The translations under genes and the position numbers were made by a program. A stretch of DNA of 64,000 bases from Chloroflexota bacterium (GTDB lineage: Bacteria; Chloroflexota; Dehalococcoidia; Dehalococcoidales; JAZDNC01): positions 1,017-65,016 of the forward strand of contig JAZDNC010000012.1 of assembly GCA_043800335.1 (NCBI GenBank), written 5' to 3'. This document shows positions 1 to 64,000 of this stretch, piece by piece (the first letter of the stretch is position 1; the number at the start of each line of letters is the position of its first letter). Below the pieces are notes generated by a model, which had not been told where the DNA came from, searched no databases, and saw only the letters and a list, made by a program, of their open reading frames with translations.

Positions 1-1417
1 TGGCGTCTCCAGCTACGGGATGAATGTTAGCAATAACTATATGGTACCGAGAAGGGTGCTGTATCAGACTTACCGCCCCGGCTACTGGAAACCCCGCGAT
101 GAGGTGCAGCAGTATATGGCAAACCCGGCTCTGGTGGAGCAGGCGGTCAAGTGGCTACTGGAGGCAGAGAAACCGGTCATCATCGCCGGTCACGCCGCCC
201 ACCAGCAGGACTGCCAGGAGGAGTACCGGGAATTTGCCCATCTCCTTGGCGTCCCTTCGAGCGGACGGCGCACCGCCAGGGGCATAATCTCTGAGCTGGA
301 TGACCTGAACTACGGCAGAAGAGCCAGAGGCCCCGTCTTTGATCAAGCGGACAGATGCATCATACTGGGACTGAGATGCGGCATGCTGGAGGGTTTTGGT
401 AATCCGCCCTTCTTCCCGCACACCATCCGTTACTGCCAGATTCAGGACGACCATGAGACCACAGAACTCAATCTCCCCACCGATATTGAAGTTATCGGCA
501 ACCTGAAGCAGACCCTGAAGCAGATGATTCAGGTAGCTAGGGATATGGGCATCAAAAAACCGGTGGCTAAGTGGGAGAAGTGGCGCCAGTTTGTCAAGGA
601 CACCGAGGAGAGCTACAAGAAGCGGGTTCTCGCCAGGACCGATAGGATGGCACACCAGATGCCGGTTCACCCTGACCTGGTCGGACGCTATGTCTCTGAG
701 GTGATGAGCGAAGACTACAACAACGATTGTATATCAATCGTTGATGGCTTCACCGCCTCCGCCTACTTCACCGCCTGGAATATCGCGACGACAAGTGGCT
801 GTAACCTGGACGCCTCTGAGACCATCGGCATCGGACACTCCCCGGGCATGGCGCTGGCGGCGGGACTTGCCACCAACCGTGAGAAACCAATCTTTGCCGT
901 CATGGGTGACGGGGCGGTGGGTGCTGGTGGCATGGACATCGAGACCTGCGTCAGGTGGAATATCCCAGCAATCTTCCTGCATGAGAACAACAACACCCTC
1001 ATCAACGGCACATGGGAGTACTTCTGGGCTAAAGCCTGCGCGGTAGAGGGCAATGTACTTCATGATTCATGGGAGACCATGCCCTGGATACACTACGAGA
1101 AGATGTTCGCCGAAGTAGGCGCCCACCCCGAGTTTGTGGAGAAACCGGAGCAGCTCAAACCAGCGATTAAGCGGGCTTTCCAGGTAGCGATGAAGGAGAA
1201 GAAACCGGCCTTCGTCGAGGTGTTTGTTGACATGGACGTCGTCCACTCGTCCTTCGCCCAGCCGGCAAGTGTGGTCAGGACTGCCGCCCAGTTTAAGTGG
1301 GATGAGCTGCCGGACAAGGGGAAGAAGCTTATTGCTACCCAGCTGGTTTCCCCGGTATCTCTATCCAGATTGCCCAAGGACTACCAGGAGGGCATCGCCA
1401 CCTATCAGAAGAAGTAA
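1..1417 (+). CDS. Thiamine-diphosphate-dependent enzyme (acetolactate synthase / 2-oxoacid decarboxylase superfamily), 5' end off-window
   Basis: ORF 20..1417 stays open to nt 2. It aligns colinearly with about residues 200-662 of the 662-aa paralogue at 55430..57418 (roughly 85% identical by eye). ThDP motif GDGAVGAGGMDIETCVRWNIPAIFLHENNNT. Confidence 0.85.
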   Translation, partial: GVSSYGMNVSNNYMVPRRVLYQTYRPGYWKPRDEVQQYMANPALVEQAVKWLLEAEKPVIIAGHAAHQQDCQEEYREFAHLLGVPSSGRRTARGIISELDDLNYGRRARGPVFDQADRCIILGLRCGMLEGFGNPPFFPHTIRYCQIQDDHETTELNLPTDIEVIGNLKQTLKQMIQVARDMGIKKPVAKWEKWRQFVKDTEESYKKRVLARTDRMAHQMPVHPDLVGRYVSEVMSEDYNNDCISIVDGFTASAYFTAWNIATTSGCNLDASETIGIGHSPGMALAAGLATNREKPIFAVMGDGAVGAGGMDIETCVRWNIPAIFLHENNNTLINGTWEYFWAKACAVEGNVLHDSWETMPWIHYEKMFAEVGAHPEFVEKPEQLKPAIKRAFQVAMKEKKPAFVEVFVDMDVVHSSFAQPASVVRTAAQFKWDELPDKGKKLIATQLVSPVSLSRLPKDYQEGIATYQKK

Positions 1418-1480
1418 TTTAAGGATTTAGAAGGGATACCCTTCTAAATCTATTCTCGGGTGATAAAAGGAGGTTTGGTA

Positions 1481-3346
1481 ATGGCGACAAATGGCTACGC
1501 GGGTAAAATCCTGAGAGTTAACCTTACTAACGAGCGCATCAGCGAAGAGACCCTGAGCGAGGCGGAACTTAAGAAGTGGGTGGGCGGGTCTGGCTTCGGG
1601 GCGAAGTACCTCTACGCCGAGGTGTCTCCCGGGGTGCAGTGGAACTCCCCGGAAAACCGCCTCATCGTGTCTTCGGGCCCCCTCGGCGGCACCAGAATGG
1701 GTGGCTCGGGCACCATCTCTGTCGTGACCAAGGGGCCACTCACTAACGGGGCGGTGGCGACCCAGGCTAACGGCTACATGGGCGCTTTCATGAAGTTCGC
1801 CGGCTACGACGCCGTCATCTTCCAGGGGATAGCCAAGCGCTGGGTCTACCTCTACATGCACGACGGCAAAGCCGAGCTAAGAGACGCCCAGCACCTGCTG
1901 GGCAAAAACACCTGGGAGACTGAGGACGCCATCAAGGCAGAACTCGGCTACGGGGAGAAGGCGATGAGCGTCTTCTGCGTGGGACCGGCGGGTGAGAACC
2001 TGGTCAAGTTCGCCGGCATCTTCGGTGACAAAGACCATGCCGCCGGGCACAACGGCTCTGGAGCGGTGATGGGCTCCAAAAAGCTCAAGGCTATCTGTGC
2101 GGCAAGGGGTAAAGGCACAGTGGCGGTGGCTGACCCGGATGGCCTGGCCGATTCGGTAGAGAAGATGTGGGACGCCATCCAGGCTGACCCGGTGAGGGGT
2201 GTTGTCTTCAACTGGGGCACCGGGGGTAACTATGCCAGGGGTTCAAGCCGCACCAAGGTGGGCACCCTTCCCATCAAGAACTATACCACCGACCTCTATC
2301 CCCAGACCGATATCATCACCACTCAGTACGGCAGGGAACGCTGGAAGATAACGCCTGCCCCCTGCTGGTCTTGCCGCAGTCACCACTGCAATCTGGTTAC
2401 CTTTACTGAGGGGGCGCACAAGGGTCTTACCGTAGAGGAGCCGGAGTACGAAATGTATGCCGCCTGGGGACCCCTCATCGGCAATACCGACGCCGCCGAG
2501 ATACTGGTTCTCTCCAATCAGCTTACCCTCCTGGGGCTGGAGGGGAACGAAGCCGGTTTCCTGGTCTCCATGGTGATGGAGCTTTACGAGAAGGGCTTCC
2601 TCAAGCAGGAAGACACCGGTGGGCTTAACCTTAACTGGGGCAATACCGAGGCCGTGGGGACGCTTCTTGAGCGTATCGCCCGCCGTGAGGGTGCCTTTGC
2701 CAACGTTTTGGCGGAGGGCACGGCAAAGGCGGCTGAGGCTCTGGGACCAATGGCTAAGGAGTTTGGTATTTATGTCGGGAAGGGGCACTCACCGAGAGGT
2801 CACGACCACAGAGCCATGTGGCGCGAGATGTTTGACACGGCGACCTCCGACATCGGCACCTACTCATCGGGATACGCCGGTCCCCCTGACCCGGACGGAC
2901 ACACCTTGAAAGATATTTTCTCCCCGGAAGAGGTCGCCACCCACACCGCCAAAACGAAGGGAAGGCGCCAGTTTGAAGACTGCCTCGGTACCTGCACCTT
3001 TGCCACGTACGGCACCCTGCGCGAGCTTCTGGTGCCCTTCAATGCGGTAACCGGCTGGAGTTTTACCCCCAAGGACGCTTCGGACGTGGGTTTCAGGCTC
3101 TCCAATGTCCTCCGCGCCTTCAACCTCCGGCACGGTATCGGGGTCGAGACGGAGCGCTCTTCACCCCGCTACTGGTCGGCGCCGGTTGACGGTCCGGCCA
3201 AAGGCGTCACCATCCAGCCGCACTGGGATAAGATGCTGGACATCTACTACAAGGAAATGGGCTGGGACAGGAAGACGGGTAAGCCCTTCCCCGAGACACT
3301 TAAAGCGCTGGGGCTGGATAACATCGTGAAAGACCTCTGGAAGTAA
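1481..3346 (+). CDS. Tungsten-type aldehyde:ferredoxin oxidoreductase (AOR family)
   Basis: About 620 aa. N-terminus MATNGYAGKILRVNLT, GGSGFGAKYLY and the CWSCRSHHC cluster motif are typical of the AOR family. AAAGGAGG lies 7 nt before the ATG at 1481, so the GTG at 1460 in the track was trimmed. Confidence 0.9.
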   Translation: MATNGYAGKILRVNLTNERISEETLSEAELKKWVGGSGFGAKYLYAEVSPGVQWNSPENRLIVSSGPLGGTRMGGSGTISVVTKGPLTNGAVATQANGYMGAFMKFAGYDAVIFQGIAKRWVYLYMHDGKAELRDAQHLLGKNTWETEDAIKAELGYGEKAMSVFCVGPAGENLVKFAGIFGDKDHAAGHNGSGAVMGSKKLKAICAARGKGTVAVADPDGLADSVEKMWDAIQADPVRGVVFNWGTGGNYARGSSRTKVGTLPIKNYTTDLYPQTDIITTQYGRERWKITPAPCWSCRSHHCNLVTFTEGAHKGLTVEEPEYEMYAAWGPLIGNTDAAEILVLSNQLTLLGLEGNEAGFLVSMVMELYEKGFLKQEDTGGLNLNWGNTEAVGTLLERIARREGAFANVLAEGTAKAAEALGPMAKEFGIYVGKGHSPRGHDHRAMWREMFDTATSDIGTYSSGYAGPPDPDGHTLKDIFSPEEVATHTAKTKGRRQFEDCLGTCTFATYGTLRELLVPFNAVTGWSFTPKDASDVGFRLSNVLRAFNLRHGIGVETERSSPRYWSAPVDGPAKGVTIQPHWDKMLDIYYKEMGWDRKTGKPFPETLKALGLDNIVKDLWK

Positions 3347-3372
3347 CTTAGCTTTACCAAAGGGTGATGGTA

Positions 3373-3415
3373 GCTGGAGTACGGTCTGGTACGGCTGCAC
3401 TCCAGCACTTTTATT
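3373..3415 (+). terminator. Intrinsic terminator after AOR-1
   Basis: GCTGGAGT (3373..3380) pairs with ACTCCAGC (3399..3406) and is followed by CTTTTATTT. Confidence 0.55.
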
Positions 3416-3557
3416 TCAGCAGAAAACCCTTTATCGCCTTACCGTGGCACCGATAGAGATAAGCACTGTCTAAGAGGAGAACCCCGAGACCGACAAAGAC
3501 GACCTCTTATCCCCGCCCTCTCATTAGCTCGTCTGACGGGCCAGCTAATAGAGCGCT

Positions 3558-3594
3558 ATAAAAGAAAGAGCCAGAGATTTTTCACTCTGGCTCT
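3558..3594 (-). terminator. Intrinsic terminator after the zinc-ribbon gene
   Basis: Perfect 10-bp stem AGAGCCAGAG/CTCTGGCTCT (3567..3576 / 3585..3594). On the minus strand it is followed by TTCTTTTAT. Confidence 0.65.
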
Positions 3595-3609
3595 TGGTGT
3601 CAAACCAGC

Positions 3610-3912
3610 TTATCTAGTCTGTTTGACTTTGCGGTAGCAATCGCTACAGTACACCGGCTTACCACTCCGGGGTTCGAAGGGTACTTCGGTGGGTTTGCCA
3701 CACTCGGCACACACGGCAGGGAACATCTGGCGTCTGGCTCCATAGCCACTATTCCCACCAGAACGTTCTGCCTTCCTTGCCTGGCGGCATGAGGGACAGC
3801 GCTTGGGCTCATTGGTGTAGCCCTTAGACTGGAAGAACTCCTGTTCTTCAGCGCTGAAGGTGAAAGTCGCCCCACAATCGGAACACTGGAGCGATTTTTC
3901 TTCAAAACTCAT
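3610..3912 (-). CDS. Zinc-ribbon domain protein (two CxxC...CxxC units)
   Basis: 100 aa. CSDCG...CPSC and CAECG...CSDC motifs, and a basic tail. Confidence 0.7.
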   Translation of the reverse strand: MSFEEKSLQCSDCGATFTFSAEEQEFFQSKGYTNEPKRCPSCRQARKAERSGGNSGYGARRQMFPAVCAECGKPTEVPFEPRSGKPVYCSDCYRKVKQTR

Positions 3913-4092
3913 TGGATGACCTCCTCTCTTCTAATAGTTGGTTGAGATCCGGTCATCCAATACTTGAAAGTATGCGACAACACAGATTGAAACCACTGTG
4001 TATACTATACACCAATCCAATCTTTTTTGCAAGTCCACCGTCTTCGGACCCTGAACTGTGCTATTATAATGAACGAGAAAGGTGGAAAACTA

Positions 4093-4260
4093 ATGAAGCG
4101 TTTCAGTAAAAGGATTTATTGCCCTAACTGCCAGAGACTGGTCAGGTGGAACGAGCAAAAGGCGGGTAACGGCACCCAGTTCCTCTGCCAGAGGTGCGGT
4201 AAGCTTATCTGGCTTAAAGAAGGCTTAGCCTGGAAATACGCCAAGTCAGTCAAGAGTTAA
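4093..4260 (+). CDS. Small zinc-ribbon protein
   Basis: MKRFSKRIYCPNCQ...CQRCG. AGGTGG lies 9 nt upstream of the ATG at 4093. Confidence 0.5.
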   Translation: MKRFSKRIYCPNCQRLVRWNEQKAGNGTQFLCQRCGKLIWLKEGLAWKYAKSVKS

Positions 4261-4305
4261 GCCCAGCCTAACCATAGACGAGGTAATTCTGAGGGAGCCG
4301 CGCCA

Positions 4306-4749
4306 ATGCAGGTAATCAAGGTCATGACGCCCGATGAAGAAAGGCAGACCAGAAGAGTGAAGAGAATTGCCGCAGTTCTCCTGTTTGCTACTCTTCTTAC
4401 TCTTCCTGTCCTCTTCTGGCGATTGGGTTTTCCCCTGAACTGGCGGACGTCAGGGCACATTGGCAAATTCCTGAGCGGCCTCAAGTTTGACTGGTGGACG
4501 CCCGGGAGTGTGAGAGAGTTTCTGGTGGGTTTCACTCTGAATATGTCTCTAATAGCGCTTGGAGTCGTCTCTTTTACCACCTCCGAACTCCAGAATAACG
4601 ACATGGCGAAAGGGCTTCTGGCTCAGGGCAGGAATCAGATAACCATCTATGGCAGTTTATCCCACTCCACTTTTGCCATACCCCTCGGTATCGCCGGTGC
4701 TGTATTCAGTATACGGTACTTGTATCTCATCGTCAGCCGGCTGATATAG
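4306..4749 (+). CDS. Hypothetical membrane protein (about 3 TM segments)
   Basis: The ORF has three hydrophobic stretches. Its 3' end overlaps the convergent ORF 4647..5057 by about 100 nt, so the end of one of the two is doubtful. Confidence 0.4.
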   Translation: MQVIKVMTPDEERQTRRVKRIAAVLLFATLLTLPVLFWRLGFPLNWRTSGHIGKFLSGLKFDWWTPGSVREFLVGFTLNMSLIALGVVSFTTSELQNNDMAKGLLAQGRNQITIYGSLSHSTFAIPLGIAGAVFSIRYLYLIVSRLI

Positions 4750-5057
4750 TCGCCAGCTACTTTAATTCTCCCAGCCGCAACATCTCCCGTAGCTCGTGTT
4801 TTTTCACCTTGCCCGAGGGCGTTACGCGCCAGCCGTTCCACGAAGAAGACCCACGTCGGCTTTTTGTAGCTGGCGAGTAAATTTGCCAGTCCCCAGATAG
4901 CGTTAGTAACCGGGGATGACTCTCCTACTCCGGGCGGCTTGGCGAAAGGACTGGGAAAGCTCTTGCCTGAGACACCGTAAACAAAATGAGGCACCCCGTT
5001 AGCCAGAAGAATGCCAGCAAAGAAGCAGACTAAAGACCACATCGCTACTGCCTCCAT
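4647..5057 (-). CDS. Hypothetical small membrane protein, possibly truncated or frameshifted
   Basis: The N-terminal 65 aa are membrane-like (WSLVCFFAGILLANGVPHF...WGLANLLASY). The C-terminal half has non-protein-like composition after an A-run near 4860. Confidence 0.3.
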   Translation of the reverse strand: MEAVAMWSLVCFFAGILLANGVPHFVYGVSGKSFPSPFAKPPGVGESSPVTNAIWGLANLLASYKKPTWVFFVERLARNALGQGEKTRATGDVAAGRIKVAGDYISRLTMRYKYRILNTAPAIPRGMAKVEWDKLP

Positions 5058-5063
5058 TCACTT

Positions 5064-5633
5064 CTAATTTTCTGAGCCGAGCTTTCTACCTAGCGCATAG
5101 GCTTCCTTGAGCAGAGCCGGGTTTTCCTTTATCTCACCAGCCCGCCAGGCGCTGCCGTGGACAATGCCGACAATCTCGACATGAAGGTAGTTGAAAATAT
5201 CCCGGAACATGTTGATGGCATTAACCGCCCCCGAAACAATGGCGTCGGCATCACCATAGGTGAGGAGAATGCCGATTTTCTTTCCGGCAAGGGGATTACC
5301 GGCTCTTCCCTGTAACGCATACCAGCGGTCAAGGAAGAGCTTGGTCTGGGCAGAGACAGAAAAGAAGTAGATGGGACTGGCGATGACGATGGCATCAGCC
5401 GCTCTGAGCTTCGGATATAGAATCTGCATATCGTCTTTGCCCACACAACCTGTGGCAGCCCTTTTTTGACAGGCACCGCAGGCGTCACAGGGCGCGATTG
5501 CCATCTCGCTGAGATGGAAGCTTTCAACCTTTGCTCCTGCTGATTCAACCCCCTTTATCACTTTTTTCGCCAGAATCTCACTGTTGCCGTTCTTTCTGGG
5601 ACTGCCCAAAAGGACCAGAACTCTCTTTGCCAC
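5064..5633 (-). CDS. Iron-sulfur flavoprotein / NADPH-dependent FMN reductase family
   Basis: VLVLLGSPRKNGNS flavodoxin-like P-loop. Compact CDACGACQKRAATGC (Cx2Cx2Cx7C) motif as in Isf proteins. The GTG at 5633 is preceded by AAGGAG, so the 279-aa track ORF was trimmed. Confidence 0.8.
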   Translation of the reverse strand: MAKRVLVLLGSPRKNGNSEILAKKVIKGVESAGAKVESFHLSEMAIAPCDACGACQKRAATGCVGKDDMQILYPKLRAADAIVIASPIYFFSVSAQTKLFLDRWYALQGRAGNPLAGKKIGILLTYGDADAIVSGAVNAINMFRDIFNYLHVEIVGIVHGSAWRAGEIKENPALLKEAYALGRKLGSEN

Positions 5634-5957
5634 CAGCTTCTCCTTTACTGAGCAACTTTGGACGCCCAAGTTTAGCCTAAATGACAGCCACTTGCCAATA
5701 AGAATTGATGACATTGCGAGCAGGAGTAACTTGGGCGTGGGCAATCTATCTGTGCTGTCATTCCCACGCCGGCGGCAATCCAGAGTAGAGAGGAGACCAG
5801 ACTCGCGGAGCAGCCTTGATAATGATAGGGAACAAACTAGGAAGAGCTCCCCCTCTGACACTTCACCGCCACGCAGACACTCTTGAACACTATCATATGC
5901 CAAGCTATAATGTAAGATTAGTAGGTAGTTTCATCCGTTTCATACAGAGGTGAAAGC

Positions 5958-6224
5958 ATGGATATCCGTGGCTTTGAGTTCTTCGGTAGCGCCACCGTCG
6001 GACTGAGGGGGCAGGTGGTCCTGCCGGCTAAACTCCGGCAGAAGCTCAGAATCGCCGCCGGCGAGAAGTTCATCGTCCTCGCCCACAATCTGATGCCCTT
6101 CCCGCACATCGTCTTCATCAAGTCCGAGGACATGACCTCACTCTTCCAGAAGATATTTGGCAGGGACTACTTGCTTCCAGCGCGCCAGTCTAAAAAGCTC
6201 AGGCAGGTCACCCGTGAAAAATAG
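5958..6224 (+). CDS. AbrB/MazE/SpoVT-family DNA-binding protein
   Basis: GQVVLPAKLRQKLRIAAGEKFIV looped-hinge-helix signature. Confidence 0.75.
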   Translation: MDIRGFEFFGSATVGLRGQVVLPAKLRQKLRIAAGEKFIVLAHNLMPFPHIVFIKSEDMTSLFQKIFGRDYLLPARQSKKLRQVTREK

Positions 6225-7488
6225 ACTGCTTAAACTGAGCCTTTTTCTGTTCGCAGTGAGCCTGCTCATGGTTAGTGTCTCCTGCCGAAGTAGTAATCAG
6301 GTTGAGCGTCAGCTCTTTGAGGTCAAAAGAGACGACATCACACTCACCGTATCCGCCGATGGCAATCTCTCTCTCGTATCCAGCCGTAGGCTCACCTTCG
6401 CCACTAGTGGCACCGTTACCGAGATAGCGGTCAAAGAGGGAGAACGAGTGAGCGAAAGTCAGGTACTAGCCCGCCTTGACACCGCACCACTGGAACTAAA
6501 CATAAAGACTGCAGAAATCGCCGTTAGTTCAGCGGCGATAGATCTGGAGATAGCCACTGACAGCTATAAGAAGATAACCTACCCCTACACCTACTACACT
6601 TTCGCCTTTGGTGTCCCCGAGGCTTTAGCCGCGATTGCGTCGGCTCAGAATAATGTTGAGAGCACTCGGAATCTCCTAACTTCAGAGCTTACGGTGGAGA
6701 CACTCGCCGAAATGAATCGCCAGCTCGACGATGCGGACACTAGCCTCAACCTCGCCTGGGAAAAACTGGGGCGGGGTCAGGGTGACGATGTATTCCTCTC
6801 CGGCCAGCTCTCTGTTGCCAGCTTCTGGACGCTCCGCGACGCCCAGCTCGCCATGGGAAAAGCCCAGCTTGCCCTGGACAAAGCCCAGAATGACCTGAAG
6901 AAAGCCCAGGACGAGCTCCCGAAGACCGTCATCAAAGCCCCCTTTAGTGGGCTAATCTCTCAGGCAAACGCCAAAGAGGGCGACAAATTGTCCTCCGCTG
7001 ACTACGCCAGCAAGGTCATTTTTGAACTCGTTGACCCCGACCGCCTTGAACTGATTGCAACGGTGGATGAGGTTGACATCGCCAGAGTTAGCATCGGTCA
7101 AAAAGCGACATTTACCCTTGACGCCCTTCCCGATATAACACCCGAGGGCGAGGTGACCTACATCTCCCCCACCTCACGCACCGAGGGAGGTGTTGTCGTC
7201 TATGAAATCAAGATTTCGGTTGACGCCTGGAAATACCCCGCCATGAAGTCAGGGATGACGGCTAAGGCTGAGATTGTTACCGATAGAAGGGAGCAGACCT
7301 TAATCATCCCGGAGCGGGTGCTCTATACCAGCGACAAGGGAGAGACTGCGGTCAAGGTGCTCGTGAACGGGAACGTTGAGGAAAGAGTCATCCGAAGGGG
7401 CATCGGTGACGCGACACAGGTGGAGGTGCTGGAGGGGCTCAAGGAGGGCGATACCGTGGTCATAGAGCGGAAGCCCCGCGCCACCTAG
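6214..7488 (+). CDS. Efflux periplasmic adaptor subunit (HlyD/MacA family), probable lipoprotein
   Basis: Signal peptide ending LLMVSVSC. Long coiled-coil region, then barrel domain. It precedes the MacB-like ABC pair. The in-frame GTG at 6214 was chosen as start, which is uncertain. Confidence 0.8.
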   Translation: MKNRLLKLSLFLFAVSLLMVSVSCRSSNQVERQLFEVKRDDITLTVSADGNLSLVSSRRLTFATSGTVTEIAVKEGERVSESQVLARLDTAPLELNIKTAEIAVSSAAIDLEIATDSYKKITYPYTYYTFAFGVPEALAAIASAQNNVESTRNLLTSELTVETLAEMNRQLDDADTSLNLAWEKLGRGQGDDVFLSGQLSVASFWTLRDAQLAMGKAQLALDKAQNDLKKAQDELPKTVIKAPFSGLISQANAKEGDKLSSADYASKVIFELVDPDRLELIATVDEVDIARVSIGQKATFTLDALPDITPEGEVTYISPTSRTEGGVVVYEIKISVDAWKYPAMKSGMTAKAEIVTDRREQTLIIPERVLYTSDKGETAVKVLVNGNVEERVIRRGIGDATQVEVLEGLKEGDTVVIERKPRAT

Positions 7489-7495
7489 GTGTAAA

Positions 7496-8179
7496 ATGAT
7501 TGAGCTTAAAGACATCTCAAAGATTTACCGCATGGGCAAAGTTGAGGTCCGTGCCCTTAACGGCTTGAGCCTGACGATAAACGACGGTGAGCTGGTTGCT
7601 ATCGTCGGGGCGTCAGGGTCAGGCAAATCGACCCTTCTCCACATCATCGGCTGTATCGCCAAGCCGACCATGGGAAGGTACATCCTTGACGGCGCAGATG
7701 TAAGCCGGTTGAACGATAACCAGCTCGCCAATATAAGAAGCCGGAAAATCGGCTTTGTCTTTCAGGATTTCAATCTCCTGCCGCGGGCGACCGCTCTGGC
7801 CAACGTGGAGCTTCCGCTCATATACAGCGGTGGACGCAGCCGCCGGGCGAGAGCCATAGAGGCTTTAAGCCGGGTCGGTCTCACCGAGCGCATGAACCAC
7901 AGACCAACGGAACTATCCGGCGGCGAACAGCAAAGGGTTGCCGTTGCCCGTGCCCTGATTAACCGGCCTCCCATCATTGTTGCCGACGAGCCGACAGGAA
8001 ATCTGGACAGCATCTCAGCGAGCGGAATCGTCTCACTCCTCTGCGGGCTGAACGGCGAGGGCATTACGGTGATTCTGGTCACCCATGAGATGGACATTGC
8101 CAACCAGACAAGACGCATCATCCGCCTCAAGGACGGCAATATCATCTCGGATGAGCTAGGGGAGGGCTGTAAGCCGTGA
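7496..8179 (+). CDS. ABC transporter ATP-binding protein (MacB/LolD type)
   Basis: Walker A GASGSGKST, signature LSGGEQQR, Walker B IIVADEPT. The TGA stop overlaps the next gene's GTG start. Confidence 0.92.
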   Translation: MIELKDISKIYRMGKVEVRALNGLSLTINDGELVAIVGASGSGKSTLLHIIGCIAKPTMGRYILDGADVSRLNDNQLANIRSRKIGFVFQDFNLLPRATALANVELPLIYSGGRSRRARAIEALSRVGLTERMNHRPTELSGGEQQRVAVARALINRPPIIVADEPTGNLDSISASGIVSLLCGLNGEGITVILVTHEMDIANQTRRIIRLKDGNIISDELGEGCKP

Positions 8180-9429
8180 AGCTCTTCGAATTCCTGTTTA
8201 TGGCGCTTGGGTCACTCCGTGCCAACAAGCTCCGCTCTGCCCTCACCATGCTGGGGATAATTATCGGTGTCTCCGCCACTATTACCCTGATGTCAGTGGG
8301 AAGAGGCGCTCAGGCGACTATTACCGCCGCCTTTGAACAGCTCGGCTCGAACGTCCTCTACCTTCAGCCCAGAAATCCGGCGGCGCCTGGTCTCGCCGCC
8401 TTCTCCGCGCAATTTGCCAGGAGCACTTTAACCCTCGACGATAACGATGCCATATTGAAAAATATCCCCTATATCACTGCATCGGCGCCGACTAATGAGA
8501 ACTATGTTGACATATCATTCGGCAACGAAGGAGAGACCACGGTGATTCACGGTTCAACGCCGGACTATGCTAACACCTATAACTATAAGATTGGCACAGG
8601 ACAGTTCTTCTCGGAGCGGAATGTCACCGCCAGAGACATGGTGGTAGTGCTGGGGAGCAAGCTGGCTGAAGATTTATTCGGCGAGAGAGACCCCATCGGA
8701 TTAGAAGTCGGTATCAAGAACAAGAAGTTCACCGTCATTGGGGTTCTGGAGCCGAAGGGGGGTAGTTTCTTTGGCTTCAGCATGGACAAGGTCGCCGTCG
8801 TACCCATCACCACCTATCAGATAAGACTTTTCTCCGAGCGTCTGGCGAGCGGTGAGGATACTGTCCAGTCCATTGCCATCCAGGTCTCGGGTAAAGAGGT
8901 GATTGAGGATGTGAAAGATGAGATTGAAACCCTCCTCAGAAAGCGCCATAAAATTGACCCCGACGAAAAGGCTGACTTCGCCGTTATCACCCAGGAGCAG
9001 TACCTCTCCACGGTGCAGCAGATTACGGGCGTCTTCACTATCTTTCTAGGCACCATCGCCGGTATATCCCTCATTGTCGGTGGCATCGGCATCATGAACA
9101 TCATGCTGGTATCGGTAACCGAGAGAACCAGAGAAATCGGGCTGCGTAAGGCAATCGGGGCAAAACGGCGCGACATCCTGACCCAGTTTTTGATTGAAGC
9201 CTCGGTCTTGAGCCTCTCCGGCGGCGGCATCGGTATCGCGCTGGGCTACGCCTTCGCCAGAATAATCTCGGCGATTGACGTCGGCGGGCAGACGATAAAC
9301 GCCGTTGTCACCACCGACATCGTCACCATGGCTATCTCCGTCTCGGTAATTATCGGGCTTGCCTCCGGGGTTTACCCGGCGCTAAGAGCCGCCCGCCTCG
9401 ACCCCATCACCGCACTACGTTACGGCTAG
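8176..9429 (+). CDS. ABC transporter permease (MacB/FtsX-like)
   Basis: 417 aa. N-terminal TM segment, large periplasmic domain, and C-terminal FtsX-type TM bundle (ERTREIGLRKAIGA). Confidence 0.9.
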   Translation: MKLFEFLFMALGSLRANKLRSALTMLGIIIGVSATITLMSVGRGAQATITAAFEQLGSNVLYLQPRNPAAPGLAAFSAQFARSTLTLDDNDAILKNIPYITASAPTNENYVDISFGNEGETTVIHGSTPDYANTYNYKIGTGQFFSERNVTARDMVVVLGSKLAEDLFGERDPIGLEVGIKNKKFTVIGVLEPKGGSFFGFSMDKVAVVPITTYQIRLFSERLASGEDTVQSIAIQVSGKEVIEDVKDEIETLLRKRHKIDPDEKADFAVITQEQYLSTVQQITGVFTIFLGTIAGISLIVGGIGIMNIMLVSVTERTREIGLRKAIGAKRRDILTQFLIEASVLSLSGGGIGIALGYAFARIISAIDVGGQTINAVVTTDIVTMAISVSVIIGLASGVYPALRAARLDPITALRYG

Positions 9430-9476
9430 ACTTTTTGGTGTAAAATAAGCAATAACTCAAAGCGGGAGGTTAAGAC

Positions 9477-9965
9477 ATGAGCTGGCTTGACATTTCAATT
9501 CTAGTGGTTCTCGGCATTTCATTCTTTATCGGGTTAAAGCAGGGAATCATCAAGGCGGCTATCACTCTCGCCGGCATGGTGATTGGGGTTACCCTCGCCA
9601 GCCGTTCTTACCTCATCCTTGCCCGCCGGCTTACCTTCATCCCCCGGGAAAACATAGCCAACATTGTCGCCTTTGCCGCTATTCTCCTTGCCGTTCTCAT
9701 CGTCGCCGCTATCGTCGCCAGAGTCCTGACCAAGGTGGCTTCGGCTATTATGCTGGGCTGGTTCAACCGCCTTGGCGGGGCAGTCTTCGGTCTCACCATG
9801 GGGGCACTCTTCTGCGGGGCGGCCATAGCAGTCTGGAGCAATTATGTTGGCCCCAATAGCGCCATCAGTAACTCTGTCCTTGCAGCGGTACTTCTGGACA
9901 AATTCCCCGTTGTTTTGGCCTTGCTACCACCTGAGTTTGACTTCATCCGCTCGTTCTTTCGATAG
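9477..9965 (+). CDS. CvpA-family membrane protein
   Basis: MSWLDISILVVLGISFFIGLKQGIIK start and four TM segments. Confidence 0.75.
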   Translation: MSWLDISILVVLGISFFIGLKQGIIKAAITLAGMVIGVTLASRSYLILARRLTFIPRENIANIVAFAAILLAVLIVAAIVARVLTKVASAIMLGWFNRLGGAVFGLTMGALFCGAAIAVWSNYVGPNSAISNSVLAAVLLDKFPVVLALLPPEFDFIRSFFR

Positions 9966-10062
9966 ACACCAACTGATTTAGCGACTTAATGGCAGAGGAG
10001 AAGACTGAAGGAATCGCCGTTATCGGCTTTGAGTAACAGTTATCAGATGCTTATTTGGCTTC

Positions 10063-10578
10063 TTACTCGGGGAAGTATACCGTGTCCGGAATATAGGCTC
10101 CGGTAGCCAGTTTCTTTTTTAGAGCCTGCGCCACATTATCGGGTACGAACTCGTTAATCTTCCCACCGAGCCTCGCAATTTCCTTAAGGATGCTTGAGCT
10201 CAAGAACTGGTATTCCTGGCTCGCCATGAGGCAGACAAGTTCCAGCTCTGGATTGAGCTTTCGGTTCATCAGTGCCAGGTCAAACTCACGCTCAAAATCG
10301 GAACCCGCCCGGAGCCCGCGCACCATGGTCTGGGCACCGATAGTGCGCGCGAAGTTAACCACGAGAGAGCTAAAAGGCACGACCTCAATATTCTTGACAT
10401 TGGATAGCGCATCTTTTGCCAGTTCCACTCTCTCCTGAATGGTGAACATGATACGCTTGTTGGGTGTAGCATAGATGCCGACAATCAGTTTCTCAAAGAG
10501 CCTCGCCGCCCGCATCGCCACGTCAATATGCCCGTTGGTTATAGGGTCAAAACTCCCCGGATAAAGTGCGACTGTCAA
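10063..10578 (-). CDS. coaD: Phosphopantetheine adenylyltransferase
   Basis: YPGSFDPITNGHIDV motif and conserved length. Confidence 0.95.
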   Translation of the reverse strand: MTVALYPGSFDPITNGHIDVAMRAARLFEKLIVGIYATPNKRIMFTIQERVELAKDALSNVKNIEVVPFSSLVVNFARTIGAQTMVRGLRAGSDFEREFDLALMNRKLNPELELVCLMASQEYQFLSSSILKEIARLGGKINEFVPDNVAQALKKKLATGAYIPDTVYFPE

Positions 10579-11162
10579 GACTGAGCCTCCTTTCGGTAGA
10601 TGGCAATACAGCTATCGCCGTGACGACTTTCCTTGACCATCCTGAGAGTGCCATAAGTTTTCATCAGCGAATGGTGAGGTGAGTGCGTCACCACCAGAAT
10701 TGTGTCTTTGCCCACCAGTTTAAGTGCTGAAAGTTCAGTTATTATATCACCAATACTCAAATCGGGATAGGGTGGGTCTATCAGAATAATTCCATACTCT
10801 TTATCCAGAAAGGAGAATGCTTTCCGCACCTCGCAGGAGTAAATATGCGCCTGGCCCAGTAACTTCGTCTTCTCCAGATTCTGCCTGATTACGTCACAGC
10901 ACTCATGGGAGTGCTCAACAAAGTCAACCCAACCGGCACCCCGGGAAAGGGCTTCGATACCCAGCCCCCCACTGCCGGAGTAAAGGTCAAGGACACAAGA
11001 CCAGTCACCCGCCAGATTCTCCAGAATGGAGAAGATAGCCCCCTTAACCAAGTCGGTGGCAGGACGGGTAGCTTTCCTTTTCGGTGCTACGAGTTTAGTC
11101 CCCTTGGCTTTCCCAGTGATAACACGCATCGTGCTAATTATAGCAGAAGAAAGCAGATTCAT
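10575..11162 (-). CDS. rsmD: 16S rRNA (guanine966-N2)-methyltransferase
   Basis: RVITGKAKGTKL...RPATDLVKGAIFSIL, DLYSGSGGLGIEALSRGA and DPPY motifs. An alternative start at 11129 (MRVITG) is possible. Confidence 0.9.
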   Translation of the reverse strand: MNLLSSAIISTMRVITGKAKGTKLVAPKRKATRPATDLVKGAIFSILENLAGDWSCVLDLYSGSGGLGIEALSRGAGWVDFVEHSHECCDVIRQNLEKTKLLGQAHIYSCEVRKAFSFLDKEYGIILIDPPYPDLSIGDIITELSALKLVGKDTILVVTHSPHHSLMKTYGTLRMVKESRHGDSCIAIYRKEAQS

Positions 11163-11652
11163 ACTTCCTCAACCAGAGAGCGCAGTCTGTCCTTGAAATC
11201 GCCACTAACCGGTCTGCCGTGCCCGAAGCAGATTGTCTCGGAATCAAATCAGGCAAGCTTTTTCACCGAGTCTATCGCCAGAGGGAAATCACAACAATTC
11301 CTTTTCACCGGCAGGTTAATCCGCCCGTGGTGCTTGGACAGGGCATCACCGACAATGAGAAGCCTCTCCTTTCTGGAGAAAAGGCTATGCTACCGGGAGT
11401 ATGTCCAGGGGTATGAATTACCTCAAGCCCGCCAATACCGCCCACATGGTCAAGGTGGTTGTGGGTGATAATTATTAAGTCTATATCCGCCGATTTGCGT
11501 CCCAGGCTCTCGACAAAGTCCAAAACAATACCGGCGCTAAAGATTACGCCGGTATCAACCAGTATTATTTTTTATCTATTTATAACCAGTAAGTTCACGT
11601 AGCGGAGCGGGGTCAGCTGGTAGATGCCGGGTAGAACTTCGATGACACGCAT
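11159..11652 (-). pseudogene. MBL-fold metallo-hydrolase, degraded
   Basis: My translation gives four collinear pieces. (1) MRVIEVLPGIYQLTPLRYVNLLVINR*. (2) After a frame change, KIILVDTGV...IIITHNHLDHVGGIGGLEVIHTPGHTPGSIAF. (3) After a second frame change, LIVGDALSKHHGRINLP...KKLA*. (4) FDSETICFGHGRPV...EEV*. About 50 aa are missing between HxHxDH and HTPGH. Confidence 0.85.
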
Positions 11653-11675
11653 CCCCCGCTCCAATTTAATTGTAA

Positions 11676-12515
11676 TTAAGCGGCGGCGACCTTCGCCTCC
11701 TCTTTTTCCCTGGTAACCACCGTCAGAACCCTGGTCGGGCAGGCTTCAACGCAGGCAAGGCAGAGGGTGCACTTCGCCGAGTCAAACTCGGGAATACCTT
11801 TCTCTTTGTTCCAGGTTATGGCACCAGCCTCGCAGGCTTTAAAGCAGAGCTGGCAGTGGGTACAGCCGAATTCACAGCGCTCCCTGCCCGGGATGTTCCG
11901 GAGGGGTATATAGCTACAGCGATGGGCAATCTTCGTCCCTGGAGACACGAGCTCGATAATCCCCCTCGGACACTCCTTAACGCATAGACCGCAGCCGATA
12001 CACTTGTTCCAATCTATTTTGGCGACTTTGGTATCCGGGTCTATCGAGATAGCCCCCTCAGGGCAGATATTCACGCAGTCCCCCAGACCCAGACAAGCGT
12101 AGGGACATTTCTTCTGCCCGCTGAGGAGCTGTGCCGCCGCCTTGCAGGTCTCAATACCTTCGTAATCGAAGATAGCCTCCGAGTTCCCGGCGCAATGAAC
12201 GAGCGCCTTCTTCGCCAGGGCTGCGGCATCCAGCTCTATGCCCAGGGCTTTTCCCAGCTTGGCTAGCTTTTCCGGGTCCTGAGCGGTCATACCGCAGGTG
12301 ACGCTCCTTATCAGCTCCGGGTTCTTGGTCAGTGCCTGAGCGAAACCGAAACAGCCGGGGAAACCACAGGCAGCACAGTTACGTCCCGGCAGAATGGCAT
12401 TAATCTCTTCTGTCTTCTCCAGTCCCTGTACTTTTTGCGGTATCTTCAGAAATCCGACGTATATAAGGGCTCCACAGACAAGCCCAATTGCCGTAATAAT
12501 TAGTACTGGTACCAT
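11676..12515 (-). CDS. rnfB: Rnf complex subunit B (polyferredoxin)
   Basis: N-terminal TM helix, CAACGFPGC motif and several CxxCxxCxxxCP ferredoxin motifs. Last gene of rnfCDGEAB. Confidence 0.92.
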   Translation of the reverse strand: MVPVLIITAIGLVCGALIYVGFLKIPQKVQGLEKTEEINAILPGRNCAACGFPGCFGFAQALTKNPELIRSVTCGMTAQDPEKLAKLGKALGIELDAAALAKKALVHCAGNSEAIFDYEGIETCKAAAQLLSGQKKCPYACLGLGDCVNICPEGAISIDPDTKVAKIDWNKCIGCGLCVKECPRGIIELVSPGTKIAHRCSYIPLRNIPGRERCEFGCTHCQLCFKACEAGAITWNKEKGIPEFDSAKCTLCLACVEACPTRVLTVVTREKEEAKVAAA

Positions 12516-12550
12516 CTACACAACCTCCAAACCGAGTAATTGAGCCTATA

Positions 12551-13132
12551 TTATACCAGACCGGCGAAGCCGTAGAAAGTCAAACCAAGCAACATGGCAA
12601 CAAAGATAGCTATCGGTAGCCCTCTGAAGTTAATCGGAAGAAGAGCCGTGTCCAGCTTCTCCCTTATTGCCGCCATTACAATCATTATGTAAGCAAAGCC
12701 AACCGCGCCACCGAAAGCCGATACAATGCTTTGAATCAGGGAATACTGCTCCCTGAGATTAATGAAAGTAATCCCAAGGACACCACAGTTCACGGTAATA
12801 AGCGGCAAGAAGATGCCAAAGGCATTATACAGATTGGCGTTAGTTCGCTTGACATACATCTCGGTAAGCTGTACCAGTGTTGAAATCACCAGTATGTAAA
12901 TCACATTGTTCATGTAGAGGATTTTAAAGGGTATAAGCAACTGATAGGTCAAAATCCAGCAGATTGCAGCTGAGATGAACATGACCAGTCCCAGAGCTAC
13001 GCCCATGGGGACGGCGTCCTTTACCCTTTTGGTCACACCAAAGAAGGGACATAGCCCCAGGAAGAGGGCAACCGCGAAGTTGTTCACTATCGCCATCTGA
13101 AAGAATATCTCAAAGAGCCCTTTATTACTCAT
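12551..13132 (-). CDS. rnfA: Rnf complex subunit A
   Basis: VNNFAVALFLGLCPFFGV and GIFLPLITVNCGVLG motifs. Confidence 0.92.
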   Translation of the reverse strand: MSNKGLFEIFFQMAIVNNFAVALFLGLCPFFGVTKRVKDAVPMGVALGLVMFISAAICWILTYQLLIPFKILYMNNVIYILVISTLVQLTEMYVKRTNANLYNAFGIFLPLITVNCGVLGITFINLREQYSLIQSIVSAFGGAVGFAYIMIVMAAIREKLDTALLPINFRGLPIAIFVAMLLGLTFYGFAGLV

Positions 13133-13739
13133 GTTTTTCCACCCCCATCCGTCTCAATAGTCCATGAAGAAGTCCAATGACCAGAAATGCTCCTGGCGGC
13201 AGCACCAGCAGCCCGATAGGCTGGTCTTTCAGAACGGGTAAGGTAAGGAACTTTTGTCCCATGAAGGATAGGCTTCCCGTGCCGAATAGCTGCCTCGGGA
13301 TAGCCACTACCAGCATGGCAAGACCGAACCCAAGAGCTACACCCACGCCATCAGCGATAGATAGCCTCACCGGATTGTGAAGGGCGAAGACCTCCGCCCG
13401 ACCAAGGACGTTTCAGTTTACCGTAATCAGTGGCAGGTATATACCCAGCAGGGTGTATATCGCCGGGACATAGGCGTGAAAGGTCATGTCAACGATGGTG
13501 ACAAAGCTGGCGGCAATAACAATCATGATGGGGATTCTTACCACATTGGGGATGAAGTTCCGCATGGTTGAGATGATAATGCTCGTCCAGAACATGATGA
13601 AGGCAAGACCCACCGCCATGCCGATAGAACCATCCAGCCCGATGGTCAGCATGAGAGCGGGGCAGTTGCCCAGACAAAGCACCATAAGCGGGTTCATGGT
13701 AATGAATCCCTTGGTAAATTCACCCCACATTTTCTTCAT
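13125..13739 (-). CDS. rnfE: Rnf complex subunit E with an in-frame TGA at codon 109 (candidate selenocysteine, or nonsense mutation)
   Basis: Track ORFs 13413..13739 and 13125..13370 are in the same frame. They are separated by TGA (13413..13415) plus 14 sense codons. The read-through is ...GIYLPLITVN-TGA-NVLGRAEVFALHNPVRLSIADG..., matching the RnfE consensus across the junction. Confidence 0.8.
13382..13399 (-). other. SECIS-like stem-loop downstream of the rnfE TGA
   Basis: RNA GGGCGGA-GGUC-UUCGCCC: a 7-bp stem with one G.U pair and a GGUC loop closed by A-U. The stem starts 13 nt after the UGA. The hexamer AGGUCU matches the fdhF SECIS apex as I recall it. Confidence 0.55.
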
Positions 13740-13765
13740 TCGTGCCCTCCTCTCTCTAAATTAAG

Positions 13766-14302
13766 CTATTTAGGTAATGCCTTGACTCTTTCAAGGGCGG
13801 TGTTTCTGACTGCCTCTACCACCGCCCTTGAGCTTATCGTAGAGCCGGTAATCCCATCTATCTGTCCGCCATCGGACTTAAGTTTAATGTCCTCTATTTT
13901 TTGATTAATGAATTTGTCCGTAAACGATGGTAGTCTAACGCGGTCGCCAAGCCCCGCTGTCTCGCTCTGAGAGACAATAGCGATACCCTTTACGGTGGTC
14001 GCATCTTGCAGCGCCACCATGATGCTAATTTCTCCGTGATAGCCAGTGCCGGTCGCCTTGAAGGCATAGCCGACTGTCTTGCCATCTGCCAGGATGGTGT
14101 AGACATCGTTTTCCAGGTTGAAGCTGGTCATCTCAGGAAAGAAGACTTTAAGCGGTGCCATAGAACCAGCTTCTTCCTGAGCTTTGATTTTAGGCTCGGT
14201 AAAGCGATTGGCATAGCTGAGAAAGTTTACCGAGGCGAAAACAACTATGGTAACGATGATTACCGGATAGAGCTTCTTCAGGACATTCTCTTTAGGCTGC
14301 AC
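13766..14302 (-). CDS. rnfG: Rnf complex subunit G (FMN-binding)
   Basis: N-terminal anchor and GITGSTISSRAV flavinylation motif. Confidence 0.9.
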   Translation of the reverse strand: MQPKENVLKKLYPVIIVTIVVFASVNFLSYANRFTEPKIKAQEEAGSMAPLKVFFPEMTSFNLENDVYTILADGKTVGYAFKATGTGYHGEISIMVALQDATTVKGIAIVSQSETAGLGDRVRLPSFTDKFINQKIEDIKLKSDGGQIDGITGSTISSRAVVEAVRNTALERVKALPK

Positions 14303-15248
14303 CTTTCACCGCCTTTCTGAAACCGAGCGGTCTTACCCTGACCAGTCGGTCAATAATCGGGGCTAGAGAGTTCATGAAGAGAATAGAGTAGCCGGCGCCT
14401 TCGGGTAAACCGCCGAACCTTCTGATAACAGCAGTGGTCAAACCACAACCGAGTGCGAATATCATCCTGCCCCGGCGTGTTACCGGCGTGGTCACCGGGT
14501 CGGTCGCCATGAAGATGGCGCAGAGCAGTAGACCGCCAGAGAGCAGTTGTAGCACCGGGTCCTCACCAAAAAGCGCCCCCACCGCGACCGTTGTGCCGAC
14601 AAAGATTAGCGGAACCTCCCAGTCAATGAGCTGTAAAGCTATGAGCAGAATGCCCCCGACAATGAGAATCACCACCGAAGTCTCGCCCATAGAACCGGCA
14701 CGATTCCCGAAAAACATGTCCTGGTAAAGGGCAAGCCTCGCCGCCAGCCGGGAAGACCAGGCGAAGTTATTGCTCAGAGGAGTGGCGGTGGATACAGCGT
14801 CCACGCTGAAAGGCATCAACCAGGTCGTCATCGCTTTGGGGAAGGAAGCAGCGAGAAGAGCACGTGCCGCCAGAGCAGGATTAAAGATGTTGTAGCCCAG
14901 ACCGCCGAAGGCTTCTTTGACGATGCCGATGGCAAATACAGCCCCCAGGGCCACCATCCAGAGGTTAATTGCCGCGGGTAGAGTGAGGGCTAAAAGCATG
15001 CCGGTGATAATAGCGCTCCCATCCATGACGAAGGGCTTGCCTCTAATCTTCTTACAGCCCCACTCCGTTAGCAGGGAGAAAACCACACTGGTCAGCACGA
15101 TGAAAAGCGCCCTCAGCCCGAAGAAATAGGTCGCCGCGCCAACGGGCAGGAGCAAGACCAGAGCGGTGAGATACATTATTCGGTTTACTGAAAAACCCCG
15201 CCAGATATGAGGCCCTGGCGAGACCTGGAACTCACCTTGTGGCATCAT
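14292..15248 (-). CDS. rnfD: Rnf complex subunit D
   Basis: Polytopic NqrB/RnfD-like protein with the C-terminal ...SILFMNSLAPIID motif region. Confidence 0.9.
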   Translation of the reverse strand: MMPQGEFQVSPGPHIWRGFSVNRIMYLTALVLLLPVGAATYFFGLRALFIVLTSVVFSLLTEWGCKKIRGKPFVMDGSAIITGMLLALTLPAAINLWMVALGAVFAIGIVKEAFGGLGYNIFNPALAARALLAASFPKAMTTWLMPFSVDAVSTATPLSNNFAWSSRLAARLALYQDMFFGNRAGSMGETSVVILIVGGILLIALQLIDWEVPLIFVGTTVAVGALFGEDPVLQLLSGGLLLCAIFMATDPVTTPVTRRGRMIFALGCGLTTAVIRRFGGLPEGAGYSILFMNSLAPIIDRLVRVRPLGFRKAVKGAA

Positions 15249-16564
15249 TTCTTTGCTTTCCTCCTACTAATCTCCTTCTTAGCAATCTTTATGTACTGGA
15301 CATGAGGAATGTTGGCCGGGCAGACATAGGAGCACATGCCGCACTCGAAACAACACTCTATATAATACGACTGGCAGTCTTCATACTGACCCTTCTTAAT
15401 ATACCTAGGATATACCCTGGGCATAAGTCCCGCCGGACAGACGGCAATGCAGCGACCGCAGTTAATGCAGTTAGTCTCTTTTATCGGCTGCGGGGCTTTC
15501 ACTAGAAGGCAGGTGGTGCCCTTGGTCACCGGAGAGTTAAGGTCAAATACGGCGACTCCCATCATCGGACCGCCCATGATTACCTGCCCTTCCGCTACCA
15601 TGCCACTGCAAAAGTCAATCAGGCTCTTAATCGGCGTGCCCAGTCTTACCAGAAGATTCTTGGGATTTTTGACGGCACCGGTGACTGTTACCACCCGCTC
15701 AATCAGGGGCTTACCCTCGTAAATAGCATCGTAAATAGCCTTGGCGGTCGCCACGTTATGCACCACCACCCCCACGTCCAGTGGCAAGCCGCCTATTGGC
15801 ACTTCTCTCTTTACGATGGTTTTGATAAGCGTTTTTTCGGCGCCGCCGATATACTTGGCTTCCATCGGCACAATCTGAAAGGGAAAGCCCTTTTTGCCAA
15901 TCAAATTCTCCAGATTGTCCATGGCGTCTTCTTTATTGTCCTCAACCGCAATATAGACATTCTTGGCTCCCAGCAACTTCTGGATGAGCTGTAAACCGCC
16001 CAGCATCTTGTCGCCGTACTCCAGCATCACCCTGTGGTCTGCTGTCGCGTAAGGTTCGGATTCACACCCGTTGAGGATAAGAGTATCAATCGTCTTGCCC
16101 TTGGGCGGCGCCAGCTTGACGTGGGCGGGAAAGGTAGCCCCTCCCATCCCCACGATGCCAGCCTCCCTTACCCGCTTGAGAATCTCTTCATTGGTCATAG
16201 CCTCGGGATTCTTGGGGACGTCGAGCTCTATCCACTTGTCGGCGCCATCAGAGGTTATCGTGATGATGTCCGTGACTTCCCCGGTGCGTGGATTGATGCC
16301 CGTGGTGACACTGGCGACCTCACCGGAGCAACTGGCGTGAATGGGCGCCGACACATATTTGTCGGAATCGGCAATCTTCTGCCCGGTGAGAACCTTATCC
16401 CCTCGCCTCACCAGGGCTTTATTGGGCGCCCCCAGATTTTGCTGTACCGGCAGAATCACGCTCTCCGGTATTGGCGCCTTCTCAATCGGGCTAGCCGCGG
16501 TGAGTTTGCAATCCGGCAGGTGCACCCCGTTAGGCAGGCGCTTTTTCTTTAGCCTGATGTTCAC
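15245..16564 (-). CDS. rnfC: Rnf complex subunit C
   Basis: GIVGMGGATFPAHVKL NADH/FMN site and two CxxCxxCxxxCP motifs near the C-terminus. Confidence 0.92.
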   Translation of the reverse strand: MNIRLKKKRLPNGVHLPDCKLTAASPIEKAPIPESVILPVQQNLGAPNKALVRRGDKVLTGQKIADSDKYVSAPIHASCSGEVASVTTGINPRTGEVTDIITITSDGADKWIELDVPKNPEAMTNEEILKRVREAGIVGMGGATFPAHVKLAPPKGKTIDTLILNGCESEPYATADHRVMLEYGDKMLGGLQLIQKLLGAKNVYIAVEDNKEDAMDNLENLIGKKGFPFQIVPMEAKYIGGAEKTLIKTIVKREVPIGGLPLDVGVVVHNVATAKAIYDAIYEGKPLIERVVTVTGAVKNPKNLLVRLGTPIKSLIDFCSGMVAEGQVIMGGPMMGVAVFDLNSPVTKGTTCLLVKAPQPIKETNCINCGRCIAVCPAGLMPRVYPRYIKKGQYEDCQSYYIECCFECGMCSYVCPANIPHVQYIKIAKKEISRRKAKK

Positions 16565-16576
16565 TCCCTTTTCACC

Positions 16577-17587
16577 TCACTTACTCTCACTGAGATACTT
16601 ATCCATACCGGAGGAAAGAATAATCTCCCGGTCGGTATCCACAATGAAACACTCCACATCGTCCATGGACTCAACCAGCCTCATCCCCTTCTCTGGCCCC
16701 AGAACAAAGACCGAGGTCGCCAAGGCGTCAGCCTGGGTGCCGCTGCCGGCGACTATTGTAACGCTGATACACTCTCCAGCCGAATACCCCGTCTTTGGAT
16801 TCATGAGGTGGTGAGCCTTCTTGTCCGGGGAGAAATACCGCTCGTAATTCCCTGAAGTTGAGATTGATTTCTGGGCGAATCGGAAGATAGCCAGACTTTC
16901 ACTGGTGTTGTCCGGGTTGACCAGACTTATATTCCAAGGCTCACCGCTCGGTTTGGTGCCCAGAGTGCCGATATCCCCGCCGGCGGCGATAATGGCGTGT
17001 TTTACCCCCATCCCCTCTAAAATCCTGAGAGCCTCATCAACGGCGTAACCCTTGGTAATGCCACCAAGGGTAATCTTCATTCCTTCCGCCTCAAGGCTTA
17101 TCCGCTCGGCAGTGACCTCTATTTTATCAGAGCCAATCAGCCGCAGGTATTCATTAACCCTGGCTTGCTGAGCTTCTGCCGACTCTTGCCACAGACCCGC
17201 CGCCCAGAGTTCGAGAAGGGGCTGAACGGTGATGTCAAAGTAGCCGTCGGTGAGCTTGTTGAACTCTATTGACTGCCTGACCAGACGCACCAGGTCAAGC
17301 GAGGGACTCTCCAGATAACCGTCACGGTTGAGCTTGAAGGCTTCGGCATTTTCATCAAAGATTGAAGCCGCCTTAGCGATCTCCTCCATGCGGAGGAAGG
17401 CGGCACTTATGGCTTTCCCAGCAAAGACCCGGTCATCCGCGTAAACGGTTACCCGGATGAAGGTGTCCATCATGTTGCGGGTTTCCTCGTATTTCTCCGG
17501 GGAAGCCCTGACCGCACAGCCTGCAGGAGCGACTAGCAGTGTAACAAGTGTTAGAAGAATCGCTAGGGCATTCTTTAGTTTTTTCAT
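16577..17587 (-). CDS. apbE: FAD:protein FMN transferase (ApbE family) lipoprotein
   Basis: Signal peptide LVAPAGC and GYFDITVQPL motif. It lies 12 nt upstream of rnfC. Confidence 0.88.
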   Translation of the reverse strand: MKKLKNALAILLTLVTLLVAPAGCAVRASPEKYEETRNMMDTFIRVTVYADDRVFAGKAISAAFLRMEEIAKAASIFDENAEAFKLNRDGYLESPSLDLVRLVRQSIEFNKLTDGYFDITVQPLLELWAAGLWQESAEAQQARVNEYLRLIGSDKIEVTAERISLEAEGMKITLGGITKGYAVDEALRILEGMGVKHAIIAAGGDIGTLGTKPSGEPWNISLVNPDNTSESLAIFRFAQKSISTSGNYERYFSPDKKAHHLMNPKTGYSAGECISVTIVAGSGTQADALATSVFVLGPEKGMRLVESMDDVECFIVDTDREIILSSGMDKYLSESK

Positions 17588-17829
17588 TGCTTAAGATAAG
17601 GCTTAAGTTAAGAGACACCCTGACGCCTGAGTCAAAATCCAAGCGCCAGGGCGCCGGCTATCTCACTTTTCTAGCACAGTCGGAAATTTTAGCACAAAAC
17701 ATTGGTGAAGTCTACTTCACCTTGAACCACTATCGTCCTCGGTTGATTGAAGAGGAAAGGGGTTAGACTCCGCCAGCTTGACACTCGTAGCTACGGGTGT
17801 TACACTTCACCTGTTCTGATACGGCTAAA

Positions 17830-18684
17830 ATGATGAAGAAAATCGGCATTCTCTACCATCCCCTTATTGAAACGGCACCAGAGGTCGCTGCAAAAATCGC
17901 CGGGCTTCTTACTTCTCGGCATATCTCCGTCTGGCTGGGTTCCTCATGGGAGACGGCTAACGCCCGCACCCGGCTTAATGGCACCGAACTGATATTGAGC
18001 ATCGGTGGAGACGGCAACATCCTGCGCTGTGCCCAGGTAGTTCTGGGCACCAACATACCGATTACGGGGATAAACCTCGGCAGATTGGGCTTCATGACCG
18101 AGCTCTCGGTCAATGAATTTGAATCTAAATTTCCCCACGTCCTTCACGGCGAGGGCTGGATTGATGAGCGAACAATGCTGGAGGTAAGACCCCCACAGCC
18201 ATCGGGTCAACCTGAGACAGTCCTCCATGCTCTTAACGATGTCGTGGTAGCAAGAGGAGCAACTATCCGGGTGCTCAATACCCAGGTATCTATCAATGGG
18301 GCAAAATTTACCACCTATGTTGCCGACGGTGTGATTGTAGCGACTGCCACCGGCTCCACCGGCTATGCTCTCTCGGCGGGGGGACCCATTCTTCACCCTC
18401 AAGCTGCAGAGTTTCTCCTTTCACCCCTCCTGCCCCACCTGTCACTGCCTTACACCATGGTACTCCCGCGAACCAGCATCATCAGTCTAGAGGTGAGTAC
18501 TCCCCTTCCGGCACTGCTTAGCATTGACGGGCACATTAGTCTGCCTCTTGAGAACGGGAGCGCCGTGACGATAAAAGAGAGTAGGTTCAAAATCCGTTTC
18601 CTAAGGATACACCCCGAAGCATCTTTTTACACCGCACTGGAGCAAAAACTGAGGGGAAGGAGAGATGCCAATCCGAGTCGATAA
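17830..18684 (+). CDS. nadK: NAD kinase
   Basis: GGDGNILR and NDVVV motifs. Start trimmed to MMKKIGILYHP. Confidence 0.9.
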   Translation: MMKKIGILYHPLIETAPEVAAKIAGLLTSRHISVWLGSSWETANARTRLNGTELILSIGGDGNILRCAQVVLGTNIPITGINLGRLGFMTELSVNEFESKFPHVLHGEGWIDERTMLEVRPPQPSGQPETVLHALNDVVVARGATIRVLNTQVSINGAKFTTYVADGVIVATATGSTGYALSAGGPILHPQAAEFLLSPLLPHLSLPYTMVLPRTSIISLEVSTPLPALLSIDGHISLPLENGSAVTIKESRFKIRFLRIHPEASFYTALEQKLRGRRDANPSR

Positions 18685-19138
18685 AGCCAGAATCAGTGAT
18701 GTACCGCAGATGCACCGTCTCATCAACTATTTCGCCAATAAGGGCGAGATGCTGGCACGCCCCATCAGCGAGCTTTACGAGAACGTAAGGGGCTTCTTCG
18801 TGGTCAGAGAAGGAGATAAGGTGCTTGGTTGCATCGCCCTTGGGGTCATGTGGGAGGACCTTGCCGAAATCAAGTCTCTTGCCGTTTTAGAGGAATATCA
18901 GGGGCAGGGCATTGGCGAAACGCTAGTGAAAGCCTGCCTCAAAGACGCCCAAAAGCTGGATATTACCACCGTTTTCTGTCTGACCTACAAACCAACCTTC
19001 TTTGAGAAGCAGGGCTTCTCTCTCATAAATAAGGATACCCTGCCGCGCAAGGTCTGGGGCGAGTGCTACCGCTGTCCCAAGTACCCGGACTGCGATGAGA
19101 TTGCGCTCATCTACCACCTGAGACCAGCCAAAAGCTAG
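18665..19138 (+). CDS. GNAT-family N-acetyltransferase (short ArgA-like)
   Basis: AVLEEYQGQGIGETLV acetyl-CoA motif. 157 aa. Confidence 0.8.
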   Translation: MPIRVDKARISDVPQMHRLINYFANKGEMLARPISELYENVRGFFVVREGDKVLGCIALGVMWEDLAEIKSLAVLEEYQGQGIGETLVKACLKDAQKLDITTVFCLTYKPTFFEKQGFSLINKDTLPRKVWGECYRCPKYPDCDEIALIYHLRPAKS

Positions 19139-19148
19139 GAGCAAAGCT

Positions 19149-19694
19149 ATGCCGGTAATGCCCGAGAAAACGGTATCCAGCCAGCTTATTTACGAGGGGA
19201 GAGTAGTGAAGCTCAGGCTCGATACCGTGGTTACCCCGGACGGACGGGAAAGCAAAAGAGAGATTGTGGAGCACCGGGGAGCAGTGGCGATGGTAGCCAT
19301 TGACGCAGAGGACAATCTGCTTCTGGTGAGGCAGTTCCGCAAGCCCACCGAGAAGGTGCTTCTGGAGCTTCCGGCAGGCACTCTTGAAGCCGGAGAGGCA
19401 CTTGAGGCAACCGTAATCCGCGAGATGCAGGAGGAGACCGGCTACCGCCCCCGGAAAATTCAGAGCCTCGGCGGCTTTTACTCGGCACCAGGCTTCTGTT
19501 CCGAGTATATTCACCTCTTTCTAGTAACCGACCTTGTTCCCGCCCGCCTTGAAGGCGAGGACACGGCTGAGATTGAGCTGGTTAAGATGCCGATAGGTGA
19601 GGCAAAGAGGCTGGTGGATGGAAACACCATCTGCGATTCTAAAAGCATCATCGGTATACTCAAGTATCTGGAACACCTGAAAAAACAAGACTGA
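19149..19694 (+). CDS. NUDIX hydrolase (ADP-ribose pyrophosphatase-like)
   Basis: Nudix box GTLEAGEALEATVIREMQEETGY. Confidence 0.88.
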   Translation: MPVMPEKTVSSQLIYEGRVVKLRLDTVVTPDGRESKREIVEHRGAVAMVAIDAEDNLLLVRQFRKPTEKVLLELPAGTLEAGEALEATVIREMQEETGYRPRKIQSLGGFYSAPGFCSEYIHLFLVTDLVPARLEGEDTAEIELVKMPIGEAKRLVDGNTICDSKSIIGILKYLEHLKKQD

Positions 19695-19795
19695 AGTCTA
19701 TCAGTGGACTGGACTTAACTCTCCCATAGGCATCATTCTAAGTTTGTTGAAACTGAATCGCCATTATAAACAAGTGGTCTTTGGGTCAAAAGAAG

Positions 19796-20137
19796 CTACC
19801 CGATATCAATCAGCCTCTGCCCGCCTAAAAGGTGAAGGTGAAGGTGTCGCACCACCATACCGCTGTCTGCCCCGTAGTTGACCAGGAGCCGGTAGCCGCG
19901 CTGGGCTATGCCCTCTTTCGCTGCAATCTTATTTGCCACGATACACATCTTCCCAACCAGAGGCATATCTGCCTCGGTGAGGTCAGCCACGGTAGCAATG
20001 TGCTTTCTGGGGATGATAAGCACGTGGGTTGGGGCTTTGGGGTGAATATCCCGGAAGGCAATAATCTCGTTGTCCTGATAGAGCAAATTAGAGGGTAGCT
20101 TGCCCTGGGCGATTTTACAGAAGATACAGTCTTCCAT
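19796..20137 (-). CDS. HIT-family (histidine triad) protein
   Basis: VRHLHLHLLGG triad. CIFCKI N-terminus. Confidence 0.92.
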   Translation of the reverse strand: MEDCIFCKIAQGKLPSNLLYQDNEIIAFRDIHPKAPTHVLIIPRKHIATVADLTEADMPLVGKMCIVANKIAAKEGIAQRGYRLLVNYGADSGMVVRHLHLHLLGGQRLIDIG

Positions 20138-20146
20138 AAGTCCCTC

Positions 20147-20707
20147 CTAGGCTCGCAGCCTGCGATACTTTGATTTTTCTGCCTCAAACAGGTCGCCGCC
20201 AGAGGTATCGTAGGCAACAATTGCCGGGAAATCTTGAACCTTAAGGCGTAATATCGCTTCCGCCCCGAGGTCAGGATAAGCCACCAGTTCTGATTTTCCC
20301 ACCGTTTTACCCAGTAGCGCACCGGCACCACCTACCGCCACAAGGTAAATAGCACTGTATTCCTTAATGGCGTCCTTAACCTCTTTAGTACGCTCCCCCT
20401 TGCCAATCATGACTCTAAGTCCCGCTGCAATAAGACGGGGAGTAAAGGTATCCATTCGGCTGCTGGTGGTGGGGCCGGCGGCGCCGATAACCCTGCCCGG
20501 TCGCGCTGGTGAGGGCCCCATATAGAAAACAGTCTGCCCCTTTATGTCAAATGGGAGCTTCTCCCTTTGCTCTAAAGCCTCAACCATGCGTTTGTGGGCG
20601 GCGTCTCGCGCCACGTAGATGACGCCTGAAATCAGGATGCGGTCGCCTGATTGCAGTTTCTTGATGACCTCCTGAGCAACAGGTGATTTGATATGGGTTG
20701 TCCCCAC
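20147..20707 (-). CDS. Class I (Fe-S) fumarate/tartrate hydro-lyase, beta subunit
   Basis: ISGVIYVARDAAHKR...GPTTSSRMD...IGKGER motifs. Confidence 0.88.
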   Translation of the reverse strand: MGTTHIKSPVAQEVIKKLQSGDRILISGVIYVARDAAHKRMVEALEQREKLPFDIKGQTVFYMGPSPARPGRVIGAAGPTTSSRMDTFTPRLIAAGLRVMIGKGERTKEVKDAIKEYSAIYLVAVGGAGALLGKTVGKSELVAYPDLGAEAILRLKVQDFPAIVAYDTSGGDLFEAEKSKYRRLRA

Positions 20708-20718
20708 TCACCACTCCT

Positions 20719-21267
20719 CTATTTCAGCTCAGCTTCAGTTATGGAGAAAGTCTCAAGTAACCTGTTCCATGTCTGCTCAGCTCTATCCGAATAAACCATA
20801 GCGTCGATATTTACGACCGACAGGAGGGAAAGCTTGTCCTGGTCTCCCGCGATAGCCTCCTGAAGCACCCGCATCGCAATGAGGTCTCTGGTGAAAGCAA
20901 TAAGGTAGGCATCCTGCACCGCCCTGGCGCTCGGGATAGAGGGTCTCTCTATCTCGGACATTCTTACCTGTAAATCAGATTCCCTTTTGATAAGCCCGTC
21001 CAGCTCACGAAGCGCATCTTCTATTGCCATCGTGCTAGATGATTTGCTGAAGGCATCAATGTCCTTCTCCAGAACCTCCCGCTCCGTCCGAATGGCACTC
21101 ACCGCCCTGGCGAATTCAATCGCCTCTTCCCTTGAGTAGGTAGGCGTAGGAGTCGGCGGAACTGTTACCGTCGGGGAGGGGGTTGGAGAATTCGTAGCAC
21201 ATCCCTGGCAAGCCTGTCCCGTTAGCATCAGAACGACTACGCATAACCACATGACCCTTTTCATCAT
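20719..21267 (-). CDS. Hypothetical secreted protein or lipoprotein
   Basis: Signal peptide, Cys-containing junction, Pro/Thr-rich linker (PTPSPTVTVPPTPTPT), then a helical domain. Confidence 0.55.
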   Translation of the reverse strand: MMKRVMWLCVVVLMLTGQACQGCATNSPTPSPTVTVPPTPTPTYSREEAIEFARAVSAIRTEREVLEKDIDAFSKSSSTMAIEDALRELDGLIKRESDLQVRMSEIERPSIPSARAVQDAYLIAFTRDLIAMRVLQEAIAGDQDKLSLLSVVNIDAMVYSDRAEQTWNRLLETFSITEAELK

Positions 21268-21293
21268 TTACCCAACCTCAACTATATCTGTAT

Positions 21294-22139
21294 CTACAGA
21301 GTTGCTTCCGTATGTCTGGCGCTATGGCACTGGAAACTGAGTCCCACCGGTAGCTCGGCGATGTGGGTGGGCATGGTGAGTATGTGAACCGCCAGCGCAG
21401 TAATCCGTCCGCCGAAGCCCATAGGTCCAATACCCAGAGTATTTGCCCGCTCCAGAATCTCCTGCTCAAGCGAGGCAATCTCTGGGTCGGAACTCGGTTC
21501 GCCGACCTTGCGCAATAAAGCCTTTTTGGAAAGTAGAAGCGCCATGTCCGCCGTCCCGCCGATACCAACTCCCAGTATAAGGGGCGGGCAGGGCTTACCC
21601 CCGGCTTCATCAACGGTTCTCACCACGAAATCAATAACGCCCTCTCTGCCTTCACCCGGGGTGAGCATACCCAGACGGCTCATGTTCTCCGAGCCTGCCC
21701 CCTTGGGCAAGACCGTCACCTCGAGCCGGTTACCCGGCACAATATCCGTGTGAATGACCGCCGGAGTGTTATCTTCGGTGTTGATTCGAGCTGAGAAAGG
21801 CTGACTCACGATTGACTTCCTCAGGTAACCCTGAGTGTAGCCCTTACGCACCCCCTCATCCACCGCAGCATACAGGTCACCGCCGGTGATGTGGACTTCC
21901 TGCCCCAGCTCAAGAAATACAATAGCCGTGCCGGTGTCCTGACAGAGGGGGAGTTTTTCTTTAGGCGCAATCTCGGCGTTCTTTAGAATCTGGCTCAGGA
22001 CTTCTTTGCCCAGTTCCGACTCTTCTGTTCCATAGGCTTGCTTCAACGCCAGAAGAACATCATCTCCAAGCTCGTAAGCCGCTTCGATACAGAGACGGGC
22101 TACGGTCTCGGTTATCTTCTGGGCTTCAATCTCTCTCAA
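21294..22139 (-). CDS. Class I (Fe-S) fumarate/tartrate hydro-lyase, alpha subunit
   Basis: PLCQDTGTAIVFLELG motif and 281-aa length. Confidence 0.9.
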   Translation of the reverse strand: MREIEAQKITETVARLCIEAAYELGDDVLLALKQAYGTEESELGKEVLSQILKNAEIAPKEKLPLCQDTGTAIVFLELGQEVHITGGDLYAAVDEGVRKGYTQGYLRKSIVSQPFSARINTEDNTPAVIHTDIVPGNRLEVTVLPKGAGSENMSRLGMLTPGEGREGVIDFVVRTVDEAGGKPCPPLILGVGIGGTADMALLLSKKALLRKVGEPSSDPEIASLEQEILERANTLGIGPMGFGGRITALAVHILTMPTHIAELPVGLSFQCHSARHTEATL

Positions 22140-22150
22140 CTAATCGCCTG

Positions 22151-23509
22151 CTATAAATCCGGTGCCTTCGGAATTATACCCGCCTTCATGAGGAGAGCCA
22201 CCGCATCTTTGGCTCCCTTAATCATGGTCTCGGCTTGCCTTTTGAGTTCTTCCCGGCTGGGTTTAATCTGGGCTACGCCCTGTTCAATCGCCTTCATGCC
22301 CACCGCCACCGCCTCGCGGATGAGGGCTTCGGTGTCCTCCATCGTCGGGCTGATGTATTCGTCTGACAGCCCTTTTTCTTCGGCGTATTTAGCCAGCTCG
22401 TGGGCGGCAGCAACACACATCTCATCAGTGATAGTTTTAGCCCTCACATCCAGCGCCCCGCGGAATAGCGCCGGAAAGCCTGTGGAGTTATTGACCTGAT
22501 TGGGGAAATCGGAACGTCCCGTGGCGACCACCCTTGCCCCGGCTTCCTTCGCCAGCCAGGGCCAGATTTCCGGCACCGGATTCGCCAGGGCAAAGACGAC
22601 GGCGTCTTTCGCCATGCCTTTCACCCATTCCGGCTTGATGACATCGGGACCGGACTGGGCGAGAGAGATACAGACGTCAGCCCCCTTGAGCGCTTCGGCA
22701 ATGCCACCGGTTCTGTTTTCAGAGTTGGTCTTGAGACAGAGCTCCCACTTGTAGGGGTTCTGCTCTTTAGCTGCCTCAAGGTCTGCCCGTCCGCGGTTAA
22801 GGATGCCCTTGGTGTCAACCATCATGGTATTCCCCGGTTTAAAGCCGTCGGCAAAGAGGAGCCGTGAGGTAGCCACATTGGCGGCACCAACCCCAATCAT
22901 GGCAAGGCGAACGCTCTCTTTTCTCTTGCCTGCCACTTTAATCGCATTCAGGAGAGCCGCCAGAATGACCGTACCCGTCCCCTGCTGGTCGTCGTGGAAG
23001 ACAGGGATGTCCAGCTCTTTTCTCAGCACGTCCAGGATATAAAAGCACTTGGGATTGGCGATGTCCTCAAGGTTGATGCCGCCGAAGGCCGGTTTGAGCC
23101 ATTTGACCGCCTGGATGATTGCCTCCGGGTCTTTGGTGTCGAGACAGATGGGTACAGCGTCAACCCCGCCTAGGTACTTAAAAAGAAGGGCTTTCCCTTC
23201 CATCACCGGTAGACCTGCCTCAGGTCCGATGTTGCCCAGACCCAGGACTCTGGTGCCATCGGTAACAATGGCAATAGTGTTCCACTTCAGGGTATAGTCG
23301 TAGACCTTACTTTTATCTTTTTCTATCGCCCGGCAGGGTGCCGCCACGCCAGGGGTGTACCAGATAGAGAAATCATCAAAGCTACGGATGGCACAGCGGG
23401 GCATAGTCTGCATCTTCCCCCGGTAGAAAGGATGTAGCTTCATTGAGTCTGCCGATGGTTTGTTGGCTTTGGCAATCAGCTCTTCCGGAGTCAGTCTCTT
23501 CGTGGACAT
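22151..23509 (-). CDS. NAD(P)-dependent malic enzyme
   Basis: YTPGVA, FHDDQQGTGTV and IGVGAANVA motifs. Confidence 0.9.
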   Translation of the reverse strand: MSTKRLTPEELIAKANKPSADSMKLHPFYRGKMQTMPRCAIRSFDDFSIWYTPGVAAPCRAIEKDKSKVYDYTLKWNTIAIVTDGTRVLGLGNIGPEAGLPVMEGKALLFKYLGGVDAVPICLDTKDPEAIIQAVKWLKPAFGGINLEDIANPKCFYILDVLRKELDIPVFHDDQQGTGTVILAALLNAIKVAGKRKESVRLAMIGVGAANVATSRLLFADGFKPGNTMMVDTKGILNRGRADLEAAKEQNPYKWELCLKTNSENRTGGIAEALKGADVCISLAQSGPDVIKPEWVKGMAKDAVVFALANPVPEIWPWLAKEAGARVVATGRSDFPNQVNNSTGFPALFRGALDVRAKTITDEMCVAAAHELAKYAEEKGLSDEYISPTMEDTEALIREAVAVGMKAIEQGVAQIKPSREELKRQAETMIKGAKDAVALLMKAGIIPKAPDL

Positions 23510-23564
23510 GGTTCACCTCCATGAAACTATCTTATCTTACCATTCAGCAACTCAAGAAGAGGAT

Positions 23565-24965
23565 TTAAGTCGACTCGTTCAAACCCCATCTCTCAAGACC
23601 ATACTTGCGCTTGAGGAAGGGTAGCCCGGTGTTAGGGTAAAGGGCATAGGTTAAAACATCGCCGATGTCCCTGGCGATACCCTTGGTCGCCTCCCGGGCT
23701 TTCTCCAGCTCCGGCTCAAGAAGGTCTGCCGGTCTGACAGTGATGGGGGTCTTACCGGCTTTATAATACTTAAGAACCTGCTGCTGGACATCGGGGTCAA
23801 CGGGCGCCGGAGGGCGTCCGTAAAGCCCGTAGACATAGTCCTGTACCTGGCGGGAGACCAGCTTGTAGCGCCCCACCAGCACATTCTGCACCGCCTGGAC
23901 GCCGATAATCTGGCTGGTCGGGGTAACCAGAGGCGGGTAGCCCAGTTCCTTACGGACACGGGGTATCTCGGTATAGACCTCATTGAGGCGGTCAAGGACA
24001 CCCATGTCCCGCATCTGGGAAACAAGGTTGCTTATCATGCCCCCCGGTATCTGGTGCATCAGAACACCGGTGTCAATGAGCGCCATGCGGGTGGTTGAGA
24101 GAAAGCTCTTGTACTTGGGGGCAATCGCCTCAAGGCGCTCACCAATCTCAAAAAGCTTGTTGAGGTCAAGCCCGGTGTCACGACCCGTGCCGCGCAGTGC
24201 CGCTACAATCGGTTCAACCGCCGGCTGGGCGGAGCGAAGTCCGAAGGGAGCCAGGTCACAGTCAATCACATCTACCCCGGCTTCAACGGCTTTCAGGTAC
24301 GACATGGAAGCCATACCGCTGGTATAATGGCAGTGGAGCTGAACCGGTATCTTCAATACTCCCTTCAGGGCTTTTATCAGAGTACTGGCATCATCAGGCG
24401 CAAGGAGCCCGGCCATGTCCTTGATGCACAGGCTATCCGCCCCCATCTCCTGAAGAGTCCGGGCTTTACCCACATAGTAGTCAAGGTTGTAGACAGGCCC
24501 CCCCATCTTGGGCTCGGTGAGGGAGTAACAGATAGTAAGCTGGGCGTGCTTACCACACTCTTTAATGGCTTTGATACTGGTGTCGAAGTTGCGCTCATCG
24601 TTAACCGCGTCAAAGACGCGGAAGATGTCAATGCCCATCTCAGCGGAGTGGCGGACAAAGGCAGTTACGACATCATCGGCATAGTGGCGGTAGCCGACCA
24701 GGTTCTGACCCCGGAGCAACATCTGCAGGGGGGTTTTCGGGGCAAGCTTCCTCAGGATGCGCAGTCTCTCCCAGGGGTCTTCGTTCAAAAACCTCGTGGC
24801 GACGTCAAAGGTAGCCCCGCCCCAGACCTCAAGCGACTGGAAGCCTATTTCGTCGAGCCCCCCGGCGACAGCCTGCATGTCCTCGGTGCGCATCCTGGTG
24901 GCGATGAGCGACTGGTGCCCATCACGCAGAGTGCAATCGGTTATCTTAAGTGTCTTTTCCGCCAT
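23565..24965 (-). CDS. Pyruvate/oxaloacetate carboxyltransferase (OadA / pyruvate carboxylase B-like), no biotinyl domain
   Basis: ITDCTLRDGHQSL start. 466 aa ending without a biotin-carrier (xMKM) domain. Confidence 0.85.
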   Translation of the reverse strand: MAEKTLKITDCTLRDGHQSLIATRMRTEDMQAVAGGLDEIGFQSLEVWGGATFDVATRFLNEDPWERLRILRKLAPKTPLQMLLRGQNLVGYRHYADDVVTAFVRHSAEMGIDIFRVFDAVNDERNFDTSIKAIKECGKHAQLTICYSLTEPKMGGPVYNLDYYVGKARTLQEMGADSLCIKDMAGLLAPDDASTLIKALKGVLKIPVQLHCHYTSGMASMSYLKAVEAGVDVIDCDLAPFGLRSAQPAVEPIVAALRGTGRDTGLDLNKLFEIGERLEAIAPKYKSFLSTTRMALIDTGVLMHQIPGGMISNLVSQMRDMGVLDRLNEVYTEIPRVRKELGYPPLVTPTSQIIGVQAVQNVLVGRYKLVSRQVQDYVYGLYGRPPAPVDPDVQQQVLKYYKAGKTPITVRPADLLEPELEKAREATKGIARDIGDVLTYALYPNTGLPFLKRKYGLERWGLNEST

Positions 24966-25055
24966 CTGATTTTCCCAATCTATTTGTCAAATTAATCTAT
25001 TATTATAGCAAGAACGAGGCTGTGAAACAATGCCCGATACGCAACTCGAGCGCGC

Positions 25056-25622
25056 CTACCACCTGCGCTTTTTTAAGAGATAGCCTGCGCCAAGCCCGAA
25101 GAGAAGCCCGCCCAGATGTGCCTCCTGGGCAATTCCGGGGAAAAAAGACAGGATAATAAAGCCGAAGATAACTGCAACCCAGAGCGGTATCGGCATCGGG
25201 ATAGGGAAAACAAACACTGGCTGTCTCGGTCTCAGCACGGCGAGTGTACCGCCCAGAGCGAAGACAGCCCCGGAGGCACCTACGGCAATGGCAAAGCGAG
25301 GGCCGAGCAGGGCATAGAGAACATTCCCGACGAACCCTCCCAGCAGATAGATGATGAGAAACCTCTCCTCACCAATGAGGCGGGTCAGAAACTCGCCGAA
25401 AAAATAGAGGGTGAGCATGTTGGTCAGAAGGTGCCCCATGCCGGCATGGAGGAACATGGCAGTTATGAGCGTCCAGGGACGACTCCAGACTACGGCAGGC
25501 TGAAGTCCCAGACGGGAAAAGAGCGGATTGTAAATATAGGTGGCGAGAAAAAGGACAACATTAATTGATATGAGAATGCCCACGGCACCCAAGCCGAAAG
25601 GGCGATGGTAATTGCGATACAT
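25056..25622 (-). CDS. Rhomboid-family intramembrane serine protease
   Basis: FLHAGMGHLLTNM and GASGAVFAL catalytic motifs. Confidence 0.88.
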   Translation of the reverse strand: MYRNYHRPFGLGAVGILISINVVLFLATYIYNPLFSRLGLQPAVVWSRPWTLITAMFLHAGMGHLLTNMLTLYFFGEFLTRLIGEERFLIIYLLGGFVGNVLYALLGPRFAIAVGASGAVFALGGTLAVLRPRQPVFVFPIPMPIPLWVAVIFGFIILSFFPGIAQEAHLGGLLFGLGAGYLLKKRRW

Positions 25623-25753
25623 TATTCCCCCTGTAAATCAGTAAATGTAATACTAAATAATAGCTCAGCTTCCGTGTAAAGACAAGTTCGACTCAAGAAG
25701 ATTATAATTTGTTCCTAGACTGTCATCATCGTAAGAAGCTCTCCGACACAGCA

Positions 25754-25782
25754 TTGACTATGACCGATGGGGTATGTATTAT
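25754..25782 (+). promoter_or_regulatory. Candidate sigma-70-type promoter
   Basis: TTGACT, 17-nt spacer, TATTAT. About 40 nt upstream of the ATG at 25825. Confidence 0.4.
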
Positions 25783-25824
25783 TGGGTCAAAGCAGCACCT
25801 TGCGAGAGTTGGCTGGAGGTAAAC

Positions 25825-26835
25825 ATGAAATTCCTTAAAAGACTTCTGGTGGGTTTCTTAAGTCTTATCCTGTTCCTGTGCCTCCCCCTATACGCCCTGG
25901 CCTACACGCTGGACAGGACTATACTGAGTGCCGATTTTGTCGCCACGGAGATTGGTAAGCTGGACGTCGCCCAGCTCGGCTTGGAGATAATCCGCACACA
26001 GCTGCCGGCGACTCAAAACATCAGTGCCAGCACGCCCCTGGGCAATATGAATATACCCATTTCCCGGGACCTCATCGCCGAAGCCAGCTATCAAGCCCTG
26101 ACCCGGCTGGAACCCCAGCTCAAGGAACAGGCAAGTCAGGCAATTCACAGTGGTTATGATTATCTGCTGGGGAAGACGAGCCGGCTCTCAATGGTGATAA
26201 ACCTCGAGCCGATAAAAGCCAACCTGAAGGATAACCTGCGCCAGAGCATCGTTGACGCCCTGGAGAAATCACCACCGGTGGTACCGGGTGTACCCGCGGC
26301 AACCTTACAGCAAGTCCTTGACCAGTATTTCAACCAGTCCTACGACCAGTTCTATCAGGGGTTTGCCAAGAGCATTCCTTCCAGCTATGTGATAGATGAA
26401 AGCAAAATCCCGCCGGATGCGCAATCCCTCCTCAGCCAGGTAAAGCTGTACCTGGGCTACTACACCACCTATTCAAAGTGGCTCCTGCCGGCGATGGCAG
26501 TTCTGGTGCTACTCATTATCCTGATTGAACGAAGTTTCAAGGGCATCTCCCGCAGTCTTGGGCTTGAGCTACTTTTATACGGCGGCTTCGGACTTGCCGT
26601 TGACTTCGCCGCCCAGAAATACACCCCTTCCATACCGATGCCACCGGAAATTCCGCCCTCGCTCACCAACTGGCTCATCGGGCTGACAAACGACATCGCC
26701 ACGCCCCTAAAGACCCTGTCAATCGTCATGGCAATCATCGGAGCGATGCTTTTTATCGCCTCCTTCTTCCTGCCCAGGCCGAAAGAGGTTGAAGCTGAAC
26801 CAACTCAGGAGCAAACTAAGGCATCGTTGCAATGA
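25825..26835 (+). CDS. Hypothetical membrane protein
   Basis: GGAGG lies before the ATG at 25825. N-terminal TM segment, long soluble region, and C-terminal TM cluster. Confidence 0.6.
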   Translation: MKFLKRLLVGFLSLILFLCLPLYALAYTLDRTILSADFVATEIGKLDVAQLGLEIIRTQLPATQNISASTPLGNMNIPISRDLIAEASYQALTRLEPQLKEQASQAIHSGYDYLLGKTSRLSMVINLEPIKANLKDNLRQSIVDALEKSPPVVPGVPAATLQQVLDQYFNQSYDQFYQGFAKSIPSSYVIDESKIPPDAQSLLSQVKLYLGYYTTYSKWLLPAMAVLVLLIILIERSFKGISRSLGLELLLYGGFGLAVDFAAQKYTPSIPMPPEIPPSLTNWLIGLTNDIATPLKTLSIVMAIIGAMLFIASFFLPRPKEVEAEPTQEQTKASLQ

Positions 26836-26865
26836 GCAAGATAATATGGCAGTCTCTTACACCTT

Positions 26866-26898
26866 GTCATTGCGAAGGCTTTAGCTCGTAGCAATCCG
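26866..26898 (+). repeat. REP/MITE-like palindromic unit (GTCATTGCGA...GCAATCCG)
   Basis: gtcattgcgaaggctttagctcgtagcaatccg. Same family as the units at 32647, 37252, 53280 and 54911. Confidence 0.8.
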
Positions 26899-26952
26899 CT
26901 CTTATTTACTCTAGCTAACTTCCCTTCACAAGGAGAGAAGACTGAAACTCTG

Positions 26953-26981
26953 TTGCCCGTTACATTTTCGGATGATATAAT
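26953..26981 (+). promoter_or_regulatory. Promoter with extended -10; gatC probably leaderless
   Basis: TTGCCC (26953..26958), 17-nt spacer, TGaTATAAT (26973..26981). Only 8 nt separate the -10 from the gatC ATG, and there is no SD. Confidence 0.5.
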
Positions 26982-26989
26982 GGCTGACC

Positions 26990-27280
26990 ATGAGCATCAG
27001 CCGTGAAGAGGTCTTGCACATCGCCCGTCTGGCGCGGGTCGGGCTCACTGAAGAGGATGTGGCAAAACTTACCGAACAGCTATCCAATATCCTGGAGAAC
27101 TTCGCCGCTCTACAAAAAGTAGAGACCGGTGATGTCCCGCCCACGGCGCAAGCCATCCCACTTCAGAATGTAATGAAGCCGGACGAACCCCGTCTCTCAA
27201 TGTCCCCCGGCGAAGTCCTGTCCAACGCCCCTGAACGCGAGGGGGATTTCTTCCGCATAAAACCGGTGCTTGAGGACTAG
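26990..27280 (+). CDS. gatC: Asp/Glu-tRNA amidotransferase subunit C
   Basis: [24 protein letters not shown] start. 96 aa. Confidence 0.93.
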
Positions 27281-27282
27281 CC

Positions 27283-28740
27283 TTGCCAGATAGCTATCTC
27301 ACCATCCATGAAGCCCATGAACTACTCAAGACGAAAAAGGTCTCCTCAGTTGAGCTGACCGAGGCAGTCTTTAAGCGCATAGACCAGCTTGAGCCCAGGG
27401 TCAGGGCTTTCGTCAGCGTTACCCGTGAAAACGCCCTGAGACAGGCTAAGCAAGCCGACGCACGCATCTCAAGGGGCGAAATAAGCCCCCTGACCGGTAT
27501 CCCCGCCCTCATCAAGGATAACATCTGCACCAAAGGGATAGCCACCACCTGCTCTTCAAAAATGCTCGAGAACTTTATTCCACCTTATGACGCCACTGTG
27601 GTCAATAAGATAAACGATGCCGGCGGGGTCATTATCGGCAAAGCCAACATGGACGAGTTCGCCATGGGCTCATCCACCGAGAACTCGGCTTTCTTCACCA
27701 CGCACAATCCCTGGGCTTTAGACCGCGTCCCGGGCGGCTCAAGCGGCGGCTCGGCGGCAGGGGTCGCCTGCGGTGAGGCTATCTACGCCCTCGGCTCCGA
27801 TACCGGTGGCAGTATCCGCCAGCCGGCTGGTTTTACCAACATCACCGGGCTCAAACCAACCTACGGCAGGGTAAGCCGATATGGGCTGGTGGCTTTCGCC
27901 AGCTCGCTCGACCAGATTGGGCCTCTGACGCGAGATGTCACCGACTGCGCTCTGGTGATGAACGTCATCTCCGGCTACGACAACTGCGATTCGACCTCAG
28001 TCCCCACCCCTGTCCCCGACTACACCCGGTCTCTAGTCCCCAACCTCATGGGACTTAAACTTGGCATTCCGAAAGAGTATTTTGTCACCGGGATGCAGAA
28101 ATCCGTTGACAATGCCATAAGAGACGCTATCAAGACACTTGAAGAGCTGGGGGCTAAGATTGACTGGGAGGTATCGCTGCCACACACCCCCTACTCTCTC
28201 GCCGTCTACTATATCATCGCCCCGTCCGAGGCCTCGGCGAATCTAGCCCGCTACGATGGGGTGAAATACGGCTTCTCCTATCAGGACACCGATAACACAT
28301 GGGAAGCCCTGGAGAAGACGCGGCAGTTTGGCTTCGGCAATGAGGTAAAGAGACGAATCATGCTCGGGACTTATGCTCTCTCCGCCGGCTACTACGACGC
28401 TTATTACCTGAAAGCGCAGAAGGTGAGGACCCTGATACGCCGTGAGTTTGAAGAGGCGTTTAAAAAATACGATGCCCTCATCACCCCCACCTCGCCCACC
28501 GTTCCCTTCCGAATTGGCGAAAAGACCGCTGACCCCCTCCAGATGTATCTCTCTGATGTCTGTACCCTGCCCATCAATATCGCTGGGGTGCCGGCAATCT
28601 CCATCCCCGCCGGTTTTGACGGCGAGCTACCAATAGGGATGCAGATAATCGGTAAGCCCTTCGCCGAGGAAACGATACTGCGAGTCGCCTACGCCTACGA
28701 GCAGGCAACCGACTGGCACAAGAGAAGACCGGGGATTTAA
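27283..28740 (+). CDS. gatA: Asp/Glu-tRNA amidotransferase subunit A
   Basis: Amidase signature GGSSGGSAA...[12 protein letters not shown]. Confidence 0.95.
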
Positions 28741-28759
28741 CTGATGTGAGGTAGACAAT

Positions 28760-29809
28760 ATGCTTGGAAATGAAGATGAACTGGTTGAGAAAATTGCATC
28801 TGAAGAAGAAGATGAAGAAACGGCAGTTCCCATCTACAAGATTGGCGCTTACCCTTCTGACCCCACGCTTGAGCTACTAAATACGAGATGGCAACGCGGG
28901 GAAATAACAGTCCAAAAATTTCAGCGAGGGTGGGTTTGGAAGCCTCCTCAAGCCAGCAAATTGGTAGATTCTTTTTTACTGGGATTACCAGTACCTGAAA
29001 TCTTTGTTTATAGAGACCCAATATCAGAGAAACACATAGTCATTGATGGGCAACAGCGCCTACGCACTATTGTGGGATTCTTTGAAGGTATACTGCCAGA
29101 CGGCACTGATTTCTACCTCAGGAACGTAAGTGTGCAATGGGAGGGCAAACATTACAATGACCTGAGTGAGGCAGAGCAAAGAAGGTTTCGAAACACAACA
29201 TTACGGGTAGTGGTAATTGAGCAGTCAGACCCTAAGGACAACTCGAGTATGTATGCCATTTTCGAGCGTCTGAATACAGGCGGGACTGCTCTTACCCCAC
29301 AAGAAGTGAGAAACTGCGTTTATTACGGCCCGTTCAATGACTTAATAATTGAACTCAACAGAAACGAGCAATGGCGGCAAATCTTTGGTTCAAATGACCC
29401 TGACAAACGGATGCGTGACATTGAAATCATCATTCGCTTCCTTTCGCTGTATGAAAAAAGCGAAAATTATTACAAGCCAATGAAGAAATTCTTAAGCGAC
29501 TACATGAAAGACCAGCGGTGGGATAAGAACAGAGAACCCTATCAAAGCACTTTCGTCGAAACCGTCAATCGTATCTGCAAAACACTTGGCCCAAAACCCT
29601 TCAATATTACTAGAGGAATAAACGTAGCCATTTGTGATTCCGTAATGGTAGCTTTTGCACGCTCCTCAAATACTCCAAGCGATATAACAAAACGTTTCCA
29701 AGCACTGAGGGCTAATCTTAGCTATGTAGATGCTATTACTCAGCACACCACAGATGCCGATAAAGTGAAGAACCGCATCAAATTGGCTGAGGAGATTCTT
29801 TTCAGGTGA
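28760..29809 (+). CDS. DUF262 (ParB-like / GmrSD N-terminal-type) domain protein
   Basis: KFQRGWVW...SFLLGLPVPEIF...VIDGQQRLRTI motif series. No DUF1524 / His-Me finger tail. Low-GC gene. Confidence 0.8.
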   Translation: MLGNEDELVEKIASEEEDEETAVPIYKIGAYPSDPTLELLNTRWQRGEITVQKFQRGWVWKPPQASKLVDSFLLGLPVPEIFVYRDPISEKHIVIDGQQRLRTIVGFFEGILPDGTDFYLRNVSVQWEGKHYNDLSEAEQRRFRNTTLRVVVIEQSDPKDNSSMYAIFERLNTGGTALTPQEVRNCVYYGPFNDLIIELNRNEQWRQIFGSNDPDKRMRDIEIIIRFLSLYEKSENYYKPMKKFLSDYMKDQRWDKNREPYQSTFVETVNRICKTLGPKPFNITRGINVAICDSVMVAFARSSNTPSDITKRFQALRANLSYVDAITQHTTDADKVKNRIKLAEEILFR

Positions 29810-30291
29810 TACTAAGTAACCCATATGTCACTAAACGGTGTAGTGAGATAGACTCACTTCTGGCAGATGCGCAGCAATGGGCACTCAAGGATTCGAAACT
29901 TGGCGCTCAGCTTGCAGCTTATCTCTCGGTAATGATTGTTGGTATACTGGAAGACTGCATTGAAAATTTAATTGCCGATAGAGTTAGTAAAGCGAGGGAC
30001 CCCGAAATTTATAATTACATATGCTCGATGGTCTCTGCTAGATTCAGAAACCCTGATTTTGGCTCAATCAGTGGTCTACTAGGTGAATTTAGTGATAAAT
30101 ACAAGGAGGAGTTCAAAAACAAAATAACCCCTAACGGGCGCGAAGCTGATGCGATGCAAAGTCTTATGTCAAATAGACATTCTGTGACTCACGAGGGAGT
30201 TACGAACCTCAACTTGACTATTTCTGACATAAGCACTTATTACACTAACATTATCCCTGTTTTACAGGCTTTAGAGCAGATTCTTGCATAA
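29806..30291 (+). CDS. HEPN-motif protein (putative RNase partner of the DUF262 protein)
   Basis: All-helical composition. Rx4H motif NRHSVTHEG near the C-terminus. The GTG start overlaps the DUF262 TGA (GTGA). Confidence 0.55.
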   Translation: MILSNPYVTKRCSEIDSLLADAQQWALKDSKLGAQLAAYLSVMIVGILEDCIENLIADRVSKARDPEIYNYICSMVSARFRNPDFGSISGLLGEFSDKYKEEFKNKITPNGREADAMQSLMSNRHSVTHEGVTNLNLTISDISTYYTNIIPVLQALEQILA

Positions 30292-30347
30292 GTTGGTTAC
30301 AAAGGTTAAGTCAGGTCACGGCATTTATCAATCCAAGGAGGTTTAGT

Positions 30348-30599
30348 TTGGGAGAGTTTGACCGCCTGAGGGAATACCTCTCAAAGTGCGAGGGGACGGA
30401 TTTACTCATTACTTTCAACAAGATAAACGAGGTCATCAGCCCCAATCACCTGCCCCAGGAAGCCTATGACTCGCGTAACTGGTGGGCAAACACACGGGGT
30501 AATCCCCAGGCGTGTTGCTGGCTCGGTGCCGGCTGGCGGGTAGCCACTGTGAATCTGATACACCGGGAGGTAAACTTCACCCGGAGACCTGAGGCGTAA
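30348..30599 (+). CDS. Hypothetical small Trp-rich protein
   Basis: AAGGAGG lies before the TTG at 30348. Contains NWWAN...CCWLGAGWRVATVNL...VNFTR. Confidence 0.5.
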   Translation: MGEFDRLREYLSKCEGTDLLITFNKINEVISPNHLPQEAYDSRNWWANTRGNPQACCWLGAGWRVATVNLIHREVNFTRRPEA

Positions 30600-30836
30600 A
30601 TGGAAAACACAAAGACCAACCTCAAAAAGGCAGTCGCATTCCTGAGAGCACCGTTCTCCGCGTTGATTTTTCTCTACGGGGCGGGTTCTACCGTTTGTGG
30701 AGTCATGGCGATTTTTGAAGATGATATCAAGTGGTTCCTGCTATATTTATCCTCAGGCTTACTGCTAATGATTATCGGATACCGGATGCGTCCTCCCAGA
30801 GAGGCTAAATCCGATGAAAAAGAGGACGACTGGTAG
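30600..30836 (+). CDS. Hypothetical 2-TM membrane protein
   Basis: The ATG immediately follows the TAA of the previous gene. Two hydrophobic helices and an acidic tail. Confidence 0.5.
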   Translation: MENTKTNLKKAVAFLRAPFSALIFLYGAGSTVCGVMAIFEDDIKWFLLYLSSGLLLMIIGYRMRPPREAKSDEKEDDW

Positions 30837-30873
30837 CTCTTCCAGCCAGAGGCTATAATGAAGAAGGTGCGAT

Positions 30874-31356
30874 ATGCTTAAAGAGATACTCACTGCTCTG
30901 GAGAATGACGCCCGCCTGAGCGCAAAACAGCTCGCCGACATCACCGGCACAAGCGAAGCCGAGGTCGGCAAACTGGTCGAGCAGGCGGAGAAACAGCGCA
31001 TCATCCTGAAGTACAAGACGGTCATCAACTGGGACAGGGTTGAGGACGAACACGTCTGGGCGCTCGTCGGTGTCAAGCTCACCCCGCAGAAGGACGTCGG
31101 CTACGACCTTATTGCCGAGAAAATCTGCCGCCTTCCCGAGACGAAAACGGTTTACCTCATCTCCGGCAGCAGCGACCTTACCGTGCTGGTGGTCTGCAAA
31201 TCAGCCCGTGAGGTGGCTAACTTCATCTCCCAGAAGCTCGCTACCATCGAGGGCGTCCAGCAGACGGTAACCCAGTTCCTGCTCAAGCGCTATAAAGAAG
31301 ACGGCGAGATTATCGACGGCAGGGAAGAGGTAAAGCGCCAGCACGTTGTCTTATAG
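30874..31356 (+). CDS. Lrp/AsnC-family transcriptional regulator
   Basis: N-terminal HTH (ENDARLSAKQLADITGTSEAEV) and C-terminal RAM-like domain. Confidence 0.85.
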   Translation: MLKEILTALENDARLSAKQLADITGTSEAEVGKLVEQAEKQRIILKYKTVINWDRVEDEHVWALVGVKLTPQKDVGYDLIAEKICRLPETKTVYLISGSSDLTVLVVCKSAREVANFISQKLATIEGVQQTVTQFLLKRYKEDGEIIDGREEVKRQHVVL

Positions 31357-31370
31357 CTAGAGGAGAATTT

Positions 31371-32558
31371 ATGAGCCCCGGTAAGAAGTTTGAAATCAAT
31401 GATTTTGTTTCCCAGAAGGTCAGGGAGCTTTCACCTTCGGGCATACGGCGTTTCTTTGACCTATTGGCATCAATGGACGGGGTCATCTCGCTGGGCATCG
31501 GCGAGCCTGACTTCACCACCCCCTGGCACATCCGCGAGGTGGCGATTGAAGCCATTAAAAAAGGCTACACCATGTACACCTCAAACTCCGGCATGCCTGA
31601 GCTCCGGGAGGAGCTTGCCCGCCATCTGAAATCCTTCTATGACGTGACCTATAAGCCCGATGGCGAGCTTCTCATCACCGTGGGTGTAAGCGAAGCGCTG
31701 GATTTGACCATGAGAGCCATCCTTAACCCAGGAGATGAGGTCATCATGACCGACCCCTGCTATGTGGCTTATGACGCCAGTGTCTCCCTCGCCGGCGGTG
31801 TCCCGGTCAAGGTAAAGACCTACGCTGAGCAGAACTTTGAGCTTGAGCCTGAAGATATAGAAGCCTACATTACCCCTAAGACCAAGGCAGTCTTAATCGG
31901 CTACCCGGCAAATCCGACCGGGGCGGTCATGCCCCGCGAAAAGCTCATCCGACTCGGTGAGATAGCCCGGCGCCACAATATCCTGGTCATCTCCGATGAG
32001 ATTTACTCCAGGCTGGTCTACGGCGTCCCCCACACCTGCTTCGCCAGCCTGCCCGGGATGCGGGAGAACACCGTCTTCCTAGGGGGCTTCTCCAAGGCCT
32101 ACGCCATGACCGGCTGGCGGGTGGGTTATGCCGCCGCCCCGAAAGAAATTATCGCCGCCATGACCAAGGTACACCAGTACACCATTATGTGCGTCCCCAT
32201 CATGGGTCAGGTGGCGGCGACCGAGGCTCTCAGGGCAGGGGATGAAGCCGCGGGCGAGATGGTCAAAGACTACAACCGCCGGCGCCTCATCATGGTGAAG
32301 GGGCTTAACGACATCGGTCTTACCTGTTTCGAGCCGAAGGGGGCTTTCTATGCCTTCCCTTCCATTAAATCAACAGGCATGACCTCCGAGGAGTTCGCCG
32401 AAAAGCTCCTGACCGAAGAAAAGGTCGCCGTCGTTCCGGGTAACGCCTTCGGTAGCTGTGGCGAAGGCTTTGTCCGCTGTTGTTACGCCACCGCCGCCGA
32501 GGACATCGTAGAAGCCCTGGCCCGGATGAAAAGATTTCTCGCCCGGCACAGAAAGTAA
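31371..32558 (+). CDS. PLP-dependent aminotransferase, class I (aspartate aminotransferase-like)
   Basis: LGIGEPDF and FSKAYAMTGWRVGY (PLP lysine) motifs. Confidence 0.9.
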   Translation: MSPGKKFEINDFVSQKVRELSPSGIRRFFDLLASMDGVISLGIGEPDFTTPWHIREVAIEAIKKGYTMYTSNSGMPELREELARHLKSFYDVTYKPDGELLITVGVSEALDLTMRAILNPGDEVIMTDPCYVAYDASVSLAGGVPVKVKTYAEQNFELEPEDIEAYITPKTKAVLIGYPANPTGAVMPREKLIRLGEIARRHNILVISDEIYSRLVYGVPHTCFASLPGMRENTVFLGGFSKAYAMTGWRVGYAAAPKEIIAAMTKVHQYTIMCVPIMGQVAATEALRAGDEAAGEMVKDYNRRRLIMVKGLNDIGLTCFEPKGAFYAFPSIKSTGMTSEEFAEKLLTEEKVAVVPGNAFGSCGEGFVRCCYATAAEDIVEALARMKRFLARHRK

Positions 32559-32646
32559 ACTTCTCCCTTTCCTAAAGGGAGATAGAGAGGGATTCAAAAT
32601 TCCATAAGCCCCTTTAGTCCCCTTTATAAAAGTGGGAGGTTGGATT

Positions 32647-32780
32647 GTCATTGCGAGGAGTCCCGATACTCCTTAACTCCTATCGGGACGACGTGGCAAT
32701 CTCATAAAAACGGCTGGTCACTCGGCGATAGCGAGGCATCTACTACATTCAGGAGATTGCTTCGCTCCGCTCGCAATGAC
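32647..32780. repeat. Inverted pair of REP/MITE-like units
   Basis: The unit 32647..32702 (gtcattgcgag...acgtggcaatct) carries an extra internal hairpin, tcccgata...tatcggga. It faces the unit 32755..32780 (gattgcttcgctccgctcgcaatgac). Confidence 0.8.
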
Positions 32781-32855
32781 AGTTGGGAACGAGGCTGATG
32801 AAAGAAAATGTGACTCTCGCAGAAGAACTTGAGGCATAGCCAGGAGTGTGGTCAA

Positions 32856-33236
32856 ATGAGTGAAGATTTAAGTCTAATCGGATACTGCGGGCTGAACTGC
32901 GCCACCTGTTTCAGCTATAAGAAGACGGTCTCTGAGGCGGCAAAATCTCTCAGAAGAGAGCTAAGGACAGCCAAACTCAAGGAGTTCTGGACGGAGATTC
33001 CCTTCCTGGGGGAGTATGCGCCGTTTAAGAAAGCCCTCGACGGGCTGGCGGTGCTCAGGTGCGCCAAAGCCTGCCAGGGCGGTGGCGGTAACCCCTGGTG
33101 CAAGATAAGAAAGTGCGCCCAGAGGAAAGCTGTTTCGGGGTGCTGGGAGTGTGAGGTTTTTGAGACCTGCGACAAGCTGAACGAAAGGTATGTCAAGAAC
33201 CTGAAGAAGATAAGGCGGGCGGAGGGGGGCATGTGA
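32856..33236 (+). CDS. DUF3795-like Cys-rich protein
   Basis: IGYCGLNCATC start motif and later Cys clusters (CAKAC, CWECE..C). AGGAGTG lies before the ATG at 32856. Confidence 0.7.
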   Translation: MSEDLSLIGYCGLNCATCFSYKKTVSEAAKSLRRELRTAKLKEFWTEIPFLGEYAPFKKALDGLAVLRCAKACQGGGGNPWCKIRKCAQRKAVSGCWECEVFETCDKLNERYVKNLKKIRRAEGGM

Positions 33237-33253
33237 AGGCGAGAGAGAGGTAG

Positions 33254-34102
33254 CTAGCCAGAGGCACGATAACATCGATTACAAAGTGGTTTGGAATACG
33301 TTGTTAAAGCTTGTCTGCCGCAAATGTGGCAGAATTGCTCTTCATAATCAGGATTCTTATATCTCGCCCACTCTTTATAACAATCAGAGCAAAGCGGATA
33401 ATCTGGGTTTTGAGGCATCCGCGTACCACATCTAATACAATACCCCGTTGGCTGACTTACAAAAGGCAACGATGTTTCTTTTTTGACGGCAGTTAGCGCC
33501 TCTAACACATTCACAACTTTAGTAATTACGCTAGGTTCGTCCTTTTTGACTTTCGGTACTTCTTTTGGAACAGCCACAGCCTCTCTCGTGGCACTAGAAG
33601 ACGTTCTTTTATCAATTTCTGACTGCGTCTCGGTGATCAGGTTACGGAGGATTTTGGTTATCTCTTGCGTCCCAGACTCTAACTTTGCATCCCGAATAAA
33701 GGACTCAGCTTCTCTCACAGCATCAACGAACAGTTTGGCATCGTCTGACTTTTTTATCAAGACTCCCATCTCTCGATTATTGGTCTCAGAGAATTCATAC
33801 ATATTCATAGATGCGATGACCATGCTCTCTTCATTGAAGTAACATTTAGCATGTAGACTGTTAGGGAAACACAATGAGAGATTCTTTAGTTGTTGAAGTT
33901 TCTGTTTCTCCCCTTGTTTCAAGTCATCCTTACCGTAAACCAAAACAATCTTAATTGCGCGGCTGTCTGCATCTTTAAGTCTTTTTGAAAGGCTGACAGA
34001 TAGCTGGAGAAAAGGTGAAATCAGAACTAGCCAACTTTTAGCCTTTATGATTATATCTTCAATATTGCTAGATGTTCCCTTTGTCGTCAGAAACTCTGCC
34101 AT
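33254..34102 (-). CDS. PLD-family (Nuc-like HKD) nuclease with two C-terminal zinc ribbons
   Basis: LHAKCYFNEESMVIASMN (HxK...SxN). C-terminal CIRCG..CSDC and CHICG..CNRC. Low GC. Confidence 0.7.
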   Translation of the reverse strand: MAEFLTTKGTSSNIEDIIIKAKSWLVLISPFLQLSVSLSKRLKDADSRAIKIVLVYGKDDLKQGEKQKLQQLKNLSLCFPNSLHAKCYFNEESMVIASMNMYEFSETNNREMGVLIKKSDDAKLFVDAVREAESFIRDAKLESGTQEITKILRNLITETQSEIDKRTSSSATREAVAVPKEVPKVKKDEPSVITKVVNVLEALTAVKKETSLPFVSQPTGYCIRCGTRMPQNPDYPLCSDCYKEWARYKNPDYEEQFCHICGRQALTTYSKPLCNRCYRASG

Positions 34103-34145
34103 CGCTTTCCCCTAAACAGTGGTGTTCGTCCCTAGGATTAATCCC

Positions 34146-34442
34146 CTACCTCCCTCGCTCCGTGGCGGCTATCTGGAAGACTCTCACCCTCGACTCCTGA
34201 GCTAAAAGGGGCTTAATCTGCTCCAGGATTTTGACTCTTGGCTCTGACTTCTCCCACTCCCGCCACTCCTTGAGGCTCGACCAGGTGGCGACAGCCACAA
34301 CCTCGGTTTTGTCCTGCGCGTTAATCAGGGTCTCGCCACTGATATAGCCCGGCGCGTTCATCGCTGCCATCCAGAGCGCTCTGAGCAGTACCGATATGTC
34401 GGCTTCCTTTTTCACCCTGCGTTCAATCATGACCTTTATCAT
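34146..34442 (-). CDS. Antibiotic-biosynthesis-monooxygenase (ABM) domain protein
   Basis: 98 aa. Ferredoxin-like pattern ...GYISGETL...VAVATWSSLKEWREW. Confidence 0.75.
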   Translation of the reverse strand: MIKVMIERRVKKEADISVLLRALWMAAMNAPGYISGETLINAQDKTEVVAVATWSSLKEWREWEKSEPRVKILEQIKPLLAQESRVRVFQIAATERGR

Positions 34443-34460
34443 GGGACTGCCCTCCTTCCT

Positions 34461-35435
34461 CTAAATCAGGCGCATCTTCTCTTTGACTTCCCTCAGTGTC
34501 TCCCCGGCGATGACCTTCGCTCGCTTCGCCCCGTCCGCCAGAACGTCACTCACGTAATCCGGGTCTTTAGCCAGGACTGCCCTTTTCTCCCGGAATGGAG
34601 CGAGCCGTTTGTTGATTGCCTCGGCGAGGACTTGCTTGCACTGGACACAGCCAATCTTTGCCTCTCGGCACTGGAACTCAAGCTCGCCTATCTGGTCTAA
34701 ACTGAAGAACTTCTGGAGGGTAAAGACATTGCAGACCTCGGGGTGACCGGCGTCGCTTCTGAGCTTGCGCGCCGGGTCGGTAACGGCAGTCATCACCCGA
34801 GCCTTGGTCTCTTCAGGGCTTACCGCTATCTCAAGGTGATTGTCAAGCGACTTACTCATCTTGTCCTTGCCGTCAAGACCGACAATCATGGGGAACTCGG
34901 TGAGCTTGGCAACCGGCTCGGGGAAGGTTTCGCCGAACTTCTCGTTGAAACGGCGCACAATCTCCCGGGCAAGCTCAAGATGGGGTAGCTGGTCTTCACC
35001 CACCGGCACCACTTCCGCCTTGTAAAGCACGATGTCCGCCGTCATCAGCACCGGGTAGCCGACAAGCCCGTAGTTCACGTTCTGAGGCTGCTGTTTCGCC
35101 TTTTCCTTGAAGGTGGGCACCCTGAGCAGCCAGCTTAGTGGCGTAATCATGCCGAGAAGGGTGAACAGCTCAACCACCTCGGGGACGTGGGACTGGACAA
35201 AGATGATGCTCTTTTGGGGGTCAAGCCCCGCCGCCAGCCAGTCGAGCGCCATCTCACGGATGTTCGTCTGTAAGGTGGCAGTGTCCTCCAGCGTGGTCAG
35301 GGCGTGGATGTCAACGATACAGTAGATAGTCTCATACTCGGCTTGGAGCGCCACGTAGTTCTGGATTGCCCCCAGGTAGTTCCCCAGGTGCTGGCGTCCC
35401 GTGGGGCGGGCGCCGGAAAAGACACGTTTATTCAT
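34461..35435 (-). CDS. trpS: Tryptophan--tRNA ligase
   Basis: SGARPTGRQHLGNYLGA (HIGH-like) and KMSKS motifs. Confidence 0.95.
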   Translation of the reverse strand: MNKRVFSGARPTGRQHLGNYLGAIQNYVALQAEYETIYCIVDIHALTTLEDTATLQTNIREMALDWLAAGLDPQKSIIFVQSHVPEVVELFTLLGMITPLSWLLRVPTFKEKAKQQPQNVNYGLVGYPVLMTADIVLYKAEVVPVGEDQLPHLELAREIVRRFNEKFGETFPEPVAKLTEFPMIVGLDGKDKMSKSLDNHLEIAVSPEETKARVMTAVTDPARKLRSDAGHPEVCNVFTLQKFFSLDQIGELEFQCREAKIGCVQCKQVLAEAINKRLAPFREKRAVLAKDPDYVSDVLADGAKRAKVIAGETLREVKEKMRLI

Positions 35436-35490
35436 TCAAGGTCTCCTCTAGTCTGTATCTCCTCTCCCCTCCGCAGGAGAGGCTACATGT

Positions 35491-37170
35491 TTACATCGAA
35501 TCGGGTGCCGTCATCCCCATTAATCCCAGTGTTCTGGCCAAGACCAGCTTCGCCGCCGAGACCAGTTTGAGACGGGCTTTAGTGAGCGCCACGTCATCGG
35601 AAACGACCCGGCAGTCCCGGTAGAAGCAGTGAAAGGCGGTGGCTAACTCCAGCGCGTAGTAGGGAAGACAGTGGACACCCAGTGTCCTTGCGGCAAGCTC
35701 AATCATCTCCGGGAGCATCACCAGCCGGCGGATTAGACCAAGTTCCGGCTCTGAGGTGAGCAACGAGACATCGCCGTCCCGGAAGTCTATGTTTTTCTCC
35801 TGAGCCAGCTTCAGGATGCTGGCGATGCGGGCGTGGGCGTACTGGACGTAGTAGACCGGGTTCTCCGCCGACTCTTTCTTTGCCAGCTCCAGGTCAAAGT
35901 CCATCTGGGCATCGGCAGAGCGGCAGAGGAAGAAGTAGCGGCAGGCGTCAACCCCGACCTCATCCATGACCTCGCTTAGAGTTATAATATCCCCGCTCCT
36001 CTTGGAAAGGCGGACAATCTCCTTGCCCCTTCTCAGGGTCACCAACTGGGAGATGATGACCTTGAATCGCTCGGCGCTCACGCCGAGGGCGGCTGCCACC
36101 GCTTTCATGCGGGGCACGTGCCCCTGGTGGTCAGCCCCCCAGATGTCAATCACCTGGTCAAACTTGCGCTTCAGGAACTTGTTGTAGTGATAGGCGATGT
36201 CGCCGGCGAGGTAGGTAGGCGAGCCATCGCTCCGCACCACCACGTTGTCCTTGTCCTCACCGAGGGCAGTAGAGACGAACCAGGTCGCCCTCTCTTTCTC
36301 GGCGATAAAGCCCGCCTTTTTAAGCTGAGCCATGACCTCGTTGTAGTCGCCACCGGCATAAAGGCTCTTTTCACTGAACCAGACGTCAAAAGTGACGCCC
36401 AGCCTCACCAAATCCCGCTTGATTGCCTCAATCATGCGCCTGAGCCCGATTTCACCCAGCGCGCTAACTGCTTCTGCTTCGGGCACTTTCAGGAATTTAT
36501 CCCCGAATTCAGAGGCAAGCTCTTTAGCCAAGTCAACCATGTAGCTTCCCATGTAGCCGTTGGCTGGCATCTCGGCTTTTTTGCCGAAACACTCAAGATA
36601 ACGGACGTAAAGGGAGCGATAGAAGGCATCAACCTGACTACCGGCGTCATTCAGGTAATACTCTTTCTCCACGCGGTAGCCGGAGGCTTCCAGCACATTA
36701 GCCAGGGTGCTCCCCAGGACAGCGCCTCTCCCATGACCCACGTGAAGAGGGCCGGTGGGATTGACGCTGACAAACTCTATCTGGATGCGGCTGCCCTTGC
36801 CCAGGTTGCTACCACCAAAACTTTCACCGGCTTCAAGTATCGCCCCGACCTGCCCAGTAAGCCAGTCGTCCTTGAGGGTAAAGTTGATGAAGCCGGGCGC
36901 TGCCACTTCAACACTCTTCACCTCAGGAGATTTGGGCATTAGCGAGACAAGCTCTAGAGCGATGGTCATGGGGTTGACCCCGGCAGCGCGAGCCAGCTTC
37001 AGAGCGATGCTGGAGGCGTAGTCGCCGTGCTCCGGGCGCTGGGGACGCTCCAGGGTGACCTCGGGAAGAGGTACCCCGGGCAGTTTCCCCTGAGATTGAG
37101 CCTTAGCGAGAGCCTCGCTCAGTAAGGCAACTATCTTTTCTTTGACTTCTCTCTGGGTATTCACAAGCAT
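35491..37170 (-). CDS. argS: Arginine--tRNA ligase
   Basis: SVNPTGPLHVGHGR motif, 559 aa, and a C-terminal DALR-type anticodon-binding region. Confidence 0.95.
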   Translation of the reverse strand: MLVNTQREVKEKIVALLSEALAKAQSQGKLPGVPLPEVTLERPQRPEHGDYASSIALKLARAAGVNPMTIALELVSLMPKSPEVKSVEVAAPGFINFTLKDDWLTGQVGAILEAGESFGGSNLGKGSRIQIEFVSVNPTGPLHVGHGRGAVLGSTLANVLEASGYRVEKEYYLNDAGSQVDAFYRSLYVRYLECFGKKAEMPANGYMGSYMVDLAKELASEFGDKFLKVPEAEAVSALGEIGLRRMIEAIKRDLVRLGVTFDVWFSEKSLYAGGDYNEVMAQLKKAGFIAEKERATWFVSTALGEDKDNVVVRSDGSPTYLAGDIAYHYNKFLKRKFDQVIDIWGADHQGHVPRMKAVAAALGVSAERFKVIISQLVTLRRGKEIVRLSKRSGDIITLSEVMDEVGVDACRYFFLCRSADAQMDFDLELAKKESAENPVYYVQYAHARIASILKLAQEKNIDFRDGDVSLLTSEPELGLIRRLVMLPEMIELAARTLGVHCLPYYALELATAFHCFYRDCRVVSDDVALTKARLKLVSAAKLVLARTLGLMGMTAPDSM

Positions 37171-37251
37171 CTCGTTTCTAACGGAATTAGAATAACCTAA
37201 TATAGCACGAAATCAGATTTCTGCGAAGAGCGCAGGGGATTTATCGCAAAC

Positions 37252-37285
37252 GTCATTGCAAGGAGCAAAGCGACGTGGCAATCCG
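37252..37285 (+). repeat. REP/MITE-like palindromic unit
   Basis: gtcattgcaaggagcaaagcgacgtggcaatccg. Confidence 0.8.
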
Positions 37286-37320
37286 TAGCCCCCTAATTGA
37301 GGTGACGCTATGGACTGTCC

Positions 37321-37668
37321 CTACTCTGACCTTATCATGATAAGAAGCATCTTGAACCGCTCTACCGCTTTAAGGGCATGTGGCTGGTTCGCCGGCATAA
37401 TGACCATGTCACCGGCTTTGAGATTAAATGGCTTCCCGAAAATAGTCACCTGGGCCTGCCCGTCAAGGAGATAGACCATAGCATCATAAGGCGCGGTGTG
37501 CTCGCTCAAACCCTGTCCCTTATCAAAGGAGAATAAGGTCACTGTGCCCGTCTTTTTCTCAATGATGGTGCGGCTGACCACCGCCTTAGCCTGATATTCA
37601 ACAAGCTCAACCAGCTTCGCCGCTTTTGCTACAAGACCAATCGGGCTAGTTTCCTTCTTACCTGCCAT
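37321..37668 (-). CDS. Cupin-domain protein
   Basis: GQGLSEHTAPYDAMVYLLDG...GDMVIMPANQPHAL. GGAGG lies before the ATG at 37668. Confidence 0.8.
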   Translation of the reverse strand: MAGKKETSPIGLVAKAAKLVELVEYQAKAVVSRTIIEKKTGTVTLFSFDKGQGLSEHTAPYDAMVYLLDGQAQVTIFGKPFNLKAGDMVIMPANQPHALKAVERFKMLLIMIRSE

Positions 37669-37828
37669 TTTTGAACCTCCTGAGATTTCGAAAACGGCAA
37701 CATTGTAGCATTTTGCGAGAGGAGACACAAAGCTCTTAGCCATTGACCGCCAGTATCACTTAAGCTATCCTTTCATTGGGAATAACTGGTGCCCTTTTGT
37801 TTTGGGAAAAACGAGGGGAGGAAATAAC

Positions 37829-38575
37829 ATGGAAAATAGACCCGCCATGTCTTTTTCAGGTATAAGCCCTACTCCTGGAGTTGACTCCGAAACATACAGC
37901 AGGTTCCTTAATTGGATGACCGAAGTTTATGCGCCTCTACACATGACAATTCCTGGGCGTACTGGAATGGACTCGTATAAAATTGTCACAGAAAGCCCCG
38001 AATATCCGTCATTGCTAAGTCTTCTCCATTACAAGAATATCCAGGCCAGAGAAGCCTCCCTTACAAACCCGGAGCGAATTGCAGTAGCCAATGAGCTCAA
38101 CGCATGGATAAAACGTCGAGTAATGGTATATGTTTGGGTCAATCCATACGAATTGGTCAAAAGTTTCAGGAACAAACAATTCAAGGAACAGAGCAAAGGA
38201 GATACAATGATTGAAAATGCCCCAATACTGCATATTGAGGGCTACCGATTTCGCCCGGGAGACCAAGAAAAGTATGCCAACTGGCTAAACGATTACGCTT
38301 CTAGCTCCTTTGTTCCTTTAATTATGAGGCTTCCTGGAATTAAGGGATATGATTTTTATGAAAATATTGGCGGCAAAACTTTGGTTGAAGCCAGGGAATG
38401 GGAATATCCTGACTCTCTTTCAGCACTGTATTTTGAAGACATGGTGGCATTTGAAAATTACACCAAAAGTCCCGAACTCCTTGCGCTTAAGAAGGGACTG
38501 CTTAACACTTTTCCCAATGGGCTAAATCTCAGGTGGTACGTCCAGTATCAACTCATAGGAAGCTGGAGGAAATAA
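37829..38575 (+). CDS. Hypothetical protein with an internal tandem domain duplication
   Basis: The two halves share ...Y..(F/W)LN...(A/V)PL...(I/L)PG..G.D.Y...EYP.(S)L..L(H)Y... Low GC. GGGGAGG lies before the ATG. Confidence 0.55.
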   Translation: MENRPAMSFSGISPTPGVDSETYSRFLNWMTEVYAPLHMTIPGRTGMDSYKIVTESPEYPSLLSLLHYKNIQAREASLTNPERIAVANELNAWIKRRVMVYVWVNPYELVKSFRNKQFKEQSKGDTMIENAPILHIEGYRFRPGDQEKYANWLNDYASSSFVPLIMRLPGIKGYDFYENIGGKTLVEAREWEYPDSLSALYFEDMVAFENYTKSPELLALKKGLLNTFPNGLNLRWYVQYQLIGSWRK

Positions 38576-38579
38576 GCTT

Positions 38580-41045
38580 CTAACTTACTTCATAAATGTC
38601 AGGGAAGACGCGCCTCAGCTCTTCCGCCAGCGCCTCATAATCTTTTTCGTTAAGCTCCGGGTCTTTCTCAAAAATTCTGGTCGCTTCACTCCGGGCAAGC
38701 TCAAGTAGCCTTATATCGCTCAGCTTTGCCATCTTGAGGTCGGGAAGCCCGCTCTGGCGGGTGCCGAAGAACTCGCCGGGACCCCTGAGTTTCAAGTCCT
38801 CTTCAGCGAGGACAAAGCCATCCTGCGTTCTTTCTATTATGTCAAGTCGCTCCCTGCCTATCTCCGAAGCCTCATCGGACAGAAGCATACAGTAGCTCTG
38901 AGCACTGCCACGCCCCACCCTCCCCCGGAACTGGTGTAACTGGGAAAGTCCAAAACGGCTAGCACTCTCAACCATCATCACCGTGGCATTGGGGACGTCA
39001 ATCCCTACCTCCACCACCGGCGTGGCGACTAGGATGTCAAAATTTCCGGAGTGGAAATGGCGCATGGCGTACTCCTTCTCCTGGGCCGTCATCCGCCCGT
39101 GTATCAGCCCCAGCTTGAGCCCCGGAAAGACCTCCCCCGCCAGACGCTCGTACTCGGTGGTCGCCGCCTTCGCCTCAATGGCTTCGGACTCCTCAATCAG
39201 GGGACAGATGATAAAAGCCTGATGCCCCGCTTTGACCTCTCTCTTTATCCATTCGTAGCCTGCCTGCCTCTGCACCGGCCTGAGCCACCTAGTCTTGATT
39301 TCGAGTCTTCCCGGAGGCATCTCATCAATTACCGATAAGTCCAGGTCCCCGTAAAGGGTGAGAGCAAGCGTTCTCGGAATGGGAGTTGCTGTCATCACCA
39401 GGATGTGCGGGCTGAAACCCTTCTGGCGGAGCATCTGACGCTGGGCGACGCCAAATCTATGCTGTTCATCAATCACGGCGAGAGTCAGGTCCTTGAAAGA
39501 GACCTCTTTCTGAATCAAGGCGTGCGTCCCGATGACGATATCAACCGTGCCGTCGGCGACTCCCTTTTGCACCGTCTCTTTCTTTGAAGCGCTCTCCGCT
39601 CCGATAAGCAGGGCAACCGTCACCTTACGCGTCGGGAAGGCCTGATAAGTACGAATATAACCTTCAGCGTCTCCTGTCTCTTTGCCCATCGTTACCAACA
39701 TCGTGCAGACGGTCTTGAAATGCTGCTCGGCAAGGATTTCGGTGGGCGCCATGAAAGCCCCTTGCATACCGTTAGTCACCGCCGTAAGGAGTGCGGCAGT
39801 TGCCACCACTGTCTTCCCGCTACCCACATCACCCTGAAGCAGGCGGGACATGGGAATGGGGCGCCCGAGGTCGGCAAGGATTTCCTTAAGCACCTTTCCC
39901 TGCGCTGAGGTTAGTTTAAACGACAGAGACTTTACAAAAGCCGTGAGCATCTCCGCCCGGACGGCAATGGGTTTTGCCGGCTGTCGCTCCTGATAGGTGC
40001 GTTTCCGGGTCATGACGCCGAGCTGAAGTAAGAAAAGTTCGTCAAAGGCAAGGCGCTCCCGCGCCCGGTCTTTTAACTCTTCGCTGTCGGGGAAGTGAGC
40101 CTGCAGGATGGCATCGGATATATTGAGAAGCTTATCTCTGTCAACAATATCTCGGGGCAGGAAATCCTTCACATTCGGCGCCCACCGCGTTACGACATCC
40201 TTCATAAGCCTTCTCACCTGACGGGGATGAAGACCTTCGGTCAGGTGATAGACCGGCACCAGCCGACCGGCATGGGTCAGCTCTTTATCCTCTTCTTCGC
40301 TGAGAAGCTCCCACTCCGGAGACTGAAAGACGGGTCGTCCCTGGAAATTACCCACCCTGCCACTCAGAACGATACGGCTGTTGGTGGTGAGCCGCTTCGC
40401 GATATAGGGATTATTGAACCAGACGACCCTGACGTTACCCGTTTCATCACCGACAATAGCCTCGGTGGAGCGTCTGCCGCCGATGAACTTGACCCCCGCC
40501 TCCCAGACATTGGCGATTACGGTCTCTTCCCGACCCTCCGTAAGCTCGGAGATGTGACGCCTTTCGCTGTAGTTAAGATGCCGGTGAGGGAAAAAGTAGA
40601 TGAGGTCTCTTACGGTTTTTACCCCGAGCCGGTTAAAGCGGGGCGTAAGAGCCATACCGATGCCCTTTACCACAGTTATCGGTGAATCGAGCTTGATTCC
40701 GGAGTCAACACTCGGTTTCGATTTTACCGACTTTACTTTAGGGCTTCTGGATAATGCCGCTTTGGCACTGATGTATGACTTGGGTGACTCAAGAAGGGAA
40801 AGGAATGCCAGAACGTTATCAATCCAGACTTTACGCTCCTCTGCAGTCATAGAGACATAGCCCGGCGCATCCAGCCTAAGCTCACGGAAGCGGAAAAGAT
40901 AACGTGGCAGGGTAATAGACTCTACCGCCGTGGCACTCCAGTTGCGGAGAAACTTGTCCAGACCACCGAAAACCGCTTGGTTCTGGTAACCCTTCTTCTT
41001 CTCCAGTTCCAGAACCCGCCAGAGCGGTTCGGCGTTAAGTGGCAA
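38580..41045 (-). CDS. recG: ATP-dependent DNA helicase RecG
   Basis: LQGDVGSGKT, DEQHRFG and the QLHQFRGRVGRG motif. N-terminal wedge domain. 821 aa. Confidence 0.95.
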   Translation of the reverse strand: MPLNAEPLWRVLELEKKKGYQNQAVFGGLDKFLRNWSATAVESITLPRYLFRFRELRLDAPGYVSMTAEERKVWIDNVLAFLSLLESPKSYISAKAALSRSPKVKSVKSKPSVDSGIKLDSPITVVKGIGMALTPRFNRLGVKTVRDLIYFFPHRHLNYSERRHISELTEGREETVIANVWEAGVKFIGGRRSTEAIVGDETGNVRVVWFNNPYIAKRLTTNSRIVLSGRVGNFQGRPVFQSPEWELLSEEEDKELTHAGRLVPVYHLTEGLHPRQVRRLMKDVVTRWAPNVKDFLPRDIVDRDKLLNISDAILQAHFPDSEELKDRARERLAFDELFLLQLGVMTRKRTYQERQPAKPIAVRAEMLTAFVKSLSFKLTSAQGKVLKEILADLGRPIPMSRLLQGDVGSGKTVVATAALLTAVTNGMQGAFMAPTEILAEQHFKTVCTMLVTMGKETGDAEGYIRTYQAFPTRKVTVALLIGAESASKKETVQKGVADGTVDIVIGTHALIQKEVSFKDLTLAVIDEQHRFGVAQRQMLRQKGFSPHILVMTATPIPRTLALTLYGDLDLSVIDEMPPGRLEIKTRWLRPVQRQAGYEWIKREVKAGHQAFIICPLIEESEAIEAKAATTEYERLAGEVFPGLKLGLIHGRMTAQEKEYAMRHFHSGNFDILVATPVVEVGIDVPNATVMMVESASRFGLSQLHQFRGRVGRGSAQSYCMLLSDEASEIGRERLDIIERTQDGFVLAEEDLKLRGPGEFFGTRQSGLPDLKMAKLSDIRLLELARSEATRIFEKDPELNEKDYEALAEELRRVFPDIYEVS

Positions 41046-41059
41046 GTCCAGCCTCCCCG

Positions 41060-41920
41060 TTACTTGTCGCCCAGCACCGAGACCGAAATCACTCCGGGCC
41101 CGACATAGGTGCCGATGACCGGGCTCACCGTCGCCTTGATGATACGCTCTCTGGGGAAGATACTGCCCAGCCGCTGCATCAGGGCGTCGGCATCTTGGGG
41201 CGTAGTGGCATACTCCACCGCCAGCTCGTCAATCTTGGAGAAGCCCTTGACGAAGTTAAAGAGGTAATCCATTCCTGCCTGGCGGGAACGCACCCGGGTC
41301 ACCGGGGCAACTTCCCCCTCGTCCACCGTCAGGACTGGCTTCACCGAAAGCAGCGAGCCAAGGAGTCCCTGGGCTTTGCCGATTCTGCCACCCTTGGCCA
41401 GATACTTCAGGGTATCCAGACACATGATGGCATGGGAACGGGTAATGTCTTTCTGCACCTTGGACACAAGCTCGTCAAGCCGGGCACCCTTCTTCGCAAC
41501 TTTACAGACGGCAGCCACAATCACCCCAAGCCCCATTACGACCGTCTTGGAGTCAATAACCTCAATCCGAACTGTGTTCCCCATCATTCGCTTGGCAGCC
41601 TGGGCTGATTCGAAAGTCCCACTGAGCTTGGCAGAGAGGTTTACCACCAGAATCTCGTTCGTCTCCTCCGCCAGTTTCTTATAGACCTCGAGGAAATCAT
41701 TGGGCGTGGGCTGAGTGGTCGAAGGCCAGTTGGTGTCATTAACCAGACGGTGGTAGAACTCATCGGTCGTTATCTCAATCCGGTCTTTATAAACCTTGTC
41801 GCCGAAGCGCACGTAGACCGGGACTACGGTGACTCCCAGCTCTTTAGCCAAGTCACCGGTGATATCGGCGAGGCTGTCGGTAACAATCCTGACTGACATC
41901 TTATCCTCTCTCTTAATCAT
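41060..41920 (-). CDS. DegV-family fatty-acid-binding protein
   Basis: IVTDSLADI start. 286 aa. ATGA overlap with the upstream DAK2 gene. Confidence 0.88.
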   Translation of the reverse strand: MIKREDKMSVRIVTDSLADITGDLAKELGVTVVPVYVRFGDKVYKDRIEITTDEFYHRLVNDTNWPSTTQPTPNDFLEVYKKLAEETNEILVVNLSAKLSGTFESAQAAKRMMGNTVRIEVIDSKTVVMGLGVIVAAVCKVAKKGARLDELVSKVQKDITRSHAIMCLDTLKYLAKGGRIGKAQGLLGSLLSVKPVLTVDEGEVAPVTRVRSRQAGMDYLFNFVKGFSKIDELAVEYATTPQDADALMQRLGSIFPRERIIKATVSPVIGTYVGPGVISVSVLGDK

Positions 41921-43548
41921 TCTACCGAGATGATGTATTCATAGTGGGGTTGCTCACCCTTGACCACCTCAACTTGAAGATGGGAGTACTTACTACCCAG
42001 TGTTGTCTTCACCTCTTCCGCCTGAGCCTGCCCGATACCCGCCCCGTAATAGACGGTAAGCACCTGGGCTTTATCCAGCTCTAGACGCGAGAAGACCTTA
42101 CCCAAGACGTCCTGAATCTCATTACCGACGGCTACCAAGTCCCCATCAAGGAAGCCGATGTACTGTTTTCGCTTAATGTTGAGACCGCCAAGGCGAGCCG
42201 AGCGCACGGCGCGGGTCACCTCAATTGACCTGACCGTAGACCTCGCCTTTTTCATAATCTCGATGTTGGTCTCGAACTCCGCCTCATAATCAAAGGCGAT
42301 GACTGCGGCGACACCCTGCGGGATTGACTCCGTAGGCACCACCTCAACCCTTTTACCCGTCAGCGACTGGACCTGTTTCGCGGCGGGGATTATGTTCCGG
42401 TTGTTGGGCAGAATGATAACCTTCTCTGAAGCCACTGCCTCTACCGCTTTGAGCAGGTCTTTGGTAGAGGGATTCATCGTCTGCCCACCTGGGACGACCG
42501 CGGCTACTCCCAGACTGTTAAAGACCTCGGTAAGCCCGTCCCCAGCGACAACGGTGACAATAGCGACATCGGTGGTCGGAGCCCTCTCCTTACGCATATC
42601 GAGAAAGTCCTGATACTGCTCATCCATGTTGCGGACGCTCACCTGGTGCATCGTGCCCAGAGACGTAGCGTAGTTGATAACCTCCCCCGGCTCAAGGGTG
42701 TGGATATGAACCCTGACCGTGGACTTATCGCCCACCACGATGAGAGACTCCCCTTTCTTCACCAGCTTCTTTCGAACCTTACCCGGGTTAAGCCCCTCAC
42801 CTTTAAGCAAGAACTCGGTACAATAGCCGAAGGGCACCTCGTCCACTACTCTCCGAGGCATCTGCCCCCTGAGCGGCACCTCTGAGGCAATCACCTGCGG
42901 CTTACGGAACTGCATCTGGTCGGTTTCTCCCATAAGATAGTGCAGTGCGCCCTCCAAAATGGTGTAAAGCCCCTGTCCCCCGGCATCAACCACCCCTGCC
43001 TCACGCAAGACCGGAAGCAAGGTAGGTGTCTTTGCCACCGACTCGCGAGCCGCTTGAACGGCGGCTTCCACGACCGCGGCGATATCATCACCGTCTTCTG
43101 CCACCTTCGCTTCAGCCGCCTTAGCAACATCTTTGATGACCGTCAGAATTGTTCCTTCAACCGGATTGCTTACGCCGCTATAAGCGGTGCGTGAGGCTAA
43201 TTTAAGAGCCTCGGCAAAGGCTTTCCCGGAGACTTCTTCTTTCCCGGCGAGGCTCTCGGCGAGCCCCCGCCATATCTGGGAGAGGATAACCCCGGAGTTA
43301 CCTCGGGCACCCAGAAGCGCACCCTTGGCAATCGCCTGAGCGACCCCGGCGGTCGAGTGGTCGGGAGCGCGGTAGGCTTCTTCCACCGAGGAGCGCATGG
43401 TAAGAAGCATGTTGGTGCCAGTATCGCCGTCAGGCACCGGAAAGACATTCAGCGCGTCTATGTCAGAAGCACTCTTCTCCAGCCAGGAAGTAGCGGCCTG
43501 GAACATGTCCCTGAGGTCCTGACCGCTAACCGAGCTAAGTCGCTTCAT
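41917..43548 (-). CDS. DAK2-domain fusion protein (YloV family)
   Basis: FPVPDGDTGTNM DhaL-like motif. About 540 aa. Conserved rpmB / yloV / degV / recG neighbourhood. Confidence 0.88.
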   Translation of the reverse strand: MKRLSSVSGQDLRDMFQAATSWLEKSASDIDALNVFPVPDGDTGTNMLLTMRSSVEEAYRAPDHSTAGVAQAIAKGALLGARGNSGVILSQIWRGLAESLAGKEEVSGKAFAEALKLASRTAYSGVSNPVEGTILTVIKDVAKAAEAKVAEDGDDIAAVVEAAVQAARESVAKTPTLLPVLREAGVVDAGGQGLYTILEGALHYLMGETDQMQFRKPQVIASEVPLRGQMPRRVVDEVPFGYCTEFLLKGEGLNPGKVRKKLVKKGESLIVVGDKSTVRVHIHTLEPGEVINYATSLGTMHQVSVRNMDEQYQDFLDMRKERAPTTDVAIVTVVAGDGLTEVFNSLGVAAVVPGGQTMNPSTKDLLKAVEAVASEKVIILPNNRNIIPAAKQVQSLTGKRVEVVPTESIPQGVAAVIAFDYEAEFETNIEIMKKARSTVRSIEVTRAVRSARLGGLNIKRKQYIGFLDGDLVAVGNEIQDVLGKVFSRLELDKAQVLTVYYGAGIGQAQAEEVKTTLGSKYSHLQVEVVKGEQPHYEYIISVE

Positions 43549-43679
43549 TTTAGCCTCCTTTTACCCGTTGTCCACCCAATAACTACCCCGCCACCTTTCC
43601 TTGCCAAGTGTTACTACTTATGCTAATATGCTTTGGTATTTTATACCAAGTTTTGCTATTCGTCAAAGGAGTTTCCACG

Positions 43680-43892
43680 ATGAAATGCGATATCTGCGGT
43701 AAGGTGGCTGACTTCGGGCACAACGTGAGCCACTCCAAACAGCGCACCAACCGCCGCTTCATGCCCAATATCCATCCGGCAACCGTTACCATCAACGGTG
43801 AGACCAAGCACCTTAAAGTGTGCACCAGATGTATCAGAACCCTGAACAAGGTAGCGACTGCTGAGACAAATAAATCCAGCACTCCACCATAG
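43680..43892 (+). CDS. rpmB: 50S ribosomal protein L28
   Basis: MKCDICGK...GHNVSHSKQRTNRRFMPN. AAGGAG lies before the ATG at 43680. Confidence 0.92.
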   Translation: MKCDICGKVADFGHNVSHSKQRTNRRFMPNIHPATVTINGETKHLKVCTRCIRTLNKVATAETNKSSTPP

Positions 43893-43917
43893 CCTTCCTC
43901 TCGAGGCTATTTGCTCT

Positions 43918-44925
43918 TCAGAAATCAGAAATCTGGAGTCTCAGCCCGGGAACCACATCCAGGTCCAGCCCGCTGACCCTGCCTGACTGAAAGTGGTAAT
44001 ACCCGCAGGCGGCAATCATGGCGCCGTTATCGGTACAGAGAATAGGGGGAGGTATCACCACCGGTATTGGTGAGTCCCTGCGGAAGCGTTCGGCGAGCTT
44101 CCGGTTGGCAGCGACCCCCCCGGCGACCAGAATCTGTTTAACCCCGTATTCCTTCGCCGCCTCAAGTGTCTTGCCCACTAGGACCTCAACTACCGCTTCC
44201 TGAAAGCTGGCGGCGGCGTCAGCGGCAGCGGAATCGCCTGAGATTTTACCCCCCTCAACCAGACGGAGCAGGGCGGTCTTGAGCCCGCTAAAGCTGAAAT
44301 CAAAACTCCCTCTCAGCCAAGCGCGGGGCAGGTTAAGAGAAGGAATACCTCTGCGGGCTGCCTGCTCAATGGCGGGACCCCCGGGGTAGCCAAGCCCCAG
44401 AATCCGGGCTGCCTTGTCAAAGGCTTCCCCGGCGGCGTCATCACGGGTCTCCCCAATCAGGGTGTAATCCCCGTGCCCCTTCATGAGGACAAGGTCGCTG
44501 TGTCCCCCCGAGACGATAAGGGCGATGAGAGGAAAATGAATCTCATTGCCGGTAAGGAAGCAGGCATAGATGTGCCCCTCAAGATGATTTACCCCGCTAA
44601 AGGGCAGGGCATGTGCCAGAGCGATGGCTTTGGCGACGTTCACCCCGACCAGAAGTGAACCAGCCAGCCCGGGACCGTTGGTCACGGCGATGCCGTCCAG
44701 CTCCTTCCAGGCAACCTGAGCTTCATCCATCGCCCGGGTGATAATCGGGAGAATCGCCAGAATGTGCTGCCGGGAAGCAACCTCGGGCACCACCCCGCCG
44801 TAGCGGGCATGGATGTCCACCTGCGAGGCAATCATGTTGGACAGGACCCTCTCCCCATCCTCGACCACCGCCGCCGCCGTCTCATCGCAGGAGGTGTCAA
44901 TCCCCAAGATTTTCATCGGGCGCAT
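43918..44925 (-). CDS. tsaD: tRNA N6-adenosine threonylcarbamoyltransferase
   Basis: [16 protein letters not shown] and SGGHS motifs. The start (44925 or 44916) is uncertain. Confidence 0.92.
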
Positions 44926-44990
44926 TATAGCACAGCTTTGACAGCCAAAATAGCGAATGTTATTATGAGTTGACATACTTTAGACTGACT

Positions 44991-46268
44991 ATGACATTAG
45001 AAAACTACATCTACCTGAGCCTGCTGGTTATATGCATTGTGCTTTCCGCGTTCTTTGCCGGCGCGGAAACCGCTTTCATGTCGCTCTCAAAGCTCAGAGT
45101 CCAGCACATGATTGAGACCAAGGCAAAGGGGGCAAGACGCGTCGCCCGCCTTCTGGAAAAGCCGGAGCGCCTTCTCTACACCGTGCTCCTGGGCAATATG
45201 TTTGTCAATACGGCAGCCTCTGCGCTGGCGACACTGCTCGCGGTATCACTGGCGGGCGTCCGGCAAGGAGCCCTCATCGCCACATTCGGACTCACCTTCA
45301 TCCTGCTCATCTTCGGCGACAGCACCCCCAAGACGATAGCCGTCCGTCATAATGAACGGGTTGCGACTAGCTTCGCCCGCCCGATGGAGCTAATCTCCCG
45401 CTTGCTTATGCCGGTCGTCGCCGCACTTAGCTGGATTACCTCCCGCCTGACCCGGGCGGTGGACAGAAAGCCGGCACCCCATCCTGCCACCAGCACCGAG
45501 GAAATCCGCACCCTGATAAGGATGGGCTACAAAGAAGGGACAGTGGACGAGGATGAAGCCGAGATGCTCTACAATGTCTTTGAGTTCGGCGACCGCCCGG
45601 TACGGGAAATCATGGTGCCCCGCACCGACATCGCTGGTCTGGAGCAGGGTTCAAAAGTCGCCGACTACTTTGCTCTTTATTCAAGACTCCCCCTGTCCTA
45701 GGTCCCCGTCTACAAAAACAATCTGGACAATATCATCGGTATCCTTTCCGAAAAAGACATCCTCGTCGGCTTAGCTAATGGCAGTCTTAATCAGGACTCC
45801 CCGGTGGTTAAGCTCATCCGCCCTGTCTATTTCACCCCCGAGAGCAAGCTAGTGAGCAAGCTCTTTAGTGAGATGCGGGAGTCCAATTACCGCATGGCGG
45901 TGGTAGTGGATGAGTACGGCGGCACCGCCGGCATCATGAGCTTCGCCCGCATGGCGGAGGAGGTCATCGGCAAGGTCGGCGATGAGCTGGGTACGGCAGA
46001 CAAAGACTTTGAGATAGTCAATGAGTCTACCTTCCAGGTGGATGGCAGTATGCGGATTGTTGAAGTAAATGAGGAGCTCAAGCTCAGCTTACCTGAAGGT
46101 GATTATGAAACCGTGGCGGGTTTCGTTTTAAGCGTTCTGGGGCACATTCCAAGACAGGGAGAGCAGTTACACTATAAAAATCTCAAGCTAACCATCACCC
46201 GGATGCAGGGGGTTAAGATAGAGGAAGTTCTTTTCACCAGGGAAGAGCATGGAGCGATTGCGCCTTAA
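44991..46268 (+). pseudogene. CNNM/HlyC/CorC-family protein (DUF21-CBS-CorC_HlyC) interrupted by an in-frame TAG
   Basis: Track ORFs 44970..45701 and 45804..46268 are in the same frame. The only interruption is TAG at 45699..45701, inside a 15-bp insertion relative to the family motif SR(F/L)PVY. Confidence 0.75.
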
Positions 46269-46923
46269 GTTCAGCCGGGGGGAAGAGCTCAAGTTCATCT
46301 CCCACCTCGACATGAGCCGGCTCTGGCAGAGGGCTTTCCAGCGGGCAGAGATACCACTCGCCTATTCACAGGGGTTCAATCCCCACCCCCGCATCGCCTT
46401 CGCCGCCCCCCTCCCCGTCGGCGCCACCAGTCAGGCTGAACTCATGGACATCGAGTGCTACCGCAGTATCCCTGTCCCCTATTTTATGACCCTGATGAAA
46501 AAAGAGCTACCAAAAGGAATTGAGCTACTCAGCGCCTATCAGGTGGCTTTGCTACTCCCCTCCCTCCAGTCGCAGGTGAGCTTTGCCGAATATCAGGTGG
46601 CTATGGACAGCGAAAAAAGCCGGGAAGAGGTGGAACAGAATATAGCCTACCTTCTCTCTTTAAAAGAACTACCCTGGCACCATGAGCGGGATACCGGGAC
46701 ACGCCATTATGACTTGAGAGCGCTCGTATCCAAGCTGTGGCTTATTGACTGCCAGGAGGGTCTGGTCACACTGGGAATGAGATTGCGTTGTGATGAGACC
46801 GGCTCGGGGAGACCGGAGCAGGTGGCACTGGCTCTGGGGTTCACCGGCTCGCCGCGCCTCATCCACCGCACCGAGCTTATCCTGAAAAAGCTAGAACTTC
46901 ATAAAAATCTGAAGAGGTATTGA
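46249..46923 (+). CDS. DUF2344 / TIGR03936-type radical-SAM-associated protein
   Basis: LKFSRGEELKFISHLDMSRLWQRAFQRAEIPLAYSQGFNPHPRI signature. Confidence 0.8.
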   Translation: MERLRLKFSRGEELKFISHLDMSRLWQRAFQRAEIPLAYSQGFNPHPRIAFAAPLPVGATSQAELMDIECYRSIPVPYFMTLMKKELPKGIELLSAYQVALLLPSLQSQVSFAEYQVAMDSEKSREEVEQNIAYLLSLKELPWHHERDTGTRHYDLRALVSKLWLIDCQEGLVTLGMRLRCDETGSGRPEQVALALGFTGSPRLIHRTELILKKLELHKNLKRY

Positions 46924-47537
46924 TGCTGAGAGTGATTTTAATCAGGCACGCCCAGACCAGCTGGAACCAGTCAAGGCGCATCCAGGGAGGCGGTCACGAC
47001 ACCATCCTGAACGAAGAAGGTGAAAGACAGTGCCGCTGCCTTATCGAGAGATTCAAAAAAGAAGAGGTGAGAGGCGTCTATTCCAGCCCCCTGAGCCGGG
47101 CGCTCGCCACCGCCACGGCGATTGCCCAGTGCTACGGGCTTAAGGTAACCGTTGAGGAGGCTTTCCGGGAGATTGACTGCGGGACGATGGCGGGAACGCC
47201 CATCGGTGAGATTGGCAGCCGTCTCCAGCAACTGGTCAAGGGCGGGGACGAGTCCGAGCTTCTCTTCAAGAGCTGTGGCGGTGAAGCCCTGGAAGAACTG
47301 CAAAAGCGCGCCTGGGACGCTGTCCTGCGTATCGCCGAGAAACATCAGGACGGCACCGTAATCGTGGTCAGCCACTACTTTGTCATCGCCGCTATCATCA
47401 GCGCCGTACTGGGACTCCCGGCGACCCAGCTCGGCAGATTCCGGATTGGCGAGACCAGTGTGAGCGCCATCAATTTTGACAGCTACGGGCCATTTCTTTC
47501 ACTCTTTAACGACCGCTGTCATCTCATAAACACCTAG
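46920..47537 (+). CDS. Histidine phosphatase family protein (phosphoglycerate mutase-like)
   Basis: LIRHAQTSWN (RHG motif) and later VSHYFVI. Confidence 0.85.
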   Translation: MMLRVILIRHAQTSWNQSRRIQGGGHDTILNEEGERQCRCLIERFKKEEVRGVYSSPLSRALATATAIAQCYGLKVTVEEAFREIDCGTMAGTPIGEIGSRLQQLVKGGDESELLFKSCGGEALEELQKRAWDAVLRIAEKHQDGTVIVVSHYFVIAAIISAVLGLPATQLGRFRIGETSVSAINFDSYGPFLSLFNDRCHLINT

Positions 47538-47545
47538 CGTGTCCT

Positions 47546-48982
47546 ATGCCAGAAAAAAAACAGGCTAAAACACTGGATAAAAGGGTTCTGGACTTCATCC
47601 GGGGAAACAGTCTGATTGAGCCCGGAGAAGTCCTGCTTGCCGGTGTCTCGGGCGGGCCTGACTCAACCTGCCTTATCCTCGTTCTGAACGAACTGAAAGA
47701 TAAATTAGGTATTAAACTCCATGTTGCCCATTTGAACCACGGGCTACGCGGGGCTGAAGCCGAAGCCGATGCCAGGTTTGTCGCCGGACTGTCAAAAAAG
47801 CTGCGTATCCCTGTTACCATGAAAAAGCGCAACGTCAAAGCCTATCAGAAGACAAAGCAGATGTCTCTGGAAGAAGCCGCCCGGGAGGTGCGCTACGCCT
47901 TCTTCGCTGAGCTTGCTGAGAAAACTGGCGCTACCAAGGTCGCCGTTGGGCACACGGCAAACGACCACATCGAGACGGTATTGATGCATTTAATCAGGGG
48001 TAGCGGCACCAGAGGCTTAATCGGCCTCAGAGCGAGCAACCTGTGGCACTCACAGGGGAAAGGTATCACTGTCATTCGGCCACTGCTTGAAATCACCCGC
48101 GAAGAGACGGAAGACTACTGCCGGAGCCACGCCGTAACTCCGCGCACCGACTCAACCAACCTTTCCCTCTCTACCCTGAGGAACCGCCTCCGTCTTGAGC
48201 TTCTACCCCTCCTCAGACAGTATAACCCGGAAATCGAGAACGCCCTGAGACGCACCGCCAAAATCGCTTCGGATGAAATCGCCTATGTTGACCAAGAGAC
48301 CGAAAAGTCCACCAGCAAAGTGGTTTTTCTAAATACAGATAAGTTCCTGGTCTTTTATAAAGAAGAGTTGTCAAAACTCCATCCAGCTATCAAGCGTAAC
48401 CTGTTACTCCGGGCGATAGAGAAACTCGTCGGGGATACCAGACAGATTGAGCTAAAGCACATCGAAGGTATGTTAGACTTTTTGCCCAAGCCAGCGGGTA
48501 GAAGCATCAATCTACCACGAGGGCTTACCTTTACTAATGACTACGGGAGATACATTTTAAGCAAGGATGCTTCAGCGCTAACTGCCCGCCAACTGGAAAT
48601 CGAAATCCCTATCAAGATACCGGGGATAACGCTAATCCCCGGCTGGAGCATTGAGGCAGAACTGATGAGCCGCGATCAAGCTAACATCAAAAGGGCAGAA
48701 TTTACCGCGTATCTGGACGCAGACAGGGCAGGCAATAAGCTACTGGTGCGCAGCCGGAAGCGGGGCGACAGGTTTCAGCCGCTGGGCATGGCAGAGACCA
48801 AAAAGGTAGGCGAGTTCATGATTGACGCCAAAGTGCCCCGCCGAGTGCGGAAGAGCGTCCCGATTGTGGCAAACCCCACCCAGATTGTCTGGCTGGTGGG
48901 ACTCAGAATTGATGAGCGGGTTAAGGTGAGCGAAGAAACCAAAAGAGTTTTGAAACTCAAATTTGAACACTACAAAACTTGA
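47546..48982 (+). CDS. tilS: tRNA(Ile)-lysidine synthase
   Basis: VSGGPDS PP-loop and C-terminal TilS substrate domain. Confidence 0.92.
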   Translation: MPEKKQAKTLDKRVLDFIRGNSLIEPGEVLLAGVSGGPDSTCLILVLNELKDKLGIKLHVAHLNHGLRGAEAEADARFVAGLSKKLRIPVTMKKRNVKAYQKTKQMSLEEAAREVRYAFFAELAEKTGATKVAVGHTANDHIETVLMHLIRGSGTRGLIGLRASNLWHSQGKGITVIRPLLEITREETEDYCRSHAVTPRTDSTNLSLSTLRNRLRLELLPLLRQYNPEIENALRRTAKIASDEIAYVDQETEKSTSKVVFLNTDKFLVFYKEELSKLHPAIKRNLLLRAIEKLVGDTRQIELKHIEGMLDFLPKPAGRSINLPRGLTFTNDYGRYILSKDASALTARQLEIEIPIKIPGITLIPGWSIEAELMSRDQANIKRAEFTAYLDADRAGNKLLVRSRKRGDRFQPLGMAETKKVGEFMIDAKVPRRVRKSVPIVANPTQIVWLVGLRIDERVKVSEETKRVLKLKFEHYKT

Positions 48983-49043
48983 GCCATCTTCACAGCGCGA
49001 TAGATACCAAGCTGGCTTTTAATCAGAATAAGACTTACTGACC

Positions 49044-50573
49044 TTACATTATCCGCTTAAGCCTTGGCGCCGGGGTGAGACCCGGAAGCCTGCCCCGCTT
49101 GGAAATAGGCTTACCTTCAATCTCTTTAAGGTCAAGCTTGAAGTCATTGGTCTCAGCCCCGCTGATGTAATGCCCCACGCCAAAGCCATCAACAGGCACC
49201 CCACCCTCAACAAATTCCTTAATCCGCTGGGGAGTAAAGCCCCCGCTGACAAAGATGCCAACCTTCTTGAAGCCAGCCAGGTCTAGTCTTGCCCTTACTT
49301 CTCTCACCAAATCAGCCGTAACCCGTCCCCGCTCCGAGGGCGTATCCAGCCTGACCATGCTCAGCTTATCACCCAGCGCCCCGGCTACCCTCAGACTTTC
49401 TTCAGCTTCATCCTTAAAGGTATCGACCAGCGAAACACGGGGCACTTCAGGTGGTATGTGCTTGTCAAAAGCCACAGTGGCTTTTACGGTATCACCCATA
49501 ACCAGGATGAGGGCATGGGGCATGGTGCCGGAGGGTCTGACACCAGCCAGCCTCGCCCCAAGGATGCTGGAGCAGCCGGCGCAACCGCCGACCATGGCTG
49601 AATAGTCCATAATCCCGGCAACGTTGGGGTGGACATGCCGAGCCCCAAAGCTGATTACCGGTATCCCTCTTGCCGCCCCCACGCACTCCCTCGCCGCCGT
49701 CGCCCAGGCGGTACAATGAGCCAGGATGCCAGTGATAGCTGTCTCGTGAAGTCCAAAGCTCTGGTAAGGCGCCTTGAGCCTCAACGTGACCTCTTTTCCC
49801 GCGATAGTAGCACCTTCTTCCAGCGCCCAGACTTCACAGTTCTCCCTGGACAGAATCCGCCCAAGCAGAACCTTGACCTCCTCTATACCACAGAGCACTC
49901 CACCCCGGCTGGCAAAAACCTCAGCCGTCACTACGGGGTTCAGATTTTCGCCACGCAGCACCTCTACCGTGCGGGCAAAGTAGATATCCGCCGTATCCCC
50001 GCTTAAAACGGCATCCCAGATTTCAAGCCCAGTCGGCTTAATTGCCGGTGGCATTGGCTGAGTGATTCTTGCCCCTAAAATCTTCGCCATATGCTCTAAA
50101 GCCATGACATGCGCCTTCTCATCAAAGGAGCTAACGCAGGCGACCGGCACTTCAACCTCGTAGCCACGGTTCCGCGCATCGGCAACGGTATGCATGACAC
50201 AAATATCGGTGCAGACACCGCAAACGATGACTTTATCCGGCTTGAGCTGAGCTAACTTCTCACCCAACAGAGTTTCAAAGAAGGCACTATAACGCTTTTT
50301 AGGGATAACCTCGCCCGGGAATGAAGCCAGCTCAGGGATGACCTCGCACTCCGCACTACCTTCAATGCAGTGGGGTGGAAACATCTTAAATTCGGCATCA
50401 TCTTTAGCGTGCCGGTCACAGATAAAGAAAACCTTAGCACCTTTGTTGATTTCCTCTTCGAGAAGACTCTTTACCTTAGGAATGATACGCCGTGAGGCCG
50501 CCCCACAATAGAGTGGATAGCCCCCTTCCAAAAAGCCTCTCAGCATATCTATAACCAAAACGACATTTGCCAC
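49044..50573 (-). CDS. Fusion protein: N-terminal nicotinamidase/isochorismatase domain plus C-terminal nicotinate phosphoribosyltransferase-like domain
   Basis: The N-terminal about 175 aa carry VIDMLRGF, KKRYSAF and VCGVCTDICV (D-K-C triad). The remainder starts ...SGDTADIYFARTVEVL, as in archaeal-type NAPRTases. Confidence 0.75.
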   Translation of the reverse strand: MANVVLVIDMLRGFLEGGYPLYCGAASRRIIPKVKSLLEEEINKGAKVFFICDRHAKDDAEFKMFPPHCIEGSAECEVIPELASFPGEVIPKKRYSAFFETLLGEKLAQLKPDKVIVCGVCTDICVMHTVADARNRGYEVEVPVACVSSFDEKAHVMALEHMAKILGARITQPMPPAIKPTGLEIWDAVLSGDTADIYFARTVEVLRGENLNPVVTAEVFASRGGVLCGIEEVKVLLGRILSRENCEVWALEEGATIAGKEVTLRLKAPYQSFGLHETAITGILAHCTAWATAARECVGAARGIPVISFGARHVHPNVAGIMDYSAMVGGCAGCSSILGARLAGVRPSGTMPHALILVMGDTVKATVAFDKHIPPEVPRVSLVDTFKDEAEESLRVAGALGDKLSMVRLDTPSERGRVTADLVREVRARLDLAGFKKVGIFVSGGFTPQRIKEFVEGGVPVDGFGVGHYISGAETNDFKLDLKEIEGKPISKRGRLPGLTPAPRLKRIM

Positions 50574-50597
50574 GACCTCATCTCCTAGGTGCCAACG

Positions 50598-52142
50598 CTA
50601 ATGTCGGAAGTGTCTCCTGCCGGTAAAGACCATCGCCAGTCCGGATTTGTCGGCGGCTTTGATTGATTCCTCATCCCGAATAGAACCACCGGTCTGGATG
50701 ATTGCCGTCACCCCCATTGCCGCCGCTGCCTCCACGCTATCCGGGAAGGGGAACATGGCATCAGACGCCATGACGCTCCCCTTAGAGCGCTCGCCGGCTC
50801 TCTCTTTCGCAATCATAACACTCGCAATACGGCTGGGCTGTCCCGCCCCCATCCCCACCATCATCCTGTCTTTAGCCAGAACGATAGCGTTGGACTTGAC
50901 CCACTTCACCGCCCGCCAGCTGAAGACCATATCTCTCACCTCTTCCGGGGTTGGCTCGCGCTGGGTCACTGTTTTCAGTTCAACATCTCCTTCAGCCAGA
51001 GCGTCGGCGTCCTGAACCAGAAAACCACCCTTCACCCGCCGGTAATCAATCTGGAGCCGCGGGGTGTTACCATAGTCCGGGGGCAACTCGGCTTCCAGAA
51101 TACGCAGGTCACGCTTGCGCCTGAGTATTTCAAGCGCCTGAGGCTCGTAGCCCGGGGCGATGACAATTTCATAGAAGACCGCCCTCATCACCTCTGCCAT
51201 CGCCGGGGTAACTCTGCGGTTACAGGCAACAATCCCACCGAAAGCCGCCAGAGGGTCACCTGACAAAGCCCGCTGGTAGGCTTCGGCAAGGTCATCAAAG
51301 CTGGCGAGCCCACAGGGATTGGCGTGCTTGATAATGCCCACCGTCGGGGCGGCGTAGTCGGTCACCACCCCCCAGGCGGAGTCGGCGTCCATGATGTTGT
51401 TATAAGAAAGCTCTTTGCCTCCCAGCACCTTCGCCCAGGTAATCCCGGTGTTCTGTCCCGGGCTGACTACAAGCTCCGAGTAAAAAGCTGCCTTCTGGTG
51501 CGGGTTCTCGCCGTAGCGGAGCGGGAAACGCTTCTTCAGAGCAATGGTCATCTCCTCGGGGAAATCCCTTGTCCCCTGCCCCAGGTACTGCGAAATGGCA
51601 GTATCGTACAGGGCCACGTGCTGGAAAGCCTTCTGTGCAAGCATCTTACGGAAGTCGACATCGGCGCCGCCGCTCTTGAGCCTCTCAATAATTAAGGGAT
51701 AGTCCTTCGGGTCAACCACGACCAGTACGCTCTCAAAGTTCTTGGCGGCGGCTCGAAGTAGCGTGGGACCGCCGATGTCAATATTCTCAATGGCATCGGC
51801 GAAGGTCGCCCCCGGTCTGAGTACTGTCTCGACGAAGGGGTAGAGATTGACCGCAACCAAGTCGATGGTGCCGATTTTGTTCTTCTTAAGCTCTGCCATG
51901 TGCTCGGGTAGCCCCCGCCTCGCCAGGATACCCCCGTATATCGCCGGGTGGAGCGTCTTAACCCTGCCGTCCAAAATCTCGGGAAAGCCGGTAAGGTCGG
52001 AGATGCTGGTTACCTTTACCCTGGCTTCATCTAGAGCTTTTTTCGTCCCTCCGGTGCTGAAAATCTCATAGTCCAATCGACTGAGTTCCCGGGCGAAGTC
52101 AGCCAGACCGCTCTTGTCGGAAACACTCATGATTGCGCGCAT
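50598..52142 (-). CDS. purH: Bifunctional AICAR transformylase / IMP cyclohydrolase
   Basis: RAIMSVSDKSGL...GGTKK... and C-terminal FRH. Confidence 0.95.
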   Translation of the reverse strand: MRAIMSVSDKSGLADFARELSRLDYEIFSTGGTKKALDEARVKVTSISDLTGFPEILDGRVKTLHPAIYGGILARRGLPEHMAELKKNKIGTIDLVAVNLYPFVETVLRPGATFADAIENIDIGGPTLLRAAAKNFESVLVVVDPKDYPLIIERLKSGGADVDFRKMLAQKAFQHVALYDTAISQYLGQGTRDFPEEMTIALKKRFPLRYGENPHQKAAFYSELVVSPGQNTGITWAKVLGGKELSYNNIMDADSAWGVVTDYAAPTVGIIKHANPCGLASFDDLAEAYQRALSGDPLAAFGGIVACNRRVTPAMAEVMRAVFYEIVIAPGYEPQALEILRRKRDLRILEAELPPDYGNTPRLQIDYRRVKGGFLVQDADALAEGDVELKTVTQREPTPEEVRDMVFSWRAVKWVKSNAIVLAKDRMMVGMGAGQPSRIASVMIAKERAGERSKGSVMASDAMFPFPDSVEAAAAMGVTAIIQTGGSIRDEESIKAADKSGLAMVFTGRRHFRH

Positions 52143-52151
52143 TTTCTCTCC

Positions 52152-53186
52152 TTAATCAACCTTGTCTCGCCGGTAACCCTTACCGTCTATTATCACGCGA
52201 GCGCTACCGGATTGCTTAACCACCTCACCCACCAGAAGCGCCTCGGGCAGGGCTCCGGTTATCTTTCCCATTTTTGACTCCGACACAATAAGCACCATGC
52301 CCAGACCCATGTTGAAGACATGATACATCTCGTCCAGAGAGACATTACCCCGTTTACGAATCATATTAAAAATTGGAGGCACCTGCCACCTCGCGCTGTC
52401 AAAGCGGGCGGCAAGCCCCCCGGGTAAGACCCGGGGCACGTTTCCCACCAGACCGCTCCCGGTGATGTGCGCCAACCCTTTGATGTGGGGAAGTAATGGC
52501 TTCAATTCCCTGAGATAGCTCCGGTGGGGACGCATCAGCTCATCACCGAGAGTCCGCCCCAGCTCCGCGTAGAAGGTGTTCAGGGTCTTAGCTTGAGTCC
52601 CGAAGACCTTGCGCACCAGTGAGTAGCCGTTGGTGTGAAGCCCGTTTGAGGGAAGCCCAATAATGACATCGCCCGCAACTATGCCTTTACCCGTAATCAT
52701 CCGGGGCTTCCCCACGACCCCGACGATGAATCCGGCGAGGTCGTAGTCCTCTCCAGAATACATGCCGGGCATCTCGGCGGTCTCTCCGCCAATCAGGACA
52801 CAGCCGGCTTCACGGCAGGCAGAAGCCAGTCCCTCGGCGATAGCCCCAACCTTCTCGAGAGAAAGCCTCCCCATCGCTATGTAGTCCAGAAAGAAGAGCG
52901 GCTGCGCACCCAGCGTCAGGATGTCGTTGACGCAGTGGTTCACGATGTCAATACCGACGGTGTTATGCCTGCCTAAAGCCGAGGCGATGAGGAGCTTGGT
53001 GCCGACCCCGTCCACGTGGGAGACCAGGACCGGCTCCCGGTAGCCTTTGAACTCAAAAAGCCCGCCGAAAGAGCCTACGCCAGAAAGGACCTCCGGAAGA
53101 TAGGTGGACTCAGCCAGCTTCTTGATGCGCTCCTTCGCCCTGGCGGCGAGGCTGGTATCAACCCCAGCCTGAGCATAAGCCTCCAT
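52152..53186 (-). CDS. purM: Phosphoribosylformylglycinamidine cyclo-ligase
   Basis: AYAQAGVD, DGVGTK and GGETAEMPG motifs. Start trimmed to the ATG at 53186 (SD-like GGAAGGGA upstream). Confidence 0.93.
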   Translation of the reverse strand: MEAYAQAGVDTSLAARAKERIKKLAESTYLPEVLSGVGSFGGLFEFKGYREPVLVSHVDGVGTKLLIASALGRHNTVGIDIVNHCVNDILTLGAQPLFFLDYIAMGRLSLEKVGAIAEGLASACREAGCVLIGGETAEMPGMYSGEDYDLAGFIVGVVGKPRMITGKGIVAGDVIIGLPSNGLHTNGYSLVRKVFGTQAKTLNTFYAELGRTLGDELMRPHRSYLRELKPLLPHIKGLAHITGSGLVGNVPRVLPGGLAARFDSARWQVPPIFNMIRKRGNVSLDEMYHVFNMGLGMVLIVSESKMGKITGALPEALLVGEVVKQSGSARVIIDGKGYRRDKVD

Positions 53187-53279
53187 AGGACAGTATCCCT
53201 TCCAAGCCATGAACTAACTGTTTTACCAGCACTGAAATAATACCACCAGACAGGCTAACGGGCAACAAGGTTCTGTGGT

Positions 53280-53363
53280 GTCATGGCGAGGGCTTTAGCC
53301 CGTGGCAATCCGCTTCCTATATTGCGATGAAGAGACGGATTGCTTCGCTACATTCGCGATGAC
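53280..53363. repeat. Inverted pair of REP/MITE-like units between purF and purM
   Basis: The unit at 53280..53312 (gtcatggcgagggctttagcccgtggcaatccg) faces the unit at 53336..53363 (cggattgcttcgctacattcgcgatgac). Confidence 0.8.
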
Positions 53364-53374
53364 AGTGTTGTAGT

Positions 53375-54781
53375 CTACCGCTGGGTAGCCATCTTTTCCA
53401 GGGCAAACTTGTCCATGTCAAGCTGGACAGGAATGGGATAGTCCCCGGTGAAGCAGGCGGTGCAGAAGGTCTCTTTGGGCAAAGCAATTGACTGTATCAG
53501 CCCCTCAAGGCTCAAATAGCCGAGGCTGTCAGCCCCGATAAACTCCCTCACCTCTTCCACGCTTTTCTGGGAGGCGATAAGCTCCCTTCGGGTCGCCATG
53601 TCCACGCCGAAGAAGCAGGGATGGCGGATGGGCGGTGAGCAGATTCTCATATGAACTTCCTTAGCTCCGGCACTCCGGAGCAGGGCAACTATCTTGGGCG
53701 TGGTCGTCCCGCGCACAATTGAGTCATCCACGACAACCAGCCTCTTGCCACCGAGTATTTCGGGCAGGGGATTGAACTTAAGCTTGACCCCCAGGTCCCG
53801 GATACGCTGGTCGGGCTGGATGAATGTCCTGCCAACATAGCGGTTCTTGATGAGACCCTCCGCGACGGTTATCCCCGACTTCCGGGCATAGCCCAGCCCG
53901 GCAACGGTGGCTGAGTCCGGCACCCCAATCACCAGGTCTGCCTCAACCGGGTATTCCTCAGCTAGCCTTGCCCCCATCGCCAGGCGCGCCTCGTAGAGCA
54001 ACCTGCCGTTGATGACGCTGTCGGGACGGGCAAAATAGATGTACTCAAAGATGCATAGCCCTTTGCGTCCCGGTTTCTCGTAGGAGCTCTCAACGCCGTT
54101 CTCAGAGACTGTGGTAATCTCTCCCGGCTCAATCTCACGCATAAACACCGCACCGATATGGTCGAGGGCACAGCTCTCCGAGGCGATGACCCAGCCCCCC
54201 TTGACCTTACCCAGACAAAGAGGACGCACCCCGTGCGGGTCACGCACCCCAAAAAGCCTGTCTCTGGTCATAACCGTGAGGGAGTAAGCTCCCCGGAGAC
54301 GACGCATGGCGTAGCGTATCCTCTCCACCCAGTCACTCGCCGGGGCGGAGACGATAAGATTGGCAATCACCTCGGAATCAGTGGTGGTATGGAACTTGAC
54401 GCCCTTCTCACTAAGCTCCTTGAAAAGCTCTGCGGCGTTAACGATATTGCCATTGTGAGCGATAGCTATCCTGTTCTCGCCATCACCAACTAAAATAGGC
54501 TGGGCGTTCTGGATACGGCTGGAGCCGGCAGTGGAGTAGCGGTTATGACCGATAGCGATATGCCCCTTGAGCTTGGTCAGGGCGTCTTCGTCAAAGACCT
54601 GAGACACCAAGCCCATGCCGGTGAAAAGGGAAATCTCTTTCCCATCGGCGGAAGCAATACCGGCGCTCTCCTGACCACGGTGTTGAAGGGCAAAAAGGGC
54701 AAAAAAGGTTAGACGGGCGACGTCATCGCCAGGGGCATAGACCCCAAAGACGCCGCAACTCTCATGAAGCCCAGTTAGCGT
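53375..54781 (-). CDS. purF: Amidophosphoribosyltransferase
   Basis: The track ORF starts at an internal Met (54616). The frame is open up to 54781 and encodes TLTGLHES-CGVFGVYAPGDDVARLTFFALFALQHRGQESAG, i.e. a propeptide plus the catalytic Cys. There is no canonical start codon in that stretch. Confidence 0.88.
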   Translation of the reverse strand, partial: TLTGLHESCGVFGVYAPGDDVARLTFFALFALQHRGQESAGIASADGKEISLFTGMGLVSQVFDEDALTKLKGHIAIGHNRYSTAGSSRIQNAQPILVGDGENRIAIAHNGNIVNAAELFKELSEKGVKFHTTTDSEVIANLIVSAPASDWVERIRYAMRRLRGAYSLTVMTRDRLFGVRDPHGVRPLCLGKVKGGWVIASESCALDHIGAVFMREIEPGEITTVSENGVESSYEKPGRKGLCIFEYIYFARPDSVINGRLLYEARLAMGARLAEEYPVEADLVIGVPDSATVAGLGYARKSGITVAEGLIKNRYVGRTFIQPDQRIRDLGVKLKFNPLPEILGGKRLVVVDDSIVRGTTTPKIVALLRSAGAKEVHMRICSPPIRHPCFFGVDMATRRELIASQKSVEEVREFIGADSLGYLSLEGLIQSIALPKETFCTACFTGDYPIPVQLDMDKFALEKMATQR

Positions 54782-54910
54782 TTAAAAAGCCTCCAACAGG
54801 CTATTTCGGACTTATATTATAGACTCTTTCCGAAGCAGGGTCAAATTGATTTTATATTGTCGCTTAGTTGTCAACCCCAACCACCCTTCGCCTGTCTTGC
54901 AGAGCGGGGA

Positions 54911-54939
54911 CGGATTGCTTCGCCTTCGGCTCGCAATGA
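54911..54939 (-). repeat. REP/MITE-like palindromic unit
   Basis: cggattgcttcgccttcggctcgcaatga. Confidence 0.75.
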
Positions 54940-55006
54940 ATATATTCGTAAGAACCGGGGCAAGTCCGACAATGACCGAAAAAATTCCGCTTGCTTGGCT
55001 CGATAT

Positions 55007-55237
55007 TCAAAATAGCGCCTTACCCGTGTACTCCAGCCAGTCACGACTCTCCACGGTTGAGCGGTTGCGCTCGCCAATCTCGATGTCAATTCCCTGCCAT
55101 GAAAAGCTACGATTAGCCGGCACCAGAGCCTCATTAAGCCAGATACTGCGCCCCGACTTATAGACGGAAAGCTCAAGCTTTCTGCCGTTAGCCAGCTTAA
55201 CTGAAATCCGGCCGATATATTCTCTTTTTATGCTCAA
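55007..55237 (-). CDS. Hypothetical small protein
   Basis: TTG start preceded by GAGGAG. 76 aa. No recognisable motif. Confidence 0.3.
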   Translation of the reverse strand: MSIKREYIGRISVKLANGRKLELSVYKSGRSIWLNEALVPANRSFSWQGIDIEIGERNRSTVESRDWLEYTGKALF

Positions 55238-55429
55238 AACTTACTCCTCAGTATTTCGCCTTTACATTATACAAGCTCCCGCCTGAATTTCAATTGTGCG
55301 TAGTCTGCAAGCCAACGGTTGAGTAAGTTTACTCAGCTTCCATCTCGGAATTCAATAAAATCAATGCGGTTCAATAATAAAGGGGAGCCATCGCTGACCC
55401 CCCTTTTCGGTTCCTGTATAACCTTTATA

Positions 55430-57418
55430 CTACTTCTTCTGGAAAGAGGCGATACCCTCCTGCCAGTCCTTGGGCAGTCTGGGGAGCACGGCCGGGCTAA
55501 CCAGTTGGGTAGCCATCATCCGCTTACCCTTGTCCGGCAGCTCGTCCCACTTAAACTGGGCTGACGTGCCGATTATGCTCCCTGGCTGAGCGAATGTTGA
55601 ATGGATGACGTCCATATCAACAAACACCTCGACAAAGGCAGGTCTCTTCTCCTTCATGGCAACCTCAAAAGCCCTCTTGACGGCGGGCTTGAGCTGCTCC
55701 GGTCTCTCCACAAACTCGGGGTGGGCGCCTACTTCGGCGAACATCTTCTCGTAGTGTATCCAGGGCATGGTCTCCCAACTATCATGGAGGATGTTGCCCT
55801 CAACGGCACAGGTCTTAGACCAGTATAGTTCCCACATGCCGTTGATGAGGGTATTATTGTTCTCGTGGAGAAAAACCGCCGGGATGTTCCACCTGACGCA
55901 TGACTCGACGTCCATGCCAGCGGCACCCACCGCACCATCACCCAAAATGGCAAAGATGGGCTTGGAGCGGTTGGTTGCCAGTCCGCACGCCAGCGCCAAC
56001 CCGAAGGAATGCCCGATGCCGATGGTCTCAGAGGCATCCAGGTTGTGACCACTGTTTGTCGCGATGTTCCAGGCGGTGAAGTAAGCTGAAGCCGTAAAGC
56101 CATCAATGATAGAGATACAGTCATTGTTGTAGTCTTCGCTCATCACCTCGGAGACGTAGCGTCCGACCAGGTCGGGATGCACCGGCATCTGGTGTGCCAT
56201 TCTATCGGTTCTAGCGAGCACCCGCGCCTTATAGCTTGCCTCGGTGTCTTTGACGAACTGGCGCCACTTCTCCCATTTCGCCACCGGTTTCTTAACGCCC
56301 ATGTCCTTGGCCACCTGAATCATTTGCTTCAGTGTCTGCTTCAGATTCCCGTAAATCTCAATATCTGTAGGTAGATTTAGCTCGGTGTTCTCAGGGCAGT
56401 CCTGAATCTGGCAGTAGCGAATTTTGTGGGGGAAGAAGGGTGGGTTACCATAGCCTTCCAGAACACCAATCCTGAGTCCGAACACGATACAGCGGTCAGC
56501 CTGGTCAAAGACGGGACCCCGGGCACGCCTGCCGTAGTTCAGGTCATCCAGCTCAGAAATGATGCCCCTGGCGGTGCGTCTGCCACTCGAGGGGACTCCA
56601 AGAAGGTGGGCAAACTCCCTTAGCTCCTCCTGGCAGTCCTGCATGTGGGCGGCGGAGCCGGCGATAAGAACTGGTCTCTCGGCTTCCATGAGCCATTTGA
56701 CCGCCCGCTCCACCAGGACGGGGTTAGCCAGATACTGCTGCGGTGCGGGGTCGGGTTTCCAATAGCCGGGGCGATACGCCTGATAGAGAACTCTTCTGGG
56801 TACCAGCTGGTTTTGACTGGGGTTGATTTCGCTAGCGGCCACGGCGATGGATACCGGCCCGGTAGGCGGCGTCACGGCGCTGCGGAAAGCCCTCTTCATC
56901 TGCCAGAGGAAGGTATTCGGTGTGCTTACCTTCCTCACCCACTTGCAGATGCCGCGGAACTGGTTCTCTGCCCGCGCCAGACCCTGATTGCCGTACTTAT
57001 CGTCATCAAAGAGGCCGGTTTCACAGGACAGGGCAACGCCGGGAGAGCCTGAGGAGTAAGCCTGGACAAGCCCGGTGCTGAAGTTGGTAAGTCCTGTCCC
57101 ACCAACATGCATGGCAAGGGTGGGGCGGCGGGTCACTGTCCCCCAGCCACTCATGAAAAAGCCGGCAGTCTGCTCGTGGCGCACATGGACACACTTTATT
57201 TTCTGTTGCTGTGCCGAACGGATGAAGATACCGGTGTTACCCCCGGTAAGGAAGGGAATATACTCCACCCCCTCTTCCTTGAGCATTTCGGCAAGGGCAT
57301 CACCGATGCGGATTCTCTCTTCCGCCTTGACATCAACCACTGCCTGTTGCTTGAGCGCCAACTCTGCCGTTGGTCTCAGTTTGTCAACCAGCATCCTTTC
57401 TTCTTGCTCTTCGGCCAT
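55430..57418 (-). CDS. Thiamine-diphosphate-dependent enzyme (full-length paralogue of 1..1417)
   Basis: 662 aa. PYR-domain catalytic Glu context (VRHEQTAGF). GDGAVGAAGMDVESCVRWNIPAVFLHENNNT. TAAGGAGG lies before the ATG. Confidence 0.9.
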   Translation of the reverse strand: MAEEQEERMLVDKLRPTAELALKQQAVVDVKAEERIRIGDALAEMLKEEGVEYIPFLTGGNTGIFIRSAQQQKIKCVHVRHEQTAGFFMSGWGTVTRRPTLAMHVGGTGLTNFSTGLVQAYSSGSPGVALSCETGLFDDDKYGNQGLARAENQFRGICKWVRKVSTPNTFLWQMKRAFRSAVTPPTGPVSIAVAASEINPSQNQLVPRRVLYQAYRPGYWKPDPAPQQYLANPVLVERAVKWLMEAERPVLIAGSAAHMQDCQEELREFAHLLGVPSSGRRTARGIISELDDLNYGRRARGPVFDQADRCIVFGLRIGVLEGYGNPPFFPHKIRYCQIQDCPENTELNLPTDIEIYGNLKQTLKQMIQVAKDMGVKKPVAKWEKWRQFVKDTEASYKARVLARTDRMAHQMPVHPDLVGRYVSEVMSEDYNNDCISIIDGFTASAYFTAWNIATNSGHNLDASETIGIGHSFGLALACGLATNRSKPIFAILGDGAVGAAGMDVESCVRWNIPAVFLHENNNTLINGMWELYWSKTCAVEGNILHDSWETMPWIHYEKMFAEVGAHPEFVERPEQLKPAVKRAFEVAMKEKRPAFVEVFVDMDVIHSTFAQPGSIIGTSAQFKWDELPDKGKRMMATQLVSPAVLPRLPKDWQEGIASFQKK

Positions 57419-57506
57419 TTTATCCTCCTTAATTATTTTCCGACCTTATCGGTTGTTTCCGTTACTTCTGTCCTATACCCACCTCCTTAGCTCAACAAGA
57501 CCGCTA

Positions 57507-57543
57507 CCAATAAAACGGCGGGGAACATTTTCTGCTCCCCGCC
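57507..57543 (-). terminator. Intrinsic terminator between AOR-2 and the ThDP gene
   Basis: Minus-strand GGCGGGGA-gcagaaaatgt-TCCCCGCC followed by GTTTTATT. Confidence 0.6.
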
Positions 57544-57680
57544 TTTCATTATGTCATGTCAGAACTCCACTGCCCACTGCTCCTTCCCCTGTATGTCTGG
57601 CAAGCATAGCCGACACTCCTTTTCTGACTATAGCTCAGGTACAGCTTCCAAAAGTCCTGACTTTTGAAGACCCAGCCGGG

Positions 57681-59564
57681 CTACCTCTCCTTCCAGAGGT
57701 CTTCAGCCTCCTTGTTGAGTCCCAGCTTCTTAAGTGTCTCCGGCCAGGGCTTGCCCGACTTCCTGTCCCAGCCCATGTGCTTGTAGTACTCGTCCAGCAT
57801 GTGGCTCCAGCCCGGCTTGATGTCCTTGCCCTTCGCCGGACCATCCACCGGCACCGAGCTGTACAGGATTGACGGGGCTTCCACCGCCAGGCTGACCCCG
57901 TGCCTCAGATTGAAAGCCCGCATCAGATTCACTTCTCTGTCGGCAGCAGCAACGGCATCCTCAAACGTCATTTTCCAGCCCGTGGCGGCGTTAACAATGT
58001 TTAAAAGGAGAGTGAAGTCCGGCCCCGCCCTCATGTTGCAGAGCCCCAGGAGGTCGATGAACTGACGTCTCGGCTTAAACTTGGCTACCATAAGAGCTAC
58101 CTGGTCGGTAGAGTACGGGTCGGTAAATGCCGGCAGTTTGAATTCGGCAGGTATCGCCCCCATGATGGGACCGGTCTCGATCGTACCCTGGCTGGAGGTG
58201 GCATAGTCCAGCTCCTCAGTCCAGCGCGCCCGGTGGTCGTGACCGCGGGGAGCATGACCCTTCTGGATGTAAGCCGCATACTTCAGGGCTTCCCCACCAA
58301 TCTGCTCCGCCGCCCGCTTGATGCCCTCCGCCAGTATGTTGCCAAACCCCTCGCGATGCGCCACCTTGTGCAGCATCCGCCTCACCGCCTCGACATTCCC
58401 CCACTTCATCTCCAGCCCGCCGGTGTCCTCCTTACCAATAATGCCCCGCTCGTAGATGTCAACCACAAAGGACATGAGCCAGCCCGCTTCGTTGACATCA
58501 AAGCCGAGCTTGTCCACCTCGTTGGACAGCACAAAGACCCCCGGGATATCATAGTTCATCAGATTGGGACCAAGCTCCGACCAGCACTCATACTCGGGCT
58601 CCTCACCCACATAACCGGCATAGGGCCCATCCTTGACCGTCATGATGTGGAGGTGATGCGTGGGACAGGCCCAGCAGGGGCTGGGCTTAATCTCAAAGCT
58701 CTTGCTCTTGCGGTAGTTCTCACCTAAAAACGCCTCGTGGTTGGGGAAGAGGTTGGTGTTCATGTTCTTGACCGGCAGGTAGCCTATAGAAAGCGCACCC
58801 GGGAAAGACATGCTCGTCCCCCAGTTGAACGAGTTCTGCCCCGCCGGCGTGCTCACGATGTTGTCGTTCATCGCCTGCGCCAGTTCAGCAAGTTTCTCAG
58901 CATCAAAAACCGGGGCGCTACCCTTACCCCGGGCAACCGCAATCGCCTTGAGCCGCTTGGAACCCATCACCGCACCGGTGCCGTTGTGGGCGGCAGCGTG
59001 TCCCTTGTCCCCGATGACACCGGAAAACTTAATCAGGTTCTCACCCGCCGGCCCGATGCAGAAGACGCTCATCCCCCTCTCGTTGAAACCAAGTTCCTTC
59101 TTGATGGTATCTTCGGTCTCCCAGGTGTCTTTCCCGAGTAGGTGCCGGGCATCTTTGAGCTCTGCCTTGCCGTCATGAATGTAGAGGTAGACCCAGTGGT
59201 CGGCAGCTCCCTGCACAATTACCCCGACCAGCCCGTTGAACCTCAAATAAGCTCCGAAGTAGCCGTTAGCCTGGGTGGCAGTGCCACCATTGGTGAGAGG
59301 GCCTTTGGTCACCAACGAAAACGTACCTGTGCCCGATACCCTCGTGCCACCAATCGGACCAGTGGCAAATATCATCCGGTTCTCCGGGTCTGCCCACTCC
59401 ACACCCGGCGGGACCTCGTCATAGAGAATCCTAGCGCCGAAGCCCGTCCCGCCCACGTATTTCTTCACTACGCTTTGTTCAAGGGTCTTCGTCGTGATTC
59501 TCTTGGTCGATAGGTTGACTCTTACGAACTTGCCTTCGTAGGCCGGAGCCTTCTCTGGTGCCAT
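57681..59564 (-). CDS. Tungsten-type aldehyde:ferredoxin oxidoreductase (AOR family), paralogue 2
   Basis: 627 aa, roughly 60% identical by eye to AOR-1. GAAGGAGG lies before the ATG. The cluster motif reads CWACPTHHL, where AOR-1 has CWSCRSHHC. Confidence 0.9.
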   Translation of the reverse strand: MAPEKAPAYEGKFVRVNLSTKRITTKTLEQSVVKKYVGGTGFGARILYDEVPPGVEWADPENRMIFATGPIGGTRVSGTGTFSLVTKGPLTNGGTATQANGYFGAYLRFNGLVGVIVQGAADHWVYLYIHDGKAELKDARHLLGKDTWETEDTIKKELGFNERGMSVFCIGPAGENLIKFSGVIGDKGHAAAHNGTGAVMGSKRLKAIAVARGKGSAPVFDAEKLAELAQAMNDNIVSTPAGQNSFNWGTSMSFPGALSIGYLPVKNMNTNLFPNHEAFLGENYRKSKSFEIKPSPCWACPTHHLHIMTVKDGPYAGYVGEEPEYECWSELGPNLMNYDIPGVFVLSNEVDKLGFDVNEAGWLMSFVVDIYERGIIGKEDTGGLEMKWGNVEAVRRMLHKVAHREGFGNILAEGIKRAAEQIGGEALKYAAYIQKGHAPRGHDHRARWTEELDYATSSQGTIETGPIMGAIPAEFKLPAFTDPYSTDQVALMVAKFKPRRQFIDLLGLCNMRAGPDFTLLLNIVNAATGWKMTFEDAVAAADREVNLMRAFNLRHGVSLAVEAPSILYSSVPVDGPAKGKDIKPGWSHMLDEYYKHMGWDRKSGKPWPETLKKLGLNKEAEDLWKER

Positions 59565-59643
59565 TTATACCTCCTTCTTATTCCTCCTACCTGTTTTGAC
59601 CGATATAAGCCTCTTTTCCCGCTAGCGCCTCCTTACTTCGCTA

Positions 59644-59946
59644 TTAGCCTCCATAATATAAAGGCAAAAGAACAATGGTATCACCATCCTTGAGCCTGGT
59701 CTCTGAGACCTCCTTGAAGGTCAGGAGCTTGTTATTGAGGATAACGCTTATCTGGTCGTTCAGACCACCCGTATCCGGATTGAAGACCGCCTCACGAAAG
59801 CCCGGATAGGTGGCGACGAGATTCATGAGCAGGTTGTCAACAGTGGCACTATCCTTCATCTCCTTCTCCAGGGTAAGCCAGCCGGTAGCTTTAGCATCAA
59901 GCATCCTAGCAATCCAGGAGGGGAGTCTGAGTTTGACTTTAGCCAA
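59644..59946 (-). CDS. MoaD/ThiS-family ubiquitin-like sulfur-carrier protein
   Basis: About 100 aa ending ...DGDTIVLLPLYYGG (C-terminal Gly-Gly). TTG at 59946 chosen as start (MAKVKLRLP...). Confidence 0.75.
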   Translation of the reverse strand: MAKVKLRLPSWIARMLDAKATGWLTLEKEMKDSATVDNLLMNLVATYPGFREAVFNPDTGGLNDQISVILNNKLLTFKEVSETRLKDGDTIVLLPLYYGG

Positions 59947-59964
59947 TACGCACCGTCCTTCAGA

Positions 59965-59999
59965 TGATAATAAAAAAGCCCACACCTACATGCGGGCTT
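59965..59999 (-). terminator. Leader terminator about 20 nt upstream of the moaD-like start
   Basis: Minus-strand AAGCCCGCA-uguagg-UGUGGGCUU: a 9-bp stem with one G.U pair, followed by UUUUAUUAU. Confidence 0.6.
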
Positions 60000-60112
60000 C
60001 CCGTTCCCATTCTCTTTCCCCCACGGCGAGGCGCGGAACTCGCTTTCATCAATGCTTACTTCCTCTGCCGGCACAGCCAAAAGATTATGAATTATATGAG
60101 GTTTTGGTGGTT

Positions 60113-60141
60113 ATTATAGACCTTTCCCAGCATTTGAGCAA
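60113..60141 (-). promoter_or_regulatory. Candidate promoter of the moaD-like / AOR-2 unit
   Basis: Minus-strand TTGCTC (60141..60136), 17-nt spacer, TATAAT (60118..60113). Predicts a leader of about 155 nt. Confidence 0.45.
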
Positions 60142-60186
60142 CTTAAGCCCAGATACAGAACCTAGCCAAACGACAGCGCCCAGGCT

Positions 60187-61398
60187 TTAACCCGCTACCC
60201 TCTTTCTCTTCAAGAGTACCGGGGATAGGGCAAGCGTTGTCACGAACATGGTTAGCCCGGTGAGCCCCAGGGCGCTACCGAAGCTGAGGTGGTCGAAGAG
60301 AAATCCCAGGAGCGGCGCGGTGAGCCCGGGAGCACCACGGCTGGCGAAGTAGTAGACACCTAGCGCCGTCGAGCGTTTGGACTCGGCTATCTGGCTTATG
60401 ATGTAAGACTCGGAGATGACCATACGGACATACTGCACCATGACGATTAAAATAAGCACCGCGCCCAGGGGAACTCCATAGGGCATCAGATTAATCAAAT
60501 AGATGGCAGGGCTGACCAGCAGGCTCGCCACGACCATAATATTCAGTTTACCGATTCGGTCGGAGAGAAGCCCGCCGAGAGGTCCCGCCAGCATTCCGCC
60601 GGAGCGGGCGATGGTGAGCCAGACCGCCGCCGTCTCCTTGCTCGTCTTAAAACGGCTCACCATGAAGACGGGGATAAATGTAGTTACGGTCTGTATGATA
60701 GCCTGACCTATCACGCTCAGGACGATAAAAGCCCCGACCTTGGTGAGGCTATCGGCGTTGGCCGGTGCCATCGCTGACTTCTCTTCCTTTGCCTGCGGTC
60801 TGGTCATTCTCTTAGACTTTCCCATCAGCAGGAAGGCTATCACCCCGAACACTATCCCCGGGATGGAGATAACAATAAATGAGCTACGCCAGCCACCAAA
60901 AGCGACAGCGACAGCGGCGGCAGCTACCGGGACGATGAAGGGGCTGGCACTACCTCCCGCCTGGTGGATGCCGAGCGCCGCCCCGCGGTTTTCCGGCGCG
61001 GTTGAGTCAGAGATTTGGGGGGCTGCGGCGGAGTGGTAGCCCCCGCCGATGATGCCCATCAATATCATGCAAATAACGAGAATTGGGAAGGTCGGGGAGA
61101 GCCCGGTGAGAAACCCCATGACGGCGACGCCGAAAACACCCATGGTAACAACCCAGCGGGAACCGATGCGGTCAGCCAGCCACCCGATAGGCAACTGGCT
61201 GAAGCCGTAGGTCAGGGTGAAAGCCGAGGTCAGCCAGCCAATCTGGGTATTGCTCAGGCTAAACTCCTCGCGGATGTAAGGCAAAAGCGGGTTCAACAGC
61301 CCGGGAATCAGGTGGTGGAAAAAGTGGGCGAGGACAAAGAGCAAGAGCATCCCCGAAAGATATGAGCGTATCCCGGACTTCTTAGAGGTTATTTCCAT
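60187..61398 (-). CDS. MFS transporter
   Basis: 403 aa, about 12 TM segments, and a GWLADRIGSR loop motif. Confidence 0.88.
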   Translation of the reverse strand: MEITSKKSGIRSYLSGMLLLFVLAHFFHHLIPGLLNPLLPYIREEFSLSNTQIGWLTSAFTLTYGFSQLPIGWLADRIGSRWVVTMGVFGVAVMGFLTGLSPTFPILVICMILMGIIGGGYHSAAAPQISDSTAPENRGAALGIHQAGGSASPFIVPVAAAAVAVAFGGWRSSFIVISIPGIVFGVIAFLLMGKSKRMTRPQAKEEKSAMAPANADSLTKVGAFIVLSVIGQAIIQTVTTFIPVFMVSRFKTSKETAAVWLTIARSGGMLAGPLGGLLSDRIGKLNIMVVASLLVSPAIYLINLMPYGVPLGAVLILIVMVQYVRMVISESYIISQIAESKRSTALGVYYFASRGAPGLTAPLLGFLFDHLSFGSALGLTGLTMFVTTLALSPVLLKRKRVAG

Positions 61399-61594
61399 AG
61401 ATTTATCGCACTTCCTTCTGCGTTACGTTTAAGTTAGATAACAATACGATGTGCGATATATTACTACTAAAACTCCAAAACTGCACGCCAGAGAGATAAC
61501 AGGTCGCTTTGATGTAGATGCCAAGCCTGTTATAATCGGGATACTGGAACAAGCCAAAGTGGAAGGGAGTCAAGAATCTTCTGGGAGGCAGTAT

Positions 61595-62011
61595 ATGAGT
61601 AGGCAATTGCCCTGGTTAAAAGTAAAGATGGCTCCGGTAAACATTGAGAGGTTACAGGAAGAGCATATCCCTGAAAAACCAGGCGTTTATATTATGTTAT
61701 CCGACCATACGGAGTACGTTTATCCTTGGAGTGATAAAAATGGTAGTTCAGGAGTTTACTACATTGGACGCTCCAATAATCTGAGAACGCGATTGAAAAC
61801 CCATAAAAGGTATTGCTCACAAAGAATATCAGACCGTGACCGAAGTTATTACTGGCCTTTTTACGAGTATGCGGCTCACCATGGATGTAATGTTGTATGG
61901 ATAATTTCTATGAATCATAAAGACACCGAGAAGGAACTATTGGTTGCCTTTGCAAATTACTATGGAGCAAAACCTGTTGCGAATGGACAATCTGGTTGGC
62001 CCCCACCATAG
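61595..62011 (+). CDS. GIY-YIG nuclease-domain protein
   Basis: PGVYIML...VYYIGRSNNLRTRLKTH motif. GGGAGG lies before the ATG at 61595. Low GC. Confidence 0.65.
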   Translation: MSRQLPWLKVKMAPVNIERLQEEHIPEKPGVYIMLSDHTEYVYPWSDKNGSSGVYYIGRSNNLRTRLKTHKRYCSQRISDRDRSYYWPFYEYAAHHGCNVVWIISMNHKDTEKELLVAFANYYGAKPVANGQSGWPPP

Positions 62012-62119
62012 AAGAGAGGATAGTTACATATGCAAAGCGCAGCTTTTATTGCCTAGTAAGCACAGAAGACCAAAAAGAAGAAGGCGCCAGCCTCCAGAAC
62101 ATAAATCTTTGTCAGTGAA

Positions 62120-62160
62120 ATAAAAAAGGCGTCTGGCTTTTATACCAGACGCCCTCTTAA
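62120..62160. terminator. Bidirectional intrinsic terminator (dnaN and GIY-YIG gene)
   Basis: GGCGTCTGG-cttttata-CCAGACGCC, flanked by an A-run on one side and T-rich sequence on the other. Confidence 0.7.
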
Positions 62161-62180
62161 TTTTGCTCGAAGCTAATTTA

Positions 62181-63320
62181 CTACCATTGAACGAACATCG
62201 GCATCACCACATGGGTATAGTTCTCACTGCCGACAGGACGGATGACGCCGGGGCTTGAGGAGGTGGTCATCTCCAGGGCTACCTTCTCCTCCTTGAGCAC
62301 GCTCAGCACATCAATTAGGTATCTCCCGTTAAAGGCAATCTTGGCTTCAGTTTTGCCCTCGACCACCGCATCAATCTCGCCGACATTATCCCCGACCTCC
62401 TCGGCGCGTGCCGAGACCGTCAGCTTGCCCGGGGTAAGCTGGCTTGAGCCAGGGGTGACGAGCAGTCTCACGATGTTGCTCCCGTCACGGGCGAAAATTG
62501 CCGCCGTCCTGGCGGCACGCAGGAAATCGGATACTGCCACCTCACAGCGGGTCTCACTCTTCTGCGGGATGAGCTGGGCATACTGGGGGAACGTCCCCTG
62601 CACCAGTTGAGAGACAAGCTCGGTGTTCTTCAGCTTGAAGAGGGCTTGCCCCTTCTTGGGGTTGACGGTTACCTGAACCTCTTCGGTATCGTCAGGGATG
62701 AGCCGGTTCAGCTCGGCAAGAGTTCTCGCCGGGATGATTGCCTCGGTCTTTTCTTTCACTGGCTCTAAGAGGGGTATCTTGTAAACGGCGAGCCGGAAGC
62801 CATCAGCCGCCGCCAGGGTGAGGCTACCCTCTTCAAAGAGGGAGTGGATGCCAGTGAGCACCGGGCGGGACTCATCAACCGCCGCGGCGAAGACCACCTG
62901 ACTGATGCCCTGGCGCAGTGCAGCGACCGAAATTTTGGTGGTGATACCCTCTTCCACGGCAGGGATGGGCGGGAAATCCTTGGCATCAATCCCGCTGATA
63001 CGGGCTTCAAACCGGGCACATTTGAGCTGCAATGTCTTGCTCCCGGGGAGCAGGCTAATATCAATTGTGTCATTAGGTAAAGAGGTCACAAACTCGGTAA
63101 TCAGCCGCGCCGGCACGGTAATCGCCCCCTCTGCCTCCACCTTGCCCCCGAGCCAGGTCGAAATCGCCATCTCCAGATTGGTGGCAACCAGCTTGAGCCG
63201 GGACTCGTCGGTCGCCAGAAGGACGTTCTGGGTGATGGGCAGGGTGGTTCTCTGGGCAATCGCCCGTCCCACGATACCAAGCCCCCGGCTGAGATTCTCT
63301 TGCAGACAGGACAGTTTCAT
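62181..63320 (-). CDS. dnaN: DNA polymerase III beta sliding clamp
   Basis: MKLSCLQENLSRGL start. Three-domain length of 379 aa, ending MPMFVQW. Confidence 0.93.
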   Translation of the reverse strand: MKLSCLQENLSRGLGIVGRAIAQRTTLPITQNVLLATDESRLKLVATNLEMAISTWLGGKVEAEGAITVPARLITEFVTSLPNDTIDISLLPGSKTLQLKCARFEARISGIDAKDFPPIPAVEEGITTKISVAALRQGISQVVFAAAVDESRPVLTGIHSLFEEGSLTLAAADGFRLAVYKIPLLEPVKEKTEAIIPARTLAELNRLIPDDTEEVQVTVNPKKGQALFKLKNTELVSQLVQGTFPQYAQLIPQKSETRCEVAVSDFLRAARTAAIFARDGSNIVRLLVTPGSSQLTPGKLTVSARAEEVGDNVGEIDAVVEGKTEAKIAFNGRYLIDVLSVLKEEKVALEMTTSSSPGVIRPVGSENYTHVVMPMFVQW

Positions 63321-63350
63321 CGCTCTCCCCCTTCAAATTTCATTATCCGG

Positions 63351-64000
63351 CTAACCCTGTTCCAGTATGATAGTGCCGCTCTTACCCCCACTCTTCCGGA
63401 CAAGACGCAGGTTGTCCAGCCTCATCCCCCGGTCTACAGCTTTACACATGTCATAGATGGTGAGGGCAGCCACCGCCGCCGCCGTCATGGCTTCCATCTC
63501 GACCCCGGTCTTGCCCATGCTCTTGACCCGCGCCGTAATCTCCACGGTGCTCGCTTTCTCGTCCACCGCAAATTCAACACTAATCTCTCCAATCAATATC
63601 GGGTGGCAGAGTGGAATCAGGTGGGGCGTCTCCTTCGCCGCCATGATACCGGCAAGCTGTGCCGTAGTGAAGACATCCCCCTTGGCGATTTCGCCCTTCA
63701 CAATCTTGGCCAGGGTGGCGGGCTGCATCCTGATGAGGCTCTTTGCCACCGCTTCCCTCTCGGTATCGGGCTTGGCAGAGATGTCAACCATCCGGGGATG
63801 CCCGGCGGCATCAATGTGTGATAGCTCGGCTGCTTTGACCGCAGATACCGGCTTAACCGGTTCTTGCCCGACCTTTTTCCCAGACGCTTGAGCTTTTGCC
63901 GATACAGCCTGGACAATTTCGGCATTATCTGAAAGGCTGGTAGCCAGGGCGTGAGCTTCCTTGTGAAACGGGTTTTCAGAGTCTCCGTCAACCCATTCCC
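63351..64000 (-). CDS. moaC: Cyclic pyranopterin monophosphate synthase MoaC; the ORF stays open to the window edge
   Basis: MVDISAKPDTEREA...IPLCHP motifs. The conserved MoaC N-terminus (ELSHIDAAGHPR) lies upstream of the track Met. The same frame has no stop and no ATG/GTG/TTG up to nt 64000. Confidence 0.85.
   Translation of the reverse strand, partial: EWVDGDSENPFHKEAHALATSLSDNAEIVQAVSAKAQASGKKVGQEPVKPVSAVKAAELSHIDAAGHPRMVDISAKPDTEREAVAKSLIRMQPATLAKIVKGEIAKGDVFTTAQLAGIMAAKETPHLIPLCHPILIGEISVEFAVDEKASTVEITARVKSMGKTGVEMEAMTAAAVAALTIYDMCKAVDRGMRLDNLRLVRKSGGKSGTIILEQG

Follow-up and report, generated by a model that had tools for sequence, protein, structure and literature searches.

Introduction

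The closest described system is a selenoprotein of family PF02508, 'NADH:ubiquinone oxidoreductase (subunit E)', assigned to COG2209 (NqrE) with the motif TxxU, in which U denotes selenocysteine (Sec). It has been listed since 2004-2005 in the published prokaryotic selenoprotein compilations (Kryukov/Zhang/Gladyshev). This NqrE-type selenoprotein is represented by one Sargasso Sea sequence, the GOS data giving 3 Sec vs. 1,484 Cys forms, and reviews from 2022 and 2026 still present the family without a representative accession. In these compilations TxxU is read as a thiol-redox motif; the role of the site as an Fe-S ligand emerged only with structures of 2022-2025.

Sec serves as a metal ligand in several enzymes of anaerobic energy metabolism, including [NiFeSe] hydrogenase, formate dehydrogenases, and HdrA/VhuD of methanococci. 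In those metalloenzymes the metal site is a catalytic Ni, Mo, or W or a soluble cluster, whereas the [2Fe-2S] cluster of RnfE is buried in the membrane and gates ion pumping. The cluster shared by RnfA and RnfE (NqrD and NqrE) is, to our knowledge, the only membrane-buried Fe-S cluster known. In E. coli FdhH, Sec takes the place of a metal-ligand Cys at Mo; in the RnfE described here, Sec is proposed at the [2Fe-2S] cluster.

The gene analyzed here, rnfE of a Chloroflexota-type genome, carries an in-frame UGA and is very probably a selenoprotein gene. Like the published NqrE-type selenoprotein, its product belongs to PF02508 and contains TxxU (here T106-V107-N108-U109), and both are bioinformatic predictions. 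The site appears to be the same in both, namely the second ligand Cys of TVNC, judging from the motif rather than from sequences. However, the published form is annotated as the RnfA-like paralogue NqrE and comes from aerobic surface-ocean metagenomes, whereas the present gene encodes RnfE, the NqrD-like paralogue. Its rnfCDGEAB operon is complete and belongs to Chloroflexota of anaerobe type, and the form is also found in an Actinomycetota metagenome-assembled genome (MAG). By model scores the gene is not an nqrE, and the operon is rnf and not nqr. The initial annotation knew of no described selenoprotein RnfE, and no description of a Sec-containing RnfE was found in the literature searched; as a statement about the family this has to be narrowed, given the Sec-containing NqrE already listed. 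Because that PF02508 TxxU selenoprotein has been on record since 2004-2005, Sec-RnfE is best regarded as a much better supported further member, belonging to the RnfE paralogue.

The rnfE gene and its operon

The window, meaning the whole 64-kb stretch of DNA that was analyzed, contains the following features of the rnf cluster.

16577..17587, minus strand: apbE, flavin transferase, first gene of the cluster (PF02424, 5e-74)
15245..16564, minus strand: rnfC; ordinary terminating TGA at 15247..15245, overlapping the rnfD start (ATGA)
14292..15248, minus strand: rnfD (PF03116, 2e-100)
13766..14302, minus strand: rnfG, FMN-binding subunit (PF04205)
13125..13739, minus strand: rnfE coding sequence, 204 sense codons counting the in-frame UGA; TAA stop at 13127..13125
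13662..13664, minus strand: Cys26 codon (TGC); this first [2Fe-2S] ligand is kept as Cys; invariant C26, aligned with C25/C26 of solved RnfE
13413..13415, minus strand: in-frame UGA, codon 109, proposed selenocysteine codon, standing where Cys-type RnfE has its second [2Fe-2S] ligand
13382..13399, minus strand: SECIS-like hairpin; 5' arm GGGCGGA 13399..13393, loop GGUC 13392..13389, 3' arm UUCGCCC 13388..13382
12551..13132, minus strand: rnfA, partner subunit; both cluster ligands Cys (LGLCPFFG, ITVNCGVLG)
11676..12515, minus strand: rnfB, polyferredoxin subunit (FeS and Fer4 domains)

The initial annotation joined two listed open reading frames, 13413..13739 and 13125..13370, into one gene of normal length, and this assignment holds. 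Both are parts of a single 204-codon frame on the minus strand (13739..13125) whose only internal stop is the TGA at 13415..13413, and the read-through product of 204 aa compares with 204-205 aa in homologues. The product matches PF02508 (Rnf-Nqr) at 8.7e-49. Among the NCBIfam models it scores 189.8 bits with rnfE_Methano, 183.1 with RsxE (cut-off 184), and 177 with TIGR01948, compared to 74.5 bits with the rnfA model and 45.5 with the nqrE model (nqrE models, 30-45); the rnfE-model scores lie slightly below the curated cut-offs, while the ranking of E-type over A-type is clear. Among PDB entries, A. woodii RnfE matches best (2.9e-41), and the product aligns end to end with the RnfE chains 9eri_E, 8ahx_E, and 7zc6_E. 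In fold family, length, and operon it resembles the Cys-type RnfE/NqrD proteins (9eri_E; 8ahx_E of A. vinelandii; 7zc6_E; V. cholerae NqrD, 7xk3_D), with which it also shares the first ligand Cys and a conserved R...E pair (R68/E116). The difference is found at the second ligand, which is encoded by TGY in the Cys-type proteins and by UGA in the window.

The genes are ordered apbE-rnfC-rnfD-rnfG-rnfE-rnfA-rnfB, the same order being present in loci L007, L008, L010, L011, and L012. Domain matches bear out the annotation of apbE and the remaining rnf genes as intact. Both ligand Cys residues of RnfA are retained in every TGA-type locus that includes rnfA.

A UGA codon at an Fe-S ligand position

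Codon 109 aligns with C108 of A. woodii RnfE, C109 of C. tetanomorphum RnfE, and C112 of V. cholerae NqrD, all of which are cluster ligands (PMC11889175, PMC9588780, PMC9325719). The column is occupied by Cys in 19/19 aligned relatives and in all 120 of the 120 full-length homologues listed. The placement of the UGA in the column of a conserved Fe-S ligand Cys, proposed from the DNA at the outset, is thus upheld by the solved-structure alignment, the structural papers, and the listed homologues. Of the conserved ligand pair of RnfE, the first Cys (C26) is present, while the second is replaced by UGA; if this codon encodes Sec, both ligands would be functionally retained.

Mutation of the cluster cysteines in A. 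woodii abolishes growth and activity (PMC11889175). Cryo-EM and MD of the A. woodii Rnf complex have indicated that Na+ is attracted by the reduced cluster and that its reduction sets off alternating access (PMC11889175). The RAEVFA motif of the present protein includes a Glu that matches the Na+-binding Glu of A. woodii.

Recurrence of the UGA and selection on the downstream frame

Relatives were aligned and scored for Cys or TGA at this column, as had been suggested for the locus. TGA occurs at the same rnfE codon in 15 further genes from two phyla, 16 in total with the window. The 15 comprise 10 JGI metagenome contigs, three NCBI metagenome contigs, one Chloroflexota MAG, and one Actinomycetota MAG. 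A degenerate DNA pattern demanding TGA at the codon retrieved 10 metagenome contigs from 10 samples, and DNA pattern searching also gave the two MAGs, the Chloroflexota assembly JBDRFO01 and the Actinomycetota Ca. Geothermocultor quzhuomuensis (JACVJC01). When the 108-aa N-terminal fragment was used as a query, only proteins of 105-108 aa were returned, ending in LITVN or LIVVN; three of these were checked at the DNA level, and each has TGA followed by an open downstream frame. Among 185,579 species-representative genomes the strict TGA pattern had no match and a relaxed pattern only two, and the TGA form is therefore rare among representatives.

The frame downstream of the TGA is retained in all TGA-type genes except for one late frameshift (L003) and one contig end, and the 16 sequences contain no other stops. 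3' of the UGA, dN/dS is 0.05-0.28, with pS of 0.42-0.79, so that synonymous change is near-saturated. Directly behind the UGA come 14 codons whose encoded residues (N-[VL]-L-G-R-A-E-V-F-...) are conserved while the codons themselves vary synonymously. The comparison establishes that the UGA is recoded at this position, that it recurs, and that the sequence downstream is translated, together with the conservation of a hairpin specific to the UGA forms.

Translation downstream could also be obtained from a split gene, in which ribosomes stop at the UGA and restart beyond it, and halves of 108 aa and about 81-94 aa assemble in the membrane. Gene callers do annotate two fragments (in L022, genes of 108 aa and 94 aa), and an in-frame GTG lies two codons 3' of the TGA in L012, L021, and L022. 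However, an in-frame start between the UGA and the NxLGRAEVF motif is lacking in most TGA forms, the window and the whole of clade 2 among them, and this motif is still under purifying selection. A break at this point would also remove an essential cluster ligand and leave the hairpin specific to TGA forms unexplained, which makes the split arrangement very unlikely.

The SECIS-like hairpin

In published descriptions (PMC4605307; criteria also in PMC1088965), bacterial SECIS elements have a 6-8 bp stem and a small apical loop whose conserved G lies about 20 nt downstream of the UGA. The hairpin GGGCGGA-GGUC-UUCGCCC of the window has the spacing, pairing, and loop position first given for it. 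It starts 13 nt after the TGA, within the codons for R-A-E-V-F-A, and has 7 bp including one G.U, with the loop GU at +25/+26. Its apex, A-GGUC-U, has the same sequence as the fdhF SECIS apex of E. coli (A21-G22-G23-U24-C25-U26), in which the loop GU lies at +23/24. The initial annotation gave the fdhF apex correctly as AGGUCU: the fdhF sequence compared here was matched to fdhF in 5419/5426 E. coli genomes, with ≥99% identity in nearly all of them. Compared with the predicted rnfE hairpin, a plain 7-bp stem, that of fdhF is longer and contains a bulged U.

All 16 TGA-type genes have a predicted hairpin whose stem begins 9-13 nt past the UGA and whose loop of 3-4 nt carries a G at a distance of 18-22 nt. 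In 15 of them the stem is 7-8 bp long and begins at 13 nt, with the loop G at 21-22 nt, and these 15 fit the published bacterial SECIS description. The remaining one, L011 (Actinomycetota), is weaker, with an interrupted 4+3 bp stem, a GGAA loop at 18-21 nt, and an energy of -7.9 kcal/mol, and 39% of its synonymous recodings fold at least as well. Loops in other RnfE-family clades are GUU, AGUU, AGUC, or GGAA.

The hairpin is absent or weak in seven Cys-type genes, a weak 5-bp version being present in Cys forms. Mean energy is -11.8 kcal/mol in 13 TGA forms vs. -5.4 kcal/mol in the seven Cys forms (Mann-Whitney p = 2e-4), a contrast between sequences that are not phylogenetically independent and may reflect as few as two origins; three additional TGA forms give -11.5 to -12.8 kcal/mol. 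In the nearest Cys-type genes (81-83% identity), the 3' arm is lost through replacement of TTC GCC by TTT GCA.

For single sequences the signal is modest. The local 30-nt segment of the window hairpin has an energy of -11.5 kcal/mol, yet the window fold by itself is no better than chance (z = -0.52). Among synonymous recodings that encode this peptide, the window hairpin falls within the top ~10%, and single sequences rank in the top 6-10%. Its significance rests on the comparative data, since both single-sequence measures are weak, and part of the pairing follows simply from the encoded peptide. It is kept in two clades with different sequences. A search for compensatory changes, also part of the original suggestions, found one double synonymous change from G-C (12 sequences) to A-U (two sequences), which is thin as formal covariation, the observed score being reached by 15/500 shuffles; fixed-register covariation counts are weak here because the two clades pair in registers 1 nt apart. 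Rfam returned nothing relevant for the whole window at the gathering threshold or for 13300..13480 in E-value mode. We know of no bacterial SECIS model in Rfam.

These data bear on whether this one assembly shows a nonsense mutation, a gene in decay, or an artefact of sequencing or assembly, a TGC-to-TGA mutation having been named from the start as the alternative. The insignificant single-sequence fold, the TGC of the closest full-length homologues, and the unmatched strict pattern among species-representative genomes are all in its favor. The TGA is nevertheless common to 16 independent sequences that span two phyla and differ in sample and assembler; they have no further stops, a single late frameshift, and a downstream frame under purifying selection, and the SECIS-type hairpin is in every TGA form. 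Decay is thus ruled out by recurrence, selection, and hairpin, and the single-assembly explanation, refuted by the comparative data, is left with an extremely low probability. TGC-bearing relatives lacking the hairpin had been put forward as evidence against a selenoprotein if TGA were confined to this assembly. P0001 and P0002 are such relatives, but the TGA is not so confined, and the pair does not refute the proposal because many other relatives carry both TGA and hairpin.

Genetic code and selenocysteine machinery

Beyond the in-frame UGA itself, nothing speaks for a genome-wide reassignment of UGA to sense (of the code 4 or 25 type). TGA was described initially as an ordinary stop elsewhere in the window, and it does terminate about 14 other well-supported open reading frames, several with ATGA/GTGA overlaps. 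These include 7496..8179, which overlaps the following gene through GTGA, and rnfC of the same operon, which overlaps rnfD through ATGA. rnfC is also TGA-terminated in L007, L008, L010, and L012, and rnfE of L020 and L011 ends with a second TGA. A scan of the window for further TGA-split genes gave rnfE as the sole credible case, the other candidates being non-coding frames or adjacent same-frame genes. Reassignment is therefore refuted and retains practically no probability, and the 'other decayed genes' mentioned for the window were not found.

ARAGORN detected no tRNA, and hence no tRNA-Sec, in the window and 12 loci, and selA, selB, and selD were not found within the 64-kb window or the fetched loci. 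A 352-aa open reading frame of the AIR-synthase family (52152..53210) was considered as SelD and is probably PurM, judging from its PurM-like N-terminus and its position between putative purF and purH. BSepDB places the Dehalococcoidia among the bacteria richest in selenoproteins, and deep-sea Chloroflexi with Rnf carry Sec formate dehydrogenases, which together make a selenoprotein-bearing lineage plausible.

Proposed decoding and function

In the proposed mechanism, SelB with Sec-tRNA(Sec) would bind the 7-bp GGUC-loop hairpin 13 nt downstream, and the UGA at codon 109 would be decoded as Sec to give a full-length 204-aa RnfE. One of the four ligands of the membrane [2Fe-2S] cluster at the RnfA/RnfE interface would then be a selenolate in place of a thiolate, with the other three, RnfE C26 and two RnfA cysteines, remaining Cys.

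Recoding and hairpin do not by themselves fix the identity of the inserted residue. The UGA might be read as Cys through SelB and a tRNA(Cys) that resembles tRNA(Sec) and has the anticodon UCA, or as Trp or Cys by near-cognate decoding, resulting in an ordinary or crippled RnfE. SelB-dependent decoding of UGA as Cys by a Sec-like tRNA(Cys) was reportedly described by Mukai et al. in 2016. Only Cys or Sec is chemically sensible at so strict an Fe-S ligand, given the Cys in all 120 homologues listed and the inactive A. woodii mutants. Cys could be reached at no cost through a single change of TGA to TGC or TGT, yet TGA and hairpin are retained across lineages only ~60% identical. Sec is, in addition, by far the commonest outcome of a UGA with a hairpin of such type. 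Insertion of a residue other than Sec is accordingly improbable, and decoding as Sec is preferred.

Since A. woodii Rnf binds Na+ and switches between inward and outward states in response to cluster reduction, the substitution would lie at the redox-ion coupling centre. Selenium presumably tunes the potential, reactivity, or stability of the cluster. A broader proposal, slightly more likely than not, is that some Rnf complexes possess a natural Cys3-Sec1 [2Fe-2S] coupling cluster that has gone unrecognized in the Rnf/Nqr field. It would have at least two origins (Chloroflexota and Actinomycetota), with Cys and Sec interconverting within clades of >80% identity. In the same proposal, the SECIS would have arisen from a weak hairpin latent in the RAEVFA codons, and the role of selenium would be to adjust the potential of the coupling cluster or its robustness.

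Implications

TGA-type rnfE genes are called as two fragments (108 aa and about 81-94 aa), so that these Chloroflexota and Actinomycetota are credited with a broken Rnf, and the metabolism reconstructed for anaerobic lineages of sediment and subsurface is distorted. A poorly documented selenoprotein family gains its first well-supported sequence set, a defined SECIS, and a second subunit type, as well as a structural rationale in which the residue is a metal ligand and not part of a thiol-redox TxxU motif. If the assignment is true, the natural selenolate ligand would provide a ready-made variant for relating ligand chemistry to cluster potential and ion-binding coupling, and, through 77Se, a natural spectroscopic probe of a cluster that is difficult to observe by other means.

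An in-frame UGA codon in an intact rnf operon

The rnf cluster of the window is complete by Pfam scan, in the order apbE-rnfC-rnfD-rnfG-rnfE-rnfA-rnfB, and the genes around rnfE are intact, as the initial annotation had stated. From their Pfam families, the ORFs that follow rnfB are taken to be rsmD and coaD. The two fragments into which rnfE had been said to fall are both present in the mechanical ORF list, and they form a single frame interrupted by one UGA codon, with a hairpin after the UGA; this confirms the original observation.

Features of rnfE in the window
13739..13125, minus strand: rnfE, a single frame with 204 sense codons and one internal stop
13415..13413, minus strand: in-frame TGA, the sole internal stop of the frame
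13399..13382, minus strand: hairpin GGGCGGA-GGUC-UUCGCCC, 13 nt after the TGA

With the stop replaced by Cys, the product matches PF02508 (Rnf-Nqr; 8.7e-49) and scores 177-190 bits against the NCBIfam rnfE/RsxE models, compared with 74 bits for rnfA and 45 bits for nqrE. The protein collection holds nothing more than 83% identical to it, the nearest entries being RnfE proteins of 204-205 aa from Chloroflexota and Dehalococcoidales.

The same pair of genes, a thiamine-pyrophosphate (TPP) enzyme and a tungsten-type aldehyde:ferredoxin oxidoreductase, lies at both ends of the window in inverted orientation. The 465-aa TPP enzyme, which begins 20 nt from the window edge, lacks the N-terminal TPP domain of its 662-aa paralogue. 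Together with Rnf, these pairs suggest a ferredoxin-centred 2-oxoacid/aldehyde metabolism.

Gene pairs at the window ends
20..3346, plus strand: TPP enzyme and tungsten-type aldehyde:ferredoxin oxidoreductase, 465 aa and 628 aa
55430..59564, minus strand: TPP enzyme and tungsten-type aldehyde:ferredoxin oxidoreductase, 662 aa and 627 aa

The UGA codon and the [2Fe-2S] cluster

All 120 listed RnfE homologues have Cys at the UGA column. The alignment to solved structures has no gaps around the UGA and places it at C108 of Acetobacterium woodii RnfE, C109 of Clostridium tetanomorphum RnfE, and C112 of Vibrio cholerae NqrD. These cysteines, RnfE C25/26, and two cysteines of RnfA (NqrE) are the ligands of the intramembrane [2Fe-2S] cluster (PMC11889175; PMC9588780; PMC9325719), so that alignment and structural work agree on the Fe-S ligand proposed for this position. 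In A. woodii, mutation of the coordinating cysteines abolishes growth and activity, and it is when this cluster becomes reduced that Na+ is drawn in and the inward/outward switch is set off (PMC11889175). Wherever a TGA-type locus extends into rnfA, both RnfA ligand cysteines are kept, and RnfE C26 is kept in the TGA-type loci; therefore, if the UGA encodes selenocysteine (Sec), the RnfA/RnfE cluster would have Cys3-Sec1 ligation. The residue before an RnfA ligand Cys also varies, with ITVHC replacing ITVNC in the TGA-type loci L007, L008, L010, and L020 and in the Cys-type locus L014. His and the TGA form are not strictly coupled, as the window, L011, and L012 carry Asn.

Recurrence of the TGA form

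Other TGA forms were sought with a degenerate DNA pattern consisting of TGA flanked by codons for L-G-x2-L-P-L-x3-N and x3-G-R-x-E-x-F. The window contains a single match, against none expected by chance. In its strict form the pattern found nothing among 185,579 species-representative genomes and hit 10 JGI metagenome contigs, which came from ten different samples. Relaxed, it recovered two metagenome-assembled genomes (MAGs) from the genome collection, a Chloroflexota bacterium (L012) and Candidatus Geothermocultor quzhuomuensis (L011; Actinomycetota, class Aquicultoria), each with a TGA-type rnfE. When the 108-aa N-terminal fragment served as a protein query, only six proteins came back, all 105-108 aa long and ending in LITVN or LIVVN, and so gene calls that stop at the same codon; DNA fetched for three of them contained the TGA in each case, with the frame open beyond it. 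In total, TGA was confirmed at the DNA level in 16 rnfE genes. All have a C-terminus of normal length except L021, which stops at the contig edge, and L003, whose last ~25 codons diverge (…QPIGCSSSRPGPSLWWDCFTDF), consistent with a frameshift that is either a misassembly or a genuine lesion of this one contig. One NCBI metagenome assembly, GCA_041643155.1, holds the Cys-type L013 and L015 as well as the TGA-type L021 from related populations, so both forms coexist in one habitat.

Translation past the UGA

The initial annotation had raised a nonsense mutation as the alternative, which the 16 TGA-type genes and purifying selection downstream contradict. Across the 55 codons after the UGA, pairwise dN/dS is 0.05-0.28 and synonymous sites are near saturation (pS 0.42-0.79), values resembling those of the 60 codons upstream. 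Over the first 14 codons, almost every Chloroflexota sequence encodes N-[VL]-L-G-R-A-E-V-F-[AG]-L-H-N-P, in codons that carry many synonymous differences. Because the downstream frame is conserved, under selection, and synonymously varied, a pseudogene or sequencing error is excluded. The conserved motif has no in-frame start codon between it and the UGA in the window or in any member of clade 2, the second Chloroflexota group of TGA forms, which argues against re-initiation after a stop at the UGA.

The recoding is site-specific. In the window, 30 ORFs end in TAG, 21 in TAA, and 15 in TGA (rnfE UGA counted), in keeping with the earlier remark that TGA is an ordinary stop there; in the scan of the window, rnfE was the only real gene broken by TGA. 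In several cases the TGA stop shares ATGA or GTGA with the start of the following gene, as for rnfC before rnfD, genes that presumably share a transcript with rnfE. rnfC is terminated by TGA in four related loci as well. In L020 (283..~897) and L011 (minus strand, ~5462..4850), rnfE itself ends in a second TGA, at which no hairpin was found; therefore recoded and terminating UGA codons occur within the same gene on one mRNA.

A candidate SECIS hairpin

A local hairpin is found at the same place in all TGA-type genes.

Hairpins after the UGA in TGA-type rnfE genes
Window clade (the group of the window; window, L003, L009, L020, L021): GGGCGGA-GGUC-UUCGCCC
Window-clade stem with another loop (L012, L022): loops AGUU and AGUC
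Clade 2 (L001, L004-L007, L010): GGCCGAA-GUU-UUCGGCC, register shifted by one nucleotide
Clade 2 variants (L002, L008): two synonymous changes (Arg third position, Leu first position) turn a G-C pair into A-U
Actinomycetota (L011): GGAA loop on a weaker stem that is interrupted

In clade 2, pairing is restored by an Ala GCG-to-GCC and an Ala-to-Gly GCC-to-GGC change. Mean local 30-nt energy is -11.8 kcal/mol in 13 TGA forms versus -5.4 in 7 Cys forms (Mann-Whitney p = 2e-4 for sequences that are not phylogenetically independent), and three TGA forms added later range from -11.5 to -12.8 kcal/mol. The most telling contrast comes from inside the window's own clade and is offered by the closest Cys-type RnfE, P0001 and P0002 (81-83% identical; loci L013 and L014), which keep the 5′ arm GGGCGGAGG and have TTT GCA or TTT GCT in the 3′ arm where the window has TTC GCC, so that the hairpin is lost. 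Scored at the UGA column, as had been proposed, the set comprises 16 genes, the window included, with both TGA and hairpin, and nearest Cys-type neighbors with neither.

Outside L011, the TGA forms have stems of 7-8 bp and a loop G 21-22 nt after the UGA, a geometry that fits the published generalization for the bacterial Sec insertion element (SECIS) of a 6-8 bp stem and a conserved loop G ~20 nt downstream (PMC4605307). The fdhF sequence used for comparison was recovered from 5419 of 5426 complete Escherichia coli genomes, with ≥99% identity in almost every case, and bears out the AGGUCU apex given in the initial annotation, which is identical to that of the window hairpin; the loop G-U lies at +23/+24 in fdhF and at +25/+26 in rnfE. 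The peptide RAEVFA itself favors a hairpin, and Cys forms show a weak, G.U-rich version of 5 bp. Taken singly, TGA sequences rank no better than the top 6-10% of their synonymous recodings, with L011 outside that range, and formal covariation amounts to one pair. Since the hairpin is built from the R-A-E-V-F-A codons, the RNA element overlaps the most constrained peptide motif. The Glu codon E116 (13392..13394) lies inside it and aligns with E115 of A. woodii RnfE, a residue that binds Na+ close to the cluster and is paired with R67 (PMC11889175).

Evolution of the TGA form

In a neighbor-joining tree of 120 Cys homologues and 13 TGA forms, the Chloroflexota TGA forms (L012, the window clade, and clade 2, whose RnfE is ~60% identical to that of the window) group together, L011 stands apart, and the Cys-type P0001 and P0002 are nested among TGA forms beside the window. 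The simplest reading would be that the TGA form arose at least twice, in Chloroflexota and in Actinomycetota, and that Sec and Cys interchanged at least once within a clade that is >80% identical; this is indicative only, because the tree has no bootstrap support. The half-hairpin of P0001 and P0002 looks like decay after Sec-to-Cys reversion or a snapshot preceding the SECIS.

Selenocysteine as the probable inserted residue

Taken together, the sequence comparisons make it highly probable that SelB/SECIS-directed insertion places Sec at the second [2Fe-2S] ligand of RnfE. Insertion of Cys at UGA by SelB delivery has been reported and is the less probable alternative here, Sec being by far the most likely residue. 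No Sec machinery gene or tRNA-Sec was found within the 64-kb window or the fetched loci. The lineage gives indirect support: BSepDB ranks Dehalococcoidia genomes within its top ten bacteria for selenoprotein content, and Rnf-bearing deep-sea Chloroflexi carry Sec formate dehydrogenases. A 352-aa AIR-synthase-family ORF (52152..53210, minus strand) shares its superfamily with SelD, but its N-terminus resembles that of PurM; with neighbors that we take to be purF and purH, it is read as a probable PurM, not selenophosphate synthetase.

No description of a Sec-containing RnfE was found in the literature searched. A COG2209 NqrE "NADH:ubiquinone oxidoreductase" selenoprotein with a TXXU motif, already put forward as a candidate by Kryukov and Gladyshev in 2004, has been described on the basis of one sequence from the Sargasso Sea (PMC1088965). 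Global Ocean Sampling (GOS) data contained 3 Sec versus 1,484 Cys sequences of pfam02508 (PMC2398784), and reviews from 2022 and 2026 still list the PF02508 selenoprotein, with neither a representative accession nor mention of Rnf (PMC9312934; PMC13188914). The window RnfE belongs to this Pfam family and its T-V-N-U is of the TxxU type; it therefore joins an already listed selenoprotein family as a new member. Thus, of the initial interpretation, a recoded ligand codon with a SECIS-type hairpin is supported, whereas its novelty is not. The published entries are NqrE, whereas the window encodes the other, RnfE/NqrD-like paralogue. TGA-type RnfE further differs from them in its setting, the rnf operons of anaerobe-type Chloroflexota and of one Actinomycetota MAG, in comprising 16 sequences with a defined candidate SECIS, and in having a residue interpretable as an Fe-S ligand; the published papers, unable to know this, classed the motif as thiol-redox. 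Because the family is already listed, the finding bears less on selenoprotein biology than on Rnf/Nqr bioenergetics and genome annotation.
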